Shown here: positions 1-64,000 of the stretch, piece after piece | Position numbering within the stretch: position 1 is the first letter of the stretch | Layout of the letters: every line of letters begins with the position of its first letter | IMG/VR virus record: IMGVR_UViG_2869891414_000007 | Span: 17,253-81,252 of that record | From: a virus | Taxonomy: Duplodnaviria > Caudoviricetes | DNA length: 64,000 bases | Direction: 5' to 3' (one strand) | Notes under the pieces: generated by a model | What the model saw: only the letters and a program-made list of their open reading frames with translations | Databases searched by the model: none | Told to the model about the DNA's origin: nothing | Made by a program: the position numbers and the translations under genes

Positions 1-160
1 GCGCAATCGCATCCCACCCATCGCGCTTCTTCCAGCTCTGCACAGTCGGCGATTTCAGGGCTAGCTGGTCTGCGATTTGGCGCACAGAGAAGCCCTGCCA
101 GTAAAGCAAGGCCGCCTGTCGCCGTGGGTCGCTGATGATGGTGCTCGGTGTCGTATTCAT
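1..160 (-). CDS. gpP: P2 terminase ATPase subunit gpP, N-terminal part (partial; absent from ORF track)
   Basis: Manual translation MNTTPSTIISDPRRQAALLYWQGFSVRQIADQLALKSPTVQSWKKRDGWD matches the P2 gpP N-terminus; divergent from gpO. Confidence 0.93.
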   Translation of the reverse strand, partial: MNTTPSTIISDPRRQAALLYWQGFSVRQIADQLALKSPTVQSWKKRDGWDAIA

Positions 161-207
161 GCCATTAGGCTACGCGACCAGCCCGACCCTCTGCGCGTCC
201 TCGCTGT

Positions 208-225
208 TGTGCCAGCCCCGTCACA
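208..225. promoter_or_regulatory. Ogr/Delta late-activator site of the PO/PP divergent promoters
   Basis: TGT-N12-ACA (tgtgccagccccgtcaca) between gpP and gpO. Confidence 0.7.
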
Positions 226-310
226 ACTGGCTTTCGTTGTTGCCATCGCCATCCATCAGGAAACTAAGCCCCGAACCGAACAACCATAATCACATTGAAT
301 GGAGCCACTT

Positions 311-1165
311 ATGGCTAAGAAAGTTTCTAAGTATTTTCGTATCGGCGTTGAGGGGGATACCTGCGACGGGCGAGTGATTGACGCCGACGATATCAACCAG
401 ATGGCCGAATCCTTTGATCCGCGCGTCTACGGTTGCCGCATCAATCTGGAACATCTGAAAAGCTACTCCCCGGACAGCACTTTCCGCCGCTATGGCGATG
501 TATCAGCCCTTAAAGCGGAAACCATTGAAGACGACTCCATCCTGAACGGTAAGCGTGCGTTGTTCGCCCAAATCAGCCCAACCGATGATTTGGTGCAGAT
601 GAACAAAGCCTTACAGAAAATCTATACCTCCATGGAAATTCGCCCGAACTTTGCCAATACCGGTAAAGCCTATCTGGTCGGGCTGGCGGTGACCGATGAT
701 CCGGCCAGCCTCGGCACTGAAATGCTGGAATTCAGCGCCAAAGCCAAACACAACCCATTAGCCGCCCGTAAATCTAACCCGGAAAACTTGTTCTCGGCAG
801 CGGTTGAAGTGCAACTGGAATTTGAGGACGTGGCCGAGCCGGGCGTCACCTTACTCAACATGGTGAAGTCAGTGTTCAGTCGCAAACAAGCCACCGACGA
901 CGCCCGTTTTAATGACGTGCATGAGGCGGTGAATGCCGTGGCAGTGCATGTGCAGGAACAGGGGGAAACCATTGAAGCCCGCTTTACAACCATTGAGAAG
1001 CAATTTGCAGACCAAGTGGTTGAGTTGAAACAGAGCATCGAAAAGGGAAAACAAGGGGTTACGGCCATCGAAACCAAGCTTTCTATCACTGAAAACTTTA
1101 GCCAGACCAAGCGCCCGGAATCCACCGGCGGCAACAATCAAAAGGATGTATTGACCGACTGCTAG
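311..1165 (+). CDS. gpO: capsid scaffolding protein/protease
   Basis: SKYFRIGVEGDTCDGRVI...YGCRINLEH P2 gpO motifs; start set at MAKK after GGAG. Confidence 0.95.
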   Translation: MAKKVSKYFRIGVEGDTCDGRVIDADDINQMAESFDPRVYGCRINLEHLKSYSPDSTFRRYGDVSALKAETIEDDSILNGKRALFAQISPTDDLVQMNKALQKIYTSMEIRPNFANTGKAYLVGLAVTDDPASLGTEMLEFSAKAKHNPLAARKSNPENLFSAAVEVQLEFEDVAEPGVTLLNMVKSVFSRKQATDDARFNDVHEAVNAVAVHVQEQGETIEARFTTIEKQFADQVVELKQSIEKGKQGVTAIETKLSITENFSQTKRPESTGGNNQKDVLTDC

Positions 1166-1241
1166 TTGGGGTCACTGGCCGCCGGTTGTGCGGCCCGCTT
1201 GCTATTTCATTAACACCTTATTTAACTGAATCAGGATTATT

Positions 1242-2462
1242 ATGCGCCCAGCAACCCGTTATAAATTTAATGCCTATCTGACCCGTCAAGCCGAGCTGAA
1301 CGGAGTAGAAACTGGCGACCTGAATAAAAAATTCAGCGTTGAACCCTCCGTTACGCAAACCATCATGACCCGCGTCCAAGAGTCCTCAGAATTTCTGAGC
1401 AGCATCAATATCGTGCCAGTCGCCGAGCTGACCGCCGAAAAGGTCGGCCTTGGCGTCAATGGTTCGGTTGCCAGCACCACCGATACTGACGGCGGCGATG
1501 AGCGCGAAACCGCCGAGTTTGCCTCGCTGGACAGCGAGAAGTATTTCTGTGAACAGGTGAACTACGATTTCCACATTCGCTATAACACCCTCGACCTGTG
1601 GGCGCGTTATCAGGACTTCCAGACCCGTTTACGCGACGCCATTATCAAGCGTCAGGCACTTGACCGCATCATGGCAGGCTTCAATGGCACCCACCGCGCC
1701 AAGACATCCAACCGTGCACAAAATCCATTGTTGCAGGATATCGCGGTGGGCTGGTTACAGAAGTATCGCACCAATGCACCGGCGCGTGTGATGGATTCGT
1801 TTACGGCTAAGGACGGTACTGTCACCGATAAAATCACCGTGGGTGACGAGGGTAACTACGTCAATCTGGATGCACTGGTGATGGATGCTGCCAGCTCAAT
1901 GATTGCCGAGTGGTATCAAGAAGACCCTGAGTTGGTGGTCATTACGGGTCGCCAGTTGATGCAGGATAAATACTTCCCGCTGGTCAACAAAGTGCAAGAG
2001 AACAGCGAAACCCTCGCCGCTGACCTAATTATCAGCCAGAAGCGTATCGGCAATTTGCCCGCTGTCCGTGCGCCCTATTTTCCGCCCAACGCATTCATGA
2101 TCACCCGCCTTGATAACCTGTCTATCTACTGGCTGGAAGATTCGCACCGCCGCCATATTGATGAGAACGCTAAGCGTGACCGCATCGAAAACTACGAATC
2201 CATTAAGCAGGATTATGTAGTGGAAGATTACGCCTGCGGCTGTCTGGTGGAAAATATCGAGATTTTACCGGCGAAAAAAGACATCGCCTCGGCACCGGCT
2301 GCGGCCGCATTGATGGTATCGGAAGCCCCGAACTATGACGGTCTTGCCGCCGCGATCATGGCTGCGGTGAACGTTGCGGCTAACCCGAATGAAGTCAAAC
2401 CGGAAGCGACTGCCGCGACGGAAAGCACTCCCGAAACACCGGCAACCAAAGGGAGCAAATAA
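1242..2462 (+). CDS. gpN: P2-family major capsid protein with Ala/Pro/Thr-rich C-terminal extension
   Basis: FSVEPSVTQT, DRIMAGFNG, DIAVGWLQK, RIENYES motifs; position after gpO. Confidence 0.96.
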   Translation: MRPATRYKFNAYLTRQAELNGVETGDLNKKFSVEPSVTQTIMTRVQESSEFLSSINIVPVAELTAEKVGLGVNGSVASTTDTDGGDERETAEFASLDSEKYFCEQVNYDFHIRYNTLDLWARYQDFQTRLRDAIIKRQALDRIMAGFNGTHRAKTSNRAQNPLLQDIAVGWLQKYRTNAPARVMDSFTAKDGTVTDKITVGDEGNYVNLDALVMDAASSMIAEWYQEDPELVVITGRQLMQDKYFPLVNKVQENSETLAADLIISQKRIGNLPAVRAPYFPPNAFMITRLDNLSIYWLEDSHRRHIDENAKRDRIENYESIKQDYVVEDYACGCLVENIEILPAKKDIASAPAAAALMVSEAPNYDGLAAAIMAAVNVAANPNEVKPEATAATESTPETPATKGSK

Positions 2463-2465
2463 GCC

Positions 2466-3125
2466 ATGACCAGTCCTGCGCGCCGCCACTTTCTGAGACA
2501 GTCGGCTATTGCTGCCTCACAGCTGCGGGATAACCCGCTGCGCCACGCCACCGGCTACGAGCTGATGTTGCTCAAGCTCAATGAAGATAAACGCAAACTG
2601 AAACAGGTGCGTTCACAAGAGCGTAAAGCCGAGCTGAAGCGGCAGTTATTGCCGGACTACCTGCCGTGGGTATCGGGTGTATTGAGTGAGGGGAAAGGCG
2701 CGCAGGACGCCATTGTAATGACGGTGATGATTTGGCGGCTGGATGCCGGGGATATTCCCGGCGCACTGGATATCGCCCGTTATGCCCTGCGTTATCAGTT
2801 AGTGCCAACTGACCGTTTTACCCGCTCGACCGCTTACCTGATTGCCGAGGAAGTCGCGGACGCTGCGGCGCGCGCCTATGCCACCGGTAAGCCGATTGAT
2901 ATTGAGCCTCTGCTGCAAACCATTGAGCTGATGGCAGATGAAGACATGCCCGACCAAGTGCGCGCCAAACTGCACAAAATCACCGGCTATGTGCTGCGTG
3001 ACAGTGGCCGGGGCGAGTTGGCCCTGTCCCATCTTCACCGCGCACTCCAGCTTCATACCGGTTGTGGCGTCAAAAAAGACATTGAGCGACTGGCCGTGAA
3101 GTTAAAGAACGCCGCCAGCCGCTAA
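2466..3125 (+). CDS. gpM: terminase endonuclease subunit
   Basis: MTSPARRH, DMPDQVRAKLHK, GVKKDIERL motifs; synteny. Confidence 0.95.
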   Translation: MTSPARRHFLRQSAIAASQLRDNPLRHATGYELMLLKLNEDKRKLKQVRSQERKAELKRQLLPDYLPWVSGVLSEGKGAQDAIVMTVMIWRLDAGDIPGALDIARYALRYQLVPTDRFTRSTAYLIAEEVADAAARAYATGKPIDIEPLLQTIELMADEDMPDQVRAKLHKITGYVLRDSGRGELALSHLHRALQLHTGCGVKKDIERLAVKLKNAASR

Positions 3126-3224
3126 CCCGAACGCTCCCCGAGCCGGGCGGCACGATGGCCGCAACAGGGTTTACCTTGTTAACGCCGTCGTCCACCGCCC
3201 ACCCATTCTGATATTGAGGTTGGC

Positions 3225-3704
3225 ATGACCACTACCACTGTTGTTATCCCCGCGCCACGGCCTGACAAAACGGCCGAGCCGGTGATTGAAAATACCTTTT
3301 TCTGGCCTGCGGTTGACCCGATAAAGCTGCGCGAGCTGTTGCGCCTTGAGGGAACCGTCACCGCCGAGCGCCTGCGCTTTACCATCAAAAGCGCTATTGC
3401 CGAGGTTAACGCCGAGCTGTTCGAGTACCGCCGTGACCAGATGGCGGCAGGCTTTAAAACACTGGCCGAGGTACAGGCCGAGCAACTGGACGGCGAGAGC
3501 ATCCAGTTGGCCGAGTACCAGCGCGCGGTCTGTGCCATTACGGCCGCACTGTTGGCCGAGCGTTATCGCGGCTATGACGCCAGCGCGCGTGGTGATAAAC
3601 GCGCGGATGCCATTGAAAGTACGGTTGATGAGTTGTGGCGTGATGCGCGGATTAGTATTCGCAACATTGCCGGTAAGCCTCACAACATTATTGGCCTTAT
3701 CTGA
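3225..3704 (+). CDS. gpL: head completion/stabilization protein
   Basis: NTFFWPAVD, YRGYDAS, ELWRDAR motifs; synteny. Confidence 0.93.
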   Translation: MTTTTVVIPAPRPDKTAEPVIENTFFWPAVDPIKLRELLRLEGTVTAERLRFTIKSAIAEVNAELFEYRRDQMAAGFKTLAEVQAEQLDGESIQLAEYQRAVCAITAALLAERYRGYDASARGDKRADAIESTVDELWRDARISIRNIAGKPHNIIGLI

Positions 3705-3907
3705 TGCAGGTCAACGCGTTGCAAGGCGACACGCTCGACGCATTGTGCTGGCGCTATTACGGGCGCACACAAGATGTGCTGGAGCAAGTCTATGACGCGA
3801 ATCCGGGGCTGTCGGAACTGGGGGCCATTCTGCCCCATGGCTATCCGGTGCAGTTGCCCGATATGGCCCCGGCGGCCCAACGTGAAACCGTTCAATTATG
3901 GGATTGA
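3704..3907 (+). CDS. gpX: tail protein X
   Basis: QGDTLDALCWRYYG...NPGL...LPHG...VQLWD. Confidence 0.95.
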   Translation: MQVNALQGDTLDALCWRYYGRTQDVLEQVYDANPGLSELGAILPHGYPVQLPDMAPAAQRETVQLWD

Positions 3908-3909
3908 AA

Positions 3910-4119
3910 ATGGAGAAATTCAGCTCTGCGGTAGCCTATGTTTTTGCGCTGCTGTTGGCGTTTATTGGCGCACTGAGTCCGCAAGATATCGCGTTTTATG
4001 TGGCAGCGGTGGCCGCTGCTGCCACCTGTCTTATCAACTGGTACTACCGGCGCAAGAGCTATTTCTTGCTGAAAGAAGTGGTTATCAGGCGGGAGGTGTT
4101 CGATGAACTCAATCGTTAA
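3910..4119 (+). CDS. holin (HP1-like)
   Basis: 69 aa, two hydrophobic segments, basic WYYRRK tail, precedes lysozyme. Confidence 0.85.
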   Translation: MEKFSSAVAYVFALLLAFIGALSPQDIAFYVAAVAAAATCLINWYYRRKSYFLLKEVVIRREVFDELNR

Positions 4120-4609
4120 GCGCTGTCTGGTCGGGGTCATTCTGGCGCTGGCCGCCACCTTGCCAAATTACCAGACGCTCAAGACATCGCCCGCCGGGCT
4201 AAAACTGATCGCCGATTATGAGGGCTGCCAGCTCAACGCCTACCAGTGTAGCGCCAATGTCTGGACAAATGGCATCGGTCACACCGCCGGAGTGAAGCCG
4301 GGCAGCGTGATCAGTGAGCGACAGGTGGCGGTCAATCTGGTGGCTGACGTGCAGCGGGTTGAGCGGGCAATAGCGGTGTGTATGCCGGTTGCCATGCCGC
4401 AACACGTCTATGACGCCGTGGTGTCTTTCGCCTTTAACGTGGGTACGGGGGCGGCCTGTCGCTCGACGCTGGCCTTTTTTGTCAATAAGGGGGACTGGCG
4501 CAGCGCCTGCAATCAGTTGCCGCGCTGGGTCTATGTTAACGGTGTGAAAACCAAAGGGTTAGAGCGTCGCCGCACCACCGAACAAACACACTGCCTGAGC
4601 GGGGTCTGA
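4103..4609 (+). CDS. endolysin (lysozyme, GH24-like)
   Basis: YEGCQLNAYQCSANVWTNGIGHT catalytic region, VSFAFNVG, GLERRR; hydrophobic N-terminus. Confidence 0.93.
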   Translation: MNSIVKRCLVGVILALAATLPNYQTLKTSPAGLKLIADYEGCQLNAYQCSANVWTNGIGHTAGVKPGSVISERQVAVNLVADVQRVERAIAVCMPVAMPQHVYDAVVSFAFNVGTGAACRSTLAFFVNKGDWRSACNQLPRWVYVNGVKTKGLERRRTTEQTHCLSGV

Positions 4610-4610
4610 T

Positions 4611-5015
4611 ATGCGCATAGTCATGATGGTGATAGTCGCGTTACTGGTTGCGCTGGGATGGTATGCCAACCGCCTGAGCCACGATATCGACAGTGCCAAC
4701 CGGATTATTGGCACCTTATCAGCCGGGATTGAGAGCCGGGACAACGCGATCACCCGCTTGCAAGATGAGGCCCGGCAACAGGCAGACAATGAGCGGGCAT
4801 TACGGCAATCACTGAGCCACGCCAGCACCTTGTCATTATCTCGTGAACAGAGAATTCAAAGGTTACTCAATGAAAATAAAGCCTTGCGTGATTGGTTTGC
4901 TGCTGCTTTGCCTGCTGACGTTATCCGGCTGCACCAGCGTCCCGCGTTCGCCAGCCCCAACGATTATTTACGTTGGCTGTCCGACAGTGAACAGTTGCCC
5001 GCTGCCGGGCAGTAG
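4611..5015 (+). CDS. lysB: LysB / i-spanin
   Basis: N-terminal TM helix, coiled coil, ENKALRDW...LPADVIRL. Confidence 0.88.
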   Translation: MRIVMMVIVALLVALGWYANRLSHDIDSANRIIGTLSAGIESRDNAITRLQDEARQQADNERALRQSLSHASTLSLSREQRIQRLLNENKALRDWFAAALPADVIRLHQRPAFASPNDYLRWLSDSEQLPAAGQ

Positions 5016-5184
5016 TCCGGCGGTTAATGGTGATTTAAGTGCCGATATCCGCCAGTTAGAAACCGCACTGGTGGCCTGCGGGCTGCAAGTGGAAGCCGTG
5101 AAACAGTGTCAGGAACAGCATCATGTTAAAACCCAAACTGCTACGCCAAGCCTTAACCGACAGTCTGCAACTGTTCCAGACTAA
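4870..5184 (+). CDS. lysC: LysC / o-spanin lipoprotein overlapping lysB
   Basis: Lipobox LSGC, CPTVNSCPLP, NGDLSADI motifs; overlaps lysB in another frame. Confidence 0.85.
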   Translation: MKIKPCVIGLLLLCLLTLSGCTSVPRSPAPTIIYVGCPTVNSCPLPGSSPAVNGDLSADIRQLETALVACGLQVEAVKQCQEQHHVKTQTATPSLNRQSATVPD

Positions 5185-5578
5185 CCCGGAACGGCTGAAA
5201 ATGTTTGTTGATGGCGGGCGCATTGTCTCAACGTTAGCCCCGTCGCTCTCTTTTGAAAATCAATATACGCTGACGCTGTTTATTGAGGATTTTCCCAGTG
5301 ATGTTGATTACCTCTTTGTGCCGATTCTGGCATGGCTGCGCGAGCATCAACCGGACATCATGGCAACAGAAGAGAAGCGCCGCACCGGCTTTATTCATAA
5401 GGTCGATGTGATTAGCGATGTGCTGAGTGATATCCGTATCGACCTGCAACTGACTGAGCGGGCCATTGTGAAAGAGGTTGACGGTGCATTGCATGTTAAC
5501 CACGCGCTGGAACCGGCGTGGCCGGGTACGCCAACACGACCAACAGCCATCTACTTTAACGGCGAAGTGATCCCATGA
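5123..5578 (+). CDS. gpR: tail completion protein R
   Basis: MLKPKLLRQAL, WLREHQPD, IDLQLTER. Confidence 0.93.
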   Translation: MLKPKLLRQALTDSLQLFQTNPERLKMFVDGGRIVSTLAPSLSFENQYTLTLFIEDFPSDVDYLFVPILAWLREHQPDIMATEEKRRTGFIHKVDVISDVLSDIRIDLQLTERAIVKEVDGALHVNHALEPAWPGTPTRPTAIYFNGEVIP

Positions 5579-6024
5579 ATGAGCTGAAGCCCTTTGATGA
5601 TGCATTGGCCGGGCTGATTGCCAGTCTCACGCCCAAGGCGCGCAAAGCGCTGGCGGTGACGGTTGCAAAGCGCCTGCGGGCCAGTCAGCAACAACGCATC
5701 AAACGCCAGCAAGCGCCCGACGGCACCCCGTATGCCGCGCGTAAATCTCAACCGCTGCGTAAACCCAAGGGTCGGATTAAGCGGGAAATGTTCGCCAAGT
5801 TGCGCACCGCGCGCTATATGAAAGCCAACAGTAGCTCTGATGAGGCGGTGGTTGAGTTTGCCGGGCGCGTGGAACGAATGGCGGCAGTGCATCATTTTGG
5901 CCTGCGTGACCGCCCAAACGTATACAGCAAAGATGTGCAGTATGATGAAAGGCCGTTGTTGGGGTTTGATAAGAAACTAATTGATAGTATAGAAAAAATT
6001 ATTACATCCTCTTTTACAAAGTAA
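5575..6024 (+). CDS. gpS: tail completion/virion morphogenesis protein S
   Basis: QQAPDGTPY, MFAKLRTARY, HHFGLRD, ERPLLGF. Confidence 0.93.
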   Translation: MNELKPFDDALAGLIASLTPKARKALAVTVAKRLRASQQQRIKRQQAPDGTPYAARKSQPLRKPKGRIKREMFAKLRTARYMKANSSSDEAVVEFAGRVERMAAVHHFGLRDRPNVYSKDVQYDERPLLGFDKKLIDSIEKIITSSFTK

Positions 6025-6061
6025 TATTGTGACTTTTATTGTTCGCTACCAGCGAATTTAG

Positions 6062-6090
6062 TTGACCATTTGCGAACTTTGCTCTATTCT
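6062..6090 (+). promoter_or_regulatory. sigma70 promoter of the retron operon
   Basis: TTGACC-17 bp-TATTCT; predicted start about 6097. Confidence 0.65.
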
Positions 6091-6096
6091 AAATTT

Positions 6097-6558
6097 AACG
6101 TTACTGAAGAGAGAATCCGCCGGTTAGACCTGAGTAGTGATATTTACTACTTGTGGAGGATTTAGATCCTCTGTTTTTTTGCGCTGCCCTTGTGCTGTCC
6201 ACGGTGCTGCTACGAAGCTTCCCATGGCATGTTGTAGTGTATAGGCGTACTGCGTACTGATCGTGTTGGCGACATCACGATCAGATTGAATAGGGTTCAC
6301 TGCCAAAAACTCTCATTTCCTGATTATGGCGACCTAACAGCAATTCTGCTGTTAGTTATCAGGAATAAAATTTATGAAAAATAGTAACGCGTTTTGGCAG
6401 GCACTTAAGAAGAATGACACTAAAAAGAAGAAGCGGAAGCAAAAGCAGAAGCTTTGGAATATTGTAAAAGTACTGGTGAGAGCCGGTCTGTGTGTTTACA
6501 AACTCCTTAACTTCTTCTTTGGTGATAATGATGCTTAAGTGTGCCCTACCTTCAGTAA
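6097..6558 (+). ncRNA. retron msr-msd-like structured RNA (extent inferred), possibly enclosing the small ORF
   Basis: Hairpins agtagt/actact (~6133-6151), gaggat/atcctc (6156-6171), ctgatcgtg/cacgatcag (6257-6284), nested stem 6300-6400; 9-bp inverted repeat ttactgaag (6101-6109)/cttcagtaa (6550-6558); upstream of a retron RT. Confidence 0.6.
6374..6538 (+). CDS. 54-aa small basic/amphipathic protein, candidate retron effector (SP)
   Basis: MKNSNAFWQALKKNDTKKKKRKQKQKLWNIVKVLVRAGLCVYKLLNFFFGDNDA; AGGA RBS at 6361; shorter than any ORF in the supplied track, which omits it. Confidence 0.75.
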   Translation: MKNSNAFWQALKKNDTKKKKRKQKQKLWNIVKVLVRAGLCVYKLLNFFFGDNDA

Positions 6559-6569
6559 AGAGGTGATTT

Positions 6570-6887
6570 ATGATTAACCGAGCATTAAAAACCATCAGGC
6601 TATTCCATAACATAAAACAATCTGAACTTGCGGATAAGCTATGTATTTCAAAATCATACTTATCAGAGCTTGAATCAGGAAAAAAAACAGTCTCATTTGA
6701 TATATTAGAAAAATATTCTAATAATTTTGACATTCCAGTTTCATCACTGGTTTTTTTTGCTGAACGAATTAATGAACCGGGTAAAGATACAATTCCTGAA
6801 AAATTCAAAACTGTTTTTGCAGATAAAATACTTAAGATAATGGAATGGAGCATAGCGAGAGATGGCGAAAAAGAAAGGGAGAATTAA
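6570..6887 (+). CDS. XRE-family helix-turn-helix protein, retron accessory
   Basis: LKTIRLFHNIKQSELADKLCISKSYLSELESGKK; SD gaggtg; overlaps RT start by 26 nt. Confidence 0.92.
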   Translation: MINRALKTIRLFHNIKQSELADKLCISKSYLSELESGKKTVSFDILEKYSNNFDIPVSSLVFFAERINEPGKDTIPEKFKTVFADKILKIMEWSIARDGEKEREN

Positions 6888-7794
6888 TACTAAAGGCAAG
6901 TCTTATAGTATTAATGATAGCGCTTTATTCAATATTCAGAGTAAAAACAAGCTTGCGGAAGTATTACTGACAAACTTAGATAACATAAAAAGCTTATTAT
7001 CTAATGACAATTATATTGTTTTTGATAATACTAATGAAGATGGTAAAAAGCGGACTATTCAAACCCCATCAGATAAACTTAATGTTGTGCATACAAGAAT
7101 AGCGAGTTTACTATGCCGTATAACTCAACCAGAATATGTCCATTCAGGAATAAAAAATAAATCTAATGTATCCAATGCCAGAAAACATGTAGGTACACAC
7201 CCTGTATTAACGTCTGATATACGCTCATTTTTTCCTTCGACATCTAAGCGCCAAGTCTTCAATTTTTTTAATAGGAAATTGAAGTGCGCTGCTGATGTAT
7301 CAGACCTCATGGCGGAATTGTGTACGTATGCGAACCATATACCTACAGGCAGTCGAATAAGTATGCCTTTAGCATTCTGGGCAAACTATGACATGTTTAA
7401 TGAAATGAACATAATTTCAAATAAATTAAATATAACAATGACTGTTTATGTTGATGATATTACTTTTTCTGGCAATGCTGTTAATAGACTGTTTCTTCAT
7501 AAATGCAAGAGAATAGTGGAAAAGAATGGCCATGTTTTACATCCAAAGAAAACAGCCCTCTACTCTGCTAAAGAGCCTAAGACCATTACAGGTGTTATTG
7601 TTCATGAAAATGAAATTAAAGTAAGAAATTTACATTACAAGAAAATTTATTTTGATTTAGATGCGTGGAAGAAAACTGACGACGCCATAGAAAAAGAAAA
7701 CTTAAAAAACAAGGTTCTTGGTCGAATGCATTCTCTTTCTACTATTAATGAAAAATTCAAAGATAAAGCACGAAGCTTTCGGTCCATTGATTAG
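6862..7794 (+). CDS. retron-type reverse transcriptase (type VI-like)
   Basis: Region X NARKH, DIRSFFPS, YVDD catalytic motif, region Y ITG; 310 aa, no fused domains; AT-rich. Confidence 0.92.
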   Translation: MAKKKGRINTKGKSYSINDSALFNIQSKNKLAEVLLTNLDNIKSLLSNDNYIVFDNTNEDGKKRTIQTPSDKLNVVHTRIASLLCRITQPEYVHSGIKNKSNVSNARKHVGTHPVLTSDIRSFFPSTSKRQVFNFFNRKLKCAADVSDLMAELCTYANHIPTGSRISMPLAFWANYDMFNEMNIISNKLNITMTVYVDDITFSGNAVNRLFLHKCKRIVEKNGHVLHPKKTALYSAKEPKTITGVIVHENEIKVRNLHYKKIYFDLDAWKKTDDAIEKENLKNKVLGRMHSLSTINEKFKDKARSFRSID

Positions 7795-7830
7795 CTGCAA
7801 AACTTTTCATAACAAAAGTCTTGTTGATGT

Positions 7831-7848
7831 TGTGTAGTACCTGATACA
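7831..7848 (+). promoter_or_regulatory. Ogr site of late promoter PV
   Basis: TGT-N12-ACA (tgtgtagtacctgataca) upstream of gpV. Confidence 0.7.
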
Positions 7849-7894
7849 ACCCCTCATTATTGAAGCAAGTAACTATTAGTTACATGCTTCCCTC

Positions 7895-8536
7895 ATGAAT
7901 ACTCAAACCCAAATCACTGAAATTCTGCGCCTGCTGCGCAACCTTATCCGTATTGGTACGGTGGCTGAGGTCGATCTCGACCAAGCCCTGTGCCGTGTGG
8001 CGACAGGGGACAATACCACCGGCTGGTTAAACTGGCTGACGCTTCGCGCCGGTCAATCACGTTCATGGTGGGCACCGTCTGAGGGCGAACAGGTATTGAT
8101 ATTGTCCCTCGGTGGCGAACTCGACACCGGCTTTGTGTTGCCGGGCATTTTCTCTGATGACTTTCCGCCACCGTCGGCCTCGGCCAATGGCTTGTATATC
8201 GCTTTTCCTGACGGTGCCACGTTGCACTATGAGCCGGAAAGCGGCGAGTTGCTGGCAGATGGAATCAAAACAGCGGTTATCAATGCCAGTGAATCGGTGA
8301 ATGTTACCGCCCCCAATATCACCTGTACCGCCTCGGTGAAAATCCTTTTAGACACGCCCGAAGTTGAATGCACTAACAACCTGACCACCGCCACCTTGAA
8401 TGTGATCCAAGGCGGCAAGATGAGTGGTGATATTGAGCACTCAGGCGGCCAGTTCTCATCCAATGGCGTGGTAGTCGATAAGCATGACCATGGCGGTGTG
8501 TTGCGCGGCGGGGATTATACGGAGGGGATTAAATGA
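7895..8536 (+). CDS. gpV: baseplate spike protein V
   Basis: NLIRIGTV, WWAPSEGEQV, terminal H-x-H iron-binding motif (KHDHGGV). Confidence 0.95.
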   Translation: MNTQTQITEILRLLRNLIRIGTVAEVDLDQALCRVATGDNTTGWLNWLTLRAGQSRSWWAPSEGEQVLILSLGGELDTGFVLPGIFSDDFPPPSASANGLYIAFPDGATLHYEPESGELLADGIKTAVINASESVNVTAPNITCTASVKILLDTPEVECTNNLTTATLNVIQGGKMSGDIEHSGGQFSSNGVVVDKHDHGGVLRGGDYTEGIK

Positions 8537-8883
8537 CTACTGCCACCTATCTCGGCATGAGCCGCAATACCGGGCGGGCCATTACCGACGCTGACCATAT
8601 CAGCCAGTCCATCGCCGATATTCTGATTACGCCGGTGGGTTCGCGGGTGATGCGCCGCGCTTATGGTTCGCTGTTATCGGAGTTGATTGACCAGCCGCAA
8701 AATCCGGCCCTGCGCCTGCAAATTATGGCCGCCAGTTACAGTGCCATTTTACGCTGGGAGCCGAGGGTCAAGCTGACTGGCATCACCTTTGACACCACTT
8801 TTGACGGAAAAATGGTGGTTGATATCACCGGCACCCGCAGCGATAGCGCGGCCCCACTCTCTTTAACCATCCCTGTGAGCTGA
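8533..8883 (+). CDS. gpW: baseplate wedge protein W
   Basis: HISQSIADILITPVGSRVMRRAYGS, RWEPR. Confidence 0.95.
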   Translation: MTTATYLGMSRNTGRAITDADHISQSIADILITPVGSRVMRRAYGSLLSELIDQPQNPALRLQIMAASYSAILRWEPRVKLTGITFDTTFDGKMVVDITGTRSDSAAPLSLTIPVS

Positions 8884-8887
8884 ATCT

Positions 8888-9796
8888 ATGGCAACCATTG
8901 ACCTGAGTCTGTTACCGCCGCCGTTTGTGGTGGAAGAACTGGACTATGAAACCCTGTTGGCCGAGCGCAAAGCCACGCTGATATCTCTTTACCCGGAAGA
9001 ACAGCGCGCCGCCGTGGCCCGCACGTTGTCGCTGGGATCCGAGCCGCTAGTCAAGCTGTTGCAAGAAAATGCCTATCGCGAGGTGATATTGCGCCAGCGC
9101 GTCAATGATGCGGCCCGCGCGGTGATGGTGGCCTATGCCGTCGGCAGTGATTTAGACCAGCTCGGCGCAAATAACAACGTTGCGCGGCTGGTGATCACCC
9201 CGGCAAACCCCACGGCGATCCCACCGATTGAAGCAGTGATGGAGTCTGATAGTGATTTCCGGGTGCGTATCCCGCAAGCCTTTGAGGGCTTGAGTGTCGC
9301 CGGGCCAACGGGTGCTTATGAATATCATGCCAAAAGTGCCGACGGCCGTGTAGCCGATGCCTCGGCAATCAGTCCGACACCCGCCTGTGTCACGGTCACG
9401 GTGTTATCGCGTGAGGGCAACGGCGCAGCCTCAGCCGAACTGCTGGCTGTGGTTGAGGCCGCGCTAAATGATGAGAACACGCGGCCAGTGGCTGACCGGG
9501 TGACGGTGCAATCCGCCCGCATTGAAGATTATGAGATTGACGCGGTGCTCTACCTGCATCCGGGGCCGGAGGCTGAACCGGTACGCATTGCGGCCGAGAA
9601 GAAACTGACCGCCTTTGTCACCACACAACGCCGCCTCGGTCGCGACATTCGCCTGTCAGCACTGTATGCCGCGCTGCATGTTGAGGGGGTACAACGGGTG
9701 GTGATTAATGCCCCCCTGGCTGATGTGGTGTTGGATAAAACCCAGGCCGCATGGTGCACCGGCAGCAACATCACTGTCGGGGGTACGGATGACTGA
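8888..9796 (+). CDS. gpJ: baseplate assembly protein J
   Basis: IDLSLLPPP, LSVAGPTGAY, RPVADRV. Confidence 0.95.
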   Translation: MATIDLSLLPPPFVVEELDYETLLAERKATLISLYPEEQRAAVARTLSLGSEPLVKLLQENAYREVILRQRVNDAARAVMVAYAVGSDLDQLGANNNVARLVITPANPTAIPPIEAVMESDSDFRVRIPQAFEGLSVAGPTGAYEYHAKSADGRVADASAISPTPACVTVTVLSREGNGAASAELLAVVEAALNDENTRPVADRVTVQSARIEDYEIDAVLYLHPGPEAEPVRIAAEKKLTAFVTTQRRLGRDIRLSALYAALHVEGVQRVVINAPLADVVLDKTQAAWCTGSNITVGGTDD

Positions 9797-10397
9797 CCGT
9801 TTATTGCCTGTCGGTTCGTCGGTGCTGGAAGTGGCCGCTGCGCGCGCCTGTGCCGAACTGGAAAACACCCCGGTTCCGATTCGCCAGCTGTGGAACGCCG
9901 ATACCTGCCCGCTGGAATTATTACCTTATTTGGCGTGGGCGTGGTCAGTGGATCGCTGGGATGAGAAGTGGCCGGAAGCCACTAAGCGCGCGGTGGTGAA
10001 GTCCTCGCAGTACGTGCACAAACACAAGGGTACCATTGGCGCAATCCGCCGGGTGGTTGAGCCGCTGGGCTATCTCATCAAAGTGATCGAGTGGTGGAAG
10101 ACCAACGAAACCCCCGGCACCTTTCGCCTCGATGTGGGTGTGCTGGAAACCGGCATTACCGAAGAAATGTATCAAGAGCTTGAGCGGCTGATAGACGACG
10201 CCAAGCCATGCAGCCGCCACTTAGTCGGCCTGTCTATCAATCTCGACAGTAGCGGCCCGCTGTTTGTGGCCGCTGCCAGTTACAGTGGTGATGAGCTGAC
10301 CATTTACCCCTATTTACCTGAAACCATAACCGTGACCGGCGAGGATTACGCCAGCGCCGCCGTCCATATTATTGATGACCTGAGAGTGAACCCATGA
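9789..10397 (+). CDS. gpI: tail/baseplate protein I
   Basis: LLPYLAWAWSVDRW, HKHKGT, AKPCSRHL; start at MTDRLL. Confidence 0.94.
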   Translation: MTDRLLPVGSSVLEVAAARACAELENTPVPIRQLWNADTCPLELLPYLAWAWSVDRWDEKWPEATKRAVVKSSQYVHKHKGTIGAIRRVVEPLGYLIKVIEWWKTNETPGTFRLDVGVLETGITEEMYQELERLIDDAKPCSRHLVGLSINLDSSGPLFVAAASYSGDELTIYPYLPETITVTGEDYASAAVHIIDDLRVNP

Positions 10398-11548
10398 CCG
10401 CAAAATTCTTTGCTTTACTGACCAACATCGGCGCGGCCAAGCTGGCGAACGCCACCGCCCTCGGCACCCGCTTAGAGATAACCCACATGGCGGTCGGGGA
10501 TGGCAGCGGAACCCTGCCAACACCCAATCCAGCACAAACCCAACTGGTGAACGAACAGCGCCGCGCCGCCCTCAATACCTTGTCCATTGACCCTATTAAC
10601 ACCAGTCAGATTATTGCAGAGCAGGTTATCCCGGAGGCCGAGGGCGGGTGGTGGATTAGGGAGATTGGCTTGCTGGATAAAGACGGTGATTTGGTTGCCA
10701 TTGCCAACTGTGCCGAAACCTATAAACCGCAACTGCAAGAGGGCAGCGGCCGCACCCAAACCATTCGGGTAATTTTAATTGTCAGCAGCACTGCCGCTGT
10801 CACGCTAAAAATCGACCCGTCGGTGGTGCTGGCAACGCGTAAGTACGTTGATGATAAAGTGATTGAGGTTAAAGCCTATGCAGATGACCTGATGGTTAAA
10901 CATCTGGCCGCGACTAATCCCCATTCGCAATACGCACCGCTTGCCAGCCCCGCACTGACGGGTAAACCAACCGCCCCTACACCGGCTGCGGGAAATAATA
11001 CCCAACAGTTGGCGAACACCGCTTTTATTCAGGCCGCTATTAACGCTTTGGGCTTGGGCAGTGCGGCTAAATTAAATTCTGGTGTCACCGGGGGTGTTGC
11101 ACTCTTTAACGATACGCTCCGCGTAGTTAATGACTTAATCGAAATTAAAAACAAAGGGGAAACCGCCAAAAACAACGCAAGAATTAATCTCGGTTGTGGA
11201 ACAGCGGCGGTAAAAGATGTCGGAACCGGCGCAGGACAAATACCCGATATGAGCGCGTTCACCTCTGGCAATGGCTGGGTGAAATATCCTGATGGCACCA
11301 TTATTCAGCGCGGGCGGGCGAACAGCTCTGATGCAGGTTATGCACTGATAAATTTCCCTATTCCATTTATAACCGGATTTACATTGGCTTTATTGCCAGT
11401 GAGTTCTGCAAACCCACCGGCTACGCGTTATTCAGCCAATATGGGGCCGTTGGGTGACGGTAGGACAAACTTTTCATTTGCCGTGTGGGTCTTAAACTCA
11501 AACACAATTAGCACTGTGGGTACCGATTGGATCGCGATAGGAAAATAA
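10394..11548 (+). CDS. gpH: tail fibre protein H (short, 384 aa)
   Basis: P2 H N-terminal domain (LTNIGAAKLA, GGWWIREIGL, LATRKYVD); C-terminal GWVKYPDGTIIQRG tip. Confidence 0.92.
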   Translation: MTAKFFALLTNIGAAKLANATALGTRLEITHMAVGDGSGTLPTPNPAQTQLVNEQRRAALNTLSIDPINTSQIIAEQVIPEAEGGWWIREIGLLDKDGDLVAIANCAETYKPQLQEGSGRTQTIRVILIVSSTAAVTLKIDPSVVLATRKYVDDKVIEVKAYADDLMVKHLAATNPHSQYAPLASPALTGKPTAPTPAAGNNTQQLANTAFIQAAINALGLGSAAKLNSGVTGGVALFNDTLRVVNDLIEIKNKGETAKNNARINLGCGTAAVKDVGTGAGQIPDMSAFTSGNGWVKYPDGTIIQRGRANSSDAGYALINFPIPFITGFTLALLPVSSANPPATRYSANMGPLGDGRTNFSFAVWVLNSNTISTVGTDWIAIGK

Positions 11549-11549
11549 A

Positions 11550-12032
11550 ATGAAATATTTATTCAGTGATATTAAAAATCTATTTTTCCCTTACTCAAGC
11601 ATGGAAGATTATAAACAAGCAGGAATGTGGCCCGAGTCTGGTGTAGATGTTGATGAGGATATATTTGCACTTTACACAGGGGAGCCGCCAACGGGTAAGG
11701 TGCGTGGTTCTGTTGATGGAATGCCAGCTTGGGTAGATGTTTCCCCACAACAACCACTAACCGCCGATGAACTTGCCGCAAAAGCTCGCGCCCATCGTGA
11801 TGATTTTATTATGGCGACTGACCCCATGATGGTCAGTGATTACTCGATTGACGATATACCACTGACGGCCGCGCAACGCACTGAATTAACTACCGCGCGT
11901 GCACTTTATCGCGCATGGCCGACAATGGAAAACTGGCCGCTGATTGAGCTACCGGAGCTGCCGCAGTGGTTGTTAGTTGAGGCGGTGAATCAGGGCTACC
12001 GGGTGCCAGTTTGGCCGCCGCTGCCTGCTTAA
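11550..12032 (+). CDS. tail fibre assembly chaperone
   Basis: Follows fibre; GKVRGSVDGMPAWVD, YRAW...WP..P tfa-like motifs. Confidence 0.8.
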   Translation: MKYLFSDIKNLFFPYSSMEDYKQAGMWPESGVDVDEDIFALYTGEPPTGKVRGSVDGMPAWVDVSPQQPLTADELAAKARAHRDDFIMATDPMMVSDYSIDDIPLTAAQRTELTTARALYRAWPTMENWPLIELPELPQWLLVEAVNQGYRVPVWPPLPA

Positions 12033-12044
12033 TATTTTATCTTG

Positions 12045-12066
12045 GCCCCCGATTGCGGGGCTTTTT
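12045..12066 (+). terminator. Rho-independent terminator after the fibre assembly gene
   Basis: gcccc...ggggc hairpin followed by T-run. Confidence 0.7.
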
Positions 12067-12068
12067 GT

Positions 12069-12086
12069 TGTGCCATTTTCCACACA
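12069..12086 (+). promoter_or_regulatory. Ogr site of late promoter PF
   Basis: TGT-N12-ACA (tgtgccattttccacaca) upstream of FI. Confidence 0.7.
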
Positions 12087-12158
12087 TCCCCTATCAATCG
12101 CCCCCCACACAGTAACCCGTCACCATACTCTCACCCTTAACCAACGGAGAGTTACCCC

Positions 12159-13328
12159 ATGGGTGATTACCATCACGGCGTCCGCATTCTCGAAATCAAC
12201 GAGGGGACGCGCGTCATTTCCACTATTTCCACCGCCATTGTCGGCATGGTCTGCACCGCCGAGGATGCCGACGCGGCAACATTCCCCCTCAATACCCCGG
12301 TACTGATTACCAACGTACTGGCCGCCGCCGGTAAAGCCGGTAAAAAAGGCACACTGGCCGCGTCGTTACTGGCGATTGCTGAACAGGCCCGTCCGGTGAC
12401 GATTGTTGTTCGCGTCGCTACCGGCAAAGATGAGGCTGAAACCACCTCTAATATTATCGGCGGCGCTGACGAGAACGGCCGTTACACCGGTATGAAAGCG
12501 TTGTTAGATGCGCAATCTGTCACCGGCGTTCGCCCGCGCATTCTCGGTGTGCCGGGGCTGGATAATCTGGCGGTATCGACGGCACTGGCGGATATTTGCC
12601 AGAAGCTGCGCGCCTTTGGTTATATCAGCGCCTACGGTTGCAAGACTATTTCAGAAGCCATTTTGTACCGCGACAATTTCAGCCAGCGTGAGCTGATGTT
12701 GATTTGGCCGGATTTTCTGAGCTGGAACACCACCGCCAACAGCACTGATATTGCTTATGCCACTGCCCGCGCACTGGGTCTGCGTGCCAAGATTGACCAA
12801 GAGACGGGATGGCATAAAACCCTGTCTAACGTCGGGGTGAATGGCGTGACCGGTATCTCTGCCAGCGTCTACTGGGATTTACAGACCGTCGGCACTGACG
12901 CCGACCTGCTCAATAAAGCCTGTGTAACCACCCTTGTACGCAAAGATGGCTTCAAGTTTTGGGGTTCGCGCACCTGTTCTGATGACCCGCTATTTGCCTT
13001 TGAGAACTACACCCGCACCGCGCAGATTCTGGCTGACACTATGGCCGAGGCGCAGTTGTGGGCCATTGACCGCCCGATGCACCCGACGCTGGTCAAAGAC
13101 ATGATTGGCAGCATCAATGCCAAATTCCGCGAAATGAAATCCGCCGGGCTGATTATTGACGGCGCTTGCTGGTATGACGACAGCGCCAACGATAAAGACA
13201 CCCTGAAAGCGGGCAAGCTGTTTATCGATTACGACTACACCCCAGTGCCGCCACTGGAAGACCTCACCCTGCGCCAGCGTATCACCGATAAATATCTGGT
13301 GAACTTTGCCGCTGCCGTCAACAGCTAA
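12159..13328 (+). CDS. gpFI: tail sheath protein FI
   Basis: YHHGV, PRILGVPG, GWHKTLSN, YDYTPVPPLE. Confidence 0.96.
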   Translation: MGDYHHGVRILEINEGTRVISTISTAIVGMVCTAEDADAATFPLNTPVLITNVLAAAGKAGKKGTLAASLLAIAEQARPVTIVVRVATGKDEAETTSNIIGGADENGRYTGMKALLDAQSVTGVRPRILGVPGLDNLAVSTALADICQKLRAFGYISAYGCKTISEAILYRDNFSQRELMLIWPDFLSWNTTANSTDIAYATARALGLRAKIDQETGWHKTLSNVGVNGVTGISASVYWDLQTVGTDADLLNKACVTTLVRKDGFKFWGSRTCSDDPLFAFENYTRTAQILADTMAEAQLWAIDRPMHPTLVKDMIGSINAKFREMKSAGLIIDGACWYDDSANDKDTLKAGKLFIDYDYTPVPPLEDLTLRQRITDKYLVNFAAAVNS

Positions 13329-13341
13329 GGAAACCTGACTT

Positions 13342-13857
13342 ATGGCACTGCCACGTAAGCTGAAATTGATGAACCTGTTTAACGATGGCCGGGATTACAT
13401 GGGGATCGTCTCGTCCATTACCCTGCCAAAACTCACCCGCAAGCTGGAGAACTACCGGGGCGGCGGGATGAATGGCGTTGCGCCAATTGATTTGGGTCTG
13501 GATGACGATGCGCTATCCATGGAGTGGTCGATGGGCGGCATTGACGAACTGGTGTTGCAGCAATGGGGAACGCCCAAAGTTGACGCGGTTCCGCTGCGTT
13601 TTGCCGGAGCTTATCAGCGTGATGACACTGGCGAGGTCACCGCGGTAGAGGTCGAAATCCGTGGCCGTCATAAAGAGATTGATGGCGGCGAATCCAAACA
13701 AGGGGAAGACACCGAAACCAAGGTATCCACCCAGTGCACTTATTACAAGCTGACCATTGACGGCAAGGTGGTGATGGAAATTGACGTGGTTAACCTGATT
13801 GAAATTGTTAACGGCGTAGACCTGCTGGAAGCCCAACGCAAGGCCATTGGCCGCTAA
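13342..13857 (+). CDS. gpFII: tail tube protein FII
   Basis: MALPRKLK, YRGGGM, RGRHKEID. Confidence 0.96.
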   Translation: MALPRKLKLMNLFNDGRDYMGIVSSITLPKLTRKLENYRGGGMNGVAPIDLGLDDDALSMEWSMGGIDELVLQQWGTPKVDAVPLRFAGAYQRDDTGEVTAVEVEIRGRHKEIDGGESKQGEDTETKVSTQCTYYKLTIDGKVVMEIDVVNLIEIVNGVDLLEAQRKAIGR

Positions 13858-13912
13858 CCCCTGACGGCCAGTGTTAGCTCGCTGGCCCTCCCTGACTGAA
13901 TTGGAAAAAACC

Positions 13913-14224
13913 ATGAAAAAACTCACTGTTAAAACTGAAACCATCGCCGAGGTTAACGAGAATGTGGTGGTACTGGAAACCCCGCTAAAGCGTGGCGATA
14001 CCCTGATTACTGAAATCGAAGTTTACCGCCCCAATGCCGGGGCGCTGCGCGGGGTACGGCTTTCAGATGTCGCTCATTCTGATGTGGATGCGCTGATTGT
14101 GGTGTTACCCCGTATCACCACCCCCACACTGACCGCCGCTGAATGTGGCCGCTTAGAACTGCCGGATTTAGTGGCACTGGCCGGCAAGGTGATTGGTTTT
14201 TTGTCGCCGAAACCGGCGGCGTAA
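13913..14224 (+). CDS. gpE: tail assembly chaperone E
   Basis: PLKRG, AGALRGV, LPRITTP; contains slippery site. Confidence 0.92.
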   Translation: MKKLTVKTETIAEVNENVVVLETPLKRGDTLITEIEVYRPNAGALRGVRLSDVAHSDVDALIVVLPRITTPTLTAAECGRLELPDLVALAGKVIGFLSPKPAA

Positions 14225-14379
14225 CGCTCGACCCGAAACTGGAAGTGGATGACCTGATGGCGGATATTGCCGCCATTTTTCACTGGCCGCCGTCAGAGCT
14301 TTGGGCCTTGAGTCTCACCGAGCTGGTGCGCTGGCGTCATAAAGCCCTGCTAAGAAGTGGAGCCGTAAACCATGAGTAA
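14197..14379 (+). other. -1 programmed frameshift site TTTTTTG (14197-14203) and E' extension
   Basis: Same heptamer as P2 E/E'; -1 frame reads DDLMADIAAIFHWPPSEL, the conserved E' motif. Confidence 0.9.
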
Positions 14380-16801
14380 GAGCTTACAGTTACAGGTATT
14401 GCTCAAAGCCGTAGACCAAGCCACCCGCCCGTTTAAAGCCATTCAAACCGCCAGTAAATCCCTCACCGGGGATATTCGCAACACACAAAGCAGCATCAAA
14501 TCCCTTGATGCGCAGGCGGCGAAGATTGACGGTTTCCGCAAGGCCAGCGCCCAACTGGCGGTCACCGGGCAGGCATTAAAAAAAGCCAAAGAAGACGCGG
14601 CGGCGCTGGCTATTGCCTTTAAAAACACCGAGAAACCCACCGCCCAACAAGCCCGGCTGATGGAGGGAGCCAAGCGTGCGGCGGCTGAACTGCAAACCAA
14701 ATATAGCGGGCTGCGCCAGTCAGTGCAGCGCCAGCGCGACGCCCTCAATGCTGACGGTATCGCGACCAAAAACCTGAGCAGTGAACAACGCCGGTTACGC
14801 AGCAGTGCCGCCGAGGCGACGGTTGCCCTGAGCCGCCAGCGCCAAGAGCTGCAACGCCTGAGCTTGAAACAGGAACAACTCAACCGTATCAGCAATCGTT
14901 ACCAGAAAGGCAAAGCAGCCACCAGTGCCGTACGTAATACCAGCGCGGCGAGTCTTGGCGTAGCAACCGCTGGGCTGTACGGCGCGGCGAAACTGATTGC
15001 GCCGGGTATGGAGTTTGACAGCCAGATGTCCGGCACACAGGCGATTTTAGGGCTGGATAAGAACGACACCAAACTGGCGGCCATACGCCAACAGGCGCGG
15101 GATATCGGCGGATCAACCGCCTTTTCCCCGACCGATGTGGCACGAACCCAAGACACACTGGCCCGTTCCGGCTATGACGCTAACGCCATTCTCGCCGCCA
15201 CTGAACCGACGGTTAACCTGTCGCTGGCGTCCGGGGTGGATATTGCCGAGGCGGCGGATATTGTCACTAACATGCAGTCGGCGTTTAACCTGCCGCTAGA
15301 CCAGATTAAACGTGTGTCGGACGTGATGGCGAAAGGCTTTACCAGCTCAAACACCAACTTGCTAGAGCTGGGCGAGGCGATGAAATACGTCGCTCCGATT
15401 GCCGAGGCCGCCGGGGCCAGCATCGAAGACACCACCGCGTTACTCGGTGTGCTGGCCGATAATGGCATTAAAGGCAGTATGGCAGGCACTAGTACCAGCG
15501 CGGTGTTTAGCCGGTTGCAGGCCCCTATCGGCAAAGCGCCGGAAGCCTTGCGCGAACTGGGAATAATCACCCGCGACGGCAAAGGCAATATGTTGCCGGT
15601 GGAGAAAATTCTCAAAGACATCAACAACTCATTTAAAAAGAACAAGTTAGGCACCGCGCAGCAAGCCGAATACCTGAAAGTGATCTTCGGTGAGGAAGCC
15701 ATGAAAGGCGCGGTGAAACTGGTGGCTGCTGCCGGTAACGGCAAGTTGGCGGAGAAACAAAACAAGCTGAAAAATGCCGATGGCACCGCGCAATCTATTG
15801 CCACGGTCAGAATGGACAACCTCGACGGCGACCTGAAAAACCTGAGTTCGGCATGGGAAGACTTAGAAATTGAAGTCTTTGAAAAGCAAGATTCCGCCCT
15901 GCGTAAGCTGACCGTCACCACTACCGACTGGCTAGTTAAGGTGGCGGCATGGGCTAAGAAAAATCCCGAGTTGGTCGCCACGCTGACCAAGGTCACTGGC
16001 GCAGCGTTGGCGCTGGTCGCTGGGCTGGGTGCGCTGGGACTGATTGCATGGCCGGTCATGGCTGGGTTTAACCTGTTGTTGGCGGGGGCCGGTCTGCTCA
16101 GTACCGGTTTTTCGCTGATGGCTGGCACCATTGCCACCGCGCTCACCGCGCTGACATGGCCGATAGTCGCCGTGGTCGCGGCCATTGTGGCCGGTGGGCT
16201 GCTTATCCGTAAATATTGGGAGCCTATCAGCGCCTTTATTGCGGGCGTGGCCGAGGGTTTTGCTGCTGCCATGGGGCCAATCAGTGCCGCCTTTGAGCCG
16301 CTTAAACCGGTGTTTAACTGGTTTAGCGACAAGGTGAAACAGCTTTCGAACTGGTTCGCTGACTTGATTAAGCCGGTCAAAGCCACACAGGAAACCTTAG
16401 ACGCGGCCACTAACGCGGGCAAGTTATTTGGCGAAGGGCTGGCGGCGGCGCTCAGTCTGCCGATGGATGCGCTAAACACTCTGCGCAGTGGCATTGATTG
16501 GGTGCTGGAAAAGCTCGGCGTTATTGATAGCAAATCTGCGGGGCTGGCCGATAACGTCCCGAAAGATAACCCTTACGCGGGCGGATACTCACCCAGTGGC
16601 GGCGTGTTATATGGCGGTTATCAGCCGGTGACTGCCAATACTGGCACCACTATCGTTGACAGTAGTGTCACCACCAACGATATCAAGGTGACTATTCCGC
16701 CGGGTATGAGCCGACAGGATGCCGAGCGAATGATGACCGATGCCCTAGCCAAAAATGAACGCGATAAACGCGCCCGCCAGCGCGGCCAGATGGAGAATTA
16801 A
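14372..16801 (+). CDS. gpT: tail tape measure protein T
   Basis: LKAVDQATRPF N-terminus, TP901-type tape measure core, 809 aa. Confidence 0.95.
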   Translation: MSKSLQLQVLLKAVDQATRPFKAIQTASKSLTGDIRNTQSSIKSLDAQAAKIDGFRKASAQLAVTGQALKKAKEDAAALAIAFKNTEKPTAQQARLMEGAKRAAAELQTKYSGLRQSVQRQRDALNADGIATKNLSSEQRRLRSSAAEATVALSRQRQELQRLSLKQEQLNRISNRYQKGKAATSAVRNTSAASLGVATAGLYGAAKLIAPGMEFDSQMSGTQAILGLDKNDTKLAAIRQQARDIGGSTAFSPTDVARTQDTLARSGYDANAILAATEPTVNLSLASGVDIAEAADIVTNMQSAFNLPLDQIKRVSDVMAKGFTSSNTNLLELGEAMKYVAPIAEAAGASIEDTTALLGVLADNGIKGSMAGTSTSAVFSRLQAPIGKAPEALRELGIITRDGKGNMLPVEKILKDINNSFKKNKLGTAQQAEYLKVIFGEEAMKGAVKLVAAAGNGKLAEKQNKLKNADGTAQSIATVRMDNLDGDLKNLSSAWEDLEIEVFEKQDSALRKLTVTTTDWLVKVAAWAKKNPELVATLTKVTGAALALVAGLGALGLIAWPVMAGFNLLLAGAGLLSTGFSLMAGTIATALTALTWPIVAVVAAIVAGGLLIRKYWEPISAFIAGVAEGFAAAMGPISAAFEPLKPVFNWFSDKVKQLSNWFADLIKPVKATQETLDAATNAGKLFGEGLAAALSLPMDALNTLRSGIDWVLEKLGVIDSKSAGLADNVPKDNPYAGGYSPSGGVLYGGYQPVTANTGTTIVDSSVTTNDIKVTIPPGMSRQDAERMMTDALAKNERDKRARQRGQMEN

Positions 16802-16803
16802 TC

Positions 16804-17289
16804 ATGATGTTATCACTGGGTTTATTTGTCTTTATGCTACAAACCACCCCTTATCAAAGCATGGGACGCAATATTGATTATCGTTGGCCCACTAACAGCC
16901 GGGTAGGCTTGCGCCCGGCGGCGCAATTTCTTGGCGTAGATAGCGAAAAAATGACGCTATCCGGGGTATTACTACCGGAACTGACAGGCGGCCGCCTGTC
17001 GTTGCTGGCTCTAGAGGTTATGGCTAACCAAGGCAAAGCATGGCCGCTGATTGAGGGGAGCGGCATGATATACGGTATGTTTGTGGTTGAAAGCCTGAAC
17101 CTGACCCGCAGTCTGTTTTTTGCAGATGGCTGCGCCCGGCGCATTGAGTTCACCCTCAATCTGTTGCGGGTCGATGAGTCGTTAACCGCCATGTTCGGCG
17201 ACCTGCAACAACAGGCTGACGAGTTGCTGGGTAAAGCGACGGCCATGACCGGTAAAGCGCAGACAGCTATCGGGGGGTTATTCTCATGA
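16804..17289 (+). CDS. gpU: tail protein U
   Basis: MMLSLGLFVF, WPLIEGSG, RRIEFTL. Confidence 0.94.
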   Translation: MMLSLGLFVFMLQTTPYQSMGRNIDYRWPTNSRVGLRPAAQFLGVDSEKMTLSGVLLPELTGGRLSLLALEVMANQGKAWPLIEGSGMIYGMFVVESLNLTRSLFFADGCARRIEFTLNLLRVDESLTAMFGDLQQQADELLGKATAMTGKAQTAIGGLFS

Positions 17290-18452
17290 TGACCGGCATG
17301 TCTCTACCGGCCGGGGCGGATATGGCCCCGGATTTTATGCTGAACATTAACCAGAAAGACATCACGCAGAATATCCGTGACCGGCTGTTGTCGCTTAGTC
17401 TGACTGATAACCGGGGCTTTGAAGCTGACCAGCTCGATATTGAGCTGGATGACGCCGACGGCCAGCTTGCCATGCCGGAACGCGGCGCAGTGTTGTCGGT
17501 GTTCTTGGGCTGGAAAGGGTCGGCGCTGATTGGTAAAGGTGACTTTACCGTGGATGAGGTCGAGCACCACGGCGCGCCGGATACGCTGACCATTCGCGCC
17601 CGCAGTGCGGATTTTCGCGGCTCACTCAATGCGCGGCGGGAAGTCTCTTATCATGAAACCACGCTGGGTAAAGTGGTGGCGCAAGTGGCCGAGCGCAACA
17701 ACCTGAAAGCGATGCTGGCTGACGGTCTGGCGGATATCGCTATTTCTCATATCGACCAGACCCAAGAAACTGACGCCAAATTTATCACCCGGTTAGCTTC
17801 ACTGAATGGCGCGGTGGCTGCCGTCAAAGCCGGGCGATTGTTATTTATCAAGCCGGGCAGCGGTGTTACTGCCAGCGGGAAACCCATTCCGCAGATGACG
17901 ATCACCCGGCAGGATGGCGACCAGCACAGCTTTAGTATTGCTGACCGGGGCGCGTATACCGGTGTCAGTGCCAGTTGGTTACACACCAAAGACCCCAAAC
18001 CGGCCAAGCCGAAAAAGGTTAAGTTGCAGCGTAAGCCAAAGTTTAAGCAGCTCCGCGCACTGGAACACCCCAAAGCCAAACCGACCCGCACCAAAGCGGC
18101 CGCAGTGAAAAAGCCGGTGGAGGAAAAACAAGGGGATTATCTGGTGGGGTCAGAAGATAACGTTTTTGCTATCACGACAGTTTACGCCACGCAAAAAGCC
18201 GCTATGCGCGCCGCTCAATCTAAATGGGAGAAGTTACAACGCGGTGTTGCTGAGTTCTCTATCACCTTAGCCATGGGGCGCGCTGATTTATTTCCTGAAA
18301 CCCCTGTCGAGGTCAATGGTTTTAAATCGGTGATAGACCAACAGAACTGGATAATCAGCAAGGTAACGCACAACCTGAGTAACAACGGCTACACCACCCA
18401 GTTATCTCTAGAAGTGTTGTTGTCGGATGTCACTTATGAGGCCACTGAGTAG
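17286..18452 (+). CDS. gpD: tail/baseplate hub protein D
   Basis: DNRGFEADQLDIELDD, TIRARSADFRGSL, GRADL. Confidence 0.94.
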   Translation: MMTGMSLPAGADMAPDFMLNINQKDITQNIRDRLLSLSLTDNRGFEADQLDIELDDADGQLAMPERGAVLSVFLGWKGSALIGKGDFTVDEVEHHGAPDTLTIRARSADFRGSLNARREVSYHETTLGKVVAQVAERNNLKAMLADGLADIAISHIDQTQETDAKFITRLASLNGAVAAVKAGRLLFIKPGSGVTASGKPIPQMTITRQDGDQHSFSIADRGAYTGVSASWLHTKDPKPAKPKKVKLQRKPKFKQLRALEHPKAKPTRTKAAAVKKPVEEKQGDYLVGSEDNVFAITTVYATQKAAMRAAQSKWEKLQRGVAEFSITLAMGRADLFPETPVEVNGFKSVIDQQNWIISKVTHNLSNNGYTTQLSLEVLLSDVTYEATE

Positions 18453-18543
18453 TAATATTCAACTAATTGATATTTATTTCACAAATGCGAATGCTGGTGA
18501 TAAGATCAGCATAATTACTGAATATGCAGTTTCGGAGGTAAAT

Positions 18544-18759
18544 ATGATGCATTGCCCACGCTGTAAATTTGCAGCACACGCGAGATCCAGTCGTTACCTT
18601 AGTGATGAAACTAAAGAACGCTATCACCAGTGCACGAATATTAATTGCGGCAAAACCTTTAAGACCCATGAAACAATCGTTGATACGATAATGGAGCCGG
18701 GAATAATTAATGCTGTACCGCCCCACCCTAAAGGGAATCAAGGCGTGTTGTGGATGTAA
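18544..18759 (+). CDS. ogr: late transcription activator Ogr/Delta (zinc finger)
   Basis: MMHCPRCKFAAHARSS...ERYHQCTNINCG. Confidence 0.95.
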   Translation: MMHCPRCKFAAHARSSRYLSDETKERYHQCTNINCGKTFKTHETIVDTIMEPGIINAVPPHPKGNQGVLWM

Positions 18760-18767
18760 TTGAAGAA

Positions 18768-18790
18768 GCCTGCAAATTGCAGGTTTTTTT
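18768..18790 (+). terminator. Rho-independent terminator after ogr
   Basis: gcctgca-aat-tgcagg followed by T7. Confidence 0.8.
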
Positions 18791-18885
18791 ATTATTAAAA
18801 TTTGGCGTAATTAATATCTTATTGGGGATAATTGGCGGTTTATCGTGCTTGCTACTGGATGCAGCCTTGAGGGTGTGAAAAGTGC

Positions 18886-18926
18886 CGTAGACACAATGTA
18901 GTCATTTTGTAGTCACTCTGCTGCCA
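18886..18926 (+). repeat. integrase arm-type direct repeats of the P2-like att arm
   Basis: cgtagaca/tgtagtca/tgtagtca/tgctgcca at exact 11-bp spacing; resembles P2 arm consensus TGTGGACA; lies between ogr and att. Confidence 0.7.
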
Positions 18927-18944
18927 TTTTCAAATCTCAGACAC

Positions 18945-18965
18945 AAAAAAACCGCCTCACGGCGG
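18945..18965 (-). terminator. terminator downstream of the tRNA 3' end
   Basis: ccgcc/ggcgg hairpin with T7 on the minus strand. Confidence 0.7.
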
Positions 18966-19011
18966 CTAACGACATACTCATACTACTTTGTTTTACTTAT
19001 ACTATTTTCCA

Positions 19012-19066
19012 TGGTGCCCGGGGCGGGACTTGAACCCGCACAGCCATAAGCCGAGGGATTTTAAAT
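19012..19066 (-). pseudogene. leuZ: 3' fragment of tRNA-Leu(TAA) (anticodon loop to CCA); prophage att junction
   Basis: Minus strand ATTTAAAATCCCTCGGCTTATGGCTGTGCGGGTTCAAGTCCCGCCCCGGGCACCA matches the leuZ 3' half; 5' half absent. Confidence 0.92.
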
Positions 19067-19207
19067 TGCCATTGGTTTTAAGTTAAAACAATGAGTTAGA
19101 TATTATATTCATAATATATTAACTTTTTTATGATCTTTATAATCAGCGGGTTATGTCAGGCAGTGGCCCGCTATTATGAATCCCTATTGATAATCACCAA
19201 CACTTTA

Positions 19208-19223
19208 CTGTATAAAAACACAG
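19208..19223. promoter_or_regulatory. LexA (SOS) box
   Basis: CTGTATAAAAACACAG = CTG-N10-CAG, 22 bp upstream of the first dinI-like gene. Confidence 0.85.
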
Positions 19224-19245
19224 TTACCTAATGGGGTGTGAAATC

Positions 19246-19488
19246 ATGAAAGTTGAACTGGTTTACGATAAGCGAAACGTGAAAGAGATACCGGGTGCCA
19301 ATGAGCTGATCCTGGCTGAACTAACCAAACGTGTGCATCGCGTCTTCCCTAAGGCTGAGGTCAAGGTTAAGCCTATGCAGGCGAACGGCATCAACACAGA
19401 CGCCAGCAAAGGTGATAAAGCAATCCTAAGCCGTCTGCTTGAAGAGATGTTTGACGAAGCAGATCAGTGGCTGGTTATCGATATTTAA
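19246..19488 (+). CDS. DinI-like (ImpC/MsgA-like) protein
   Basis: VELVYDKRN...ELTKRVHRVFP...EEMFDEADQW. Confidence 0.82.
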   Translation: MKVELVYDKRNVKEIPGANELILAELTKRVHRVFPKAEVKVKPMQANGINTDASKGDKAILSRLLEEMFDEADQWLVIDI

Positions 19489-19501
19489 TTGAGGGGGATT
19501 T

Positions 19502-19747
19502 ATGCTGCGTGTCGAAGTGACGATAGATAAGCTGAACGCCAAGAGTTTTCCACCTGGCTACACCAACGCACTGACGGAAGAGTTAACTAATCGCCTCAGC
19601 CGTAAATTTAGCGAGGTTGATGTGAAGGTGAGATTTGCAGGCGCTGATGGATTAACAGTGCTAGGCGGGGCTAGCGATGATAAAAAGACAGTCGAAGAGA
19701 TTTTGCAGGAGACGTGGGAAAGTGCGGATGATTGGTTTCAGGCTTAA
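19502..19747 (+). CDS. dinI: DinI family protein
   Basis: MLRVEVTIDK...GLTVLGG...EILQETWESADDWF. Confidence 0.9.
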   Translation: MLRVEVTIDKLNAKSFPPGYTNALTEELTNRLSRKFSEVDVKVRFAGADGLTVLGGASDDKKTVEEILQETWESADDWFQA

Positions 19748-19802
19748 ATTCATGGCCGAGAACACCGGGGATTGATCGGAAAATTAAGCTCGGTTTTGTG
19801 TT

Positions 19803-20053
19803 TGTAGTGGTCAACTAAAATTGGCCACAGCTTCAGCATTTTCCCAATACAATCGCTCCGGTTCAGTAGGTGTTAATACATCGTTATATTGGTGGACTCT
19901 GAATTGACTGTAATAACCGATGATATAATTCATTATAACTCTATTTGCTTCGCTAAAATTATCATATTCACAGTTGGGTGCCCACTCCAGCTTCAGACTG
20001 CGAAAAAAGCACTCCACATGATTATTATCCCAGCGATTTCCATGCCGACTCAT
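19803..20053 (-). mobile_element. IS3-family (IS911-like) remnant: right inverted repeat plus degenerate transposase C-terminus
   Basis: tgtagtggtcaactaaaattggccac resembles IS911 IRR; SRHGNRWDNNHVECFFRSLKLEW integrase-core tail. Confidence 0.85.
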
Positions 20054-20409
20054 ACTCTGTTTGAGCTGGAATTACCATACTAACTGACTGAATTAACCAT
20101 CAATACAGTTACTTCCTTGGACTCATTTCTAAGAGTCAAGTCGTTATTTGAGTGCTGTTGTTCAGCCTATTCATATTTTCAAACAACATGCAGTTATCAA
20201 CTGAACACTTTATTTCATTGGCCTCTCCAAACTACACCACCTATCCTCATAACATGTATACATTGCTGGAGTGCTAACATCATTTTGGGTCGTTCCATTT
20301 ATAAGCAAGGTCTGGTTTTTCGAACAAACGGCGCCAGCCTTATTTCGAGAGAATGACTATTACCATAAATGCATATCTAAAATAGCTTTTTAAATAAAAG
20401 GGGAAATAT

Positions 20410-20844
20410 ATGGGAGCCAGCTATTCCATTGAGGATTGTGATCTTCAGATACTTATCCTTGTTGACGAAAAAACTGCGCTGCAAGGGGAATCAACGGGGA
20501 TTTTCGCGATGGATAATCACCTGGGGTCTGGAAGTGATATTCAAGGTAGCACACAACTAGTAACTTATGCCGGAAGAGGCGACAAAATTTATTGGCGAGC
20601 TATGTTTATCAACCCTAACACAGTTGATGCGCAGTCCATCGCCTCAATAGGGATCTCGTCGGTGGGAAACTCTCCTGCATGGGGATATAGCGGTCAACCA
20701 GAAATCGCCTTTGATAGTGACTCAAATTTTAGTGGCGAGGCGCAAGTGGCAGGGCGTTATACTTATGAGTTATTGATTAATATTGTAAAGAGTAATGGCG
20801 AGGGTGCAATTTTAAAAACAACTCTTGGTCTAACAGTAACTTGA
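20410..20844 (+). CDS. hypothetical beta-rich protein, weak AidA/PixA-like resemblance (paralog 1)
   Basis: Clean ORF with RBS, AT-rich; ILILVD...GIFAMDN...QGSTQL...GDKIYWRA. Confidence 0.7.
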   Translation: MGASYSIEDCDLQILILVDEKTALQGESTGIFAMDNHLGSGSDIQGSTQLVTYAGRGDKIYWRAMFINPNTVDAQSIASIGISSVGNSPAWGYSGQPEIAFDSDSNFSGEAQVAGRYTYELLINIVKSNGEGAILKTTLGLTVT

Positions 20845-20882
20845 TTTTATTCTTTTCAATAATTTCATAGGAATAAAATAAT

Positions 20883-21395
20883 ATGAACGATAATAACTTA
20901 CAACAGCACCCCGAATTAATACCAGGTGATTTTCGTGGTATTAATAATCCCGAGACGATCATACGTATTTTTGTTGATACAGCTTACGTTGCCGCAAGCG
21001 GCGGTGGTGCAATCACTGGACCAACAAGTAAGGGTATTTATGTGATCGATAATAGAGGGAGTATCGGTAGCCCGCTCGAAGCTCGCATACCTGTAAAAAC
21101 ATATGTTCATCGTGAGGACTACATCGGCTTTTATATCTCAGCAATAGACCCAACCTTAACAGATCCTGATTTAGAAGAGACCCTTACAATTGAAGGGTTC
21201 ACGATATTGGGCGGTAATTTATTTGGCAGTGCAGGTTATCCTGTTCGTCGGGAAAGAGATGATAATTATTGGATTGCGCAAGCCGTAAATGCCTCACCGG
21301 CTACAACCTATGAGGTCCATTGCAAACTATTGACACAAGGGCTCACTCCTCAAACAATTTACTTTTCATTCAATTCCATTATTAGCACAACATGA
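20883..21395 (+). CDS. hypothetical protein, paralog 2 of 20410-20844
   Basis: IRIFVD...GIYVIDN...TY.HREDYIG...FGSAGYP aligns by eye with paralog 1. Confidence 0.7.
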   Translation: MNDNNLQQHPELIPGDFRGINNPETIIRIFVDTAYVAASGGGAITGPTSKGIYVIDNRGSIGSPLEARIPVKTYVHREDYIGFYISAIDPTLTDPDLEETLTIEGFTILGGNLFGSAGYPVRRERDDNYWIAQAVNASPATTYEVHCKLLTQGLTPQTIYFSFNSIISTT

Positions 21396-21413
21396 TAATC
21401 ACTGGAAGGAAAA

Positions 21414-22001
21414 ATGGAAGATACTATTGATTTATCAGCACGCCCACCAGAGAAGTTTAAAATTGACGAATTCGAAAAATACTTTGAGATGCAGAAGCAA
21501 AGCCAGTGGTGTTGGATAGCAACTGCAGTCGCCGTGGGTAATTTTTATGAGTCATATACAGTAAGGCCCAATGACAAAACAACAAAGTGGGATCAAATAG
21601 ACACATATAAAAAACTAAAGTCGACTTGTCATACGGTAACAACGGCGACTCCTCTTATGTCATTAGGAACTAAAGATTTATGCAACGAGACCGGAAATCC
21701 ACAAACTTCGTTGCAGCACGTTTTTTGCTTCGTAAATAAATATGCTAATTCTACGATTGAGCTTCCCGAAATAAAGAGAATAATAGCTACAGGTAAACCG
21801 GTTATAGTTGGTTTAAAAAAAATGAAACAGGATGGGACCCTATCTTATCAGGGGCATGTTATAACTCTATATGGATATGATGGGCCAAATACGTGGTATG
21901 TAGGTGACCCACTAGAAGGTATCAAAACATTATTACTTAACAAGGTAACTGCTGCAAATCTTGCTGCCTCGGAATTTTTCATAACAAAGAAACCTGGTTA
22001 A
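21414..22001 (+). CDS. papain-like cysteine peptidase (C39/C70-like)
   Basis: QKQSQWCW (oxyanion Q and catalytic C), GHVITLYGYD (H), YVGDP (D); RBS ggaagga. Confidence 0.8.
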   Translation: MEDTIDLSARPPEKFKIDEFEKYFEMQKQSQWCWIATAVAVGNFYESYTVRPNDKTTKWDQIDTYKKLKSTCHTVTTATPLMSLGTKDLCNETGNPQTSLQHVFCFVNKYANSTIELPEIKRIIATGKPVIVGLKKMKQDGTLSYQGHVITLYGYDGPNTWYVGDPLEGIKTLLLNKVTAANLAASEFFITKKPG

Positions 22002-22043
22002 CCTCTATTTTCAGCTAACGGCATACGCGAAAGAACTCACATA

Positions 22044-22075
22044 AATAGACCGGGCAATCAAGCCCGGTTTTGTAT
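22044..22075. terminator. terminator copy 2 of the ccgggc-aat-aagcccgg family
   Basis: ccggg-caatcaag-cccgg followed by T-rich tail. Confidence 0.75.
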
Positions 22076-22235
22076 TTATGCTTCAGCTCAATAAACATCC
22101 CTGCCCACCCATCACTCTATTTTCAGAACATTCGGAGCTTAAATCATTAGGAGTAGCCAGATAAAACACCATATGCTTGAACGGAAAACAATGCCGTATT
22201 ATCGGATGAGTTAATAAACATAGGGAGATAAAGAA

Positions 22236-23054
22236 ATGGATGCGACGTTGCTTTCAAGGATGCGGTCAGGTGGAAGGATTACAAGCTGGTCAGAAACGAT
22301 GGTGAACCTGGAGGCCCATAAGCTGATTAATATCGCGAACACGCTGTCCGCCTCCCACCTTAGTGATAGTCTGACCCAAATGAATTTTATCCAAGAAATA
22401 AAGGAAGTTGTTGAGCAACAGTTCGCTGCCGCGCGGCGTGCTAAATCGGACGAAGAGTGTATGACCTGCATACAAAGTCTGAGAGCGGAGACGGAAAGCC
22501 TTCAGGCGCAGGACAGGATGTTGCGGATGGAAACCGCGAAACTTTACGCCAAAGTGGAGTTCGTCCGGGAAAATAATAAAATTGTTGGGTATGTCATTTC
22601 GGCTGTAAATGTGGTGTTGTCAGGACTTGAAATGGCGGTCGGTTTCACACTTATAAGTTCAATGACCCCCTTGGGGGTTCTGGCTGGAGCTGTACTTGTG
22701 ATCGACAGTGCCAATGGCATAAGCAAGGAAATAGCACATTACGCAATGGATAATAAAAGCTCTGAAGGGCTGGTTGCTGATGTGTCCATGTCGGTTGCCG
22801 AGTTTATGGGATTTAGTCGTAATAATGGGCTGGGTGTATACAAATCAGTATCACTTGCGGCAAATGCATATAGCATCTTCGGCCTACTTAAGCGCCCAGA
22901 AACATGGCGGTTATTTCGTTATATTCCCACTGATTATTATCGGAAAATCAGCACCATGAGTCGCCCAAAGTTAACAATGAAAATAGTAGGATATGGCGTT
23001 AAAGCTAAAGTCATATTTGATTTAATGTCTATCACTGATTCAGTACAACGTTAG
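22236..23054 (+). CDS. DUF4225-like protein
   Basis: Gly/Ala-rich hydrophobic core, C-terminal PETWRLFRYIPTDY typical of DUF4225 (from recall). Confidence 0.75.
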   Translation: MDATLLSRMRSGGRITSWSETMVNLEAHKLINIANTLSASHLSDSLTQMNFIQEIKEVVEQQFAAARRAKSDEECMTCIQSLRAETESLQAQDRMLRMETAKLYAKVEFVRENNKIVGYVISAVNVVLSGLEMAVGFTLISSMTPLGVLAGAVLVIDSANGISKEIAHYAMDNKSSEGLVADVSMSVAEFMGFSRNNGLGVYKSVSLAANAYSIFGLLKRPETWRLFRYIPTDYYRKISTMSRPKLTMKIVGYGVKAKVIFDLMSITDSVQR

Positions 23055-23373
23055 TAATCATTTTTCGATATCGCCAGGATTTGTATGCAAGCCTGGCTGG
23101 GGCTAAATACCAGATAAAAGGCAGCGCAATAGCAAGTGTTGCAGCCAGCGTAATACTGGTATTTTTTGATGCCAGTGCTAACGTAAGAGCTAAGATGGTT
23201 AATGCAACTATGGTGATCCATTTTGATGCTTTAAAACGGTTAGCAAGGTCGTGAGTGACCGAATCCAGTGAACCTCCATAATTAGCAATGTTATTTTTCA
23301 GTTTTTGTAAGTCACTATGTGTAAATCCAGATCTTAGCAGTGTCTCTTCGCTTGTTCTCATTTGCCTTTTCAT
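23032..23373 (-). CDS. small two-TM membrane protein convergent with DUF4225
   Basis: EETLLRSGFT N-terminus, two hydrophobic helices, basic tail; 3' ends overlap. Confidence 0.75.
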   Translation of the reverse strand: MKRQMRTSEETLLRSGFTHSDLQKLKNNIANYGGSLDSVTHDLANRFKASKWITIVALTILALTLALASKNTSITLAATLAIALPFIWYLAPARLAYKSWRYRKMITNVVLNQ

Positions 23374-23571
23374 CCTTAAAAACGATTGACATTCCTTAGT
23401 CTATATACCAGAAAATAAACCGTTGGTCGATGAATATCAATTTTAATGTTAAGTAACATATAGTTATATTCTTATCGTGTTTTTTTGTACGGCCATCCCC
23501 ATCAAATACAGGTGTAAGGATTTATAAACACGGGTTATTACAGTTAGGGAGTTATACCCGTAGACTGACTG

Positions 23572-23603
23572 AATAGGCCGGGCAATTAAGCCCGGCTTTT
23601 GTT
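23572..23603. terminator. terminator copy 3, end of tail operon
   Basis: gccggg-caattaag-cccggc-TTTT. Confidence 0.75.
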
Positions 23604-24226
23604 TACACTTTAGGCACTACAGGCCATTCAATATCCGGCGCTTTTGATGTATCAATACGGTTCAGTAAGACGCGGTAAGTTTTCCAAGCCGTAAGCTGCT
23701 CTTTATCGTCATCCGTTGCCATGCCGGTATCTACCGCATCTTGTAACGGTGCAATTTTCGCTGCGGCTGCATTCAATAATCGGGTTTTCTTTTCTTCCGC
23801 TTCCTGCACTGCTGCGGCCTTTTGCAAGACTTTATCCGTTACCCACTTTGCGCCGCTCCACTTATCGTAATGGGTCTGCGGAGCCAGTAATGTCAACGTA
23901 TCGGGTAGATCACCAATAAAGCCGATTTCTTCTGGTTGACCGGTTTCCGTGCTGTAAGCCACCTTGCCGCGCAAGTCAGTAACGATTTCCCATGCGTTGC
24001 CAGCATCATTCCGGCGCACGGCCTTATCTGGTTCTGTGGGTAATACAGGCGAGTCAGCATAACCGCTAGCGGGCAAGCTAACGCCCAACGGTAGGTACTC
24101 ATTATTGACGCCGATAAACTCTTGCGATTGGGTGTCTGCACTATAAACGGCAATCCAGCCAGCACGAATAGCGAGACCATTTGCTCCAATCTGCGCGGTT
24201 GGGATATCTAGTGAATATTTAGTCAT
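23603..24226 (-). CDS. tail fibre assembly protein (lambda Tfa-like)
   Basis: YDKWSGAKWVTD, IAPLQDAVD, WKTYRVLLNRIDTSKAPDIEWP. Confidence 0.92.
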   Translation of the reverse strand: MTKYSLDIPTAQIGANGLAIRAGWIAVYSADTQSQEFIGVNNEYLPLGVSLPASGYADSPVLPTEPDKAVRRNDAGNAWEIVTDLRGKVAYSTETGQPEEIGFIGDLPDTLTLLAPQTHYDKWSGAKWVTDKVLQKAAAVQEAEEKKTRLLNAAAAKIAPLQDAVDTGMATDDDKEQLTAWKTYRVLLNRIDTSKAPDIEWPVVPKV

Positions 24227-25419
24227 TATATGGCTCTCACGATGTAGTTAAATGCAATATTTTTCATGCGGTTTTCATTTGCAGTGGGAACAACAAGTGA
24301 TGCATCAAACTTAGCTCCCTGCACAGTGCTCCCGCCAACGACTTGCCCACCTTGAGGTACTGAAACATCCAGCCGCGTGAAAGCACCTGAGAAGTAACTT
24401 GCCTCCGCGGCTTTCCCGCCTGCGGGGGCGTAGATACCCGTAATGTTTCTAATGGCATCATCCTGAAACGACAGCAATACTCGTCCCGCGTCTACCCCTC
24501 GTCCGTCGTCCCAGCCTCTAATGGCATTCCCGCGCATGTCGGGGAGTACACCAGATGGGTATCTCAGGGCTAACCGCGGGTAAGTTGATGTGCTAAAGGC
24601 AGCGCCGTTACACTTCAACCAGCCAGCGGGGACACTGGACAGGGGGTTAGGCATTGGGATACCAATCAGTTGTTCTGTCAGGAAAGTGTAAAGAGTGGAA
24701 CCCCACAACGTACCGTGGATATTACCGTCCACTGTCAATGTTGCATGGCCTTCTGCGCGGCCTTCACCTGCAACAACATCACTTTTTGATATAATCCGCC
24801 CGCCTCTTACATCACCAACAATATCGCAGCGGCCATCTGCGGCAATGTTGGTTTTTGCAATGAGACTGCCTTGTGCGGTAAGGTTGCCTGCCAATTGAAC
24901 ATTGGCGTCGGTGGTATTAATAAATGGCAAGGTAATATCTTTGGTACCATCAAAATCTACCCCACCGATTTTTCTCGCTGTGGCCAGTTTTGTGGCGGAT
25001 GCTGCTATGCCATCGATTGGCAATGAAGCATCAAGCGCGGCCTTGACAGCTTTCGGTGTAGCCGCTAACACTTCGCTGGTGCTACCAGTCGAACTACTTA
25101 ACTGAACAACCCCTTTTTGGGTGGTAGAGGCTGAGGGTAGGTTACTATTGGCGTAGCTCTTAATCGCTAATTCCAGACTGTTCAACAGCGTTGCCATCTC
25201 GCCATTATCGAGGACATCATTGTCAGAATGGTTAGCGATGAACTCAGCCAGCACAGATGCAACAAAGGATGACTGACGCCAGACTTTATTTAGCTGCTCA
25301 GACTTAGCGACCCCTGACGAGAACCCGCCTGCACGTGCCGCAAGTACCTCATATTGTTCTTGCGTCATTACGTTAGATTCAACGCCGATCCCAAAAGGGA
25401 GAATTTCATTCTTAGCCAT
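24226..25419 (-). CDS. tail fibre protein with tail-collar domain
   Basis: QLSSSTGSTSEVLAATPKAVK fibre repeat; PAGWLKCNG...LPDMRG..IRGWDDGRG collar; ENRMKNIAFNYIVRA. Confidence 0.92.
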   Translation of the reverse strand: MAKNEILPFGIGVESNVMTQEQYEVLAARAGGFSSGVAKSEQLNKVWRQSSFVASVLAEFIANHSDNDVLDNGEMATLLNSLELAIKSYANSNLPSASTTQKGVVQLSSSTGSTSEVLAATPKAVKAALDASLPIDGIAASATKLATARKIGGVDFDGTKDITLPFINTTDANVQLAGNLTAQGSLIAKTNIAADGRCDIVGDVRGGRIISKSDVVAGEGRAEGHATLTVDGNIHGTLWGSTLYTFLTEQLIGIPMPNPLSSVPAGWLKCNGAAFSTSTYPRLALRYPSGVLPDMRGNAIRGWDDGRGVDAGRVLLSFQDDAIRNITGIYAPAGGKAAEASYFSGAFTRLDVSVPQGGQVVGGSTVQGAKFDASLVVPTANENRMKNIAFNYIVRAI

Positions 25420-26086
25420 GTGCTTTCCTTAATGATAAACCCCATGACGAACGGTCAAATCCTGAGGAGTATTCGTTATCTAAATCGAAGCCGAACAACG
25501 CACCGACCTCAGTTGAAATGATGTAATTCGTGACGCCGACACCTGCCGGTTTAACGTCTAAATATCCCTGAGCAATGACCGCTCGCATCACTGATGAGAT
25601 TTGCTCACCGGCAATGTAAATAGTCATGGTCATGTCGAAGTTATCGACGGCAAATATCTTGGTGCGCCCGTCAGGGAAAATACCCTGGTAGATATCACTG
25701 AGTGTTTCGACGGTACCGTCCCAATGGTTAGCCTGGATCTTTGCCCGAAGTATCGTGCGGTAAGTCTCATCGTCCAATCGAGTGAAGCCTGTTAGCGAAT
25801 CATACGGCCCCTTCCAGCTCCCCAGATCAAAGCCCAACCCCTCGGTATCTAGTGAGAAATAGACATCCGTGATTGGTGTTCTGATGTTTCGCCCAATACC
25901 TACCCATAGCCCGACAGCATCCTCTTGATTGCCTATTGAGCTATCGAGGTCAAAGTCGTTTGTGAGTTGATTTGTCGTCTGCTGGATACCGAGGAACGGT
26001 GCGGTGATTAGGGATATATGATCGTAAAACTTGGGCTTATTTTTGTGATAGGACGTGATGAGACGTTGATATTTAGTCTCACTCAT
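25412..26086 (-). CDS. baseplate protein (DUF2612-like)
   Basis: LDAVG.WVG-like and LDDETYRTILRAKI..NHWDG motifs; start set at MSETKY. Confidence 0.82.
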   Translation of the reverse strand: MSETKYQRLITSYHKNKPKFYDHISLITAPFLGIQQTTNQLTNDFDLDSSIGNQEDAVGLWVGIGRNIRTPITDVYFSLDTEGLGFDLGSWKGPYDSLTGFTRLDDETYRTILRAKIQANHWDGTVETLSDIYQGIFPDGRTKIFAVDNFDMTMTIYIAGEQISSVMRAVIAQGYLDVKPAGVGVTNYIISTEVGALFGFDLDNEYSSGFDRSSWGLSLRKAHG

Positions 26087-27273
26087 TAGGTCACCACTAA
26101 GGTTATATTCTCCGGCACACAAGCGGCTGCATTGTTAAATGCTATCTCGATATTGTTTTCAGATAGCGCCACAGGAGAAATGCCGATTTCTAACAAAGTA
26201 ATATCGTAAGTCAGCCGTTCAATGCTGCCATTTAATTGCGCAGGTAGATCAAGTCGCTTAATACGAACCGGCTCACCAATTTCTATTTTATTAATATATT
26301 CCGCTATTGAGTTTTTGATCTCGACGCCAATTGATGAGGTATAACCCTGGAGTGCTTTGATTGCTAACCGGACATAAATCTGTACGGTACCTTTGCGGAA
26401 AAAATGAATCGGGTGAACAATGCCATACTTATCCGTAATCGGAATGGTGGTGGTGCCATACGTCCCAGAACCCGGTCCCTTTTTCAGGGCGATGGCTTGA
26501 GCGATTTGTGTCGCGTCACCGCCATCAACAACAATAGAGATCGAGTGGCTGGGTATGCCGTTTGCGTCGGTAATGCTGGTATCATTCTCATAGCCGCGAT
26601 AGCGCTCAACACCACTAATGCCCGCAATAGCCCCTAAGATACCATCCAGCACCGTGCGCGACGGAAGCGCCACTGAGTCCGTTTGTCTGACGCGCAATTC
26701 TGCATCCATTTCTACAGGCTTGCCTGGAGTCGCCCCTATTGGGTTATTGACGCTTAGCCAACCTCGCGTTGGTGTTGCTATTTCGTTTACGGTATTGGCC
26801 AGGGCGACAATGGCACCCGGTACCGAACAGATCGCCGTCGCGGTTGCCGTGCCATCCAGACCAATAATCACACTGGCGGGCAGATCCCAACGGACACCAT
26901 CGGCATCACGCGCGGCCCCATTGGTGATCTCCAGCCCGACATTGCCGGTGAGCAATACATCGACGGTTGAATTAGTTTCCTTGTCCCGTTTAATGCCGTT
27001 AATTTTCACATTACTGGAAAGTCCATTGCCGACTGCGGTTGCCGGAGAGAATGAGTTATAAACAGCAATGGCGCTATTGTTCGCGTCGTGGATTGCCAGC
27101 GCGTAAATACTGACCATTTGCCCATCCTTACTATCAGCATCCAAATAACTGTCAGTGCCGTAAATCTCCTGAAAATAACTCACTAACGTGCTGCGAATAG
27201 TCTCAAAATCGGGCGCAGTTATCCCCGTCGCGCTGACAATTACATTCAGCCCTAACGTATCAAGGTTTAACAT
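26086..27273 (-). CDS. baseplate J/gp47-family protein
   Basis: DSKDGQ, DAELRVRQ, GIPSHSI motifs; synteny. Confidence 0.87.
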   Translation of the reverse strand: MLNLDTLGLNVIVSATGITAPDFETIRSTLVSYFQEIYGTDSYLDADSKDGQMVSIYALAIHDANNSAIAVYNSFSPATAVGNGLSSNVKINGIKRDKETNSTVDVLLTGNVGLEITNGAARDADGVRWDLPASVIIGLDGTATATAICSVPGAIVALANTVNEIATPTRGWLSVNNPIGATPGKPVEMDAELRVRQTDSVALPSRTVLDGILGAIAGISGVERYRGYENDTSITDANGIPSHSISIVVDGGDATQIAQAIALKKGPGSGTYGTTTIPITDKYGIVHPIHFFRKGTVQIYVRLAIKALQGYTSSIGVEIKNSIAEYINKIEIGEPVRIKRLDLPAQLNGSIERLTYDITLLEIGISPVALSENNIEIAFNNAAACVPENITLVVT

Positions 27274-27627
27274 TTATGCCTCGCTGGTCACGGTGGTAGT
27301 GCCGTAGATGGTGTCTATTGTTGCGGTAAAAGTGACGCGACGATTTTCGCCGGTATAGCTGGCTTCAAATTCCAGAATTGCGCTAACGCCCTGCGTATCA
27401 AGAATACGCTCACGGATAGCCAGGATATAAACATCAGAGCGTTGCTTACCAAGTACCGACTGAATATAAGGCGTACCCTCAGTTAAATCCAAAAACCACT
27501 GGCCGCGCCATAATTCAAAGCGGGTTTTTACCGCCTGAGCGACCGCCTCCGGTGAGTTGATAAGGAATGTGTTATCACCCTGGCCGAATGTGTAATCGCC
27601 GTTCTCGTCCTCTCTGCGATACCTCAT
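27274..27627 (-). CDS. baseplate wedge (gp46/W-like) protein
   Basis: DYTFGQG, LWRGQWFLD.TEGTPY. Confidence 0.8.
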   Translation of the reverse strand: MRYRREDENGDYTFGQGDNTFLINSPEAVAQAVKTRFELWRGQWFLDLTEGTPYIQSVLGKQRSDVYILAIRERILDTQGVSAILEFEASYTGENRRVTFTATIDTIYGTTTVTSEA

Positions 27628-28367
27628 ATCGGCCCCCCAGTTTCGCCGCCACCCGTTTCTACACCGCCGTGCTTGTGAGATTTGAGACTGACACCACCAG
27701 CAGTGACATCATTGGTAACAGTAATAGGGCCAAGCATACTGGCGTTACCGCCGCTTTCTCCCATCCCTTGGGTGAGGGAACCGTTTATCGTCACCGCTCC
27801 ATTTAACACGATAGTTGGCGATGTGATTTCAGTACCACCCTGCGCATTTGCTATCAGCCTGCCTGATGTCTGCACGGTGACGGTGTGATCTGCGGGGTTG
27901 ATTTCAACATACGCGCCGCCATCATCACTACGGAACTGCGCGGCGCTGGTGCTGATACCGCTGATTTTCTTTGCCTGCGACTGAGGACCAATAATGGCGA
28001 ATGCATCCGATAAATCATGCTGACGTTCGTCAACTGTCTCTTGTATGTCGCCTGACTGGTGCCAGAAATCGATACACCGATCACCAAAAACCAATAAGCA
28101 CTCATCCCCGGACTTAATGGGGAATGTCATGGTGACGCCACCGCCGCGCGGGAATATAACGGGCACATTGGTCAGTACCGATAGATTGGTTGATTCCCCG
28201 CCCGACTCGCCCTTAATACCGATCTGAATATCGCAAGTTACGCTGTCAGCATCAAATGACTGAACAATCCCCGGCATTGATACGCGCAATTGAGACGATA
28301 CAGATGATTGCAACGTTCGCAGTGTTTCGGCTAATTCTCCCGAACGGGAGTCTGTTGATACCGTCAT
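27624..28367 (-). CDS. baseplate spike (Gp138-like N-terminal domain)
   Basis: PGIVQSFD, GDECLLVFGDRCIDFW, HDLSDAF, terminal HKHGGV. Confidence 0.85.
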   Translation of the reverse strand: MTVSTDSRSGELAETLRTLQSSVSSQLRVSMPGIVQSFDADSVTCDIQIGIKGESGGESTNLSVLTNVPVIFPRGGGVTMTFPIKSGDECLLVFGDRCIDFWHQSGDIQETVDERQHDLSDAFAIIGPQSQAKKISGISTSAAQFRSDDGGAYVEINPADHTVTVQTSGRLIANAQGGTEITSPTIVLNGAVTINGSLTQGMGESGGNASMLGPITVTNDVTAGGVSLKSHKHGGVETGGGETGGPI

Positions 28368-28427
28368 GGAAAAACTCCAATAAAAAACCCGCACATTGGC
28401 GGGTTCAGATGAGGCTAAGCGACTTAG

Positions 28428-28775
28428 CTAACTTACTTTCTTGCAGGGGAATGAACCTATAATTTTCGGCGCATCCATACTGTTTTGTAGGAGTTGAACG
28501 TTAAGCCATGATTTGCCATTACGCTTAAAATATTCAAATCCGTACATGTTTCCATCACTGGCTGGCATAAGCGTCATGCTGATTTTTACGTTTTCATAAT
28601 CACCGTTTTGTTTCAGAAAGTTGATTTTCTGAGTACCTACAGTGTCACCATTCACTTTCAATAAACCGTCATTTCCGCCTGTAAGTTCGAAATTCCCGCA
28701 ATGAGTAACCGCAAACGAAGAAAAAGAAAGCAGAGATAGCGAAATTCCTATCAAGGAATTTTTTAGTAAATTCAT
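28428..28775 (-). CDS. small exported hypothetical protein (moron in tail operon)
   Basis: Sec signal peptide (LSLLSFSSFA), two Cys, AT-rich, followed by a terminator-like hairpin. Confidence 0.7.
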   Translation of the reverse strand: MNLLKNSLIGISLSLLSFSSFAVTHCGNFELTGGNDGLLKVNGDTVGTQKINFLKQNGDYENVKISMTLMPASDGNMYGFEYFKRNGKSWLNVQLLQNSMDAPKIIGSFPCKKVS

Positions 28776-28786
28776 TATTTTCCCCT

Positions 28787-29800
28787 TTAAACAAGTCTTG
28801 TCATTGCTGAGCTATTAACCAAATCCTTAGCCCCACGCGCTTCACACATCATGTCCATATACCACGGGTTACCGCGCGTATCGCCAGTATAACTAATGCC
28901 TCTGACGATATACACACCATCGGTCGCAATGCTGGATGGTTGACTTAATGCCCCGCTAACGGTCACATTGCCATTACTATTTTGTTCTTCAAGCCTGCTG
29001 CCTGCCATTTGTACTTCTTGACTAGAAAGCGTCGTACGATAGACCGATTCTTGATTTAATTGGATAAGTCCATTTAACCGAATATTAGGATTAATCAAGC
29101 AACGTACGTTAACACCCGACCCAATAGTTTGTTGTGGCATGCCAATCAAACCAGTGTTGCTGTTTAGCACAATGGCTTCATGCACATACTTATCGTTCGG
29201 CACCATATCAACCTTACCGTTCACAAACTGCCAGGTGGCCTTGCATTGCTTGGCGACGTTATCCAGATAATCCCGTGTCATGCCGTACATGGTTTTACCA
29301 CGTGGGAATACCGTGGGTGGCATTTCCGGCATGATGCCCTGAGTGATGCCGAACGGGGCAAGGTTACGCATAAGCAGATTGTTAATATCGGCCACGGTAT
29401 AACCCGCCGCTACCGTCTGGTTTATTGTGGCGTTAATAAATGCGTTATGACCATCGATAGCCTGAATCAGAATAAAGGTATCCGTGGGGTTATCTCTGCC
29501 GGTGATGGTGTACCGGATATCACCCGAGAAGATTTCACCGAAGTTAGCCTCTTCATTTTGTCCGTCCGGAGAGGTCGAGCCATCGTAACCGGCAATTAAT
29601 CGCAGCTTTGAAAACTCGGTACCGGTGATCCGGTTAATGGTATTTTGTGACAGGTTATAAATCTTGAAAATAGCGGCGCGTGGGAATGAAGTGTTGTACC
29701 ACTCAATATTAAACGTCACTTTAAAATCAGTGAAATTAATCCCCTTACCTTCGTTATCTAATAGCATCAACTCAAAGTGGCGTATCCAGTTCTTACTCAT
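28787..29800 (-). CDS. baseplate hub protein (Mu gp44/P2 D-like)
   Basis: IYNLS, LIAGY, GLIGMPQQT, CLINPNI; start set at MSKNW. Confidence 0.8.
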   Translation of the reverse strand: MSKNWIRHFELMLLDNEGKGINFTDFKVTFNIEWYNTSFPRAAIFKIYNLSQNTINRITGTEFSKLRLIAGYDGSTSPDGQNEEANFGEIFSGDIRYTITGRDNPTDTFILIQAIDGHNAFINATINQTVAAGYTVADINNLLMRNLAPFGITQGIMPEMPPTVFPRGKTMYGMTRDYLDNVAKQCKATWQFVNGKVDMVPNDKYVHEAIVLNSNTGLIGMPQQTIGSGVNVRCLINPNIRLNGLIQLNQESVYRTTLSSQEVQMAGSRLEEQNSNGNVTVSGALSQPSSIATDGVYIVRGISYTGDTRGNPWYMDMMCEARGAKDLVNSSAMTRLV

Positions 29801-29853
29801 GAAAACCTCATAAAAAAACCCGCTCAGTGGCGGGTTAAATTGCATGGATTGAT

Positions 29854-30162
29854 TTAGCTATTCTGCACAAAATATAAATGGCTACCGGTGCCAAGGTTGG
29901 TTTTTGTCGGGTATTCCTCTCGGCTATCATCACTGAGCACCGCAAAAATACCATTGATACCCAGATCAGGATATTGCTCAATCAGGTCAACACCGACCAC
30001 CAGTGGAACGCCGCAAAGCATGTCAGCGCCGCCGCTATCTCTCACGTCCATTATCCAGCCTGCGACATCACGATAGACCAGGCGCAGGTTAAGTGAGATT
30101 TCTCCAAGGGCGATATTGAAAAACTGATTATTGGCCGTTAACGGGATTTCTTGAACATTCAT
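29854..30162 (-). CDS. baseplate plug-like protein
   Basis: IPLTANNQ, GVPLVVGVDL..QY; synteny. Confidence 0.7.
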   Translation of the reverse strand: MNVQEIPLTANNQFFNIALGEISLNLRLVYRDVAGWIMDVRDSGGADMLCGVPLVVGVDLIEQYPDLGINGIFAVLSDDSREEYPTKTNLGTGSHLYFVQNS

Positions 30163-30740
30163 GCAAGTTTTTCCTTTACCCAGCCAAGACTAGATTGCAA
30201 CAACGATTTATTGGCCGGTGCTGGTGCCTTGGTGCCGGTGTTTTGCATCGCTGAGGTGCTTACTCCATCCCGCATATTCTCTTTATCGGCTACCGTGACA
30301 GACTCAGTTTGAGACAGGATGACTTCACGCAGAGTGAGAACGCACATCAACACATTCTCACTGGTTTTATCGGTCGTCACTTCAATAGCGCGGATCAGCA
30401 TATTGCTGTATTTTCGCTTACCGGTAATAACGTCTATCGGCTCCCTGCTTTCCTGTAGTTCGCGAAGTTCTTGATAAACTTCCTCCGGGCTTTTACCCAG
30501 ACTCAAGCCTATGGTTGAGGTATCCACAAAATCCAGCAAGGAACCGCCACCAGCAAAACCGACCTCCATTGTCACTTCAGCGGCACGTTTGTATGCGTGA
30601 TCGTTTACTGCCGCACCCACCTCGACGGGATGCTCTGTAATTTCCAATGCGTCTTGATGCTTTTCAGAGATAATCACACTGGGTACCAGCAACCCAATTT
30701 TTCGCGTTTGCTGCCGGAAGATGGCAGAAAGAATATCCAT
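30159..30740 (-). CDS. tail tube initiator/baseplate (Dit-like) protein
   Basis: ITEHPVEVGA.VNDHAY, VITGKRKYSNM. Confidence 0.75.
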   Translation of the reverse strand: MDILSAIFRQQTRKIGLLVPSVIISEKHQDALEITEHPVEVGAAVNDHAYKRAAEVTMEVGFAGGGSLLDFVDTSTIGLSLGKSPEEVYQELRELQESREPIDVITGKRKYSNMLIRAIEVTTDKTSENVLMCVLTLREVILSQTESVTVADKENMRDGVSTSAMQNTGTKAPAPANKSLLQSSLGWVKEKLA

Positions 30741-30748
30741 TCACCCTC

Positions 30749-32755
30749 CTATCGGGTTGGTGTATTTAATTGCTGAGTGAGTCTTGCATTGACGTTAGTC
30801 TGTCTGCCTGCAACTTCATTACCTGCGGATACCGGATCAGAGACACCCGTGATATAGATATTGGTTTCCTGCTGCAACCCTCCACCCGGCATATTGCTAT
30901 GCACCTTCGGAATGTAATTGCGGGTTTCTCGGGGCATCAGGTCTAAGCCGTGCTTCTGAACATTGCCGATCCCCCAGTTATAGGAGGCTAGAGCTTTATC
31001 CAGATCGCCGCCATTCATCTTAAGAAGCATGCTGAGATATTTCGCGGCGGCGGCGGCTGATTTCTCTGGGTCGAAAACGTCATTACCCTTAAGTCCCATA
31101 TCTTTTGCTGTCGCGTCCATGAACTGGAATAACCCTTTGGCGCCCGCGCCAGAGATAGCGAACTGATTACCGCCAGATTCCGTTATCGCCACACTCCGCA
31201 ATAAACCCGCTGGTAGGTTGTTTAATGCTTCTAACTTAGTGAGGGTAGGTTGCAGCCAGCCTAAAAGGGCTGCGCCTGACGCTGACGCGGTTGGCCTTTT
31301 TACCGACTGTGCATACTGGTCCGGCTCTGTGGTATCACTTTCACCGCGCAACCACCGTCCAACACTTCTCGGATCAAAGCCGGTTTTATCTTTGACCCAA
31401 TCGGCGGCACTATTTGCGCTATCGGTTACCGCAGGCATGGCGTCCGGCTGATCGCTGCCCTGACTTAACAGCGCCTTTCCTATCCTGGCCACCTCAACCC
31501 AATTGCCCTCTTTCAGCGCATTAATCAGGTCACCGATCATCGATAACATCTTGCCGAACTCGCCGAATTGCTTCGTTAGGTTCTCGATGTCACCTTTTAG
31601 CGTCCAGTTTTTCAGATTAATGTTGAGTAGACGGGCAATCTCAACGCCAACGCCTTTAATCGATTTCGTTAACTCATCGATCCCCTCGAGCGCGGCGTTT
31701 ATTTCTTGTTCCCACTGGCCCCAATCAATCAGGCTTTCCCCGCCCTCTTTCCACGTCTTATAGTCGTCATACAGAGCAAAGAGAGCCGCACCCAGTGAGA
31801 GAATAATACCCACTGGTGACGTGAGGAACGCTGTGTTAAGTAAGCGCCATGCCAACAGCAACCCACCAGACAACATAATGAGCTGCTGTGTGACCGGATC
31901 TAGCTTTTTAAACCAGTTGATGACATCACCGACAGCCTGACCAGTGCGCCATAATACGCGCGTAACCGCATCCCCCGCCCAGAGAATGCCCTTGATAACC
32001 TTCATCAACACAGCTTCAATCTTCGGCCAGTTGTCTAGAAGCTGCTTGCGCAGAGCATCGATATCCCCCGCCAGCCCATTAGCCAGATTTGCGCCAATCT
32101 TGTCCCGCGCCTGACCAAGTGTCATCGTGAGGTTACGCATGGACGTCATAAAGCGGTTAGATTGCTTGGCCGCGGTATCCGCATTAAAACCGATTTTCTT
32201 AGCGGTTAATGCATATTCGGAGCCAAAGCCCCCCAGCCCCTTACGCATTGCCATTAGCGTATTTTCATCAATACCCAGCATCTGCGCGTATTGGTTGGCG
32301 CGGTAATACGGCATGCTGCTTAGTTTGGCACTAAGGCCGGTAAAGATGGCCGAGGTATCGCGCATGTTACCGTTAGCGCTACGGGTCTGAATACCCAACC
32401 GATTGAGAAAGCCCTCAGCCCCCGGACTGTTACGGATAAATCGAGCAAGGCTTTCGAGTGAGCCTTGTGCTGATGCGGCATCTACGCCAAGTTGCGAAGC
32501 GGCATAACCTAACGCCTTGATACCCGCCACCGATGCGCCCGTACGCTGGGAGGCGAAATAAACCTTATCCAGACCGTCAGCAATCTTGGTGGTAAAACCA
32601 ACAACGGCCAACGCTGCCCCTTCGACCACTGCGCCCATTTTCAGTACATTGGCCGTGACGCCGGCGACCACAGCGGAAAATTTCTTTTCTCCTGCCTCGT
32701 CCAATTCAAAGCCAAGACTGACCAGAAAGTCCTTAATGGTTTCAGCGTTGCTCAT
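30749..32755 (-). CDS. tape measure protein with C-terminal lytic transglycosylase (SLT) domain
   Basis: IKDFLVSLGF N-terminus; TESGG (catalytic E), GAKGLFQF, ALASYNWG. Confidence 0.9.
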   Translation of the reverse strand: MSNAETIKDFLVSLGFELDEAGEKKFSAVVAGVTANVLKMGAVVEGAALAVVGFTTKIADGLDKVYFASQRTGASVAGIKALGYAASQLGVDAASAQGSLESLARFIRNSPGAEGFLNRLGIQTRSANGNMRDTSAIFTGLSAKLSSMPYYRANQYAQMLGIDENTLMAMRKGLGGFGSEYALTAKKIGFNADTAAKQSNRFMTSMRNLTMTLGQARDKIGANLANGLAGDIDALRKQLLDNWPKIEAVLMKVIKGILWAGDAVTRVLWRTGQAVGDVINWFKKLDPVTQQLIMLSGGLLLAWRLLNTAFLTSPVGIILSLGAALFALYDDYKTWKEGGESLIDWGQWEQEINAALEGIDELTKSIKGVGVEIARLLNINLKNWTLKGDIENLTKQFGEFGKMLSMIGDLINALKEGNWVEVARIGKALLSQGSDQPDAMPAVTDSANSAADWVKDKTGFDPRSVGRWLRGESDTTEPDQYAQSVKRPTASASGAALLGWLQPTLTKLEALNNLPAGLLRSVAITESGGNQFAISGAGAKGLFQFMDATAKDMGLKGNDVFDPEKSAAAAAKYLSMLLKMNGGDLDKALASYNWGIGNVQKHGLDLMPRETRNYIPKVHSNMPGGGLQQETNIYITGVSDPVSAGNEVAGRQTNVNARLTQQLNTPTR

Positions 32756-32933
32756 TGTCGGCTCTCCATTTGTCTATTTTCGCCTGATTCTCAGCCTCCA
32801 GATCGAGATAATCATTTAGCAGTGCAATGTCGAGTAGGTCTAGATTGCCGCTTTTGATTTCACCCATGGTCGTGAGTTGGTGCTTTACCGGGCGCAAGAT
32901 AAAATCCTCCCCACCTGGCAAGGTATCCAGCAT
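32742..32933 (-). CDS. tail assembly chaperone extension (T-like), reachable by -1 frameshift
   Basis: TAATG overlap with the upstream chaperone puts it in the -1 frame, open back to the slippery site. Confidence 0.75.
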   Translation of the reverse strand: MLDTLPGGEDFILRPVKHQLTTMGEIKSGNLDLLDIALLNDYLDLEAENQAKIDKWRADNEQR

Positions 32934-33331
32934 TAAGCCGCTGGCGGTTCCGCTGGTGCGCTCTCTTGGAGTTCGTGCAAAAAATTTCCCATCGAGTTGC
33001 CTACCACCCGACCAACAATTTGCAACATTGCCATCAGATCAATGTCATCAAACATCAGTTCACCGCCGCTAAATATCGGGTTATAGGCTTTGCCGTGCTT
33101 GCGTGTCACTATCGCCAAGCAGGGGTGAATAATGGCATTGCAGTCCTCGTCGCTGATATCGGAAAGTGACTGGGCGATACTGGGTAACGCCGTTTCAATC
33201 GTCACCGTGCCGCTTCGCAGGTCTTTGAGAATACCCGCCAGTAGGGGCAACAACTTACGCGACACTTTCAACTGCGCGAACACGTCGAGTTTCTTAGAGC
33301 GGTACTCGATACCTTTAATCGTAAATTCCAT
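32933..33331 (-). CDS. tail assembly chaperone (G-like)
   Basis: Lies between tube and tape measure; contains slippery heptamer. Confidence 0.8.
   Translation of the reverse strand: MEFTIKGIEYRSKKLDVFAQLKVSRKLLPLLAGILKDLRSGTVTIETALPSIAQSLSDISDEDCNAIIHPCLAIVTRKHGKAYNPIFSGGELMFDDIDLMAMLQIVGRVVGNSMGNFLHELQESAPAEPPAA
32978..32984 (-). other. -1 frameshift heptamer TTTTTTG
   Basis: GGA AAT TTT TTG; -1 frame reads FFARTPRERTSGTASGLMLDTL straight into 32742-32933. Confidence 0.7.
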
Positions 33332-33341
33332 TAATTACTCC

Positions 33342-33782
33342 TTAAAAAGTACCCAGCAGTTGGTCAACCTTGATGCAGTCAAATACCCATGCCACCAGCG
33401 CACCGTCTTTGGCGTTATTGAAATCGGGCTGCTTTTGGAATGCACAGCCACGTGCGGCAAAGGTGTCACCGCTGGCGGTGTTGCGGATCAGAATGATGTT
33501 GTTGCCCCAGGTGGCACTCGACTGCGCCTGCGCGTTATACATAACCGATAACTTGCGATTAGTCGGGCTGGTTTTCAGTAGATTTACCGTCACCGTGCCA
33601 CCTTTGCCTGCATGTAGGCTGTGCATCCCCTCACCGTCAGCACCAATGGTCATGGTGTTCTTATTCTCGATCATTGAGGTGGTGATCCCCTCATCGGTGA
33701 CGGCGGCGCCATAACCTAGATCGAATGAACCGCCTACACCCACGATAGAGGCGGTAACGTCCATAAAGCTATAAGTTGACAT
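33342..33782 (-). CDS. tail tube protein (DUF3277-like)
   Basis: MSTYSFMDV, GADGEGMHS, LLKTSP.N..L. Confidence 0.85.
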   Translation of the reverse strand: MSTYSFMDVTASIVGVGGSFDLGYGAAVTDEGITTSMIENKNTMTIGADGEGMHSLHAGKGGTVTVNLLKTSPTNRKLSVMYNAQAQSSATWGNNIILIRNTASGDTFAARGCAFQKQPDFNNAKDGALVAWVFDCIKVDQLLGTF

Positions 33783-33793
33783 TTATCAGCTCC

Positions 33794-35269
33794 TTAGCGG
33801 TTAACATTGATGATGACATCGGCGTAGTGAACCGCACCGGCCAACTTGATTGCAGACTGCATCACCGGTGCTTTACGTCCCTCGCGGTCGGCCTGTGCCT
33901 GTGATGCCACTGGCGGCGCGTAAACGTAGTAGCCTTTGGTCAGGGTGTCGCCGGTTGCCAACACGCCGAAACTATCACCACCCCAGACACCCGGTGCTAC
34001 CAGCCCGTTAATGACCGATTGATCCAGTGACTTCTCTACATTGGCTAGCAAACGGGTTACACCCGCGTCTGTCTGTGGAATTTTGGTGGGGCTGGTAAAC
34101 AGTAGGTTGTAGAGGTTGTTCTGTACGTAGTTCTGCAACCAGTCGAGGCCGTGGCGCTCATCAAAGAAATCACCGTTGCACATCACGCCCTCTTGAATAA
34201 TCGCCGTGTCGTTGTCGTAATTGACGAACACATTGCAATTCTTCGCTTTCAGCGCGTTAGCTTGAGACTGCTCAAGTGATTCGGCGGTAATACCTGGCTG
34301 TTGTTTGAATTTAAGCGTGATGGTGGTGTTATTGCCGTTGAAATTCACAGTAAACGCACGACCAAAGATAGAGGCGGCGGCATACGGGCTGGCGCTGGAA
34401 TACTGCACCAGGGTACGGGCATATTTCGCCGCTTTCAGCTTGCTGGCGATATCGGTATCAATATCCGCATCCAGCGCAGTAGTTACCTGTGTGGTATGGC
34501 CGTAAACCCGAGAAACATCATCACTCTGGATAAACGAGGCAATACTGATCACGTCTGTATCGCTTAATGATGGGTCGGCAATAACCAGCCCATACCAGCG
34601 CGTAGACATGTCAGCTAATTTATAAATGCATGCCTGAATAGTTTCATTCGCCAGACCTTGAACCGGCAGCGCGCCGGCGCTCTCAACCAATCCCAGCAGT
34701 ACAGAAATATCGGTACCGGTCGCATTAGCCGAACCGTAGCCGACTGATGATGCTGCGCCTGTCGTTTTGGATGTGATGATGAAGCGGCTACCATTCCAGA
34801 TAACGGTTGCGATAAGCAGTGATTCCTCTACTCGGGCCGCAACACCATTCAGGTTTAGTTCATCAGTCCAATCAACATCACTGACAACGGTTTCAACACC
34901 ATCTACCGTGATTTTCATGGAGCCATCAGCAATAGCGGTAAAGTTAGCCATAAGCTGTTGAGTTGGGTTTAAAATCGCACCGCGCAATAGTCCGGCTGCA
35001 TCCTCTTTCACCCAGCGGCCGACATAGGAATCAATCGGTTGTGGGGATTGCTGATAATACAAATTAGCGGCCTGATACTCAGGTGCTGTCAGACCAAAGT
35101 CAGATGCGATATCTGTCGCGCTTGAATAGTTGCGCAGACGTTCGTGAGCATCGATAACAGGCGACGGGCCAACCACCAGCAGGGAACCAAAGTTCCGCGC
35201 CATGGCAGCACGCACAGCCATATTCACCGTCACATTGACGATGTTAGAAACAGGTAATCCCTGCGACAT
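33794..35269 (-). CDS. tail sheath protein (DUF3383-like)
   Basis: [35 protein letters not shown]. Confidence 0.9.
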
Positions 35270-35271
35270 GG

Positions 35272-35820
35272 TTATTCTCCGAAGAATTTAACGGGGGCGG
35301 AGGTCAGCGATTTAATGCCGTACTCGCGTATTACTTTGCGGCGTAGCTTGATGGTGATATCGAAGCGACGAACCCATTTGTTATTGATGAGTTCAGGAAA
35401 GGGATTAATGCGACTGCAACGGGCCAGAGAAAGGCCCATTCTCACCAGTTCGTCATTGTTTTGAGTGATAGTCAGACCGTCACGGAATTGAGTTGCATAC
35501 CGTTGCCCGTTGGGACCGTAGAAACTCGCCATACATTCGACTTCTTCGTGTCGCCATAACTCGGTGCTGTTTTCAGTTTGGTTCTCAAAGGCGGGGCTGG
35601 CATCATCAGGAATATCGATTACCCCAAAGCCGCACCAGTTAACATCAGCCTCCATAATGGGTGACTGCACGGCTGTCCAGCGTGGGCGAACGTGACCATC
35701 GGGTAGCCCGGACACCCCTCTCACCCACTGACTCAGTAAGCGCTCCAGCGTCTCATCGTAAGCGGGACCGTCAGCAATGGGTGTTAGCCAGCCTGCCTCA
35801 TCACTGCTGTTGTTGCTCAA
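35272..35820 (-). CDS. tail terminator/neck protein
   Basis: VRPRW, ASFYGP, RFDITI; synteny; start uncertain (TTG 35820 or ATG 35835). Confidence 0.7.
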
Positions 35821-36199
35821 TGGGAATTCCTCCATCGAACGGCAGGAGTTCACAGTGCGCTTGAACGAATCCCGCACCATATGCCGTGTAGGGGTCAACA
35901 AAGGTCACGCGATAATCGCGATTCTGATAGGTAACAATATCGGCATCACGCCCCGTCTGCCCCTGGGTAAGCCGCTCGACAGTCACAATAAGAATTGCGC
36001 CACCAATGACATTCCCTGACATCATCCGGCGCGACTCAAGCGAGCGATCAACCGTAACCACTCCCGCAAAACCTTTTTCAATGACGGTGTTGGTGGCGAA
36101 TCCGTCTGCATCAACCGTCTGCATGTTTCGTTTAACCACCAGTGACATGTCACAGAAGTCCGGGTCAAACAGCACGTCGGTTACATCAAGATTTGGCAT
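35801..36199 (-). CDS. head closure/head-tail adaptor
   Basis: [20 protein letters not shown]. Confidence 0.72.
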   Translation of the reverse strand: MPNLDVTDVLFDPDFCDMSLVVKRNMQTVDADGFATNTVIEKGFAGVVTVDRSLESRRMMSGNVIGGAILIVTVERLTQGQTGRDADIVTYQNRDYRVTFVDPYTAYGAGFVQAHCELLPFDGGIPIEQQQQ

Positions 36200-36680
36200 A
36201 TTTGTCCCTTACGATAGAGGTTATCGTCCGTCGATATTGCCCGGTGTCAATGAGTGGCTTATCCCCGCTGCGACCGCGCCGCAAACGAGCGCTGATAGTG
36301 CTGTCAGCTAAAGGGGTAAAGCCGGTAATAGTGATATAGCGTTTCACCGCATTGCTAGCGATGATACCCGCCTGCTCTAACGCCCGATCTGCGGCGGCCT
36401 GATTGCCCGCCAAAACCGCCTGCGCCGCCTGTTTCAGCTTTTGGGTGGTTTCGTCCTGTACCGACCTGACGCCAGGCTGTAGGTGGGGTCGTGGGGGGAT
36501 ATTTTGCGCCGGTGAACCAAATTCGTTGATATAACCGATCCCGGCGTTACCGAAAGGGATATCCTCCCGTTCACTTTTCTCCTCAGGGATACCAATCAAC
36601 ACATCTTTCCTGCCGATGGCCTTAAGTGCCGCCAGCACATCATTTGTTTTATCTACCCGTACCTTTAAGCCGCTTTTCAT
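36186..36680 (-). CDS. neck/tail completion protein (HK97 gp10-like)
   Basis: INEFG, IPPRP.L, KPLIDTG. Confidence 0.75.
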
Positions 36681-37081
36681 AGCTGCCGCCCTCCAGCGCC
36701 AAACATGAGGATGATCTGGTAGAACTCGGCACCGTAGCGGGTGAAATTCCAGAATCCGGCATCAGGGTTCAGCGTGGCGCTATTGTCATAGCTCACCGAA
36801 ACCTTATCGACACTCTTAGAAGCCGCTACACCATTCGTTGCCCCACTAGCACCTCCCAGCGCCGCCGATTGCATGTCTTTCGCTTGCAATGTTATGTAAT
36901 GAGCGACAAATAACTCAACCAGATAGGGAAACATATTATCCAGTAGGTTCTCATCTAACAGGTTGTCAGCGAGTGATAGTCGAAACTGAATGGCGGCGGT
37001 AGGGTATCGGGCTTCATTCTCGAACTGGGGGAAATCAGTCCTGAACTGTGCCGCTGTCGGTAGGTTTCTGTTCCTTGGCAT
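36677..37081 (-). CDS. head-tail connector (DUF4054-like)
   Basis: [32 protein letters not shown]. Confidence 0.8.
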
Positions 37082-37379
37082 TGGCTTTTACCTTCGGTTT
37101 AGTTAGCTCATCGATTTGCTTCTGCATCTCAAGGATGGAGTTATCACGATCAGCCAGCGCTTGCGTCTGTTCATCGATTTGCTTCTGCATCTCAAGGATG
37201 GAGGCTTGCAGGTCGGTGTTATTTTGCTCAACCTCTCCGTCAATCACCTCGGCGTGTGCCAGAGTGAACCAATGCTCCGCAACGTCTTTCGTCACCGTGT
37301 GAGTGCCAACGAGAAAGGCGATATCTTGCTGACCAGGCAGGGACAATTTAAAGGGGGTATGTACTGCAATTTTCATCAT
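37035..37379 (-). CDS. hypothetical virion-associated protein with internal duplication
   Basis: Follows capsid gene; [11 protein letters not shown] occurs twice. Confidence 0.7.
37108..37203. repeat. 33-bp direct repeat, 63-bp period
   Basis: tcatcgatttgcttctgcatctcaaggatggag at 37108-37140 and 37171-37203. Confidence 0.95.
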
Positions 37380-37416
37380 TTCACCTTACAGGCCTCCTGC
37401 GAGGCCATCAGAGTTA

Positions 37417-38361
37417 TTAAATGCCGTCGAAGTAAGCCAGTGTTTCAATGTACGGGGCTTCAACCACACCCAGCTTTCCGTAATAGGTCACCAACTGCCA
37501 CAGCCCACGATACTGGATCGGGATGCTGGTCAGTGGCACTAGTGGGAAGCGCACATACTTACGGTCATTGGTGTAGGCCACCATCCGATCTTTACCCGCC
37601 ACACCCGCACCTTTCAGCCATTTCACCGCGCGGATATTCAGAGGAATACCGTTTTGATGGAAAGAGATAGTGTTAGTAGTCAGGTAGGTCAGCAAAGATT
37701 GGTTACCCGCATCAGACACAATAACCTGCGCCAGATAGGCGTACTGCTCAGGAGGTAACAGCAGGTCTTTCGGTACCACGGTATAACCAGATGCAGCCCA
37801 GGCATCGGAAAGCACCTTGTTAATGGAATCGCGAATCTCCGCAACGGTCGAGGTCAGCCACGATTTCACCGCGTTGCCGATCGCTACGCCGGTGTAGTTA
37901 GCCAGACCTTTTACGCCCAAATCGGTATCACCGAGATAGACCTGTTCGTCGGCATCCATGTGCCATTTCAACACCATGCCGTCATATTTCTGCGTATCAA
38001 TTGGACGGCCCATCTGTTGAGCGGCGGCTAATTCAATCACCGTCCAACCCAGTTCCATCCCCCACAGTGTCAGCGGGAAACCCTTTTTATCGATATCTAA
38101 GTTAATGCCTGCCAGTGCGGTCGACTCCTGGCTAACCCAGTTTTTACCCTTTGGATTGGCACCGGTACCGGCTGCAGCAAAGCCGGTTTTAGTGAATGAG
38201 CTGATTTCATCGGCGATATTCACGTCTTCACGGAATTGAATGTCGCGGGTGTAGGTCGTCCCCACCAACGGCAGGTTAATCTCTGGATCTAATCGCTCCA
38301 GCTCTCCAATGAGGAATGCGCCGCTGGCATCAATGGTGCGCTGGCTGTCGTATGTGATCAT
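37417..38361 (-). CDS. major capsid protein (DUF2184-like)
   Basis: FLIGELERLD, WGMELGWT..EL, DRMVAY, YFDGI. Confidence 0.88.
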   Translation of the reverse strand: MITYDSQRTIDASGAFLIGELERLDPEINLPLVGTTYTRDIQFREDVNIADEISSFTKTGFAAAGTGANPKGKNWVSQESTALAGINLDIDKKGFPLTLWGMELGWTVIELAAAQQMGRPIDTQKYDGMVLKWHMDADEQVYLGDTDLGVKGLANYTGVAIGNAVKSWLTSTVAEIRDSINKVLSDAWAASGYTVVPKDLLLPPEQYAYLAQVIVSDAGNQSLLTYLTTNTISFHQNGIPLNIRAVKWLKGAGVAGKDRMVAYTNDRKYVRFPLVPLTSIPIQYRGLWQLVTYYGKLGVVEAPYIETLAYFDGI

Positions 38362-38373
38362 ATTGATTGTTCC

Positions 38374-38865
38374 TTAAATCTTGTAAGAGATTTCAGTGTT
38401 ACCAGCGGCATCACCGGCACCGGTGAAATAAGCGTTAGGCAGCACCACGGTAGTGTCAGCAATCGCAGTGGCCAGCACCGAACCTAGCGGGCTATCGTCA
38501 GTAGCACCGGCAATACGGATATAGACCGGCGCACCTTTAGTCACACCCGCTGCCGTAGCCCCAATATTGACCGACAGGTAACCGCGCTTTAGCGCATCAC
38601 CGGCAAAGTTGTTGCTGGTACCAATTTGGCGCACTTTGTCTGGCGTTGATGTGGTGGGGAATGGTCGGACAAAGATACCGACGATTTTGTCTGCGGTATC
38701 ATCTTCTTCCAACGGTACAAAGAAATTGCCGCTGAACTTTCCGGCCAGACCGTATTGGCTAAATGGGTTGGCCGTATTAATCAGTACCGGCTCAATAGTC
38801 AGATCCTGCGGGCGCGAGACGGCCCCGGCAATGCCCGCAGGCATCCGGAATAAATATGCTGTCAT
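38374..38865 (-). CDS. head decoration/cement protein
   Basis: RMPAGIAG, GIFVRPFP, LKRGY; between scaffold and capsid. Confidence 0.78.
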   Translation of the reverse strand: MTAYLFRMPAGIAGAVSRPQDLTIEPVLINTANPFSQYGLAGKFSGNFFVPLEEDDTADKIVGIFVRPFPTTSTPDKVRQIGTSNNFAGDALKRGYLSVNIGATAAGVTKGAPVYIRIAGATDDSPLGSVLATAIADTTVVLPNAYFTGAGDAAGNTEISYKI

Positions 38866-38868
38866 GAA

Positions 38869-40095
38869 TTAGTTTCCTTTTTTAGCCCAGAACGCGGCGT
38901 TCTGTTTATTGAGGTCGGCGGCGGTAGGTCGGCGATTTGGAATAGCAGAATCGATAGTTCGGCGGTTCAACTGAAGGTTATTGCGGCCCTTGGCAATCTC
39001 GCTGGCGGCAATGAATGCCGCATCAAGGGAGAGTTTCGGCATCTTGGCAAAGTCTGGTTTGTCGCCAACAATGCCTTTCAGCAATTTCTCGCCCTCGGTG
39101 GTTTTAAACGCCGCATCCAATACAGTTCGTTTAAAGGATGCCAGCTTTCCACCCTCTGGCAATTTAATGCCCGGTACAATCCATTCCGCGCGGGAAACAA
39201 CATCCTGATGATAAGCCGCATCGCTGGTAATACGTCGCCCCTCTTCCTCCTCATCGGGATCGGCGTCCGTAGTGGAACCCAATTTCTCCAGAATCGCGGC
39301 TAAGGTCGTCTCCATTGCAGCAACTCGGGTTTCGATGTCACCACTATCATTAGTGGCGATGGCATCTAATTCAGGTTCCTGTTTCGGTAACGGCTGTTGC
39401 GGGTTAATGGTGATATTGATGGCCTTTGGCAATTCGCCAGCACCCTCATCACTGGTTAACTCTGATGGAACGCTTTCCATTGCTTCCTCCATCGCGGCGG
39501 CATCTTTGGTTTTGATTGCTCGGCGTAGCTTTGCGAGCCAAGTGTTATTGGTTGTCATACGTTTACTATCTCCAATTGAACAGCGTTTCCCTGCGCGGCC
39601 CGTGGGAACGAGAGCGACATGGTTAGCTATGATGTCGTACTGACGGGCTTTGCCTCTGGCGGTCTGCTGATATTCGGCATCGTAGCCAGCCGAAATTTGA
39701 TCAACACCATCTTCAAGAATCACCTTTATGGCTTCGGCTTTCTTCACCACGATGTCGGCGATCATGAGATCTGATTGGTCACCTGTACCCCGCCTGACGT
39801 TTTGAATGTGTCCAGCGGCGTAGCGGCCCCAGTTATCAGGTGTGACATCTTCGATGGGGTGAGATACGGTGAACGTCATTCCCTCAAAGCTGGCGAGCGT
39901 CTCGGGGCGGAAAACATCCTCCTCAGACCTTTCAACGAGAATTTCTCCGTCACTGTCGGGTTCGATATCGTCCAGCTCTTCACCGCCATAAAGCTGTACT
40001 CCGGTTCGGCCTATTGGCACGTCTTTGCACAATAGCCCACCATCGCTCATGGTGAAGCGCGTCTCCCCTAGACGGGAGTTATAGAAATATTGCAT
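38869..40095 (-). CDS. prohead protease/scaffold (DUF2213-like)
   Basis: VPIGRTG, SAGYDAEY, NHVALV..GRAG..C.IGD. Confidence 0.87.
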   Translation of the reverse strand: MQYFYNSRLGETRFTMSDGGLLCKDVPIGRTGVQLYGGEELDDIEPDSDGEILVERSEEDVFRPETLASFEGMTFTVSHPIEDVTPDNWGRYAAGHIQNVRRGTGDQSDLMIADIVVKKAEAIKVILEDGVDQISAGYDAEYQQTARGKARQYDIIANHVALVPTGRAGKRCSIGDSKRMTTNNTWLAKLRRAIKTKDAAAMEEAMESVPSELTSDEGAGELPKAINITINPQQPLPKQEPELDAIATNDSGDIETRVAAMETTLAAILEKLGSTTDADPDEEEEGRRITSDAAYHQDVVSRAEWIVPGIKLPEGGKLASFKRTVLDAAFKTTEGEKLLKGIVGDKPDFAKMPKLSLDAAFIAASEIAKGRNNLQLNRRTIDSAIPNRRPTAADLNKQNAAFWAKKGN

Positions 40096-40098
40096 GGG

Positions 40099-40863
40099 TT
40101 ATCTTTCCGGAATGATGACTTCGCAGTAACAACGACAGTTAGGTAATGCGCCCGCATGCCCCGTCATGCCGTCAAGAGTTGGTGGGTTATCCCAGCGAAC
40201 AAACTTACCCTCCATTTTCTGATGCGAGTGGCGAACATCACTATCTTCGGCTGTGCGCCAGATGTAACCACTGGAACCGATAGAAAGCGAACGGGCCTGA
40301 GTGAGTGCCGTAGATGCCCGTCCTATTTCTGTACGGGCGATCATATTGGCGCGGGATATTGCCACATCGCCGGATTTGGCTATTTCCTTAGCGAATGGCC
40401 CGGCACGTCCGCCAGTGATGACCGCCTCTATCGCCTGATTATGGATATCCTGCACCCGGTCAGCGGCCTGTAAGGGCAGTGACTTGATGAGTTTTACCTG
40501 ATCTTCAACGATACTGCGGGCCACTTGTCCCACGGCGGTGTTTTCCACTATCTGGCGCAAACCCACGGATATTTCCTGCGAATTGCTGCGCCACATCGCG
40601 ACATCTTTTGCGTTAACGGCATCAAACATCTTGCTGGCGGTGGTTCTGGCCCAGCCGTCAATCAAATCTGAATAACGGTTAAGACTATCCATAACGTTGT
40701 AAACGGAATCGTTAGAACCATCGTAAGTACCATTTACGATGTCGCCGACCATTCGCGCTATCTTGCGTAGCTGAGTTTGATATTGGATCTCCGCGCGGCG
40801 CGACTTCAGGCGGGTTGAGATCTGCGTTTTCGCCGAGGTTCGGCGGGTCGATGTCTTTCGCAC
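40099..40863 (-). CDS. head morphogenesis protein (SPP1 gp7/Mu F-like)
   Basis: IARTE, YIWRT.ED..VR.SH, NCRC. Confidence 0.88.
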   Translation of the reverse strand: MRKTSTRRTSAKTQISTRLKSRRAEIQYQTQLRKIARMVGDIVNGTYDGSNDSVYNVMDSLNRYSDLIDGWARTTASKMFDAVNAKDVAMWRSNSQEISVGLRQIVENTAVGQVARSIVEDQVKLIKSLPLQAADRVQDIHNQAIEAVITGGRAGPFAKEIAKSGDVAISRANMIARTEIGRASTALTQARSLSIGSSGYIWRTAEDSDVRHSHQKMEGKFVRWDNPPTLDGMTGHAGALPNCRCYCEVIIPER

Positions 40864-42184
40864 TCTCTATATCCTCATCGCTGATGCTAGAGCCGATACC
40901 GGTGATACCTGCTTTGTCCCTGAGTTCAGTCATGCCACCCTGTAACGTCAGCAAACCTGAGTCCATTGCGGCGTTGATGGTATTAACGGTTTTCTCTGCC
41001 ACCGTTGCCCGGTCAGGTTCCGACATTTGCCACAGCGGGTTGAAGTCAAAGGAGAAGCCGTCGGGCAGTGGCGAACTAAACTCGGAATAGTGGATCACTT
41101 CGAATAATCGACGCAGTGGACGACGTAAACGGCGCTCTTGTTGAGTACCGATATTGTCGTAGTAGTTAGCCAGGTCAGCATCACCGGTTGAGAACCCCGC
41201 AGGGGACTGACCAAACAAACGCACCAACGGGATACCAATGGCACCGGCTATCTGTTGAGCAAACTGCGCCATCACATCAGACAGACCGCCGAATGCGTAA
41301 CTGTGGGTTTCAAACGTATCGGTAGCATCCATCAGTGTAAGACCTTCAGTGCTTTGAAATTGCCGGATCATATCCATGCTTTTCATTAGCCCATCAAATG
41401 CCTTGCCCCCCATTGCGACCAGCTCACGAAATTTATTGATTTTGTAGGTGCGTAAGTGCGCCTTAAAAATCAACTGAGCCGCGCCAGTCGAGGTGCTATC
41501 GAATGCTAGCAACCTGTCAAACAGCCGCTCTATAACCGACATGCCCCATTCATTTTCTGTGCGTTTCTGCTGGTACGGCAGACCCACGCCATCAAGGCGA
41601 ATTACTCTGCTGTGGTGTATCTTCATACTCGGAATACCGCTGCCAGTCGTGACGACCTGATAATATTTAGGCATGCCGAGATCTGGCCCCATCTCTGTCA
41701 CTCTATCGCTAATGGATGGGGTAACCATCCATCGATCGAGCACCAGCAAACCTTTAAACGCATCTTTACCAATGGTCTCTACCCGTAGTGGTGTTTCAGG
41801 CGCTTGACCGTCGATCATGATGAAGCCAATTGCACCACCGTACAGTCGCGACCATTTGATCGTGTCATTGATAGCATCCCAGAGTGATAATTCCTCCCAG
41901 CGCCCCTCTATCCGCATCTTGGCATCGGGTGCCATCTTAGAGGTTATGTTAATCCCCTTGCGGGTCATATCATCCGCGATGGTATCTACCGCTGCGCCCA
42001 CCAGCCACGACGACCGGTAAGCGTTTTCTATCAGTTGGCGGTTGCGGGATGTCCAGTTCGGTTGGTAGCTATAATCCGCGCTTTGGTTCTCGGTGCGCAG
42101 CCCATAGCGAGCGGTGAGGTTTTGATAGGTATCGGTGGTTCTCTGCGGTGATGACGCCTTACCTGTTTTACGTTTTCTCGACAT
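40712..42184 (-). CDS. portal protein (DUF1073-like)
   Basis: ADDMTRKG, WSRLYGG, IPLVRLFGQSP.GF.TG..D..NYYD. Confidence 0.88.
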   Translation of the reverse strand: MSRKRKTGKASSPQRTTDTYQNLTARYGLRTENQSADYSYQPNWTSRNRQLIENAYRSSWLVGAAVDTIADDMTRKGINITSKMAPDAKMRIEGRWEELSLWDAINDTIKWSRLYGGAIGFIMIDGQAPETPLRVETIGKDAFKGLLVLDRWMVTPSISDRVTEMGPDLGMPKYYQVVTTGSGIPSMKIHHSRVIRLDGVGLPYQQKRTENEWGMSVIERLFDRLLAFDSTSTGAAQLIFKAHLRTYKINKFRELVAMGGKAFDGLMKSMDMIRQFQSTEGLTLMDATDTFETHSYAFGGLSDVMAQFAQQIAGAIGIPLVRLFGQSPAGFSTGDADLANYYDNIGTQQERRLRRPLRRLFEVIHYSEFSSPLPDGFSFDFNPLWQMSEPDRATVAEKTVNTINAAMDSGLLTLQGGMTELRDKAGITGIGSSISDEDIESAKDIDPPNLGENADLNPPEVAPRGDPISNSATQDSANGRRHRKWYLRWF

Positions 42185-43800
42185 TACGCCCCCCCGAGCC
42201 GTAGCCAGATATCCAGCGCGTTATCCATTGGTGCATATAAAATCATTGCTGAATCCGCCAGGTTAGGTGACTTGGTGCCGTCAGGTTTTTTATCCACCAC
42301 AATTTTCCCTACGCCATTAACTGAGTAGGTAGGTTGCGATAATTCAGAGGTTAATTTGGTCAGATTTTTGAGGTCTTTCGGGATGGAAATAATCTCATCG
42401 GGATCGAACTCCATATTTTCTTTAACTGCCCGATAAGTTTTCTGGAACCGGGTGCGCAGACTCCACCAACCTTGTGCTTTGGCGTTAGCAAAGAAATCTT
42501 TGTTAAGCCGCCCTTGCTGTCCGTTATCGCCGGGGACCGCCTCATCATCTGGGTCGGTTACGCCACCGCTACCACGGAACGGCGTGGCGACGATATGCCG
42601 TCTGCGCTGTTCTTCTCGTTGTTCATTGATAACCCGAGCATCACCGCGTGCACCAGCTCCCAATCCATCGGTATCAAAGCGGAAAGTTTCGAGGTTTTGT
42701 GCATCACAAATATCAAAGGCTTTCTGTACGGTACCGAAAATATCATCACCTTTGCCTGACCACTCTTCGATGCTTTCGAGTAAGAAGCCATGACGACCAG
42801 CAAAGGCGTTGGTGTCCTTACCTTCGTCGGCGATATCGAGAGCACCTAAGCGCTGGCCGGTTGGTACAATACCCAATACCTCATGTGCGTTGATTGCCGC
42901 CTGCACCCATGCGGACGGGATCAAGACACCCTCAACTGACGCGCTATAGTTGATATCGATTTCTTGCGCCACCGTTACCGGATCAAGCTCTTCAACTTGT
43001 TTAGCGTACCAAGCGTCGTCTTTGCGCGGGTCGTCGCGCCAATGGAACGTAAACACATCTACCTTGCCGCTGTGTCGGCGCTCGGCAAAGGAATTCGCCA
43101 TACCATTAGGTGTCGAGATGTCTTGACGGCAGTTTGTCGTTGCTGAAAGTGAAGCATCAACCAGGTACGGTCGTTCCAAGTGGGAAGATTCATCGACGAT
43201 GTAGAATGATGTTCGGTCACCGCGCCCTATACCGTCCCCCGCTTCCCCTGTCATTGCCGACTCAGTTTCAGGGAACAGGATTCTCATGTGTGGAGCATGA
43301 GCCTTCGGATTCCAGCCGCCTCTAAACTCAAAAGGAAGTAACCCTACAAAGTTTCGTGCTTTATCAAATAAGGATTTCGGCGATCCGATCTTGTCTACGT
43401 ATTCTTCTTTACGTGAACCGAATCCCGCAATTATCCCTTTATTGAAAAGACACAATGATGCAGCCATTCCCACAGTCAGCCACGACATTCCCATATCGCG
43501 GGTTTTTTCAGTAATGCCGGGCCTCGATGTGCGCCAATGTTCTGTAAACCACTCGATCCACTCTTCCTGCTTTGGGAATAAGAGGAACGGGATACGGGCA
43601 GGCAATCCACGCTCAACGTTGCGTGGGTCAACTGTCATACCCCAATCAATGATGAACTGAGCCGGGTTATCTTTGTAGAACGCTTTCATAACCGGCAGTA
43701 ATTCAGGCTGCTGACGAATGCGCTGCAGTCGCTCCATTCGCCACTCAAAAACCTGCATGTAATCCGGGTTCTTAAAGTCAAAAGGGAACGGAATAGGCAT
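42184..43800 (-). CDS. terminase large subunit
   Basis: EKTRDMG Walker-A-like, YIVDES Walker [10 protein letters not shown] and SPNLADS nuclease motifs. Confidence 0.93.
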
Positions 43801-44028
43801 TTGGGTTTTACTCGATAAATGAGTGAATTTTAGGACTTTTTAACATAATGGACGTTACCCGCACCGAGCGCATAGCACTCACCGAACAAGCAGCATGAGA
43901 GGCTTATTTATCAGGGTTAACGTGTCAGAGTGTTAGATAATTGAGTGCATAAAGCATGCATAAAACACCCTCTATTTTGCATAGAGGATTTATCAATCTA
44001 ACGGGCTATTTCTGGATGTTTACTATAA

Positions 44029-45051
44029 TCAGCCCATAAGTTTACGATACGCCTCGGCGGCTTCGTCTGGTGTCATATTCACCGTCTCAGTTTTAACCGG
44101 GCCACCATCAGGGCCACTAATTTCTGTTTTGTTTCTCAGCATACCTAAATGTTGGGCAACCATCTTTAAAGCCTCATCCTGATTGCGGGTAATGGCCTCA
44201 ATACCAAATTTACCCTCTTTCACTCCAGAGAACAGGCGACGAGCTGCACCGCGCAGATCCCGAGTATCGTGAAAGTGAGTGCGCCCAACACCCTCACCAT
44301 TACAACGCGGGCAGTCAGGGTTAGGATCTAACGTGGCATCAAAACCGTAGCCGCCAACGTCTAAAGGCTCCCGTTTTTTGCTTTCTACCGCTTTTAGCCG
44401 GGCCTCGTCAAACTCGACAGCATCGCGCCACTGGTACTGGTAACCAAACCCCCAGCAATGGCGGCAACACAAACGGCGTAGCTCAGTAATTTGGCTAGCA
44501 TCGGCTGTGGCAATATCCCACCACCATTTCAATACGGCATCTTGAGTGATTCGGGTTCGTCGTTCTCTGGCATCTAAAGCATCGCGAATGGCCCGGCTAA
44601 CCTTAGCATTCCTGTACATGCGTGAAGCGTTAACGTAAGCCGTATTGCCCTCTCCTTTGCCGCCAGACCTTTTATATGCCGCCGTGCTATTCAAGTCGAT
44701 CAGGTATTCACTCACGAAACGAGCCTGCATATCATTAAGCCCGTACTCGTCAGGGTTTAATATGAATTCTGGTTCGTCACTTCCATTTGCCAGGTATTCT
44801 GAATCAATCTCTCTTTCAACGTGAACCGCTGGTTTTCTATATTTGGTTCGCGACTTCTTGTTTTGGTTCGCACTAATGGTCTGCGAACCTACATTATTGC
44901 GAACCTGTTCGTGTTTAGGCCACTCCTCAGCCTTTGCCCTCTTTCTTACCGCTGTATCACTTACACCGTATTTCTTGGCAAGCTCCCTGATGGAAAGAGC
45001 GCCGGAACGGTAGTCACGCTCTATGCCTCTCCAGTCAGTGTCTTTTGCCAT
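44029..45051 (-). CDS. terminase small subunit with HTH and Cys-rich insert
   Basis: IRELAKKYGVSDTAVRKRA, RFVSEYLIDLN.T.AY, CRHC...CPRC. Confidence 0.85.
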   Translation of the reverse strand: MAKDTDWRGIERDYRSGALSIRELAKKYGVSDTAVRKRAKAEEWPKHEQVRNNVGSQTISANQNKKSRTKYRKPAVHVEREIDSEYLANGSDEPEFILNPDEYGLNDMQARFVSEYLIDLNSTAAYKRSGGKGEGNTAYVNASRMYRNAKVSRAIRDALDARERRTRITQDAVLKWWWDIATADASQITELRRLCCRHCWGFGYQYQWRDAVEFDEARLKAVESKKREPLDVGGYGFDATLDPNPDCPRCNGEGVGRTHFHDTRDLRGAARRLFSGVKEGKFGIEAITRNQDEALKMVAQHLGMLRNKTEISGPDGGPVKTETVNMTPDEAAEAYRKLMG

Positions 45052-45209
45052 GATGTTCCCTTAGTGTCATTACGCAGTAACCTTGTTAGGTTGCTCTGTG
45101 ATGATATTTAAGTACTCATATACTAATTGAGAGGCTGACTATAAATCGCTCTGGTGAATTATCTATTTCTATATATATTGGTATTACTTAACTTTTAGCA
45201 GAGATAAAC

Positions 45210-45557
45210 ATGGGACTGATAATTAAAGATTGCTTCATTTCAGAATGTAACAAAGGGGTAGTTGCACCTGACAGTTTAGATATAAACATCTCTGGTACAG
45301 TGTTTGAAAAAACAGGTATAGCTATCGATATTTATCCAAGTAACCAAGAGTTACTCCAAGTTGGCCTGCCAGAAAACACACCTAAAGAACTCCTTGCTGA
45401 AGCTGTTGAAACCCTTAAAAAGTTACAATCAAGTACTATGGAAGAAAAGCAAGCTGCAATAAGTAAATCGAAACTATTTGGTTGGCTCAATAATGGAGCT
45501 TCCATAGCGACCGTTACTACGGCAGTTATGGAAATGATTAAATTTTTTAGCCAGTAA
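45210..45557 (+). CDS. hypothetical protein (antisense moron between lysis and terminase)
   Basis: 115-aa AT-rich ORF with agagat RBS-like sequence; hairpin downstream; no recognised family. Confidence 0.7.
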   Translation: MGLIIKDCFISECNKGVVAPDSLDINISGTVFEKTGIAIDIYPSNQELLQVGLPENTPKELLAEAVETLKKLQSSTMEEKQAAISKSKLFGWLNNGASIATVTTAVMEMIKFFSQ

Positions 45558-45591
45558 CCGATGTTATGGGGGAATTACTCCCCCTCTCTTT

Positions 45592-45852
45592 TTAATAATA
45601 TTTTATTAAGTTTTGCCGCCAGCCAATAACCTCATCAAGCCGACCTTTGCAGATTCGCAGTTCCCGCTTTAATTCCATCGCATACAATCCGCCATCCCCC
45701 CACGTAATACCGGTAAATTCTGGAACTTCACAGGGGATAAGTGCTGACTCAGGCGGCAACAATAGGGCGGGTTCGGTAATGGGCGGTTTAATGGGCTTAT
45801 TCACGCATGACGCTAATGACATCACCAGGCATAGGCTTGATAGAACAATCAT
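45592..45852 (-). CDS. o-spanin (Rz1-like lipoprotein)
   Basis: Lipobox LASC, Pro-rich, overlaps Rz. Confidence 0.82.
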   Translation of the reverse strand: MIVLSSLCLVMSLASCVNKPIKPPITEPALLLPPESALIPCEVPEFTGITWGDGGLYAMELKRELRICKGRLDEVIGWRQNLIKYY

Positions 45853-46129
45853 CACTCGCCGCTGCTGCTTTAAACCGTGCAACCTGTAATTCACTGGCAT
45901 TGCGTAACTTCCTCTCGTTTTCTAGCTGGCGGGCTGTGGCGGCACGGTTGGCGGCATCATTCACCTGATAGGCATCGATGATGTTACCGAGGGCTGTATT
46001 TGTGGCTTGCTCGACCACCAGCTCCGCTTCTGTTTTTTCGACCTGATTTGCGAGGCGGTAACTGTTAAAAAACAGCGCTGACACAATCACCACCAGCGCA
46101 GCAATGACGATCCCCATGGCTTTATTCAT
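45797..46129 (-). CDS. i-spanin (Rz-like)
   Basis: N-terminal TM, coiled coil, DDCSIKPMP. Confidence 0.82.
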   Translation of the reverse strand: MNKAMGIVIAALVVIVSALFFNSYRLANQVEKTEAELVVEQATNTALGNIIDAYQVNDAANRAATARQLENERKLRNASELQVARFKAAAASDDCSIKPMPGDVISVMRE

Positions 46130-46655
46130 CCAGCCCCCAGCAGGTCAGTTCGCTTTCCTGTGCGCGGCGTTCTATCTGCCCGTAACAGTTATTTGAGCGA
46201 ATATTGCAATCCTTGCCGCCGTCGTGAACCCAGCGTTTGATCTCAGCGCAAGCACCTTTGCGATCACCTGCATTGAGTTTTTTATAGAACGTGGCGGTGA
46301 AACATTTACTCGGGCCGATGTTATAGGGGCAAAATGACGCGATGCCGGCAATCTGTGGTTCCGTCAGCGGGACGCGGACATTTTTCTTCACCCAACTTAT
46401 GGCCTTGTCAGCCTCTAGCTGATTCACCGCAGCACACTTCTCCGCTGACAGCTTCATCCCTTTCACTACCGGTTTGCCATCAACCATTGTGGCGCCACGG
46501 CAGATAGTCCAAAGCCCCTTACCATCGGGATAAGCTGAAAGCCGGTTACCCTCTTTCTCATCCAGAAATTGACTGAGAATAATTGATGCTGGCGCACCTG
46601 CTAAAACCAAGCCAAGAACCGCAGCGCTGAGTTTGCTTTTTGTCGAGGCCATCAC
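46122..46655 (-). CDS. SAR endolysin (lysozyme)
   Basis: Gly/Ala-rich SAR helix, EG.RLSAY.DG.G.WTIC.G catalytic motif, FCPYNIG. Confidence 0.92.
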   Translation of the reverse strand: MMASTKSKLSAAVLGLVLAGAPASIILSQFLDEKEGNRLSAYPDGKGLWTICRGATMVDGKPVVKGMKLSAEKCAAVNQLEADKAISWVKKNVRVPLTEPQIAGIASFCPYNIGPSKCFTATFYKKLNAGDRKGACAEIKRWVHDGGKDCNIRSNNCYGQIERRAQESELTCWGLDE

Positions 46656-46867
46656 TCACCATCCGGTTTATAGCCATGGCGACGATCCCAAATCTTCACA
46701 CCTGCATTGAGTAAAAAAGTTAGCGCCATAAAAAATAGCGAACCCAGCACACCAATCACCGTCCACTCATCAGGGGTGAATCCGGCGATCAGCTCTTTAA
46801 CCCAAAAAATAAAACTACCACCCGATACCAGGTAGGAAGCATTGGACGCAATATTGCTCATTTTCAT
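46652..46867 (-). CDS. holin (pinholin-like) with Met-Lys-Met dual start
   Basis: MKMSNIAS start, TPDEW..IG, hydrophobic helices, precedes SAR endolysin. Confidence 0.85.
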   Translation of the reverse strand: MKMSNIASNASYLVSGGSFIFWVKELIAGFTPDEWTVIGVLGSLFFMALTFLLNAGVKIWDRRHGYKPDGE

Positions 46868-46932
46868 GGTCTCCCCCTCCCGGACGGGTTGGGCGTGATT
46901 GGTTCAAATATAAAAGCCACCATCCGGCAGCT

Positions 46933-47661
46933 CTATTTGTCCCCTCCCGGTTTTGGATATGGGAGAGGTTTAAACAGCTTCGTGTTGAGCCGCTTTCTGG
47001 CCCGCTTATTAAGAAACTTGATATAGCGGAACTGGGTAAATTTATGTGCGGTAGCCCGGTGAAAATTGGCCTGCAGATGCAAACCGCGCGCCCCTGCCTT
47101 GCTAGCCTTAGTGGTTAAAGCAATCTTGTGGTACCACTCGCCATCTAACTCATAAAACGTGCTTTGATGGCTACCCACATAATCAAAATTACTGGCCTGA
47201 TACACCACGCCGAAGCGACCGCACCGCTCATCAGCAAATGTCTGCACCCACTCAACGCTGGGGTGAAGTAATTTGATGGTTTTGAGCGCATAGCTGATCG
47301 CCCGTGATTCGGTATTGGTCAGCATATCGTCATGCACCCACAGGCGGTTCAATTCCATATATTGCCGGTTGCCGGTTCCCTCAACCACTCGCCCGCCACT
47401 ACTGGGGTTCATTGCATAGCCCCATTGCATAACGCCAACCAGATCGCGCCCGGAGAAGATCCCCAGATGCAAATATGAGTTGTTCACTATGCGTTTGCTG
47501 TAATGGAAGTGGATGATAACCAGACGGGCCAACCAGACGGGGATTGTAGCGACATGCAGATCTGAACATCCGTACCCCACGGTTACACCGTCATAAACTA
47601 CCGGTTCAGGCTTACCCACGGCGCGGGATGCATTTTTGTAACTTAATTTTTTCATGGTCAT
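46933..47661 (-). CDS. mom: Mu Mom-like DNA adenine-modifying GNAT protein
   Basis: [61 protein letters not shown] closely match Mu Mom. Confidence 0.93.
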
Positions 47662-47855
47662 ATATACAGTATTCCGTTAGGATACCACCGCTGACGTTAG
47701 CAGGGTGGGCCTGGGTTATACTCATGACCGGAAACATGGGTGTAATGGCCCTGATATGCTGATACATATCGGGGTCGCCCATTTCTAACGAGTGCTAAAA
47801 AGATAGCCGCTTGACTCAAAAGGTCGGGCGGTTTTTTGTTGGGGGGCAGAAATAG

Positions 47856-47880
47856 AAAAACCCGCACAGATGGCGGGTTT
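47856..47880 (-). terminator. tR'-like terminator downstream of Q
   Basis: cccgcc-atctgt-gcggg followed by T5 on the minus strand. Confidence 0.7.
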
Positions 47881-47944
47881 CTTTTGATTTCGTCGCTTGC
47901 GTGTATAGCTCCGCGAGCTTATGTCTAAATCATATATTTTTTGT

Positions 47945-48517
47945 TCAAATAGTCAAAGTTTTTTTCTCAAATCTTTTCATATCTTTATCAAAGGCATCGC
48001 TCATAGGGCGATAAAGCATATATTCGGCAGTGTTAATCCAGACATCAATACGGCGGCGGCAGGTTGAAATGGAAAGCTCCGGGTGTGCCTCCTGCATTTC
48101 CTCCGCCATCGTGTAACGTTTCTTTTTATAAATGTAATGCTGCTGCAGTATCCCAATTAACCCAGGGGTCGATTGTAGAACCAGGCCAACAACCGAATCC
48201 ATTAATAGCCCCTCATCATCCGTACAATAGATTAGATTACTGTGGGCCTTGGGGTTGTTAAGGTCGCCAAATATCTCGAATAATTCCTCTTTTGATAAGC
48301 CTGATTTTCTCAGTTGGCTAATAGCTGCTTTTAATGCGGCTTTAGTTATTTGTTGTTTAGCCAATAATCGGGAGAATACCCCCTGAGCGCCGCCTGTTTT
48401 GGCTATACGTGACCAGCGTCCCCACATTTTCAGCTTACCCTTAAGCCAAATAAGCTCTAACGTATTGAGGTGTAATTCGTTGCCGTCTGCCCTACCGCAC
48501 GTTGTCGGATAAATCAT
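47945..48517 (-). CDS. late antiterminator Q-like protein (DUF1133-like)
   Basis: LKMWGRWS, C-terminal HTH-like region (TCRRRIDVW); sits just before late promoter and lysis genes. Confidence 0.7.
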   Translation of the reverse strand: MIYPTTCGRADGNELHLNTLELIWLKGKLKMWGRWSRIAKTGGAQGVFSRLLAKQQITKAALKAAISQLRKSGLSKEELFEIFGDLNNPKAHSNLIYCTDDEGLLMDSVVGLVLQSTPGLIGILQQHYIYKKKRYTMAEEMQEAHPELSISTCRRRIDVWINTAEYMLYRPMSDAFDKDMKRFEKKTLTI

Positions 48518-48798
48518 AATTTCCCCTCCTTTCTCAATATATTCTGTGTGCGCATAACGCCCTCGGCGTGATATAGCCGTGCCGTGTCACCATCAATTAA
48601 ACGTGAGCGCCGGTCGCATTCGTCATGACATGCGCTACATCCCCATGCGGCCTGTTCATCAGAGGGTTTAATTCCGGTACCGCAGGTTCCTGCCAGCCGG
48701 TAATGGGTGAGTACCACCGTTTCAGGATTGCCATTGCACACACCCGGAATACGGATCTGGCACTCGCGGCCCCTTGCCTCTTTGCGTAAATTAGCCAT
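48514..48798 (-). CDS. DUF1364/YbcO-like protein
   Basis: LRKEARGRECQIRIPGVC, CSACHD. Confidence 0.85.
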   Translation of the reverse strand: MANLRKEARGRECQIRIPGVCNGNPETVVLTHYRLAGTCGTGIKPSDEQAAWGCSACHDECDRRSRLIDGDTARLYHAEGVMRTQNILRKEGKL

Positions 48799-48806
48799 GA
48801 CACCCC

Positions 48807-49400
48807 CTAAGCCGCGTAGCTCATTAATTGACTGGCGGCGTTCTCCGCCTCTGATGGATGGCTGAATGATTTACTGAGAATGAAAGTCCACAGAACATTT
48901 AGCACTGATTTGTATAAATCGTTGAATTCCAACTCGTCCATTTTCGCGAATGAAATAGAGCGAGGTTCGCGCAGCGTTGAGCCGTCCGGTAGTTCGTATA
49001 GGTCATAATGTCCCGACTCAACGGTTACCCAACGACGGAAAGCGTGGAATGATTTTGCAGTGGATAAATTCGCAGCCCGTTTACCGGCCACCAGCGCCAG
49101 ATAATCATCAGCTATCTCATGAAGTATGCCCTCATTCCCCACATAGGAAATAAGTTGGCTTACATAGCCGCGCAGGAATTTAAGTTCGAATGGTGATATC
49201 GCCCCACCCTTTGGCTCCCAATATTCAAAGCCTAGGTTGAGCAACGAGAAGAATTTACGGTGAAACGGTGCATTGCGCACACGTTTAAACTCGCCGGTGA
49301 CAATAGTCCCCAGCTTGGTATTTTTAACAAAATCCTCAGCATCCGGCGTGGCCGGTACTAAGATCCCACCTATTGATTTGGTAAAACTATACTGTGCCAT
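48807..49400 (-). CDS. DUF1367-like nin-region protein
   Basis: RNAPFHRKFF.LL.LGFEYWEP, PRSISFAKMD. Confidence 0.85.
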   Translation of the reverse strand: MAQYSFTKSIGGILVPATPDAEDFVKNTKLGTIVTGEFKRVRNAPFHRKFFSLLNLGFEYWEPKGGAISPFELKFLRGYVSQLISYVGNEGILHEIADDYLALVAGKRAANLSTAKSFHAFRRWVTVESGHYDLYELPDGSTLREPRSISFAKMDELEFNDLYKSVLNVLWTFILSKSFSHPSEAENAASQLMSYAA

Positions 49401-49507
49401 TTCCGCCCCCGGATGTATGGCACAGCAGCACGATATTTAGGTTATCGGGTGTTCAATCCGAATATTAATATTATATCAGAAAAAAATGCCACGACAATAA
49501 ATCATTA

Positions 49508-50236
49508 TTAAATAACTCTAAATGCATAATCACGCTTTATCTTTTCATATTCGTTTTTGCAGCTGAACCAAAGTTCAAAAATATCAAAAATAAAATTAAG
49601 AAATTCTTTTTCAAGAGAAAATAAACTATCTATATTCATATCTTCTTCGATGGGAAGTCCGAAAGACTGACCAAGTAACACGAATTTCCCTCTATATTCC
49701 GTATGTTCTGGATCAATATATACCCCTTGAACATCCTTCGAATTTTTAGACTTAATGAATTTCAAGAAATCTGTCACCAAAGACTTACCTTTATCATTAA
49801 TACCTAGGTTCGTTTTGGACTCATCAAAAATTGAACGGTATAATCTTTTTTTATTTACATCGGAAAACCATTCATCTTTACTGGCGGGACATTCTTTTAA
49901 ATATGCATAAAAGTCCCTTTCATTATTTATTCTATTAGTAATGTGTGAGTTGACAACGGAGAGACTGTAGTTTTTACAGACCACGCAGAAAGCAAAAACA
50001 GGAACTAAAACAAGAGAGTACTTCATTAAATTTATTGGTAAAGAGAATATTTCTCCTGCTGTCTCAAAACACTTAGGTTCAAAACAAAACTCAATCAATC
50101 TATTATTGTAAATGTTAACCGCTGAGGTAATTGATAAAACTAACAGCACAACCAGTGCAAGCAATGAGATAATGGTAATGAGAGTCACGCCGCCATCAAT
50201 AAATAAGAGATAGCACTCTTTTTTTTTCTGCTTCAT
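49508..50236 (-). CDS. retron Ec48-family two-TM effector
   Basis: Two TM helices flanking FCFEPKCF; N..DFY.YL; ATGA overlap with the RT stop. Confidence 0.85.
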   Translation of the reverse strand: MKQKKKECYLLFIDGGVTLITIISLLALVVLLVLSITSAVNIYNNRLIEFCFEPKCFETAGEIFSLPINLMKYSLVLVPVFAFCVVCKNYSLSVVNSHITNRINNERDFYAYLKECPASKDEWFSDVNKKRLYRSIFDESKTNLGINDKGKSLVTDFLKFIKSKNSKDVQGVYIDPEHTEYRGKFVLLGQSFGLPIEEDMNIDSLFSLEKEFLNFIFDIFELWFSCKNEYEKIKRDYAFRVI

Positions 50237-51480
50237 CTGTTCGGCCTTACTGAAATCAATCTAGCTCTAAATTGCTTAGCTTCTTCTTTATATATTCGTC
50301 TTAAGACGCTTAATCTAAAGTGAGCTTGGTAGTATCTGCGTTTGTAATTGTCAGTTGCAGGTTTACCTGTATAATCCCTTTGAATATTGGAGATGACTCT
50401 ATTAAGACGCTTAATTTCATCATGATCAGGTAGTGGCTCGCAATGCTTATTTAAAACCTTCCTCAAATCATTATATTTTACGTAACCAACTCTCTTTAAT
50501 TTAGTTATCTTACCTTTAACAGAATAATATGCTTTATGATAAGATTGCCTCATTCTCACATCACTCCTGTTATACCCCACCCTAGCAATTTGATATACTT
50601 CATCAGTTATTTTCATACACTCACTTTTTGTAAATCGAGGCTTATCCTCATCAATACATACTCCATGTACTTTATAACCTTTTGCTGCTACGGTTGATTG
50701 GATACTAGACTTCCCCTCATTTATCGTTAGTCCCTTTTGGGTAATCATCGCCTTAACACGATCATCGGCAAACCTGAAATTATTTTTATCTAATTTGCTA
50801 ATCGTTATATCGTCTATTAATCGCGTATATCTGAAGCCAAGGGACTCTAGATATTTTACAAGTTGTGGTTCTATATTATAAAAGTAAAGATTGGATAAAA
50901 AGGTGCTTGTTGGTGCTCCCTGGGGAACTGTACCATTGACAGTAGTTAACTCTGTCAAAACATCAGATACTTCATCCGAGAAGTTAAAAAAGACTTTATA
51001 TATATCACGTACACTATATGTATTTATACTCGGAAAAAAATTCGATATATCAACTTTTATTAGAATTTTTGCTTTGCAATGAACTTCGGCACAGCGAATA
51101 TAATCTCTTGGATTTTCCTTGTCTGAAATAGAGCCAAAGAGATAATGAGGAAACAAAACTTTATTAAATATTTTATTATTTACCTTTCTCAAAATAAACT
51201 TTATTTTTCTGTTAGGTGCATGAAGTAATCTTTTACCGCCACTTTTTTTATTTATCTCTTTTTCCGTATAAAAACTGGCTACACCTCGGGTAAGTATGTA
51301 ACTTAGATCCTCTTTTGTGATAGATAAAAGGCGAAGAAGACTATCTACATTCTGAATAGGTGTAAAATTACTTGGTAAGGTAGGAGTGTATGATTTCACG
51401 AGTGTATAAGTCTCATCATTGATTAGAGAAAAACTAGCGTCCTTTCGGCCAGACCGGGCAGTCGCATCCCAGGGGTACAA
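50233..51480 (-). CDS. retron Ec48-like (type IV) reverse transcriptase; true start may be GTG at 51399
   Basis: FPHYLFGS, RDYIRCAEVHC.AK..IKVDISNFF, YTRLIDDITIS, KVHG all parallel the Ec48 RT (LVDD-type). Confidence 0.92.
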   Translation of the reverse strand: MYPWDATARSGRKDASFSLINDETYTLVKSYTPTLPSNFTPIQNVDSLLRLLSITKEDLSYILTRGVASFYTEKEINKKSGGKRLLHAPNRKIKFILRKVNNKIFNKVLFPHYLFGSISDKENPRDYIRCAEVHCKAKILIKVDISNFFPSINTYSVRDIYKVFFNFSDEVSDVLTELTTVNGTVPQGAPTSTFLSNLYFYNIEPQLVKYLESLGFRYTRLIDDITISKLDKNNFRFADDRVKAMITQKGLTINEGKSSIQSTVAAKGYKVHGVCIDEDKPRFTKSECMKITDEVYQIARVGYNRSDVRMRQSYHKAYYSVKGKITKLKRVGYVKYNDLRKVLNKHCEPLPDHDEIKRLNRVISNIQRDYTGKPATDNYKRRYYQAHFRLSVLRRIYKEEAKQFRARLISVRPNR

Positions 51481-51670
51481 AACAGAAGTATAAAATCCCC
51501 CCGATCTTCACTAGCTTTTTCTAACTGTGTACTGTGCCTTTGTGCTCGGTATTGATGCCGGACGCCAGAGTGCACGCAGAAAGACCTTTACAGGTCGTCC
51601 TCATTGATTGCAGGACATTCTTTCTGTTGTAAGTATTCCCTTTTTTGCGAGCGGGTTATTCGTCCCGCAT
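51420..51670 (-). ncRNA. candidate msr-msd of the Ec48-like retron (boundaries uncertain)
   Basis: Hairpins gacct/aggtc (51583-51596), gtcct/aggac (51597-51616), gcggg/cccgc (51651-51668); imperfect inverted repeat 51423-51437/51511-51524. Confidence 0.55.
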
Positions 51671-51843
51671 GAAGAAAAATATCAGAAATCTAATAATATT
51701 CAAGATATTTACTAAACCTCATTAATATTTTTAATCAAACTCACATTTTCTATCCATAACAAATCAACTCAGCCTATCCTCTGTAACAGCTGCTTAGCCG
51801 CCATCCCAAACGTTAGCACCCATAATGCCATCGGTTGATATAT

Positions 51844-52095
51844 TCATTTGGTCTCGCCTCTGTGGTCTCTACGGTCACGCCAGTAATTTAAGCGCTGTTT
51901 AAAAAACTCTCGGTAATGCACCGGTACCCGTTCAATCGCTTCCAGTACCTGAGCGCGGTTGGTCCTGCGCTCGTACAGGTTTTTGATTAAGCCGCTGGCT
52001 CTCAAATCAAGATTTAGCTTTTCTTGGTATTCCTGAGGCCAGAGGCAAATGTTGTACGGGAGTCCGGGCGGGAGATAATCCGATTGCCCGGACAT
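51844..52095 (-). CDS. conserved phage hypothetical protein
   Basis: In operon after helicase; RBS gaggg; overlaps no longer ORF. Confidence 0.65.
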   Translation of the reverse strand: MSGQSDYLPPGLPYNICLWPQEYQEKLNLDLRASGLIKNLYERRTNRAQVLEAIERVPVHYREFFKQRLNYWRDRRDHRGETK

Positions 52096-52099
52096 GGTG

Positions 52100-52480
52100 T
52101 TAACTCCCCATGCCGACAGTGCTCATCAGTTGATTTATTCGGGATACTCGCAAGCAGTACGCCAGCTCCTTTTCATCAAATGGCATGCGGGCGGGCTTGG
52201 CTCGGGGTTCGCTTTTACTGCGTTTGACTTGCGTGTCAGAGAATCGGAAAAAATCCTCTGAGATACTGTTGAGGGTGTATTGGGTCTTGCGACCATTACG
52301 GCGGGTAATATCTGCATGGGGTGAGCGCACCATGCCTTGTACGCGGTAACGCAGCACGCTAATAGGCATTTCAGCGTGAGGGAGTTTTAAGGCCATAGCC
52401 TCGATTATCTGTCCATAGTTCATGCTTTGGCCCAGCATAATCTCTGCCAGTTCGCGGGTCGTTAGTTCACGTTTTTTCAT
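52100..52480 (-). CDS. hypothetical protein, possible winged-HTH
   Basis: RBS gaggc; operon position after DnaB. Confidence 0.65.
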   Translation of the reverse strand: MKKRELTTRELAEIMLGQSMNYGQIIEAMALKLPHAEMPISVLRYRVQGMVRSPHADITRRNGRKTQYTLNSISEDFFRFSDTQVKRSKSEPRAKPARMPFDEKELAYCLRVSRINQLMSTVGMGS

Positions 52481-52523
52481 GGTCTTGCCTCTTTGGGTTA
52501 GTTCAAGCGCTGGTCAGGCGCGG

Positions 52524-53897
52524 TTAAAATTTTGGTGTTGAATAGTGTTTTTCTTTGGCCGGTGGCCTTGATGCCTCTTTCGCCATTCGGCTAGCCTCCT
52601 TTGCCACCAGTTGATCCACCGGTAGAAAGTGGCCGTTTTTAAATTCCTGATAAACGGTACCGGACTCGCCAAATCTGTTTTTAGTTACAATGGCCTCGGC
52701 AAATCTTGCGGCCGGACTATCCGGGTTATAAACCGCCTCGCGATACAGCATGATGATGCTATCGGCGTCCTGCTCGATTGAACCTGAGTCCCGCAGATCG
52801 GAACTGATTGGCCTGCGGCTACCCGGTGGCCGTTCATCCACTTTGCGCGATAACTGGCTAAGGGCAAAAATCGGGGTGTTTATCCGACCGGCCAGCGTTT
52901 TTAATCCGCGTGAAATGATGCCGATCGACAGGTCATTACGCTCCGCCTTGGGTTTGGTAATCAGGCCAAGATAATCAACCATCACCATTCTCAATTTTGG
53001 GAATCGGCGCTTGTGTGTTTCTGCGATAGCCCGTATCTGATCGATGGTCAGTTCGCTAGCATCAACGATCCAAATATCACGGCCATTTAATGCTTGAAGT
53101 GCGGAGTTAATACGCGCCCAATCCTCATCACATAGAGTGCTGGGGTCACGCAACTTAGATACAGGCAAATTACCGGCTCCAGCAACGGAACGCTCCACCA
53201 TCTGCAGGGAGGCCATTTCCATACTGAATATCAATGCACCGCCATCGTTCTGTGTAGCCCCCTCGACAATCTTTAATGCAAACTCGGTCTTACCCATACC
53301 CGGACGCCCGGCGATAACCACCAGGTCCTGCGGGTTGAAGCCGCCGGTTATGGCATCCAGCTCGACAATGCCGCTTTGCAGGTTCATCGACTCAATCTCG
53401 CCATTCATGCGCTTATCCAGCATGTCCATGTAGCCGGGCAACAAATCATTTAGATGCACAGGGATGATGCCGCCGCTATCTGCCGTCATATCGATCAGTT
53501 GTGTTACCGCGCCCTGTATCACCTGATCGCGCTGCTCCTGATTGTTCGCCCCCCGGATACCATCCGCCGCAGTCTGAAATAATGCGGTCATAGTGCGGCT
53601 ATACCAGGTCTTACGGGCATGTGCGGCATAGCCTTTCAGGTTCGCCACGTTGCCCGGCATACGGACGATTTCAGATAGCGTGGCCAGGCTACTACCGCCC
53701 AACGCCTCACTGACAAACAGGACATCAATTAACCCCTTAGTCAGTGCCTGCTTTTTAATTTCCGCATAGGCCGCACGATAAATCCTGATGCTGAACGCCT
53801 CTTCCGGCAGGGTGGCAATCACCTCCAGCGCATCGGGGGTCGAGCCGCCATAGAGCAGACCGGAGAGGATCGCCGCCTCCAATTCCTGCGGCTTCAT
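52524..53897 (-). CDS. dnaB: replicative DNA helicase (DnaB-like)
   Basis: IAGRPGMGKT, FSMEM, VDYLGL, ALSQLSR, DLRDSGSIEQDAD. Confidence 0.95.
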   Translation of the reverse strand: MKPQELEAAILSGLLYGGSTPDALEVIATLPEEAFSIRIYRAAYAEIKKQALTKGLIDVLFVSEALGGSSLATLSEIVRMPGNVANLKGYAAHARKTWYSRTMTALFQTAADGIRGANNQEQRDQVIQGAVTQLIDMTADSGGIIPVHLNDLLPGYMDMLDKRMNGEIESMNLQSGIVELDAITGGFNPQDLVVIAGRPGMGKTEFALKIVEGATQNDGGALIFSMEMASLQMVERSVAGAGNLPVSKLRDPSTLCDEDWARINSALQALNGRDIWIVDASELTIDQIRAIAETHKRRFPKLRMVMVDYLGLITKPKAERNDLSIGIISRGLKTLAGRINTPIFALSQLSRKVDERPPGSRRPISSDLRDSGSIEQDADSIIMLYREAVYNPDSPAARFAEAIVTKNRFGESGTVYQEFKNGHFLPVDQLVAKEASRMAKEASRPPAKEKHYSTPKF

Positions 53898-54868
53898 AGC
53901 GCACCATCACGGGTTTTTCTCAGCACGTCCGGCTTCATTAAATAATCAAAATTGGCGCGCCAGTGCGTACCATCATCACCACCGAAATAAAATGCGGATG
54001 CCTGTTCGCGAAAGGCCTCGAAATAGCTCTGGAACGCGTCGAGGTCTTGGGTTTTGAGGTATTGGAGTAATTCGCGGATAGCGTGCTTACGGTCCTGATC
54101 AATTTCAGCCGGTGGTAACACCTCACCGAACACCCGATTGAACGCCGCAATGACCGCATCGCAATCAATCCGCCCTACCGATTCAGACCATGCACGGGCA
54201 TCGGCCAGATAACCATCGAACCGGTTAACGCGGCAGATATTCGCAGGTTTGGCATACTTGCCGTTACGGGGTTTCCAGGTGCTGACCACCCAATGGGTCA
54301 CCAATTGCAAATCAGCCAGCGCGTAGGCTTTGCGTGATTTAGTTGCCGTTAGCAGGGTTTCGAAGGGGCCGGGATCTTCACAGCGGGTATGGGTGAGTTG
54401 GTTGTAATACGCCAACGCCCTTTCAGCGTCAGCGAGAATATTTTCGGTTTCCCCTTGAGGGGTAAGGGGTGTAGTTGGATCTATGACTGGTTCAAAAGAG
54501 TGACTGGTTCTGGGTGCAGCATTTGCACCACTAACTGGTGCACCATTTACACCAGAGGGTGCAGGAGATTCACCATAGGGTGCAGCATTTGCACCAGCGG
54601 AATTTAAGCGCAGGTGATAAACATTTGAGCGATTCAGACCATTATCCGATTTGCGCTCTTCAATCCTCACCAGCCCACTTTTTACCAGTTCTTGAATATG
54701 ATTCTGTACCGAGCGTTCGGATATTTCACACTGATCGGCAATGTAGGGAACCGATGGCCAGCACTCGCCCTGATCGTTCGCATTATCCGCTAATTTTATC
54801 AGCACTAACTTTCGTAACGGGTTGCCGACTTTGATATTCATGGCCCTCGCCATTAGATTCATACTCAT
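53894..54868 (-). CDS. replication initiator (O-like, N-terminal HTH)
   Basis: LIKLADNAND.GECWPS...IA..CE.S.RSV; internal iterons; WRANFDY. Confidence 0.9.
   Translation of the reverse strand: MSMNLMARAMNIKVGNPLRKLVLIKLADNANDQGECWPSVPYIADQCEISERSVQNHIQELVKSGLVRIEERKSDNGLNRSNVYHLRLNSAGANAAPYGESPAPSGVNGAPVSGANAAPRTSHSFEPVIDPTTPLTPQGETENILADAERALAYYNQLTHTRCEDPGPFETLLTATKSRKAYALADLQLVTHWVVSTWKPRNGKYAKPANICRVNRFDGYLADARAWSESVGRIDCDAVIAAFNRVFGEVLPPAEIDQDRKHAIRELLQYLKTQDLDAFQSYFEAFREQASAFYFGGDDGTHWRANFDYLMKPDVLRKTRDGAL
54513..54595. repeat. replication origin iterons
   Basis: Four 17-bp GGTGCA-N5-TNCACC quasi-palindromes at 54513, 54537, 54558 and 54579 inside the initiator gene. Confidence 0.85.
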
Positions 54869-54870
54869 AG

Positions 54871-55095
54871 TCAGATCCCCAGCGCTGCGGCTATTTGCCG
54901 ACAGGCAGACTGATAATCATCAGCTGATAAGTTCATCCCGCGCAGGTCTGCTTTCCTCTGCTCATACTGCTCCCACACGCTATATGCAGCTACCTGACGC
55001 CCTGCAAAAATTGGTTCGATGTCAGCCATGCTTGCCGGTTGGCCGTTAAGCCGGAACCCGTTGCACCAGGTGATTTTGTCGATAGATGTCAGCAT
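54871..55095 (-). CDS. small phage hypothetical protein
   Basis: RBS gaggc; between cII and O. Confidence 0.65.
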   Translation of the reverse strand: MLTSIDKITWCNGFRLNGQPASMADIEPIFAGRQVAAYSVWEQYEQRKADLRGMNLSADDYQSACRQIAAALGI

Positions 55096-55111
55096 TGGTC
55101 TTGCCTCTGTT

Positions 55112-55576
55112 TTATACGGTGGTCAGCCGGTGGTGTTGTGGTCTGATTGCGTGAAGTGCCGCAACAGCGCCCGATATTCTTTGTGACATGTCACAGCCAT
55201 CTAATAGAACCGCGCTAATTGCTGCGGCAAACTCTCTGCTGGCAATCGAAACCAAATAATTCACGGTCTCGCCATTCACCCTGGCCCGCCGTTCTGCCGG
55301 GAGCGCCGCTTTAAGTACCGGTGATAATTCCAGAACCTTGCGCATTGATGCTTTTGAATCCCCGCGCAGCCAACGAAATAACTGCTGCCGGTTGTTGTTG
55401 ATAGACTTCCAATCAGCATTGCCCTCCCCGTCTTCAATGGGAGTGAGGCGAACCGAACCGGTGCTGATATTGAGCAAGAAAAACATTCTGCTGATCTCGA
55501 TAGCTACATGTTCCTGCCCCCGCTCTGCTGCCCACGCCTGAACTTCGGCTTTAAGGGCTTTGATTTCTTGTTCCAC
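55112..55576 (-). CDS. CII-like regulator (YdaT family)
   Basis: EVQAWAAERGQEHVA, RQQLFRWL, LKAALP; position after cro; RBS aggag. Confidence 0.8.
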   Translation of the reverse strand: MEQEIKALKAEVQAWAAERGQEHVAIEISRMFFLLNISTGSVRLTPIEDGEGNADWKSINNNRQQLFRWLRGDSKASMRKVLELSPVLKAALPAERRARVNGETVNYLVSIASREFAAAISAVLLDGCDMSQRISGAVAALHAIRPQHHRLTTV

Positions 55577-55599
55577 GTTGCGTCTCCTGTCGCCGGAAA

Positions 55600-55617
55600 T
55601 TGATTATTGATAATCAG
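55600..55617 (+). promoter_or_regulatory. CII/YdaT-type box, PRE-like position
   Basis: TTGATT-N6-AATCAG just upstream of the cII-like gene. Confidence 0.65.
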
Positions 55618-55636
55618 ATTTGTGTGTGGGGTTTGG

Positions 55637-55822
55637 TTAAGCTGCACTTTGATACATAGCGGGGTCATATTTCAGTTCGCCATGAGTAATACGTTCAATC
55701 TTCATTGCCTGTTTCTCAGGGATAATTTCCCCCCAACGACAAACCGCGGGGTGCTTTATGCCTAAGGCCATGGCGGTATTCACGACACCACCAAAAAACT
55801 TGACGACATCTTTCTTGTTCAT
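55637..55822 (-). CDS. cro: Cro-like repressor (YdaS/DicC-like)
   Basis: VVKFFGG..NTA.ALGI...AV..WGE.IPE. Confidence 0.9.
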   Translation of the reverse strand: MNKKDVVKFFGGVVNTAMALGIKHPAVCRWGEIIPEKQAMKIERITHGELKYDPAMYQSAA

Positions 55823-55849
55823 AAGAACTCCTTGTTGAACTCAGGATGA

Positions 55850-55914
55850 AAGGTAACAAAAGGTACATAACAATGCAAACACTTTTCACCTCACTATGGC
55901 GTAACATTGGTTAC
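55850..55914. promoter_or_regulatory. PR promoter and OR operators
   Basis: Minus-strand TTGCAT-17-TACCTT (55878-55850); operators GTAAC-N4-G(G/T)TAC at 55853-55866 and 55901-55914. Confidence 0.65.
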
Positions 55915-56577
55915 ATGAAAACTGAAATGAATGACCGCATCCGTCTTCGCAGACTGCAGCTAGATCTCACGCAAGTCCAATTAGCCAAAGCTATTGGGGT
56001 GAGCCGTGTATCAGTGACAAAATGGGAGTCAGGGATAACCAAACCAGATGGGGAAAATCTTCACCGCCTGGCGCAAATGCTTGCCTGCACGCCGGAGTGG
56101 TTGCTCTACGGTACCGGGGATTTACGCCAGATTGACGATACTAAAATTAAGCCCCTCACCGCCGCGCCTAATGCCATACCGGTTATCTCATCAGTTCAAG
56201 CCGGTGCTTGGACAGAGACCTATTCGGCCGCCCGTATTTCTGATGTTCTTAGATGGTGTAACACCACAGTGAAGGTTTCTGAAAACGCATTTGGTTTAGA
56301 TGTTCGGGGTGAGTCAATGACCAACCCCAATGGTTCACCCTCTATCCCCGAGGGTTCTACCGTTATCGTGGAGCCTAATTATGGTTCTATTGATGATTTA
56401 TACGGCAAAATAGTGGTCGCCATCATTGATGGTAGCTCCGAGGCCACCATTAAAAAGTTAGTTGTTGATGGCCCCAACAAATACCTCATGCCGTTAAATC
56501 CCAATTTCAAACCTATCGAAATCAACGGCAATTGTCGCATTCTAGGTAGAGTCGTGCAGGTCACCCAAGACCTGTAA
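55915..56577 (+). CDS. cI: CI-like repressor, XRE HTH plus S24 autopeptidase
   Basis: LTQVQLAKAIGVSRVSVTKWESG; VRGESM (Ser) and ATIKKL (Lys); start set at MKTEM. Confidence 0.95.
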   Translation: MKTEMNDRIRLRRLQLDLTQVQLAKAIGVSRVSVTKWESGITKPDGENLHRLAQMLACTPEWLLYGTGDLRQIDDTKIKPLTAAPNAIPVISSVQAGAWTETYSAARISDVLRWCNTTVKVSENAFGLDVRGESMTNPNGSPSIPEGSTVIVEPNYGSIDDLYGKIVVAIIDGSSEATIKKLVVDGPNKYLMPLNPNFKPIEINGNCRILGRVVQVTQDL

Positions 56578-56582
56578 TCAAT

Positions 56583-56608
56583 AGCCCATCCCCCCGGTGG
56601 GCTTTTTT
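56583..56608 (+). terminator. terminator after cI
   Basis: agccca/tgggct hairpin followed by T-run. Confidence 0.75.
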
Positions 56609-56620
56609 ACGCCCCTCAAT

Positions 56621-56672
56621 GTAACTATTGGAACGTTTCCTTATTGACACAAAAGGTAACTATAGGTACATT
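56621..56672 (+). promoter_or_regulatory. PL promoter and OL operators
   Basis: TTGACA(56644)-17-TACATT(56667); operators GTAAC-N4-GG(A/T)AC at 56621-56634 and 56656-56669. Confidence 0.72.
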
Positions 56673-56815
56673 CATCTCATCAACACGGCACAGCAGCCGA
56701 TGCGAACAGGCAGGACGCCCACGAAGTAGCTGCCGGTGGCATACGAAACACCGGATGATTCGCAATTTAGGTTTAGTACGTTCTGACAGCCCGGAAAGAC
56801 GGCACCAAATTACAG

Positions 56816-58679
56816 ATCGGGATAGGGGCTGATCTCACAACCAGCCTCCTCCCACACCACCGTACATACGGGTCCGTATACGGCGGTTCGGTTATGTTGA
56901 TCGTCGCCTTCCTATAACTCTGGCAGGCCCAGTCTGACGAACAGGTTATTGGGAAGTGCTATGTTCAGCGCCGGGCTACAGCTCACCCGCCACTGTTTAT
57001 GGCAACTTCCCACCGTCTGCGCCGAGAGGTCTTTGCTAACCCCGCGATTGTGCAGCTCTTTATAACGCTTGCCGCCCGTTTTCCACTGTTTCCAGAGGAC
57101 ACTCCGCAGCCTGCGCCTTATCCACCCGTTCAGCTCTCTTATCAGCGATGGCCACTCGTTCAGCCTGTAGTAGCTTTTCCAGCCCGTCATATATCGCTTT
57201 AACGGCTCGATTAGCTGCTCCAGGCTTCTGCCCGTGTTACGTCCCGTCAGTTCCCTTATCCGCGTTTTGAACCGCTTCACCGATCCCGGCGACACCACGC
57301 ACCACACTTTCCTGCCCCTTATGAAGCTGTAACCCAGGAACTTACGCGACTCCGGATGCGCCACTGCGCTCTTTTTCGCATTCACCTTCAGCTTCAGTTT
57401 ACGGCTCAGCCAGTGCGTCAGCCCCGCCATCACACGATTGCCTGCACGTTCGCTTTTCACATACACATTACAGTCGTCTGCATAACGGGCGAACTTCAGG
57501 CCGCGTTTCTCCAGTTCCTTATCGAAGTCATCCAGCAGCAGATTCGATAACAACGGCGACAGCGGGCCGCCCTGCGGCGTCCCTTCTGTCACCGGCCTTA
57601 CCAGACCGGCTTCCATCACGCCTGCATTCAGGAACCTGCGGATAAGTGACAGCACCCGTTTATCCGACACCCGTTTCGCTATCCGGCTCATCAGTACATC
57701 GTGGTTCACCCGGTCGAAGAACTTCTCCAGATCGAGATCGACCACCCAGTGATACCCGGACCCAATATATTCATGAGCCTGTTTCACAGCCTGATGGGCA
57801 GAGCGCCCGGGGCGGAACCCGTAGCTGCTGTCGCTGAACGACGCATCCCACTGCATCTGCAACACCTGCATCATCGCCTGCTGGATAAAACGATCCACCA
57901 CCGTCGGGATACCCAGCAGACGTTCGCCGCCGCAGGGTTTCGGGATGGTCACTCTTCTTACAGGGGATGGGCGATAGCTGCCGGACAGCAGTTGCGCTTT
58001 CAGTTCGGGCCAGTGGTGTTTCAGGTACTCCGGCAGTTCGCTTACGCTCATGCCGTCGGCTCCCGCCGCACCTTTATTGGCCTTCACTCTTTTCAGGGCT
58101 TGCCTGAGATTGACGGGTTCACAGATGGCTTCCATCAGCCACGCTGTTGACGACGGACTTTCTCTGGTCGTCGGTGCCTGCCCGGTTTCAGCCCCCCGGG
58201 AACCGGCGTCCGGGGCTTCACCCCTTCTTCGGGCTTCAGGGCCGCGATGCGTTTTCTGCTGCATGACCGTTCAGAACCTCCGCTGATACTCGTCACTCAT
58301 TACCGTTCGGGCCTTCAGACGTCACGTCCTACTATGCCCTCTGCTGACTCCTGTCCACCGGTCAGCGCACCTTACGATGCACTCAGTTCTGAATACAGAA
58401 CGCCGGACAGGCCTCCCGGGGTAAGCTCAGCCGCTTTCACCACACACCTGCCCAATCTACCACCCCGGCTCTTGATGGTTATGGCCTTCGCAATCACATG
58501 CTTGCTCCGCCAGTCGGGTAGGCCTTATATCGGGTTTCTGTCCGTCAGGTCATGGTTTTGCTCCACGCTTCCTTCAGACCCCGCCTCACGACGACGCCCT
58601 TGCGCTTCACTAGTCCTTCGCCACCATCAGGCTGGACAGGGGACTTTCACCCCCGAGCTGCTGAGCATGCCCGGCACAC
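56816..58679 (-). mobile_element. group II intron, bacterial class C (IIC), apparently full length (1864 bp)
   Basis: 5' GTGTG at 58679; domain V gaaccgccgtatacgg...gtacggtggtgtgggagg with CGC triad; domain VI ending CCCGAT; inserted 4 nt after a terminator U-tract. Confidence 0.93.
56912..58264 (-). CDS. ltrA: group II intron reverse transcriptase/maturase, no endonuclease domain
   Basis: R.LGIPTVVDR, SYGFRPGRS, GTPQGGPLSPLL.N, RYADD, maturase WIRRRLR. Confidence 0.96.
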   Translation of the reverse strand: MQQKTHRGPEARRRGEAPDAGSRGAETGQAPTTRESPSSTAWLMEAICEPVNLRQALKRVKANKGAAGADGMSVSELPEYLKHHWPELKAQLLSGSYRPSPVRRVTIPKPCGGERLLGIPTVVDRFIQQAMMQVLQMQWDASFSDSSYGFRPGRSAHQAVKQAHEYIGSGYHWVVDLDLEKFFDRVNHDVLMSRIAKRVSDKRVLSLIRRFLNAGVMEAGLVRPVTEGTPQGGPLSPLLSNLLLDDFDKELEKRGLKFARYADDCNVYVKSERAGNRVMAGLTHWLSRKLKLKVNAKKSAVAHPESRKFLGYSFIRGRKVWCVVSPGSVKRFKTRIRELTGRNTGRSLEQLIEPLKRYMTGWKSYYRLNEWPSLIRELNGWIRRRLRSVLWKQWKTGGKRYKELHNRGVSKDLSAQTVGSCHKQWRVSCSPALNIALPNNLFVRLGLPEL

Positions 58680-58683
58680 ATGT

Positions 58684-58704
58684 AAAAAAACCCACCGAAG
58701 TGGG
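58684..58704 (-). terminator. Rho-independent terminator forming the intron target
   Basis: cccac-ttcg-gtggg followed by T7 on the minus strand. Confidence 0.85.
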
Positions 58705-58827
58705 CTTCTTTACCCCGGGTCACCGACCAAAGTTAACCGGGAATTGCTAACGGGGACCAACCCGTTAACAGAGGCAAGACCAACGGCTTACGCCATCGAC
58801 CTTAAAACTAGTATATCAGGAGTTGCT

Positions 58828-59163
58828 ATGACAGCACTACAGATAACCACCACGCTCTATATTCATGTTAATCCGCATTCGGCATTGAAAGATAACCGCT
58901 TTATTGTGTGTACCTGTGACATGTCACAGTCCGCGCCAGCCTATGCGTTACTCGAAACCCGCGAAATCACGTTGGCGTTCGACGAACCCGATCCATTTGA
59001 AATCATCAGTAAGCAGGTTGATTCACTACGCGCTCAAAAGGAGCGGCTGGCGGCGGAATCATATCGACATCAGTTGCTAATTGATGATCAAATTCAGGCG
59101 TTGCTCTGTATAGAGCATACCACCTCATCAAGCGTTACAGACGATAACGACATTCCTTTTTAA
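58828..59163 (+). CDS. early-region hypothetical protein
   Basis: AGGAG RBS then MTALQ; the ORF track's longer 5' part is intron sequence. Confidence 0.72.
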   Translation: MTALQITTTLYIHVNPHSALKDNRFIVCTCDMSQSAPAYALLETREITLAFDEPDPFEIISKQVDSLRAQKERLAAESYRHQLLIDDQIQALLCIEHTTSSSVTDDNDIPF

Positions 59164-59185
59164 TTCCATATATGGGGACCTAGCC

Positions 59186-59434
59186 ATGACAACAATCAAG
59201 GCCGCTATTGATCATGTTATTGCTGCGGGGCTGTCTGTTCTTGAACACGAAAATAATTCAGATACCAGCACTGGCACGATGCATATAACCATTGTGGGTG
59301 GTAAACGCCGTGTTGAATTTTACCCCTCGACCGGAACAGCTTATTCAAATGCTGTTAAGGGGCAATTTAAAGCGGCAAGACTTCCGAAAGCAGGAATTAG
59401 GGCAGCTATAAAGCTAGCTATGTCCGGCAATTAA
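59186..59434 (+). CDS. early-region hypothetical protein
   Basis: RBS gggga; RRVEFYPSTGT. Confidence 0.65.
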   Translation: MTTIKAAIDHVIAAGLSVLEHENNSDTSTGTMHITIVGGKRRVEFYPSTGTAYSNAVKGQFKAARLPKAGIRAAIKLAMSGN

Positions 59435-59454
59435 ACCAAAGAGGCAAGACCAAC

Positions 59455-61656
59455 ATGACTGTATTTATTTGTTTATTCGAGCCGAAAAAAGCGGCGCTCA
59501 AAAATGGGGCTATACCACTTGTTATTGCTCTGGAAGCCATAAATAAGAAAATGGCATCGGCACTGGCCATCGGTAAATTGTGGGAGGCCTACCCCGCCGC
59601 CGGTGATAACTTTACAGATCCAAAAATCTGTGAGGATACTATCGGGCAACCGCGCCCGGTTGTGGGTGATTTCGATGAGCAGTTCGCCCAGGATAATACC
59701 TTTGATGGCAAGGTGTGGACGCCAAATAGCGTGGCATCGCCAGAGGATGAGGATGATAACGACGGCGACGAACAGGGTGATAATTCAGACTTAGTGAACT
59801 ACGCCAAGCTAGGGATTGATGTCAAAGTTGGCAAGATCCTAATGTATGAGTTGCGTGACATCGATACGCACGAACTATCGCTAGTGTATGACCTGATTAA
59901 CGACGACGAGGGTGACGCCGGGCTACGTTCAATTATAACGGCATTGGCAGGCATACCGGCTATCGGCGCGATGTATCAGGAGTCAGTCAAAGAGCTGATC
60001 GATGCTATTAATGTGAAGTTCCCTAAAATCCCTCAATTCCCTGAGGTACAGAAGTTTGCCCAAAAATGGGTTGATGAACCTAATAAACGGGACGAATTAA
60101 CCGGGGCGAAAAAAGTTACCCGCATAACCACACCTGATCCGGATGCGCCAATTAAGCGCGGCTTTGATCACACCTATAAAACCCTCGATCTCGAAGTTGC
60201 CCTCGCCTTAGTACCTGCAGATTTTAATTGCTGGGAAATCCACTCAGCAGAAATGAGGCAGGCAAAAGAGCTGATGGACAGTAATGATGATGCTTGGCGT
60301 AAATGGTCAACCGAATTGCGTGTTCGTAGCGATGCGTTATCTATCCCGCGTGAAACCATCTTTGAGATGATCCGCGCCGGTAAAGAGAAACCTATTTTCC
60401 TAACCGATGCCGCCGCCCGAAAAGAATTTATCTCACAATGTATCGCCGTCAAAGGGCCGCGGCCCGCGGTTAAAAATTTAGGTGACGGTAAGTTCTCGAT
60501 TGATGGTCTGGTCGGTGGTGAACCCCAACCGGCGGCAAACAGTGAAACAAAACTAGCCCTGGTTGCCAATGCTGAGCCAGAAACCGAAACAAAACCGCCA
60601 ATTATTGCAACAGAACCGGAAAACACTGCACAGGAAGCTATCACCGATAACGCTGCTCAGCAGGCTAAAGATACGCTGGATCAGTTAGGTTATGGCGTTT
60701 ATGCCTCAGTTGATGAGAAGCTGGCAGAAGTTATTGAGGCGGCGCAGCAAAGCGCCGTTGCTACCGTTGAAGTTACTGCTGACGAATTCCAACACCGTGC
60801 AGGCTTGATTGAACGGGAGATTGCGCAGAAGTCCCCTGAAGAACAGGAAAACCTGCATATCTGGAAATCGGTACAACGCACAGATCCACGCTTTACCAAA
60901 CCTGTAGAGGGTGCGGGATATGTTGCTACCAGCATTAACGCTGAATATATGTTTATGCGGGCCACGGAAGTATTCGGCCCCATTGGTGAGGGCTGGGGCT
61001 ACACCATTCTTGAAGATAAAATGCTTTCAGGCGCACCAATGTCCGAGGCGATTTACGACGATAACAAAAAATACATTGGTAATCGGCTTATTCGTGATGC
61101 CGATGGCACATTGCTATGCGAACAAAATCACTCGATCAAAATTCAATTCTGGTACTCAGTTGAGGGGGATGTGCGCGGTGAGATCGAAAGCTACGGAGCC
61201 ACCCCTTACATGTATAAAACCAATAAAGGAATTAAGGCAGATAGCGAGGTAATCAAAAAAAGCCTCACTGACGCTATTAAGAAAGCGCTATCAATGCTGG
61301 GCTTTAGCGCCGACGTATGGCTCGGAATGCACGATAACCCCGAATATCTGGCAGAAAATAACATCGAGTTCGCTATCAAAAATGCCAGTGAAAAAGCCGG
61401 TGACACCGTTCGCCTGCGCAAAGAGCTGGATGAGAAATTAACCAAAGTCGGCAATACCATTTCGAATGCCGTCACTACCAATGAAGTGAGTAAAATATAC
61501 GGCACTATTGCCCGCGAAGTTGATGTCCATCGCAAAGATGCCGAAGCCAAAGCCGATCACCAACACGCCAATTACCTCAAAACCCGATTGCTTGCATTAC
61601 ACCGCTTAACTGAAAAACGGGTTGCCGAACTTACCGCACAGGAGCAATCAGCATGA
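59455..61656 (+). CDS. RecE/ExoVIII-like N-terminal region fused to a Rad52/Sak-like single-strand annealing domain
   Basis: N-terminus and YKTLDLEVALAL resemble Rac/Gifsy RecE; C-terminal RATEVFGP.G.GWG and KKSLTDAIKKALS.LG are Rad52-like. Confidence 0.72.
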   Translation: MTVFICLFEPKKAALKNGAIPLVIALEAINKKMASALAIGKLWEAYPAAGDNFTDPKICEDTIGQPRPVVGDFDEQFAQDNTFDGKVWTPNSVASPEDEDDNDGDEQGDNSDLVNYAKLGIDVKVGKILMYELRDIDTHELSLVYDLINDDEGDAGLRSIITALAGIPAIGAMYQESVKELIDAINVKFPKIPQFPEVQKFAQKWVDEPNKRDELTGAKKVTRITTPDPDAPIKRGFDHTYKTLDLEVALALVPADFNCWEIHSAEMRQAKELMDSNDDAWRKWSTELRVRSDALSIPRETIFEMIRAGKEKPIFLTDAAARKEFISQCIAVKGPRPAVKNLGDGKFSIDGLVGGEPQPAANSETKLALVANAEPETETKPPIIATEPENTAQEAITDNAAQQAKDTLDQLGYGVYASVDEKLAEVIEAAQQSAVATVEVTADEFQHRAGLIEREIAQKSPEEQENLHIWKSVQRTDPRFTKPVEGAGYVATSINAEYMFMRATEVFGPIGEGWGYTILEDKMLSGAPMSEAIYDDNKKYIGNRLIRDADGTLLCEQNHSIKIQFWYSVEGDVRGEIESYGATPYMYKTNKGIKADSEVIKKSLTDAIKKALSMLGFSADVWLGMHDNPEYLAENNIEFAIKNASEKAGDTVRLRKELDEKLTKVGNTISNAVTTNEVSKIYGTIAREVDVHRKDAEAKADHQHANYLKTRLLALHRLTEKRVAELTAQEQSA

Positions 61657-62153
61657 GCAACACCGCAATCGCATTAGCCGCAGACCTTTTTAAACTGCAA
61701 CAGTTGGTTGAGTCCTCCGAAGAACTCACGCCAGAAATGATCGCCGATACGCTAGAGGGTTTAGAGGGTGCTTTGGGGGATAAGCTAGATGCAACCTATG
61801 TCTTTGTCCGTAATTTAGAGGGGCAGGCTAAAACCTGTGATGAAGAGGCGAAACGCCTGGCTGACCGTAAGCGGTCATTTGAGAACCGGGCTAAATCGAT
61901 CAAACAGTATGTGCTCAGCTGTTTATTAGCCGCAGATATGAACACGTTGAAAACGCCGTACAACACATTCACCGCGCGAAAAGGTGTGGCCAGTGTGGTG
62001 ATCGACAACGAGGATTTGTTGCCAAGTGAATTGGTGACAGTGCAAACCATCGTAGCCCCCGATAAAAAAGCCATCAAAGAAGCCATAGAGAATGGCGTTG
62101 ATGTTAAAGGGGCGCATATCGAGATAGGTAGTCGTAGCCTGCAAGTTCGCTAA
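61653..62153 (+). CDS. siphovirus Gp157-family protein
   Basis: DTLEGLEG, EEAKRL..RK, PDKKAIKEAI.NG..V.GA.I...SL.VR. Confidence 0.88.
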   Translation: MSNTAIALAADLFKLQQLVESSEELTPEMIADTLEGLEGALGDKLDATYVFVRNLEGQAKTCDEEAKRLADRKRSFENRAKSIKQYVLSCLLAADMNTLKTPYNTFTARKGVASVVIDNEDLLPSELVTVQTIVAPDKKAIKEAIENGVDVKGAHIEIGSRSLQVR

Positions 62154-62198
62154 TTTCATTCAGCCCCGGACCAACGGGGCATTATTGAGGCCAGACCC

Positions 62199-62372
62199 AT
62201 GCTAAAGCGTACCCACAAGCGCGGCGAAAAGTCCTATATCACGTTACCTGATGGGCGAACGGGAACTATCCATACCGATCGCCGTTGTGATGTTCACTAC
62301 GATTTTCCGACAGATGTTCGGATTAGCAGCACACCACCGCAGCCAATCGTTGAAAAGGAGGTCAACCAATGA
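62199..62372 (+). CDS. 57-aa small protein with CsrA-like pattern (not in ORF track)
   Basis: MLKRTHKRGEKSYITLPDG...FPTDVRIS; RBS gagg. Confidence 0.55.
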   Translation: MLKRTHKRGEKSYITLPDGRTGTIHTDRRCDVHYDFPTDVRISSTPPQPIVEKEVNQ

Positions 62373-62524
62373 TCCGCCCTCAACTAGCCGTATTTTTTAT
62401 CACAGCAGGTACAGCCTTAATTTTTATCTATGGGGCCGAGGTTAGCGCAGTCGCTGCGTTTTCATTCGGTACCGGTTTGGCTATGGGGTGCTGGAGACAA
62501 AGAAAGGTACCAACCAAAAGTTGA
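62369..62524 (+). CDS. 51-aa hydrophobic membrane peptide (not in ORF track)
   Basis: Strong RBS aaggagg; ATGA coupling; MIRPQLAVFFITAGTALIFIYGAEVSAVAAFSFGTGLAMGCWRQRKVPTKS. Confidence 0.6.
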   Translation: MIRPQLAVFFITAGTALIFIYGAEVSAVAAFSFGTGLAMGCWRQRKVPTKS

Positions 62525-62538
62525 TTTTGCTTAATCAG
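62521..62538 (+). promoter_or_regulatory. CII/YdaT-type box, PI-like position
   Basis: TTGATT-N6-AATCAG, half-sites identical to 55600-55617, upstream of xis/int. Confidence 0.62.
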
Positions 62539-62593
62539 AAATAATCAGCCGGCCCCGCTAGCATGGTGGTAAACCAACACCAGGGAAATCACC

Positions 62594-62800
62594 ATGCAGC
62601 CATGGCAACCGGGCAAGCGCCTATTAACCGAGTTCGACATTAAGATCGGCAAATTATCAGCCAGCGTACGCAAACAACAACTCACCGACCAAGATATACA
62701 GCGGGCCTGCTCTGAAACCGACAGAGCGATAGGCCGCATGATACAGGGGCAAGACCATGAGAAACGACCACGACATAATCACCAAAGAGGAGATGATTGA
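62594..62800 (+). CDS. small phage hypothetical protein
   Basis: RBS aggga; overlaps xis. Confidence 0.6.
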   Translation: MQPWQPGKRLLTEFDIKIGKLSASVRKQQLTDQDIQRACSETDRAIGRMIQGQDHEKRPRHNHQRGDD

Positions 62801-62990
62801 GTTGACCGGGTATCATATCCCTTCAAAGCAATGTGAAGCACTTAAAAATGCTGGGATATTTTTTATAATCCGTAGAGATGGCCGTCCGCAAACTACATGG
62901 GGCCATTTTCAAGATCCCCTATCTCTTCGTCATACACCCAAAGCAGCGACTGAAATATCTGTTGAGCCTAACTTCGGAGCATTAGATTAA
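62757..62990 (+). CDS. excisionase-like protein (DUF4224-like)
   Basis: ELTGY..PSKQ...L...GI.F..RRDGRP; directly before int. Confidence 0.82.
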   Translation: MRNDHDIITKEEMIELTGYHIPSKQCEALKNAGIFFIIRRDGRPQTTWGHFQDPLSLRHTPKAATEISVEPNFGALD

Positions 62991-64000
62991 TGGGGAGAAA
63001 ACGCAGTAACCCACAAGACAACTGGATGCCTCCACGAACATGCAGGGGGCGTTCTGCATTTGAATTTAAGCCTAAGCTCGGGGGAACGATAAGGCTCTGC
63101 GGATTCGATGCCAGTCCGGCCCAAGTATGGGCAGCGTATGAGGCGTTAATAAATGATAAACAGAATGAAAATGTCTTTAATTGGCTTGTTAGTCGATTCT
63201 TTCTATCTGCCGATTTTATAGAGCTAGCTGTTGAGACACAGAAAGATTATCGGAAATATGCGGTAAAAGTATTATCCGTTTTCGGCGAGGTCCATCCAGA
63301 TACAATAAAACCTGAGCATATTCGCAAGTATATGGATAAGCGTGGCGTAAAAAGTCGCACTCAGGCTAACAGGGAAAAAGCCTTTACATCCCGTGTCTTT
63401 CGATGGGCCTATGAGAGAGGGATGGTGAAAATGAACCCATGCAAAGGCGTGAAGCAATTTAAAGAAACCAGCCGTACACGTTATATAACCAATAAAGAAT
63501 ACGATGCGCTTTATCAAGTTTCCCCGCCAGTGGTTCAGGTCGCAATGGAACTAGCATATTTATGCTGTGCACGACAAGCCGATATTTTAGGCATGAAGAA
63601 GAACCAACTAATTGATGATGGGATCTTAATACAACAAAGTAAAACGGGTATTTCTCAAATCAAAGCATGGGGACCGCGTTTAACCGCAGTTATAAAGCTC
63701 GCCAGTCAACTACCGTTAAACAGAGGAATGAGCAGCATCTTTGTTATCCACCAACAATCCGGTGCCAGATATACAAGAGATGGTTTTAATAGCCGATGGC
63801 TGAAAGCCAAAGCTGAGGCAAAAGAGAAGTATCCAGAATTAGAGTTTAATTTCACTTTTCACGATTTGAAGGCAAAAGGTATCTCTGATTTAAGCGGATC
63901 GCTTTACGAAAAACAGGCGATATCAGGACACAAGAATGCAGCTCAAACAGCACGATATGATCGTAAAATTGCGATAGTACCAGCGGTAGGAGACCAGTAA
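62990..64000 (+). CDS. int: tyrosine recombinase/integrase
   Basis: CCARQAD (R), FTFHDLKAK (H-x-x-K), SGHK, T..Y catalytic Tyr; stop at 63998-64000. Confidence 0.95.
   Translation: MGRKRSNPQDNWMPPRTCRGRSAFEFKPKLGGTIRLCGFDASPAQVWAAYEALINDKQNENVFNWLVSRFFLSADFIELAVETQKDYRKYAVKVLSVFGEVHPDTIKPEHIRKYMDKRGVKSRTQANREKAFTSRVFRWAYERGMVKMNPCKGVKQFKETSRTRYITNKEYDALYQVSPPVVQVAMELAYLCCARQADILGMKKNQLIDDGILIQQSKTGISQIKAWGPRLTAVIKLASQLPLNRGMSSIFVIHQQSGARYTRDGFNSRWLKAKAEAKEKYPELEFNFTFHDLKAKGISDLSGSLYEKQAISGHKNAAQTARYDRKIAIVPAVGDQ

Follow-up and report, generated by a model that had tools for sequence, protein, structure and literature searches.

A type VI retron of the Retron-Vpa2 lineage in the gpS-gpV gap of a Yersinia P2-like prophage, with a predicted translational switch

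Type VI retrons were described as a system in 2020 and dissected in 2025-2026. In Retron-Vpa2, the small protein (SP) stays untranslated within a hybrid RNA (hyRNA) of ~470 nt until phage recombination proteins let msDNA accumulate, and no msDNA is detectable on gels before this trigger (10.1101/2025.10.22.683967). A baseline absence of msDNA is thus compatible with a Vpa2-type retron, because there msDNA becomes gel-visible only after the trigger. The same authors proposed, without proving it, that the retron DNA controls toxin translation and that a repeated loop sequence is the target of the msDNA (10.1101/2025.10.22.683967). In Retron-Sen3, SP and ssDNA are made constitutively and the HTH protein restrains SP (10.64898/2026.04.27.721009). 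SP is the toxin in both type VI retrons studied (10.1101/2025.10.22.683967; 10.64898/2026.04.27.721009), and the Vpa2 paper called its killing mechanism elusive.

Here we analysed a 64,000-nt stretch of DNA (the window, to which all coordinates refer). Positions 6062-7794 almost certainly hold an intact type VI retron, consisting of a promoter, a hyRNA of ~460 nt and genes for SP, HTH and RT. The retron occupies an AT-rich insert (6025-7830; GC 30-42% versus ~52-62% in most flanking phage genes) between gpS and gpV of a P2-like tail operon. Three ORFs lie on one strand, at 6374-6538 (54 aa), 6570-6887 (105 aa) and 6862-7794 (310 aa), and the latter two overlap by 26 nt. The 310-aa protein matched the PADLOC model RT_VI at 3.4e-104, 60 orders above the next best model (1.4e-40). 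Retron RTs are marked by NAxxH in region X, the catalytic YxDD and a VTG-type triplet in region Y (Mestre 2020, PMC7736814); all three are present as NARKH (residues 105-109), YVDD (196-199) and ITG (242-244), and the ITG triplet recurs in Hafnia and Morganella homologues. The 105-aa protein is of the Cro/C1 type (PADLOC HTH_VI, 6e-36; PF01381) and is 44% identical to the Vpa2-like HTH; its length and its overlap with the RT gene agree with the 91-110 aa and the position upstream of or overlapping the RT that characterize type VI HTH proteins. A gene for a small helical protein precedes the HTH gene, as in other type VI retrons, and a structured RNA is contiguous with it. A 164-aa antisense ORF (6359-6853) without any Pfam match was regarded as merely shadowing the AT-rich sense genes. 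The ORF coordinates, the RT motifs and the AT-rich insert were all as originally predicted, with Pfam identifying the flanks as gpS and gpV, and type VI membership was borne out by the PADLOC profile matches and the RT phylogeny. The locus is a further example of type VI retron and no new class; what it adds is comparative support for a loop-repeat switch and the gpS-gpV gap as a variable cargo slot.

Vpa2 and Sen3 were both compared through stand-ins. The Vpa2 stand-in is a V. parahaemolyticus locus (L010/L011) in which the residues that the Vpa2 paper mutated can be recognized: K15, I39, F43 and F45 in its 55-aa SP and R7 in its HTH. By these sequences it is likely Vpa2 itself, although its RT motif reads YVDD where the paper has YADD. 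The Sen3-like stand-in, L146, which we infer to belong to cl2075, has a 78-aa SP that matches PADLOC SP_VI at 1.8e-26. The query RT is 49% identical to the Vpa2 stand-in and 25% identical to L146. In a small tree of our own, it formed one clade with the RT of the Vpa2 stand-in (support 96/94), and its nearest relatives are retrons of Serratia, Hafnia and Morganella (50-53% identity). The query also shows the features of the Vpa2-like ('Large') group, namely a short SP outside the named SP clusters, direct repeats in the loops and a predicted sequestered RBS, and neither its SP nor the Vpa2-like SP matched SP_VI. The features of Sen3-like cl2075, a three-helix SP of 75-79 aa with an N-terminal extension and an RT within that subclade, were absent from the query, whose SP lacks the ~25-aa extension and has no profile similarity to the L146 SP. 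Within type VI, these sequence comparisons place the locus on the Retron-Vpa2 side and not on the Sen3-like side. In the same tree, the SP_VI-type RT of L146 grouped with RTs of HTH-less retrons (98/98; rows L146 and L150-L153), not with the Vpa2-like lineage, and type VI did not form one clade, unlike in the Sen3 paper; sampling in our tree is sparse and long branches are present. In three of the HTH-less loci (L151-L153, Enterobacterales), the RT is ~395 aa long and follows an ORF of 67-69 aa (or longer, as called) whose product has a hydrophobic C-terminus.

Retron-Vpa2 and the query share the order hyRNA-SP-HTH-RT, an SP of 55 versus 54 aa with a hydrophobic C-terminal helix, a transcript of ~460-470 nt, a predicted sequestered Shine-Dalgarno (SD) sequence, a 7-nt repeat in the msd and riboregulator loops and membership of the same RT clade. 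They nevertheless differ considerably: identity to the stand-in is only ~49% for RT, 44% for HTH and 31% for SP, the stand-in has R7 in its HTH where the query has K7, and its SP carries a net charge of +7 versus +11 in the more lysine-rich query SP. Vpa2 is located on a chromosomal island beside rpoD, whereas the query lies in a prophage tail operon. Type VI retrons borne by P2-like prophages of E. coli and Klebsiella, the group of Retron-Eco12, share the architecture and the type of carrier, with RTs 44-47% identical to the query; unlike the query, they occupy the gpA-portal hotspot (34 loci; PMC9122126). Retron-Sen3 of Salmonella enterica (cl2075) differs in its 79-aa SP with an N-terminal extension, its constitutive ssDNA, its post-translational control and its distant RT.

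The SP gene is the shortest of the three ORFs and encodes the predicted toxic effector. An ATG ORF of 44-58 aa ending 25-60 nt before the HTH gene was present at the same place in 79 of the 80 related loci that we could compare (those fetched that had an RT at least 43% identical, an HTH gene and enough upstream sequence; 50 distinct leaders). This positional conservation, together with the toxin role of SP in the two type VI papers, supports the original proposal that SP is the effector, and the defence role proposed for the retron is likewise supported, by analogy, through family membership and those two papers. Consistent with the predicted composition, 11 of SP residues 1-27 are K or R, and the hydrophobic moment reaches 0.58 from residue 29; across the homologues, the N-half is basic and the C-half amphipathic and aromatic, even though sequence identity is 18-44% outside Yersinia. 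With a best 19-residue hydropathy of 1.5 and a predicted structure of a single long helix (pLDDT 82.5), SP looks more like an amphipathic helix than like a clear transmembrane segment, and membrane activity is a plausible guess. No PADLOC or Pfam model matched the query SP, and 0 of 35 family members were matched. The ORF had also been described as hidden from annotation, and this part did not hold: the same sequence has been called as a gene on 311 contigs, and phage vB_YenM_56.17 lists it under UNA05921.1, although gene callers missed homologues in some records. SP ORFs are unannotated in the type VI retrons carried by a Mu-like Shewanella phage (L003, MZ568827.1), Pasteurella phage Pmp14 (L006, OR544131.1) and Burkholderia phage KS5 (L007, NC_015265.1).

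A sigma70-like promoter, TTGACC-17-TATTCT, is predicted at 6062-6090 (+), with a transcript start near 6097. The sequence is where the original prediction had placed the retron's own promoter, but the site is not significant alone, since 8 such sites were found versus 7.3 expected by chance. Its position lends it support: of 33 loci, the query among them, 20 have a sigma70-like site 250-320 nt ahead of the SP start, and no other 40-nt bin has more than two. The hyRNA, comprising the msr/msd leader and the SP coding sequence, would span 6097-6560 (+), its ends being placed by inference, and is close in length to the ~470 nt reported for Vpa2. The leader folded better than all shuffles (z -3.1), in agreement with the hairpin-rich leader noted originally, and so did the leader with the SP gene (6097-6570, 100 shuffles, z -4.0). 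An Rfam search of the insert returned chance-level matches only and thus no Rfam family for the leader RNA.

Within this RNA, on the plus strand throughout, two short msr-like hairpins (6132-6174) are followed by a U run, as they are in the Vpa2-like locus. The second of them (6153-6174) resembles a terminator; we rejected it as an operon end, since the Vpa2-like locus carries the same feature inside its transcript. A long irregular stem-loop (6181-6250) is the predicted msd template by its fold and by analogy with Vpa2. The terminal msd hairpin (6257-6284), which displays the first copy of the loop repeat, TGGCGAC, at 6267-6273, has two-sided changes in 7 of 7 pairs among 33 loci. The GGG arm at 6291-6299 pairs with a CCC arm at 6540-6548, just past the SP stop, as a candidate a1/a2-like priming stem; in 23 of 30 loci this pairing is better than with shuffled tails (p<=0.1), and it is conserved and not lineage-specific. 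A perfect 9-bp pairing between 6101-6109 and 6550-6558 was also tried as the a1/a2 repeat and rejected, the cognate partner being best in 1 of 32 loci when cognate and non-cognate partners were compared. Another leader arm (6300-6308) pairs with SP codons 7-9 (6392-6400), with two-sided changes in 8 of 8 pairs and 98.9% of cells paired across 33 loci. The covariation score of this stem together with the msd hairpin was 0.71, versus 0.26 for shuffled and at most 0.21 for slid partners (33 loci). Pairing of the leader with SP codons would constrain the RNA, which may be why W-Q or Q-Q is conserved close to the N-terminus of SP.

The next hairpin (6317-6365) is a putative riboregulator, predicted to sequester the SP SD (AGGA, 6361-6364), and its internal loop contains the second copy of TGGCGAC (6327-6333). 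The folding model gave the SD an unpaired probability of 0.01, and the SD is predicted to be paired (unpaired probability <0.3) in 27 of 31 loci. The 7-mers of the two loops change jointly, to GGACGAA in the Vpa2-like locus, TGGTGAC in L079 and GTGCGA in L078. Over all pairs they agree at 114 of 165 variable positions compared with 95+-4 for mismatched pairs, a statistic that ignores relatedness and in which the script's choice of a wrong second loop in six rows lowered the observed agreement. In the model, the SD stays closed (0.01) if only the 7-nt loop is freed, while invasion of the stem raises its unpaired probability to 0.48; the 7-nt repeat alone may therefore not suffice.

The P2-like prophage that carries the retron belongs to Yersinia: the cluster names point there, and Y. 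aldovae, the only match in a single-protein search of GTDB genomes, has an RT that is 100% identical. The prophage looks complete from its sequence: upstream of the window are ORFs that match the integrase, replication, portal and terminase genes of vB_YenM_31.17/56.17, and the att core of vB_YenM_31.17 has its match at ~19010-19065. The retron is flanked by the tail completion gene gpS (5575-6024, +; PF05069, 1.7e-33) and the baseplate spike gene gpV (7895-8536, +; PF04717, PF18715). A TGT-N12-ACA element at 7831-7848 (+) is, as we assume from the late promoters of P2, probably the Ogr-binding site of the late promoter pV. The same locus occupies the same slot in the inducible Y. enterocolitica phage vB_YenM_56.17 (OM046627), with an RT 99.7% identical and with SP and a 290-nt leader identical to those of the query; its three genes are annotated there as hypothetical protein, transcriptional regulator and retron-type RT. 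This phage differs from the query prophage in integrating at tRNA-Ile, whereas the query has the att core listed for vB_YenM_31.17. The paper on this deposited phage never mentions the retron (PMC9224151). A naturally phage-borne, intact Vpa2-type retron is common in Yersinia, as its SP on the 311 contigs indicates.

Among sister phages, the gpS-gpV slot is empty in vB_YenM_201.16, and in 06.16-2 and 31.17 it holds reverse-strand genes of 353-354 aa unrelated to the retron, which marks the insert as dispensable cargo. The divergence between sister phages begins within the gpS 3' end, the last ~15-20 gpS codons differing among phages with different cargo, and stops at the gpV start, which suggests that cargo is exchanged by recombination in the conserved flanks. 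The two slot fillers (L139:880-1941, 353 aa, and L141:852-1916, 354 aa, both on the minus strand) matched nothing in Pfam or PADLOC and are candidate defence genes. P2 itself has its non-essential orf30 between gpS and gpV. Type VI retrons with RTs 50-53% identical also occupy the slot in Serratia fonticola and in an IMG/VR group. The gpA-portal hotspot of P2-like phages has been described by Rousset et al. (PMC9122126); our literature search found no description of the gpS-gpV slot as a defence hotspot. We would put at even odds the combined proposition that the gap is a little-described slot for defence cargo, used by type VI retrons of at least three lineages ~50% apart (Yersinia, Serratia fonticola and the IMG/VR group), and that the loop repeats, which vary jointly, act as the switch from msDNA to mRNA itself. 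If so, the compact Yersinia locus would allow the Vpa2 riboregulator hypothesis to be tested cleanly. How retron DNA switches on toxin translation could be probed directly by swapping the loop-repeat variants that occur in nature.

The intact genes, the family membership, the conserved SP ORF, the conserved RNA fold and the mobility of the cargo are directly supported here. By analogy with Vpa2, we favour, with a probability of about 0.7, a retron of the Vpa2-like lineage that is self-promoted cargo of a Yersinia P2-like prophage and is governed by a Vpa2-type translational switch. RT, HTH and hyRNA would form a complex, phage recombination proteins would trigger msDNA accumulation, msDNA would unlock translation of the SP toxin, and SP would cause abortive infection that protects the lysogen population against other phages. 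The RT clade, the SP ORF, the covarying stems, the joint loop repeats and the paired SD agree in favouring such a switch. The behaviour of the SD when only the loop is freed, the neglect of relatedness in the loop-repeat statistic and the YVDD of the stand-in count against it, as does the post-translational control of Sen3. Were the query controlled as Sen3 is, SP would always be made and neutralised as a protein by HTH, msDNA would be constitutive and inhibition of RecBCD would free SP. A paired SD is compatible with such control, because the SD of Sen3, for which it was shown, is likewise predicted to be sequestered (10.64898/2026.04.27.721009), and loss of HTH is toxic in both Vpa2 and Sen3. 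We nevertheless consider Sen3-type control unlikely in view of the distance of the query RT from that of L146, the 54-aa SP with neither extension nor profile similarity to its L146 counterpart, and the two-loop repeat, which is a Vpa2 feature.

The retron could be aimed mainly at temperate phages that are co-resident or superinfecting, the adjacent lambdoid-type prophage being one example, and less at lytic phages generally. Lambda Red-type operons do trigger Vpa2 and Sen3 (10.1101/2025.10.22.683967; 10.64898/2026.04.27.721009), and genes for a 733-aa exonuclease and a Mu Gam-like protein lie in the adjacent prophage at 59455-62153. However, no annealing protein was identified, near-identical retrons are found in many Yersinia genomes and in the inducible phage, where the neighbouring prophage is not in evidence, and the defence provided by Vpa2 is broad against lytic phages (10.1101/2025.10.22.683967), so that a mainly temperate target seems very unlikely. 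It is more improbable still that the locus is a silent or decaying retron that hitch-hikes without giving defence. H-NS can silence AT-rich cargo, and some cluster members are shorter, possibly as truncations or at contig ends; the three ORFs and the catalytic motifs are all intact, however, and alleles with RTs 96-97% identical keep identical HTH proteins, mostly conservative SP changes and 1-3 leader changes.

The window also contains other elements. An AT-rich cluster between the two prophages (20410-23054) comprises two ORFs of no known family, a C39-like peptidase (21414-22001) and a DUF4225 protein (22236-23054), and a PADLOC search of it gave no matches. The second prophage carries a Mom-family DNA modification gene (46933-47661, -; PF25680) and a second retron, of type IV (Ec48/Eco6-like; 49508-51480, -), with an RT at 50233-51480 (RT_IV, 3.5e-91) and an overlapping downstream 242-aa ORF (2TM_IV, 9.6e-18). 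Each of the two adjacent prophages thus has a retron of a group that responds to RecBCD or recombination proteins, and the exonuclease and the end-protection protein that follows it at 59455-62153 are candidate triggers for either. The early region of the second prophage further holds a group II intron (56816-58595, -) with Rfam domain matches and a 450-aa RT (56912-58264), and a match to the isrB sRNA above the Rfam gathering score (58685-58773, -) adjoins the 5' end of this intron.

Follow-up and report, generated by a model that had tools for sequence, protein, structure and literature searches.

In Retron-Vpa2 from Vibrio parahaemolyticus, a hybrid RNA (hyRNA) of ~470 nt holds the msr-msd together with the SP coding sequence, and is strongly enriched in RNA-seq (Zhang et al., 10.1101/2025.10.22.683967). 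The ribosome-binding site and start codon of SP are located in stem-loops, SP is translationally repressed, and reporter data place the control at the level of translation; msDNA is necessary, and when supplied in trans sufficient, for SP translation, while deletion of the noncoding RNA or mutation of the HTH protein is toxic (10.1101/2025.10.22.683967). Conserved direct repeats of 7 nt, one in an msd loop and one in a loop of the riboregulator, were proposed as a possible site of hybridisation, and the same work tested Retron-Eco12, a Type VI retron of E. coli (10.1101/2025.10.22.683967). The logic of such a Type VI retron is 'inverted', in that msDNA activates translation of the toxin instead of acting as an antitoxin. 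A different arrangement has been described for Sen3, of the cl2075 lineage, where ssDNA and SP are both made constitutively and the HTH protein is a post-translational antitoxin, the ribosome-binding site nonetheless being predicted to be sequestered; Sen3 defends against phage lambda via the Red and RecBCD axis (Garcia-Rodriguez et al., 10.64898/2026.04.27.721009). Since SP is constitutive in Sen3 despite its predicted masked site, a predicted mask is no proof of repression.

The locus considered here lies in a window of 64,000 nucleotides, i.e. the whole stretch of viral DNA that was analysed (positions 17,253 to 81,252 of IMG/VR record IMGVR_UViG_2869891414_000007), to which all positions given refer unless another locus is named. 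The genes concerned are as follows.

5575-6024, gpS, P2-type, upstream flank of the retron
6374-6538, + strand, SP gene, 54 aa, with a lysine-rich middle and a hydrophobic C-terminal helix, presumed toxic effector
6570-6887, + strand, HTH protein, XRE/Cro-C1 type, 105 aa, Type VI retron accessory protein
6862-7794, + strand, retron reverse transcriptase (RT), 310 aa, with a 26-nt overlap with the HTH gene
7895-8536, gpV spike, P2-type, downstream flank of the retron

The RT matches the PADLOC profile RT_VI (3.4e-104, over 278 of its 279 positions, the second-best retron type scoring 1e-40), and the HTH protein matches HTH_VI in PADLOC (6e-36) as well as HTH_3 in Pfam (1.9e-12). By these profiles the SP-HTH-RT operon is a Type VI retron in the classification of Mestre et al. 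2020, so that the name 'retron', which an earlier note made from the DNA letters had given to the small-ORF locus, is borne out. The gene order is likewise that of Type VI, with the SP gene upstream of a Cro/C1-type HTH gene, which in turn overlaps the RT gene. SP itself falls into no Pfam or PADLOC family in profile searches; its lysine-rich middle and hydrophobic C-terminal helix are common to the syntenic ORFs in most of the loci collected in the present work.

As judged from its flanking genes, the retron sits in the gpS/gpV cargo slot of a P2-like Yersinia prophage. The retron-bearing stretch shares 99.8% identity with vB_YenM_56.17, an inducible phage of Yersinia enterocolitica. In the GenBank record of that phage (OM046627) SP is annotated as a hypothetical protein, and the publication on it makes no mention of the retron. 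A Megablast search of E. coli genomes gave no match to the retron, and a genome scan with a single-protein query returned only one locus, a near-identical one from Yersinia. In a prophage of Serratia fonticola, the gpS/gpV slot is likewise occupied by a retron, whose RT is 53% identical.

The earlier note had proposed that four co-linear helices form a nested hairpin covering the initiation region of the SP gene and burying both its Shine-Dalgarno sequence and its AUG. The corresponding elements are given below.

6300-6308 with 6392-6400, + strand, outer helix P1, 9 bp, found by repeat scan and RNAfold
6313-6316, + strand, TCAT, able to form 4 bp with the start-codon ATGA at 6374-6377
6317-6324 with 6358-6365, + strand, anti-Shine-Dalgarno helix P2, 8 bp, found by repeat scan and RNAfold
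6334-6355 (6334-6342 with 6347-6355), + strand, apical hairpin P3, 9 bp with a 4-nt loop

All four complementarities are present at the positions that the note had assigned to them, three of them being perfect inverted repeats in an independent scan, and the RNAfold minimum-energy structure of 6290-6410 is exactly the nested hairpin envisaged. Its energy is -32.2 kcal/mol, compared with -21.8 +/- 3.4 kcal/mol in dinucleotide shuffles (z = -3.09, 0 of 200 as good), and a fold of the entire putative transcript of 466 nt (6097-6562; -147.1 kcal/mol, z = -4.8) retains the hairpin. A search of 5500-8500 against Rfam gave no family, the sole match being a chance one to a snoRNA (E 0.11).

The two features said to be buried by the hairpin behave differently. 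The Shine-Dalgarno sequence AGGA (6361-6364), which precedes the ATG (6374) by 9 nt and falls inside the 3' arm of P2, has a pairing probability of 0.96 at the Yersinia locus, compared with 0.64 when the sequence upstream is shuffled. The AUG, which is located in an A/U-rich internal loop, has a pairing probability of 0.60 versus 0.59 in shuffled controls, and the helix proposed to close over it, although present in the minimum-energy structure, is absent from the centroid; the TCAT strand of that helix falls inside a conserved single-stranded motif, AACTCTCAT. Thus, the hairpin as a whole is far beyond chance, but the start-codon helix is not.

The hairpin appears to be one arm of a larger structured RNA, the other elements of which are listed here, preceded by a promoter-like site upstream of the RNA.

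6062-6090, + strand, promoter-like site, TTGACC, 17 nt, TATTCT (9 of 12 matches in a consensus scan, such matches being no commoner at the locus than in shuffles)
6101-6109 with 6550-6558, + strand, outermost repeat, with an a1-like 5' arm, 9 of 9 positions complementary, 440 nt apart
6153-6174, + strand, hairpin followed by a U-run, terminator-like in a scan for such features, in the 5' (msr-like) part
6257-6284, + strand, upstream hairpin H0, with a 9-bp stem and a loop holding the first copy of the repeat TGGCGAC (6267-6273)
6291-6296 with 6543-6548, + strand, helix J, from the fold of 6097-6562, its 3' arm lying just past the SP stop codon
6401-6409 with 6534-6542, + strand, helix closing the third arm, which holds the rest of the SP coding sequence, from repeat scan and fold

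In the fold of 6097-6562 the helices give a multi-arm RNA with terminal inverted repeats around the SP coding sequence. The outermost repeat forms in both the minimum-energy and centroid folds; in a long-window duplex test its arms pair with an energy of -16.0 kcal/mol within their own locus versus -15.6 kcal/mol across loci, 625 of 5000 permutations being as good. The 3', a2-like arm of this repeat (6550-6558) adjoins the ribosome-binding site of the HTH gene. The first arm (6110-6290) comprises two hairpins, one of which has a U-run after it, a long stem with imperfect pairing, and H0, from which the msDNA's 5' stem-loop may be templated. Helix J surrounds both the riboregulator (6300-6400) and the arm with SP coding sequence; it is paired in the loci listed, with compensatory variants, e.g. 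CACAGAG with CTCTGTG.

For comparative analysis 128 loci with RT homologues were gathered from viral, metagenome and genome collections, and their HTH and SP genes were located. Visual inspection shows one common layout upstream of almost all SP genes, with helices that differ in sequence. MAFFT alignments (A2 and A3) were not in structural register on their own and were used as seed only. A covariance model (R1), seeded with nine sequences and the four helices of the earlier note together with H0, located the element in 69 of the 82 sources searched, on the coding strand and immediately 5' to the SP gene. Over these 69 loci, 89.2% of the cells of the whole structure are paired, compared with 59.6% in shuffled controls and 35-46% when the partners are slid by 1-3 columns, and double changes occur at all 39 pairs of the modelled structure. 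The covariation counts come from an alignment that was fitted to the model and is thereby biased towards the structure, and the permutation tests carry no correction for shared ancestry; the slid-partner controls and an alignment-free pairing test agree with the counts.

Taken helix by helix over the same loci, H0 is 97% paired with double changes at 9 of 9 pairs, P1 95% (9 of 9), P2 91% (8 of 8) and P3 81-90% (9 of 9), so the check for covariation across homologues that the earlier note had suggested comes out in favour of P1, P2 and P3, all of which are kept with compensatory changes. The TCAT/ATGA helix, though showing double changes at 4 of 4 pairs, is 57-61% paired, i.e. at the shuffle baseline; of the four helices over the initiation region, three are hence conserved and the start-codon helix is not. 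P1 stays paired despite the coding function of its 3' arm: at the Yersinia locus this arm corresponds to SP codons 7-9 (F-W-Q), and whether it encodes F-W-Q, N-Q-Q, E-Q-Q or D-Q-Q, the 5' arm has a matching sequence. In the P3 loop region, it is the sequence itself that is conserved (CAATTYCG-like).

The alignment-free test across the 69 loci gives a mean pairing probability of 0.77 for the Shine-Dalgarno sequence versus 0.59 with shuffled upstream sequence, and of 0.50 for the AUG versus 0.56 in shuffles. Since pairing of the Shine-Dalgarno sequence, but not of the AUG, exceeds that in shuffles, the conserved target of sequestration is the Shine-Dalgarno sequence and not the AUG. Burial of the former by P2, as proposed in the earlier note, is therefore upheld, and burial of the start codon is not supported beyond chance. 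The hairpin is a conserved functional RNA.

A further conserved feature links the hairpin to H0, in the form of a second copy of the repeat that the H0 loop carries.

6327-6333, + strand, second copy of TGGCGAC, in the internal loop that separates P2 from P3, found by repeat scan

The repeat core is usually GGCGA, and the variants GGTGA, GACGG, GGACGA, GAGGA and GTGCGA change in both copies, the core being identical in the two copies in 57 of 65 loci. The longest shared substring averages 6.27 nt when both copies come from one locus and 5.13 nt when they come from different loci (0 of 2000 permutations, ancestry uncorrected). At the Yersinia locus the repeat extends further, with 10 of 12 bases identical between 6327-6338 and 6267-6278; since this 3' extension is only weakly conserved across loci (35% identity versus 27% in shuffles), it was not treated as a feature of the family. 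The concerted change of the repeats fits pairing of an msDNA copy of the one with the other, and it equally fits two binding sites for a single protein.

The first of these possibilities was modelled. The predicted H0 cDNA pairs with 6309-6345 with an energy of -17.8 kcal/mol (shuffles -10.7 +/- 3.0 kcal/mol, 17 of 500 as good) and at the Yersinia locus can pair both with the loop repeat and with CUGAU (6320-6324) of the anti-Shine-Dalgarno strand. In the nearest-neighbour model, the Shine-Dalgarno sequence is still 96% paired when only the loop repeat is blocked (6327-6333 or 6327-6338), and its release requires that CUGAU be blocked as well. Pairing of the cDNA with the anti-Shine-Dalgarno strand over at least 4 nt occurs in only 21 of 54 loci and is thus not general. 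It is possible, as a tentative reading, that the covarying repeats constitute an ssDNA-triggered, riboswitch-like device, in which msDNA docks at 6327-6333 and, in the Yersinia/P2 sub-lineage, displaces CUGAU so as to free the ribosome-binding site. If so, the specificity of the trigger would be written in a short, evolvable sequence common to template and sensor.

The relationship of the Yersinia retron to the two described systems was addressed with a covariance model and with the proteins. The V. parahaemolyticus locus L130 corresponds to Vpa2, as it encodes a 55-aa SP with K15, I39, F43 and F45 and an HTH protein with R7, these being residues mutated in the published work. A covariance model (R2) made from the 69 loci, with Vpa2 left out, matches L130 at its positions 1373-1543 over all 156 model positions (72.7 bits, E 8e-14); the nine-sequence model R1 has no match to this locus at E <= 1. 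L130 also folds as a three-tier hairpin, with GGACGAA in both loops. In the RT tree, the RT of the Yersinia retron lies within a clade of 41 rows (support 100/99) that includes the Vpa2 RT, with which it is 48% identical; the HTH proteins are 43% identical, and the similarity of the SPs is marginal (E 0.054). The R2 match, the shared fold and the RT clade group the Yersinia retron with Vpa2, and on these comparisons the Yersinia riboregulator is homologous to the Vpa2 element. The guess in the earlier note that the locus might add a member to a kind already described, without being a new mechanism, has thus proved sound.

By contrast, neither R1 nor R2 matches the cl2075-like loci L138-L141, which encode a 79-aa SP with the Sen3 landmarks S22 and K79 and RTs ~28% identical to that of the Yersinia retron. 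The longest internal branch of the RT tree parts the Yersinia retron from the Sen3-like L138 and L141, which, together with the proteins, places it outside the cl2075/Sen3 lineage. As judged by the two models, the Sen3-type lineage has no riboregulator RNA of this kind, which fits the view that the two reported mechanisms are lineage-specific.

Overall, positions 6300-6400 are probably the riboregulator arm of a Type VI retron hyRNA of ~460 nt, which would keep translation of SP off until msDNA accumulates; it is by homology with Vpa2 that msDNA-relieved translational repression is inferred at the Yersinia locus. On the same grounds, in the uninfected cell a complex of RT, HTH protein and hyRNA would keep SP translation off, and phage recombination or anti-RecBCD functions would lead to accumulation of msDNA, which would relieve the block, so that SP is made and growth of the cell stops. 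How msDNA might do so is suggested by the Yersinia sequence, in that the msDNA copy of the H0 loop, i.e. the complement of TGGCGAC (6267-6273), may anneal to the repeat in the riboregulator loop (6327-6333) and could also pair with the CUGAU of the anti-Shine-Dalgarno strand, acting as a toehold for the opening of P2.

Sequestration of the ribosome-binding site may alternatively be of little regulatory consequence, with the hairpin serving mainly as a scaffold for binding of the RT and HTH protein, SP being made constitutively and neutralised post-translationally by the HTH protein, as in Sen3. This is rather unlikely for the Yersinia retron, though it has some merit. Tagged Sen3 SP was detected in the absence of phage (10.64898/2026.04.27.721009), loss of HTH function is toxic in Vpa2 too, and the conservation of loop sequences, in the apical loop (CAATTYCG-like) as well as in the GGCGA repeats, is as would be expected for protein-binding sites, with which the concerted change of the repeats is also compatible. 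The Yersinia RT, however, groups with that of Vpa2 and is separated from L138/L141 by the longest internal branch, at ~28% identity; its SP, at 54 aa, is close in length to the 55 aa of Vpa2 rather than being a 79-aa protein extended at its N terminus as in cl2075; R2 has a match in Vpa2 but none in the cl2075 loci; and P2 shows compensatory changes by which pairing of the Shine-Dalgarno sequence is maintained. These observations speak against control of the Sen3 type.

It may also be that the structure serves mainly to stabilise or process the transcript, by protection from RNases and by defining an abundant hyRNA, any effect on translation being a by-product. The enrichment of the Vpa2 hyRNA in RNA-seq and the enclosure of the whole Yersinia SP coding sequence in closed helices are in keeping with this proposal, but it leaves unexplained why P2 always pairs with the Shine-Dalgarno sequence and why the repeats change in concert, and the Vpa2 reporter data indicate control at the level of translation; it is considered improbable. 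That the hairpin has no specific role, consisting of chance palindromes or being a terminator or attenuator of transcription, is very improbable indeed, for although A/T-rich inserts are rich in short inverted repeats (21 in 571 nt here) and a terminator-like hairpin lies upstream (6153-6174), the fold has a z of -3.1, the structure is kept across 69 loci and each of its pairs shows double changes, and no U-run follows P3.

The interpretation offered in the earlier note, i.e. control of the effector at translation by a hairpin, can therefore be regarded as partly supported: it seems right in kind, with two corrections, one concerning sequestration of the AUG and the other the reading of a mask as proof of repression. 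Preprints already describe both the mechanism and a covariance model for the whole family, and the addition made here is the prophage-borne Yersinia example, which extends the inverted Type VI logic to an inducible P2-like phage of Yersinia enterocolitica and to the gpS/gpV cargo slot. The comparative data also sharpen the published Vpa2 model, in that the Shine-Dalgarno sequence is the conserved target and the AUG is not. The natural repeat variants GGTGA, GACGG and GAGGA are suited to swaps of single or both copies, which could separate hybridisation of msDNA from binding of protein.

Compared with known systems, the Yersinia retron is most like Vpa2, with which it shares the SP-HTH-RT operon, the RT clade, and a multi-arm RNA of about 460-470 nt with terminal inverted repeats, within which there are an anti-Shine-Dalgarno helix, an apical hairpin and an outer helix that extends into the coding sequence of SP, as well as a 7-nt direct repeat in the loops of the upstream hairpin and the riboregulator. 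The two differ in the sequence of that repeat (GGACGAA in Vpa2, TGGCGAC in the Yersinia retron), in residue 7 of the HTH protein (R7 and K7, respectively), and in setting, since L130 has no adjoining phage genes whereas the Yersinia retron occupies the gpS/gpV slot of a P2-like prophage; translational control has been demonstrated experimentally for Vpa2, whereas the Yersinia retron is known from its sequence. The Type VI retrons of E. coli have the same operon, which occurs in 100 of the 5426 complete genomes of this species, and L012 and its relatives match the RNA model; their RTs are ~47% identical to that of the Yersinia retron and the N terminus of SP differs, so that the 3' arm of P1 codes for E-Q-Q and not F-W-Q. 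Sen3 is likewise a Type VI retron with SP, HTH protein and RT, and with the SP gene inside a structured transcript in which a masked site is predicted, but its SP, at 79 aa, has an N-terminal extension of ~25 residues not present in the 54-aa Yersinia protein, and control in Sen3 is post-translational, with constitutive ssDNA and SP.

The classic retrons (Eco1/Ec86 and Sen2/St85) share with the Yersinia retron an RT, a structured RNA template and an abortive-infection logic, but in these abundant msDNA is the antitoxin to an effector protein that has already been made. In its proposed mode of operation, the Yersinia riboregulator resembles engineered toehold switches, in which a Shine-Dalgarno sequence masked by a hairpin is opened by a complementary trigger at a single-stranded toehold. 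Such switches are synthetic and respond to an RNA trigger, whereas the trigger proposed for the Yersinia retron is an ssDNA that the retron itself makes and, in the nearest-neighbour model, its loop toehold alone leaves P2 closed.

In P2-like prophages, the junction between gpS and gpV (5575-8536 in the window, both flanking genes included) holds the Type VI retron of the window and also that of a Serratia fonticola prophage, the RTs of which share only 53% identity. That two retrons so diverged in their RTs occupy a common junction suggests that Type VI retrons have used it repeatedly as a cargo slot.

A Type VI retron with an RNA matching the covariance model of the element 5' of the SP (small protein) gene is present in E. 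coli (e.g. on chromosome NZ_CP016625), i.e. in 100 of 5426 complete genomes; the carriers include O157:H7 strains. At these E. coli loci, SP and an upstream in-frame ATG can be fused by gene callers, giving a spurious ORF of 97-99 aa. One enterobacterial locus, L137, also matches the RNA model (positions 1216-1419 of that locus, 55.9 bits), with an RT of 36% identity and a small ORF of 67 aa. An HTH gene was not found at L137 by tblastn, and the locus may be an HTH-less variant.

Three features of the retron RNA in the window are considered here:
6153-6180, hairpin of 9 bp with seven consecutive Ts after it, in the 5' portion of the RNA and downstream of the promoter-like site
6308-6316, motif AACTCTCAT, between the outer helix P1 and the anti-Shine-Dalgarno helix P2
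6366-6391, 3' side of the internal loop holding the AUG, 26 nt, A/U-rich and unpaired

The AACTCTCAT motif is among the best-conserved stretches of the element. It is kept single-stranded in the RNA model and is complementary to GAGAG at 6109-6113, adjoining the a1-like arm (the 5' arm of a long-range repeat); the pairing predicted from this complementarity would form a pseudoknot with P1. Alternatively, the motif may be involved in protein contact.

Pairing of the AUG across loci is, if anything, below that in shuffled controls (0.50 versus 0.56), and the A/U-rich side of the loop that holds it might serve ribosomes as a standby site.

The hairpin and T-run at 6153-6180 fit a terminator pattern; possible roles are those of an attenuator, of an msr element, or of a terminator for the upstream gpR-gpS operon. 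A similar arrangement, a hairpin and then a T-rich stretch, is present in the corresponding 5' region of the Retron-Vpa2 locus of Vibrio parahaemolyticus, at about 1203-1240 of that locus.
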